NCBI GenBank assembly: GCA_053919585.1
Contig: CM132811.1
Reading direction: 5' to 3' (one strand)
Length of the DNA stretch: 63,718 nt
Origin: Euprymna scolopes
Lineage: Eukaryota
Positions 1-63,718 of the stretch are shown piece by piece. Made by a program: the position numbers and the translations under genes. Below the pieces are notes generated by a model, which was given only the letters and a program-made list of their open reading frames with translations, was not told where the DNA came from and did not search any database. Numbering within the stretch: position 1 is the stretch's first letter; each line of letters starts with the position of its first letter.

Positions 1-11812: not shown

Positions 11813-12577
11813 AAATTTATATCATAGACAACGCCATTATTTCCGTATTCTTAATAGGTATCAAAAATATTTAATAGAAGCTTGAACCTTTTAAAATTTG
11901 CGTAAATATCGAGCAGCCATCTTTGTTTAGCCAGTTATTAAGGTGAACAAAAAGGCTGCTTTACTCATAATCTGTATCTATGAAATCTTTAAAAGCTTAT
12001 AAATTCTATTAAATGAAAATAAGTGGATTTTTTTACTAATTTTCAACAGTATTTTCTTTTCAAATGATTTATGTCGGCAATGGTAATATTTACCGACTTT
12101 TTTTTTTTTTTAATTTTTCGTTAAACATTTTAAAAATTAAAAACGTATAGTAAATCAATCAATGATCATATTTTGGAAACGATATTAGATGAGTGTGTAA
12201 GATTTATTAAAACACAAGGCCGATAGCCATTCGTCGTGTGCTCTCGTGTAATGAATGAATGTGTGAATGTAGGATTGACATGAAATTCTTAAAGATAAAC
12301 TAAAATGACCGAAAAATGGGCTGAAATGACTTAAATAAATAAAAAGTAAATGACTTAGAATGACTTTAATGAACTTAAGGATGAATTGAATGACCTTAAG
12401 AATTCTTAAAAAATACCTGGAATCCTTCAAAAACAAATTGAATGATCTGGAGAATGACTTGAATGGCTTTGAGACTGACTGGTTGTAAAGTGCGTGATCA
12501 TTTTACATTAAATTAATAGAGAAAAGTGATCCCCCATTTTATATCACAAAGTTACAAACATAAGTACAGCATGCAGT

Positions 12578-12628
12578 AAGAACAGATACTACACTTTGAT
12601 CTTGGCCAAAAGGCCTAGAAAAGGGTAT
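12578..12628 (-). pseudogene. U2 snRNA 5' fragment at the 3' (left) end of the array
   Basis: Minus strand reads ATACCCTTTTCTAGGCCTTTTGGCCAAGATCAAAGTGTAGTATCTGTTCTT, matching the invertebrate U2 5' end (ATCGCTTCTCGGCCTTTTGGCTAAGATCAAAGTGTAGTATCTGTTCTT). The rest of U2 is absent. Confidence 0.9.
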
Positions 12629-15600
12629 TTATTTGTTCCCCCACGGAGAAAATTAGGCACAAGGCCGATTTTTAAAGTGAGTAGTGAAGGGGAAATGGGG
12701 ACCAACTCCCCGGGGAGTAGGGGGAACTGGATAGTGACAATTGGTATGAATGATTGCCCCTACATTGACCAAGGTCTTATATGTGAGGTTTCCCCTACAT
12801 ATGGTCTTTGCTTGCAGTATCTGCCGGAACAGATACTACGGTATTTATTTGCTCCCCCACCGAGCAAATTAGGCACAAGGCCGATTTTTAATGTGAGGAG
12901 TGAAAGGGAAATGGGGACCAACTCCCCTGGGAGTAGGGGAGCTGGATAGTGACAATTGGTATGAAGGGTTGCCCCTACATTGACCAAGGTCTTATCTGTG
13001 GGGTCGCCCCCACATGGGGTCTTTGCTTGCAGTATCTGCCGGAACAGATGGTATTTATTTGCTCCCCCACCGAGCAAATTAGGCACAAGGCCGATTTTTA
13101 ATGTGAGGAGTGAAGGGAGGGGGAAGGGGAAAAGGGGACCAGCTCCCGAGAGGTGGGAAATGGGAGCTGGTTAAAGGTCAGGCATGTGGGGTTGCCCCCA
13201 CATCTGGTCTTTGCTAGTCATAGCTAGTCATAGCTTGCAGTATCTGCCGGAACAGATGGTATTTATTTGCTCCCCCACCGAGCAAATTAGGCACGAGGCC
13301 AATTTTTAATGTGAGGAGTGAAGGGAGGGGGAAGGGAAAAAGGGGACCAGCTCCCGAGAGGTGGGAAATGGGAGCTGGTTAAAGGTCAGGCATGTGGGGT
13401 TGCCCCCACATCTGGTCTTTGCTAGTCATAGCTAGTCATAGCTTGCAGTATCTGCCGGAACAGATGGTATTTATTTGCTCCCCCACCGAGCAAATTAGGC
13501 ACAAGGCCAATTTTTAATGCGAGGAGTGAAGGGAGGGGGAAGGGAAAAAAGGGACCAGCTCCCGAGAGGTGGGAAATGGGAGCTGGTTAAAGGTCAGACA
13601 TGTGGGGTTGCCCCCACATCTGGTCTTTGCAAGTCATAGCTTGCAGCATCTGCCGGAACAGATGGTATTTATTTGCTCCCCCACCGAGCAAATTAGGCAC
13701 AAGGCCGATTTTTAAAGTGAGGAGTGAAGGGAGGGGGAAGGGAAAATGGGGACCAGCTCCCGAGAGGTGGGAAATGGGAACTGGTTAAAGGTCAGGCATG
13801 TGGGGTTGCCCCCACATCTGGTCTTTGCTAGTCATAGCTAGTCATAGCTAGTCATAGCTTGCAGTATCTGCCGGAACAGATACTACACTTTGATGGTATT
13901 TATTTGCTCCCCCACCGAGCAAATTAGGCACAAGGCCGATTTTTAATGTGAGGAGTGAAGGGAGGGGGAAGGGAAAAAGGGGACTAGCTCCCGAGAGGTG
14001 GGAAATGGGAGCTGGTTAATGGTCAGGCATGTGGGGTTGCCCCCACATCTGGTCTTTGCTAGTCATAGCTTGCAGCATCTGCCGGAACAGATGGTATTTA
14101 TTTGCTCCCCCACCGAGCAAATTAGGCACAAGGCCGATTTTTAATGTGAGGAGTGAAGGGAGGGGGAAGGGAAAATGGGGACCAGCTCCCGAGAGGTGGG
14201 AAATGGGAGCTGGTTAAAGGTCAGGCATGTGGGGTTGCCCCCACATCTGGTCTTTGCTAGTCATAGCTAGTCATAGCTAGTCATAGCTTGCAGTATCTGC
14301 CGGAACAGATGGTATTTATTTGCCCCCCCACCGAGCAAATTAGGCACAAGGCTAATTTTTAATGTGAGGAGTGAAGGGAGGGGGAAGGGAAAAAGGGGAC
14401 CAGCTCCCGAGAGGTGGGAAATGGGAGCTGGTTAAAGGTCAGGCATGTGGGGTTGCCCCCACATCTGGTCTTTGCTAGTCATAGCTAGTTCTAGCTAGTC
14501 ATAGCTTGCAGTATCTGCCGGAACAGATGGTATTTATTTGCTCCCCCACTGAGCAAATTAGGCACAAGGCCGTTTTTAATGTGAGGTAAAAACCAGCTCC
14601 CCTAAAAGTAGGCAAAAAGGGGGCACTCTGGTTACCAAAAATAATAATTGTCCCAGTATAGAGGGTTTCCCCTCCATTGACTGGTACAAATTATCTTAAG
14701 TGCAGCATCTGCCGGAACAGATGGTATTTATTTGCTCCCCCACTGAGCAAATTAGGCACAAGGCCGTTTTTAATGTGAGGTAAAAACCAGCTCCCCTAAA
14801 AGTAGGCAAAAAGGGGGCACTCTGGTTACCAAAAATAATAATTGTCCCAGTATAGAGGGTTTCCCCTCCATTGACTGGTACAAATTATCTTAAGTGCAGC
14901 ATCTGCCGGAACAGATGGTATTTATTTGCTCCCCCACTGAGCAAATTAGGCACAAGGCCGTTTTTAATGTGAGGTAAAAACCAGCTCCCCTAAAAGTAGG
15001 CAAACAGGGGGCACTCTGGTTACCAAAAATAATAATGGTCCCAGTATAGAGGGTTTCCCCTCCATTGACTGGTACAAATTATCTTAAGTGCAGCATCTGC
15101 CGGAACAGATGGTATTTATTTGCTCCCCCACTGAGCAAATTAGGCACAAGGCCGTTTTTAATGTGAGGTAAAAACCAGCTCCCTTAAAAGTAGTCAAAAA
15201 GGGGGCACTCTGGTTACCAAAAATAATAATTGTCCCAGTATAGAGGGTTTCCCCTCCATTGACTGGTACAAATTATCTTAAGTGCAGCATCTGCCGGAAC
15301 AGATGGTATTTATTTGCTCCCCCACTGAGCAAATTAGGCACAAGGCCGTTTTTAATGTGAGGTAAAAACCAGCTCCCCTAAAAGTAGGCAAAAAGGGGGC
15401 ACTCTGGTTACCAAAAATAATAATTGTCCCAGTATAGAGGGTTTCCCCTCCATTGACTGGTACAAATTATCTTAAGTGCAGCATCTGCCGGAACAGATGG
15501 TATTTATTTGCTCCCCCACTGAGCAAATTAGGCACAAGGCCGTTTTTAATGTGAGGTAAAAACCAGCTCCCCTAAAAGTAGGCAAAAAGGGGGCACTCTG

Positions 15601-16324
15601 GTTACCAAAAATAATAATTGTCCCAGTATAGAGGGTTTCCCCTCCATTGACTGGTACAAATTATCTTAAGTGCAGCATCTGCCGGAACAGATGGTATTTA
15701 TTTGCTCCCCCACTGAGCAAATTAGGCACAAGGCCGTTTTTAATGTGAGGTAAAAACCAGCTCCCCTAAAAGTAGGCAAAAAGGGGGCACTCTGGTTACC
15801 AAAAATAATAATTGTCCCAGTATAGAGGGTTTCCCCTCCATTGACTGGTACAAATTATCTTAAGTGCCGCATCTGCCGGAACAGATGGTGTTTATTTGCT
15901 CCCCCACTGAGCAAATTAGGCACAAGGCCGTTTTTAATGTGAGGCAAAAACCAGCTCCCCCAAAAGTAGGCAAAAAGGGGGCACTCTGGTTACCAAAAAT
16001 AATAATTGTCCCAGTATAGAGGGTTTCCCCTCCATTGACCGGTACAAACTATCTTAAGTGCAGCATCTGCCGGAACAGATGGTATTTATTTGCTCCCCCA
16101 CCGAGCAAATTAGGCACAAGGCCAATTTTTAATGTGAGGAGTGAAGGGAGGGGGAAGGGAAAGGGGGCATCAACTCCCGAGAGGTGGGAAATGGGAGCTG
16201 ATTAAAGGTCAGGCATGTGGGGTTGCCCCCACATCTGGTCTTTGCTAGTCATAGCTAGTCATAACTTGCAGTATCTGCCGGAACAGATGCTACACTTTGA
16301 TCCCGGCTCAAAATCCAAGAAAGC
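12625..16324 (-). repeat. Tandem array of 18 U2-snRNA-headed short elements (units ~194-243 bp; order on + strand 2xA, 7xB, 8xC, 1xB)
   Basis: Constant block GTATTTATTTGCTCCCCCACYGAGCAAATTAGGCACAAGGCC...TTTTTAATGTGAGG starts at 12625, 12841, 13051, 13259, 13467, 13665, 13896, 14094, 14312, 14530, 14724, 14918, 15112, 15306, 15500, 15694, 15888, 16082. Each unit ends in GCAGYATCTGCCGGAACAGAT, whose GAACAGAT(ACTACACTTTGATC) is the reverse complement of U2 GATCAAAGTGTAGTATCTGTTC. Confidence 0.93.
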
Positions 16325-16335
16325 TTAAAAAGCTA

Positions 16336-16385
16336 AGAACAGCATCTATTAACAACAGACCTTTGATCTTAACCAAAAAGGCCAA
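16336..16385 (-). pseudogene. Second U2 snRNA 5' fragment just upstream of the array
   Basis: Minus strand GGCCTTTTTGGTTAAGATCAAAG...CTGTTCTT. Confidence 0.75.
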
Positions 16386-17676
16386 ACACAAATGTGTTAC
16401 GGACAGACGACAGACCGACCGACGGAACGACGGAGTGACTTATGGAGCCGCTTGCACGCGACTAATAACTTTCCAAATAAATGAAGAAGTAGAAAACTAA
16501 AGATTCTATTAGAATTTGAAAAGTAAAACTAGGTACACGGGTCAGTGTAATGCTATTAGGCGCAATAGATGGATTAGAACCCCGGGTGTCGACAGCGTTA
16601 TTTAAGATCAAAAGTTTGGTTAGTAATGACAAAGTGAAAACATCCCTCTGTCCATCACGTTAGTATGTTGAACGCATAAGCATCAGAAAGGTTTTATTGT
16701 CTGGAAATTACAAACATTGAAAACAGAACTGACATCAAACGACGTAATGACTTTTAATTAAAAAGTTGATTTTTGGCACCTGAAGATAAGAAAATTGTTA
16801 AACAGATCACCCAGGCGCGAAAAAAACAAACAAACAAACAAACAAACAAACACAAACCCGGCAAATAAACAAACACATCAAGAAGAGAGAAGTTTGAGAG
16901 AAGGTAGACTATTCGGGTATGAAGAGATGTGAAATATTTCTATTTGTGAATCTTTCGCTTTTTTCTGAGAGTTATCATGTGTGGGTCATATACTATAAAA
17001 GATTAAAAAATAACCCCGTAAGCATTGTTGAAGTGCAAATAATGCGCTGTCTTTAGTTTTAACTTCTACAAGTGCTGTTATTCAAAAAATAGCCGACTCC
17101 AGTAAGAATAAAGAGACCAATATAAGTGCAACGCCTGGCATTGCTACGTGTCAGCTATACAACAGGACTCTAGCTTTTAAGACAGGCAGAGAAGCCAAGA
17201 AAGGAGAAGTCTCTTTGAAAGGTGAACTATTCGTGGATGAATAGATGTGCAAAGTTCGAAAGTCTGTTTGTTCATTAGTGAAGGAATTTAACGAAAAACA
17301 AATGTAACAAAAAGATTGCCTTGCTGTCTATTCCAAGGAAAGCAACTCCGATGAGAAACGAAAAATCAAATTATATTACCTCCTTTGAACTTAAAACTTC
17401 ATATATAAAATAGTTTAGTAACGTGTAATTTTTTTTGTTTCCAAGGGTGATACGTATACTGAAAAGGAAGAAGAAAAACAAAAACAAAAACAAACACGCA
17501 AGCATTAATAAACCGCACATGATCACGTGTTGTCTTTATGTATAACTTTTAAGAAGGAAACAACAGGAAACAACAGCAACGAGAAGAACGGGATTAACAT
17601 AATTGTGACGCCAAACTGCTACGTGTCATCTATGCAACATGATTCGAACTACCTCTGTTCAGATGATATACTAGAG

Positions 17677-17677
<1 letters not shown>

Positions 17678-17752
<75 letters not shown>
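17678..17752. repeat. Microsatellites; example (CA)n(CT)n
   Basis: Direct inspection. More than 25 other (AT)n, (AAT)n, (CAT)n 41087-41140, (TATC)n 34202-34256, (CTA)n 62345-62398 and (GA)n tracts occur. Confidence 0.95.
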
Positions 17753-17758
<6 letters not shown>

Positions 17759-18994
17759 AATGTCTCAATGTCCCTCTCTTGCGCATTCGTATTTTGACAC
17801 AATCTCTTACACGTGAATGGCTGATATTATTTTTTATCGCAATTTCTAAATTTAAACACATATATGACTCCAGTTCAAAACATCTGGAAACCCTTTTCTG
17901 TTTTTTTTTCTTTCTACTGCAATGAAATAAATTATTATCACCAGGAAGCATTCGGCTATTGCGTACACAATTTACCTTTTAAATTAAAAACAAATTACAG
18001 AGCAATGAATAAATGGTCAAATATTTGGACGATTAATACGTGACAGTTTTTTAAGATCGAACTCGCAGCGTAATGAGTTTAAGATTGGCTTGGAATAATT
18101 TTTTAGAGCCATACCCAAATAATTTAATTGATTACCCGTGCAGACTATTAAGTTACTTGGTTATAGTAAAGATTGTCTGCTGTTTTAGACTTCTGGTTTC
18201 TGTTCCGCAGACGGGACGACGGTGACAAGCAAGAAATGATCATATAAAAATATGTTAAATGTACAGATATTTTCTCAAATGTAAAAAGTACATTTGTAAG
18301 GGAATTATGTATACATTTTAGTTTTACTGGTAGTTTAAAATCAATAACGTTTATTATTTTATCATTAATATCAGTGATAGAAAATTTTGTTTTAAACAAA
18401 ACGAAATTAAAAAATAAAAAAAGACAATTCAAAGAATCGTTTTTGGCACTAGAAAACAGGCACAAAGTTTTCCGATTTCGATACCGATTGCGATACCCCG
18501 AACAGTTCCGATTTTTTCGATTTCTGATTCCCTGTAATTGTTCCAACACTTGAGATATATCATTTCTTTAACATAGAAATTAATTTCAACTCTATATAAT
18601 GTATTATACTTTTTACGCTAATATTTTCACGACTAATTTCACTAAAAAGAGAATTTATTTATCCGCAAAGCTAGAGATAAACAAAGATCATCACAAAGTG
18701 AAAAATAAAACTAATAAAGAATAGGGGCTTGTGTCTCAAAAGAAGGACCACTTGATACAGGCATCGTTTTAGACCGCTTGACCAACGGGTCAGTACGTTA
18801 AGACGAAGCCGATTCCCGATTCGAATTCTGATTTCAATCCTGTACGAATTTCATTTTTTACTGTGGCGTTCTTTATTTATCCACGGCCCCGCGGATAAAT
18901 AAAGTATATTGTTTACTGAAATAACTCGTAAATTTAAATACATTTTGAATGAACATTTTTAGATAGATATACCTCCATTTCAATTTCTCAGCGC

Positions 18995-19550
18995 GATATC
19001 TGGGCAGGAGCTGCTAAAAACAGTCTATCCTGCCTTGACAGAGTACAAAATAGACTTCGTGGCTTGGTGGGGGATGACCTTTTCTCTTCCCTGCAACCTC
19101 TCTCCCACAGAAGAGACGTTGCGAGCCTGTCTCTGCTTTATCGTTATTGCCATGGAAAGTGCTCGTCTGAGCTCCATTCTCTGCCCCTTCCCGCCAATCT
19201 TTCATGAAAAATACCCGACTAGCTGAAACCACTGTCAATAATTTTCCCCACTCCTTATCTGTGCCTAAATCAAAACGTAGATTCCATGAACAAAGCTTCT
19301 TTCTCAGAATTGCACGGCTGTGGAACTCTCTGCTGCTTGCCTGTTCCCCCCCCCGAATTCAACTTGGATGTCTTCAAGTCCAATACAAACAAATTCCTGA
19401 TGAATCGCCCCTTTAAGTAATGACACCTATCAAATCCCCAATACTAACTATTACTACGATACTATTCCACTGATTAGTGTACACACAATAACGCTTATCC
19501 CCGAGTGGCTCCTGGGCCTTGATAAGCGGTGACCCCCATGTAAAAAAAAA
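18995..19550 (+). mobile_element. 3' fragment of the same LINE family
   Basis: FPHSLSVPKSKRRFHEQSFFLR motif; ends CCTTGATAAGCGGTGACCCCCATGT-A-run. Confidence 0.85.
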
Positions 19551-20685
19551 ACAAAACATGACTACACCACGAGTATTGTTTCAATCTATCAGCGTATTTG
19601 CATACATAGTTTAACATAATAACGGCTAGCATTTGTACGTTCATTATTATGATCTATACTTCTTTCAGATCTTACGTGCTACAGCTTGAGTAAGTGTTCA
19701 TACCAGTCGGGGATACGTCCTCGACAATCAGTTCAACAATGGTTTTGGCGTGTTTCTGTTCAATCCTAGGAAGTCTACCTTCCCAGGCTTTATCTTCTCT
19801 CTGAGAAAAGGGTTATTTTTATTGCTAATCACGTGGAGCAGCTCAACCCAGGAATGTCAACCGGGCTGCTCAGACATTCTTGTAGGATAGAGTGCGCTAA
19901 ACCTAGTGCGCTGGTGTTTTTAAAAACCACACCTGTGTCTAACACGCGTTGGGATGAGGTAAATAAATGTTTTTCTCAGATGAGTTTATTTTTCAACTTT
20001 TTATAATTTTACTTATTAAAACAAATACGCACATTTATTTGTTCGTTATATATCTACGATAACTCCTTTCTTACACACACGCAGTTTAATTATAAACTTA
20101 GATCTGAACACAGACACGCGTGTGCTAACGTGCGCAGCCCCCCTCTCTCTCTCTGTCTTATTTGATGTCTCAATGTCCCTCTCTTGCGCATTCGTACTTT
20201 GACACAATCTTTTACACGTGAATGGCTGATATTATTTTTTATCGCAATTTCTAAATTTAAACACATATATGACTCCAGTTCAAAACTTCCGGAAACCCTT
20301 TTCTTTCTTTCTTTCTTTCTTTCTTTCTCCAACGCAGTAAATTAAAAATAATAATATAAAAATTGCTTCGCAATTTCTCTCGCTTCTGTTTGTATATAGC
20401 CCCCCTCCTGCTTTCTCACCACCGGATGCATTCTTTTTCATTTTATCGGGGTCCTTTCCTATTTTCACTATACTCATTTTGCGATATGCTTTCGTTAAGA
20501 TAATACCAAGTTTGGCTTTTGCTTGTCTTAGGAAGGAACCTAATCTTAGCAAAGTCATATGAGTTAAATAAAGTCTAACTTCACAGAAACACTTATTTTA
20601 AGTCATTGCGAATAATGAAAAGTATTTATTACTAGCTGAAGTACCCGGCGTTGCCAGGTTGTATATGATATATTTGAATATTTTA

Positions 20686-20903
20686 TGCTTCGGGCCAAGA
20701 TCAAAGTGTAGTACCTGTTCTGATGCTACACTTAAGAATATTTGTCTCGGTCGATGGAAGGAAAACCCTCTATACTGAGATAATTATTATTTTTTGTCCC
20801 TACCAGAGTGCCCCTTTTGCCTTCTTTTCGGGGTGCTGGTTTAACCCCACATTAAAAACGACATTGTGTCACATTTTGCTTTTGTGGGGAAGCAAATAAA
20901 AAC
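20686..20903 (+). mobile_element. Dispersed U2-headed element monomer, type C-like
   Basis: CCAAGATCAAAGTGTAGTACCTGTTCTGATGCTACACTTAAG...CCCTCTATACTGAGATAATTATTATTTTT...ACCAGAGTGCCCCTTTTGCC...CACATTAAAAACG...GCAAATAAA is colinear with the reverse complement of array type C units. Confidence 0.88.
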
Positions 20904-21503
20904 TCGTAAATTAAATAAAACACAAATTCAAAATGGTGAATACATCTTTTTTCTGCTTTTTTTTTATTAAAATTATATTCACGGAAATTAACTATTCTAC
21001 TGTAAGCGAGGAGTCGTTTTAAAAATAATGGCCAACAGAACTGAGAATTTGACCTTTGTCGTTCAAGATTTCCTTAAAAGTACGAACCGTGTTCGTCTTC
21101 GGTCGTGATGGATTTCATTCATTCATGCATTACAATGAATTTTGAACTTTGTTACGAAAACCGCAAAAAAGTGAGGAAAGGAATTTTACTCAAAATCTAA
21201 TGATTATTATTTATTAGTTACGAAAAATTCTATTTTGCATGAAAATTAACGTCTATTTGGAGTTATAATTGCCTTAAAATTATTTGGATGCAGTAAATGC
21301 TTCAGGAAAACTTTCTAAAAAAAAAAAACAAACAACAAAATAGAATCACGAACACGCATGCGCAAATTTGTAAAAAAAATTTTATCAGAGAAATAAACCT
21401 GCATTTTATATTGTCATAATGTTCTATGTAAGAAAACTTTATCTGAAAAATTAAAAGTAATAAAAACACGCGCATTCGGAAAAAATTGCAGTTTTCTTTT
21501 TAG

Positions 21504-21552
<49 letters not shown>

Positions 21553-22255
21553 CTAGGTATGTTTTCGTAAGTGTAATGTAATATCTGAAAAAAAAAAAAC
21601 CGCACGCATTCGGAACGCTAGAATTTTTGGTACTTGTTCAGTGTACGAATTATGCTGAAATAATAATGGTATTATTTAGAAAGCCATTCTTAACATGAGG
21701 AGGGTTTTTTTCAAATATTTTGCCCTTTCACCTAACAATTTAATTAAAAAGAAATATATCATATAAATTTAATCCTATCTGAAATGTAACACTGTAAAAA
21801 CACCGAATATTTATTAATAAATACATTTATTAATAATTGTTAATCTAATCGTTCAAAGAATAATAATAAAAAAGATATATAGGTATGCCTTCGTATATTT
21901 GAATTAATGTCTGCAATGCTTATTTTTATAAAAATAACGAAAAACGCATTCGGAAGCGTTAGAATTTTTGATTTGAAAGTAATATTTGTCTAATCGATAA
22001 ATGAATAAAAAAGATATATAGGTTTTTATTTGTATTTACAAATTCAAAACCACGAGTAGAAATTATATATTATTTTTAATTCTTTATTCATTAATACAAT
22101 ATACAAAAGGAGTTGGTGTCATCAGCGCATAAAAACAAAATGTCAGCTAGTGGAAATAGACATTTTGCATGTAAATTTGCTGATGTCTGTATGTCGATAT
22201 ACATGCATGTAAACAAAGATATTATTCGCTATAAACCATCCTTGGTGCATGAATA

Positions 22256-23152
22256 TTTTTTTTTACAAGGAGATCACCACTATCAAGGCCCGGATGCCAC
22301 TCAGGGATAAGGGTTATTACATGTACAGTACGTTGTACGTTAGTGTTGAGATTTCATAAAGTGTCTGCTAAAGGGGGCGGTTCATCAGGAATTTGTTTAC
22401 ATTGGATTTGAAGACATTCAAGTTGTAGTCAGGTGAAAAGCAGGCAGACGGAACAGAGTTCCACTGGCATGCTGTTCTAAGAAAGAAGCTGTGTTCATGA
22501 AATCTACGTTTTGATTTGGGCACAGATAGAGAGTGGGGAAAATGTTTGACAGTGGCTTCAACTAGATGGGTGTTTTTCGTGTAAGATTGGCGTGGGGGGA
22601 CCAGAGATTGGAGCTCAGACGAGCACTTGCCATGGAAATAACGGTAAAACAAAGACAGGCTCGCAACGTCTCTTCTGTGGCAGAGAGGTTTCAGGGAAGA
22701 GAAAAGGGCATCCCCCACTAAGCCACGAAGTCTATTTTGTACGCTGTCAAGGCAGGATAGGCTATTTTTAGCAACTACTGGCCAGATATGGCAGCAGTAT
22801 CCCATCATTGGACGTACTTGGTTTTTATATAGATAGAGAATTGCATCAGCAGATAGATATCTTCTGGAGCGGTAGAAGGATCCCACCATCTTTCCAGCGA
22901 CCCTGGCAACAGACTTTATGTACGTGTTCCATTTCATATAAGGAGTAAAGGTCAAGCCCAGAAGTTTGTCAAAACATTGAGCTTCTCCTAGAGGAGAGCC
23001 ATCCATTACAATTGATGCCAGATGGGGATCAGAGCGTTGATGGTGTAAATATAGGAGCTTAGTTTTAGGTGCATTAAAGGTAACCAGCCACGTCTTCCCC
23101 CACTGAACTACACGCTCGAGATCAGAGGAGAGAGAATCAGAGAGAACTTTGT
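22256..23152 (-). mobile_element. 3' part of the same LINE family
   Basis: The 212-aa ORF 22368-23006 aligns with the 60224-60875 ORFs; shared 3' UTR ending CCTTGATAGTGGTGATCTCCTTGTAAAA. Confidence 0.9.
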
Positions 23153-23597
23153 CATTATTATTTCCTGAGAATTTTAGTGTTATGTGACAAATAGTTTAAG
23201 AGATTACCTGCTAGATGTGTACACACATCCATACATATATTGTTTTATTTATATAGATAAGTAATTATTTAAAGTTCACTTTAAGGAAAAGCAATTTATA
23301 TGGGAAATACGAAAAGCGTCTAGCTAAAGCAATATTCATTCTTCTTGATTGAACATTCTACGGGGGGCTGATTGTGTTACAATAAAATAATGTGGATATA
23401 TTTCCCCTTTTTTATCTCATAGCTATCTAAGTGGTCGTGGGGGCAACCGTATCCGACAACGGATTCGAATCTTTCCGCCAATGGTAACGTTTTATCTATC
23501 TACAATGATGATACAAAGCCAACCGTCGACCAGCAATTTACTTTAAAAAAATATTCGTTTGAAACTATAATTATCTCTGTCTCTCTCTCTGTTTTTC

Positions 23598-23662
<65 letters not shown>

Positions 23663-63718: not shown

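What the first reader, a model, noticed from the sequence alone, without database searches (positions are those of the whole stretch)
12625..16324. Modular 18-unit array: constant ends with three interchangeable interiors
Seen: a ~75-80 bp constant junction block alternates with ~115-140 bp interiors of types A, B and C in blocks 2A-7B-8C-1B. The constant block is nearly identical across types while the interiors differ strongly. Ordinary satellites homogenise the whole unit. Inference: the array was assembled from distinct subfamily RNAs (serial insertion or RT template jumping) and then locally amplified. It could be transcribed as a multimer and act as a source locus.
Basis: partly seen in the sequence, partly recalled or inferred. 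Interest (0 to 1): 0.88.

Follow-up and report, generated by a model that had tools for sequence, protein, structure and literature searches.

The report
Stacked U2-headed SINE array
This is a head-to-tail pile of 18 short non-coding jumping elements of three subfamilies, all starting with a piece of U2 spliceosomal RNA and ending in the same tail; they probably piled up by landing in each other's U2 piece, a variant of known elements rather than a new kind of RNA locus.

Summary
There are 18 units at 12624-16327 in the order 2A-7B-8C-1B. An 81-nt constant block is 93-99% identical between types, while the interiors are 33-49% identical.

The sense strand is the minus strand. Each unit is one retroposon: a U2 snRNA-derived 5' part, a structured body and a 59-nt tail. 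The "constant junction block" is therefore the tail of one unit joined to the U2-derived start of the next.

- Only the 5'-most unit keeps a full U2 head.
- 15 of 17 internal junctions fall at ...GTGTAGT|ATCTGTTC, within 1 nt of the published Keno/Utopia target in U2.
- Single copies with a U2 head, C-like body and the same tail lie elsewhere in the window. One composite has a filled/empty site pair with a ~17-bp target-site duplication (TSD). It also holds a truncated unit inserted into a U2 head between 13-nt duplications.

Best reading: a SINEU-like family stacks by inserting into its own U2-derived head, and the C block was then amplified locally.

The partner LINE is not in this window. 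Types A and B were not found outside the array here. Multimer transcription is untested, and no ribozyme was found.

Earlier follow-ups of this scan reported the same family and the same stacking on other DNA of this genome. Verdict: a new variant of a known kind, of moderate interest.

The parts
12624..13049 (-). Units u1 and u2 (type A), the 3'-most units in sense orientation. u1 keeps 5 extra U2 nt (GTAGT, 12835-12839) at its 5' end.
   Evidence: 17 substitutions between the two units; u1 differs from the overall constant-block consensus at 6 positions
13050..14528 (-). Units u3-u9 (type B), with 1-3 copies of a 10-nt repeat (GCTATGACTA on the sense strand). u6 keeps 13 extra U2 nt (ATCAAAGTGTAGT, 13882-13894).
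14529..16080 (-). Units u10-u17 (type C), all 194 nt. Four are identical; the others carry only private changes.
16081..16327 (-). Unit u18 (type B), the 5'-most unit and the only one with a full, degenerate U2 head (about 16281-16327).
   Evidence: Rfam U2 26.2 bits, E 0.022, over 16162-16327
16335..16398 (-). Remnant Y: a further decayed U2-like head fragment plus the start of a 5' constant part, directly upstream of u18's head.
   Evidence: read from the sequence; position; inference
12521..12626 (-). U2 snRNA 5' part (about nt 3-48, then diverging) directly after u1's tail. It is the head of a further element D.
   Evidence: Rfam U2 52.6 bits, above the gathering score of 46
12201..12520 (-). 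Body and short tail-like end of element D (ATCGGCCTTGTG...AATAAATC). This assignment is weak.
   Evidence: inference
20680..20903 (+). Dispersed single copy: U2 head, C-like body and the family tail.
   Evidence: 81% identical to C units; nhmmer with the C interior E 1e-22, with the tail E 3e-8
32314..32638 (-). TSD-flanked composite: U2 head, then a 5'-truncated unit X (32521-32586) between two copies of ~13 nt of U2 head, then a C-like unit. The TSD copies lie at 32301-32317 and 32639-32655; the empty paralogous site is at 42380-42396.
4180..4361 (+). Dispersed copy with a U2 head and C-like body, cut off by an N run.
26100..26412 (+). Family member E with a different body and a longer tail. 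Its tail is followed by TTCAAAGTGAAG (U2-like) and then a second U2-like head at 26456 onward.
   Evidence: (Rfam U2 28.3 bits at 26456-26614)

Best explanation
The array is a stack of non-autonomous retroposons (SINEs) whose sense strand is the minus strand.

A full element has three parts:
- a head copied from roughly the first 50 nt of U2 snRNA;
- a structured body, which defines subfamilies A, B and C;
- a 59-nt tail with a stem-loop, ending in ...GCAAATAAATACC and without poly(A).

The head contains the U2 site ...GTGTAGT|ATCTGTTC... that U2-targeting LINEs (Keno, Utopia) are known to cut. A new copy therefore lands in the head of a resident copy. The resident copy keeps only U2 nt 38 onward, and a single head remains at the 5' end of the stack. 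That head is retained either because the target's 5' part is deleted or because the new cDNA anneals to the old head.

Repeating this with RNAs of different subfamilies gives a mixed head-to-tail array. DNA-level duplication (unequal exchange) then expanded the C block and probably part of the B block.

The ends stay constant because they carry what retroposition needs: the tail for the reverse transcriptase and the U2 part as landing site. The bodies drift, keeping only their hairpins.

Shown here: unit anatomy, strand, junction positions, dispersed copies, a TSD-flanked insertion, and an insertion inside a head.

Inferred: the identity of the LINE, the order of events, and how the single head is retained.
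For: Strand and anatomy:
- Rfam finds U2 5' parts on the minus strand at both ends of the array (52.6 and 26.2 bits).
- Minus-strand units fold with z-scores of -2.9 to -3.7, against -1.5 for the plus strand, and show GNRA-type loops only in that sense.
- Dispersed copies run head, body, tail.

Junctions:
- 15 of 17 internal junctions are tail|ATCTGTTC, and they include three between different types (u3|u2, u10|u9, u18|u17).
- The other two internal junctions keep 5 or 13 more nt of U2, in register.
- PMC4640811 states that U2 downstream of Utopia starts at nt 39, that Keno uses the same site, that the 5' U2 fragment can be lost on integration, and that tandem Utopia insertions occur in Nasonia.

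Units are whole elements: the diagnostic bases in the 5' constant part and in the tail switch together with the interior, exactly at the tail|ATCTG junction. The exception is GATRCTGCA, where B units u5 and u7 carry the C-type G.

Retroposition:
- There is a filled site and an empty site with a ~17-bp TSD.
- Inside that composite, a 5'-truncated unit sits between two ~13-nt copies of ATCAAAGTGTAGT. This is a TSD inside a U2 head.
- The same 13 nt are left at junction u7|u6.

Local amplification: all C units are 194 nt, 4 of 8 are identical, and the remaining changes are private.

Homology of the interiors: they share a hairpin with 3 pairs changed on both sides, and the A-interior HMM finds C-like copies at E 0.009.
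Against: - No LINE with this tail is in the window, so the partner and its endonuclease type are untested. The only RT remnant (34650-35560) has no matching tail.
- The junction is 1 nt off the published nt 38|39 if the tail ends in ...TACC.
- u1's tail abuts the very start (about nt 3) of the next U2 head, not the canonical site.
- Dispersed copies sit at non-U2 sites, so targeting is a preference and not strict.
- The head-proximal unit u18 is 3.8% from the B consensus, while the C units are 0-1% apart. This does not fit a simple newest-at-the-head order unless the C block was amplified later or u18 came from another source.
- No TSD was found for the whole array.
- A and B were not seen outside the array in this window.
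Confidence: 0.68

Rival explanations
1. One-shot concatemer. During a single retroposition event the reverse transcriptase jumped from the 5' part of one SINE RNA to the 3' end of another, many times over. Alternatively, a multimeric transcript of another array was copied. Either way the mixed array arrived as one insertion.
For: - u1's tail is joined to about nt 3 of the next element's U2 head, as expected for a jump at an RNA 5' end.
- Variable amounts of head are retained at two junctions.
- Earlier notes of this scan mention TSD-flanked multi-unit arrays elsewhere (not tested here).
- Kojima 2015 (PMC4494074) invokes template switching for the addition of heads in SINEU.
Against: - Most junctions lie at one internal position (nt 37|38), not at an RNA end, and that position coincides with a known endonuclease target.
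- The composite at 32314-32638 shows a 13-nt duplication of head sequence around the inserted unit. End-to-end jumping does not produce that.
- No TSD was found around this array.
- Eight near-identical C units in a row fit DNA-level amplification better.
Confidence: 0.14
2. A SINE-derived satellite. A few founder units (A, B, C) lay side by side, and everything else is DNA-level unequal crossing-over. Gene conversion keeps the 81-nt junction block uniform.
For: - The C block is 98-100% identical.
- TRF finds a 429-nt two-unit period in the B block.
- u6/u8 and u5/u7 share derived states.
- U2-derived satellites (U2_sat) are known in Ciona (PMC4640811).
Against: - It does not explain why the founders were joined at the U2 target position, or why the same tail-to-U2 adjacency recurs at independent places (26412, 32521).
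- Diagnostic bases in the constant block stay type-specific, so conversion between types is not evident.
- u6 carries a 13-nt U2 extension that its near-twin u8 lacks.
Confidence: 0.13
3. A retrozyme-like or other self-processing tandem RNA locus, transcribed as a multimer and cut or circularised into unit-length RNAs with a function of their own.
For: The units are structured, the hairpins are conserved across types, and they are repeated in tandem.
Against: - No hammerhead, HDV-like, twister or other ribozyme match lies in 12200-16800 even at E up to 10.
- The family is retroposed with TSDs.
- Every unit carries AATAAA and T5 runs on the sense strand.
Confidence: 0.03

Closest known systems
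SINEU (SINEs with U1/U2 snRNA-derived heads; Kojima 2015, PMC4494074)
   Same: The head is copied from the 5' part of U2 snRNA and the body is not related to snRNA. There are several subfamilies. Further U2 pieces are added recurrently at the 5' end (remnant Y upstream of u18). [quoted passage not shown] T runs of 4 or more argue against Pol III.
   Different: SINEU was reported only from crocodilians and ends in poly(A). These units end in a stem-loop tail ...GCAAATAAATACC without poly(A). SINEU prefers a Mariner transposon as target, whereas here the recurrent target is the family's own U2 head, which gives long mixed stacks.
Keno (Tx1 clade, APE) and Utopia (RLE) U2-targeting LINEs (PMC4640811)
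   Same: The insertion point in U2 is the same to within 1 nt (the downstream flank starts at ATCTGTTC or TCTGTTC). The U2 5' fragment is lost, as in Phytophthora. Tandem insertions occur, as in Nasonia.
   Different: Those are autonomous, protein-coding elements sitting in real U2 genes. Here the units are about 200 nt, non-coding, and carry the target themselves. No such LINE is present in this window.
U2_sat of Ciona (U2 gene-derived satellite used as a target by YURE elements; PMC4640811)
   Same: A tandem repeat carrying U2-derived sequence that attracts U2-type retrotransposons.
   Different: U2_sat is described as a satellite derived from the U2 gene. Here the units are retroposons of several subfamilies, each with a LINE-type tail. 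I did not see its sequence.
Mollusc 'jigsaw' SINEs (Matetovici et al. 2016, PMC4758252)
   Same: Modular SINEs in which heads, core domains and tails combine differently among families.
   Different: Those have tRNA-derived or LINE-promoter heads and simple-repeat ends. U2-headed SINEs are cited there only as the crocodilian case.

Membership tests
SINEU-like SINE | 5' head derived from U1 or U2 snRNA | tested here: met
   Rfam U2 matches at 12521-12626 (52.6 bits), 16162-16327 (26.2), 26456-26614 (28.3) and 4174-4308 (24.5). The 22-nt U2 motif occurs 7 times against 0 expected.
SINEU-like SINE | Short, non-coding, dispersed copies flanked by target-site duplications | tested here: met
   Dispersed copies lie at 20680-20903, 32314-32638 and 4180-4361. 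A filled/empty site pair shows a ~17-bp TSD. ORFs in the array have no relatives.
SINEU-like SINE | 3' poly(A) tail, as stated for all SINEU groups | tested here: not met
   All 18 units and the dispersed copies end in ...AAATAAATAC(C) with no A run.
SINEU-like SINE | Mobilised by a Tx1-type LINE that shares its target preference or its ends | not testable with these tools
   No LINE with this tail is in the window. External DNA scans found nothing. Earlier notes of this scan claim such a LINE elsewhere in the genome; I did not check this.
Keno/Utopia-type U2-site-specific insertion | 3' junction at U2 nt 38|39, so that the downstream flank starts TCTGTTC | tested here: met
   15 of 17 internal junctions are ...TACC|ATCTGTTC, which is within 1 nt. 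Three of them are between different types. The published site is from PMC4640811.
Keno/Utopia-type U2-site-specific insertion | Element encodes RT plus an APE or RLE endonuclease | tested here: not met
   The units are about 200 nt and non-coding. They can only be passengers of such an element.
Satellite DNA | Whole unit homogenised along the array | tested here: not met
   Interiors are 33-49% identical between types. Only the C block behaves like a satellite, at 98-100%.
Retrozyme or ribozyme-bearing tandem repeat | A self-cleaving ribozyme in every unit | tested here: not met
   There is no ribozyme family match in 12200-16800 at E up to 10.
U2 snRNA gene array | Full-length U2 with Sm site and 3' stem-loops | tested here: not met
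   Only U2 positions of about 1-50 are recognisable. The Rfam alignments delete or mis-pair the rest.

The most novel reading that the evidence does not exclude
The family makes its own landing pad. Every insertion brings a fresh U2-derived target, so stacks grow mostly at the head end and would record the order in which subfamilies were active. Arrays may in turn be read as multi-unit RNAs that seed new arrays. In that case a spliceosomal RNA fragment would have been co-opted as a portable integration site for a whole retroposon ecosystem in a mollusc genome, outside the one clade (crocodilians) where U2-headed SINEs are described.
Probability: 0.35. Interest if true: 0.7.

Novelty: new variant of a known kind. 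Interest (0 to 1): 0.5.

Why it matters
It extends snRNA-headed SINEs beyond crocodilians, apparently to a mollusc. It also shows a simple way for a mobile element to build long mixed tandem arrays: it carries the target of its partner LINE. This explains a repeat structure, constant junctions with variable interiors, that otherwise looks like an engineered or CRISPR-like array. If insertion really is polar, the stacks could serve as relative time-lines of subfamily activity. For annotation, such arrays should be masked as stacked SINEs and not reported as satellites, U2 pseudogene clusters or structured-RNA loci.

Tried and rejected
- Rfam in gathering and E-value mode on the array and on the whole window found only U2 5' parts and no ribozyme. 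The retrozyme or circular-RNA reading was dropped.
- Exact-pattern scans for the tail returned 0 hits in viral contigs and 13 in metagenome contigs. All 13 were chance matches without the rest of the tail.
- A protein search with a 117-aa spurious ORF spanning two A units, meant to find other arrays through mis-called genes, returned nothing.
- I looked for the partner LINE in the window. The only RT remnant is at 34650-35560(-), and it has no matching tail. Its relatives' contigs L014 and L015 (40 kb) hold no family member.
- A search for a TSD around the whole array found no shared word of 9 nt or more beyond the U2 motifs themselves.
- The 'cargo inside a Helentron/DINE-1 shell' idea got no support. 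The immediate flanks (11830-12560 and 16330-17700) are not repeated in the window. The left 'shell' reads better as one more U2-headed element, D.
- Mosaic exchange of ends between subfamilies was considered. Array C units have A/B-like ends but interiors like the dispersed C-like copies. Conserved ancestral ends plus derived ends in the dispersed subfamily explain this without recombination, so I make no such claim.
- Organism: the protein atlas and the homology search only hint at Mollusca. One named hit is Nucella lapillus at 52% identity.
Full report
**1. Observation**

A 41-nt probe from the constant block matches 18 times on the + strand between 12624 and 16121, with none expected by chance. 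Cutting at these points gives the following units:
- 216 and 210 nt (type A, u1-u2);
- 208, 208, 198, 231, 198, 218 and 218 nt (type B, u3-u9);
- eight of 194 nt (type C, u10-u17);
- 247 nt (type B, u18).

TRF reports periods of 215, 208/429 and 194. Between types, the 22-nt 5' constant part is 95-99% identical, the 59-nt tail 93-95% and the interior 33-49%. No N run lies in the array.

**2. Strand and anatomy**

Rfam finds the 5' part of U2 snRNA on the minus strand at both ends of the array. The match at 12521-12626 scores 52.6 bits, above the gathering score. The match at 16162-16327 scores 26.2 bits.

Read on the minus strand, every unit has three parts:
- it starts with ATCTGTTC, which continues the U2 sequence ...GATCAAAGTGTAGT, followed by CGGCAGATRCTGCA;
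- then comes the variable body;
- it ends with a 59-nt tail that has a stem-loop (TTTGCTC / GAGCAAA) and the end ...AAATAAATACC.

Only u18, the 5'-most unit, has a full though degenerate U2 head. u1 keeps 5 extra U2 nt (GTAGT) and u6 keeps 13 (ATCAAAGTGTAGT), both in register with U2.

Three bases in this block are type-diagnostic. Those in the tail switch with the interior exactly at the tail|ATCTG junction. The third, GATRCTGCA, does so too, except that B units u5 and u7 carry the C-type G. Each unit is thus one integral element, not an interior slotted between fixed ends.

Minus-strand units fold better than shuffles (z -2.9 to -3.7), while the plus strand gives z -1.5. GNRA-type loops (GAAA, GCAA, GCGA) appear only in the minus sense.

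**3. The interiors are homologous**

An alignment of A, B and C units with two dispersed copies gives a shared hairpin. Three of its eight pairs have changes on both sides that keep the pairing. There is also a second shared long hairpin. An HMM of the A interior finds the dispersed C-like copies at E 0.009.

The types are diverged subfamilies with conserved ends and hairpins, plus type-specific inserts:
- a second hairpin in A;
- a 10-nt repeat and a C-rich tract in B;
- an AT-rich spacer in C.

**4. The family is retroposed and dispersed**

The U2 motif GATCAAAGTGTAGTATCTGTTC occurs at 7 places in the window, with 0 expected. Single copies with a U2 head, a C-like body and the family tail lie at these positions:
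- 20680-20903 (81% identical to C units);
- 32314-32520 (74%);
- 4180-4361 (cut by an N run).

A member with another body lies at 26100-26412.

The flanks of the composite at 32314-32638 match one continuous paralogous stretch at 42349-42512. The ~17-bp sequence at 42380-42396 is present on both sides of the insertion, at 32301-32317 and 32639-32655. This is a filled site and an empty site with a TSD.

Types A and B were not found outside the array in this window.

**5. Junctions point to insertion into the U2 head**

Fifteen of 17 internal junctions read ...TACC|ATCTGTTC. Three of them join units of different types (u3|u2, u10|u9, u18|u17), so the position was used repeatedly.

The Utopia paper (PMC4640811) states the following:
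- U2 downstream of Utopia insertions starts at nucleotide 39, that is TCTGTTC.
- Keno has the identical 3' flank.
- In Phytophthora the U2 1-38 fragment is lost on integration.
- Tandem Utopia insertions occur in Nasonia.

The array junction lies within 1 nt of that site.

There is direct in-window evidence for insertion into a head. In the composite at 32314-32638, a 5'-truncated unit X (32521-32586) lies between ...GGATCAAAGTGAAGT and TCTCAAAGTGTAGT|ATCTGTTC. These are two ~13-nt copies of U2 head sequence. The same 13 nt remain at junction u7|u6, and the tail of the element at 26412 is again followed by TTCAAAGTGAAG. There thus seem to be two preferred cut positions in the head, before ATCAAAG and before ATCTGTT.

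**6. Local amplification**

All C units are 194 nt. u10, u11, u14 and u15 are identical, and the others carry 1-5 private changes with none shared.

B units differ by 2-11 substitutions and by the copy number of the 10-nt repeat. u6/u8 and u5/u7 share derived states, which suggests a two-unit duplication. However, u6 has the 13-nt U2 extension and u8 does not, and this remains unexplained.

u18 is 3.8% from the B consensus and has a decayed head, while the adjacent C units are nearly identical. This fits a late DNA-level expansion of one C unit inside an older stack better than eight separate insertions. A burst from one master copy is not excluded.

**7. What does not fit neatly**

- u1's tail is joined to about nt 3 of a nearly complete U2 head (12626-12580). 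That head leads into a further element D, which has a long body and a short tail-like end near 12201. A jump at an RNA 5' end would explain this junction better than the canonical site does.
- Upstream of u18's head lies another decayed U2 fragment with the start of a unit (16335-16398). It recalls the recurrent head additions described for SINEU-1 (PMC4494074).
- No TSD bounds the whole array.
- The flanks are not repeated in the window.

**8. Mechanism proposed**

A SINEU-like family is mobilised by a LINE that cuts U2 sequence. Because the SINE carries that sequence, new copies land in resident heads and the stack grows. Unequal exchange then amplifies blocks.

The transcript is probably made by Pol II. 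The sense strand has T5 runs in B and C, and an AATAAA 5 nt from the unit end. Read-through into the next ATCTGTTC would give an RNA 3' end able to pair with the nicked target. That last step is my inference.

The partner LINE is not in the window. External scans and a protein search gave no further copies.

**9. Known relatives and novelty**

SINEU (U1/U2-headed SINEs, often in tandem, with recurrent head addition) was described only from crocodilians and has poly(A) tails. Keno and Utopia define the target site. Ciona has a U2-derived satellite that attracts related elements.

Literature searches found no description of U2-headed SINEs in molluscs. The host is probably a mollusc, but here this rests only on hints.

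Earlier follow-ups of this scan reported the same family, the same stacking and a partner LINE on other pieces of this genome. I treat those notes as leads. Their claims about the LINE and about copy numbers were not checked here.

**10. Verdict**

- This is a new variant of a known kind.
- Interest is 0.5.

Noticed in passing
window 24204-24320(-), 31845-31950(-), 1357-1450(+), 49040-49155(-): 5S rRNA-like sequences (Rfam 54, 46.5, 36.8 and 24.8 bits) that are about 75-83% identical to each other. They look like a dispersed 5S-derived repeat family (SINE3-like or pseudogenes) rather than a 5S gene cluster. They do not carry the U2-family tail.
   Followed up: partly
window 15887-16080 (unit u17): All five private differences of u17 from the C consensus are transitions: four A>G and one T>C on the sense strand. 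This could be RNA editing or RT error before an independent insertion, or it could be chance.
   Followed up: no
window 34650-35560(-): Decayed LINE reverse-transcriptase remnant in three ORF pieces (Pfam RVT_1). The nearest relatives are 71-80% identical in unnamed ENA/Logan contigs. One named hit is from the gastropod Nucella lapillus (52%). It is not the partner of the U2 family, because it has no tail match.
   Followed up: partly
window 26100-26620(+): Two U2-like heads share a 5' extension (..GCA(A)TTTTATGGTTCCTT..) beyond U2 nt 1. The first belongs to a family member with a longer tail. The tail is followed by a U2-like TTCAAAGTGAAG and then the second head (Rfam U2 28.3 bits).
   Followed up: partly
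window 10000-10276: 22-bp tandem repeat (TTTTTATACAAGTTTCCAGACT), 12.5 copies, 88% matches.
   Followed up: no
window 11446-11828, with copies at 57927-58280(-), 36551-36889(+) and 47662-47840(-): An unrelated interspersed repeat of about 380 bp (75-77% identity between copies) lies just left of element D.
   Followed up: no
window 27285-27460(-), 50027-50081(+), 35537-35582(-): Weak sub-threshold hammerhead matches (HH9 26 bits; type III 24.7 and 24.6 bits) and a weak SCARNA7 match.
   Followed up: no
window 17738-17915 and 20143-20320: A 178-bp direct duplicate at 95% identity next to the AC/CT microsatellite.
   Followed up: no
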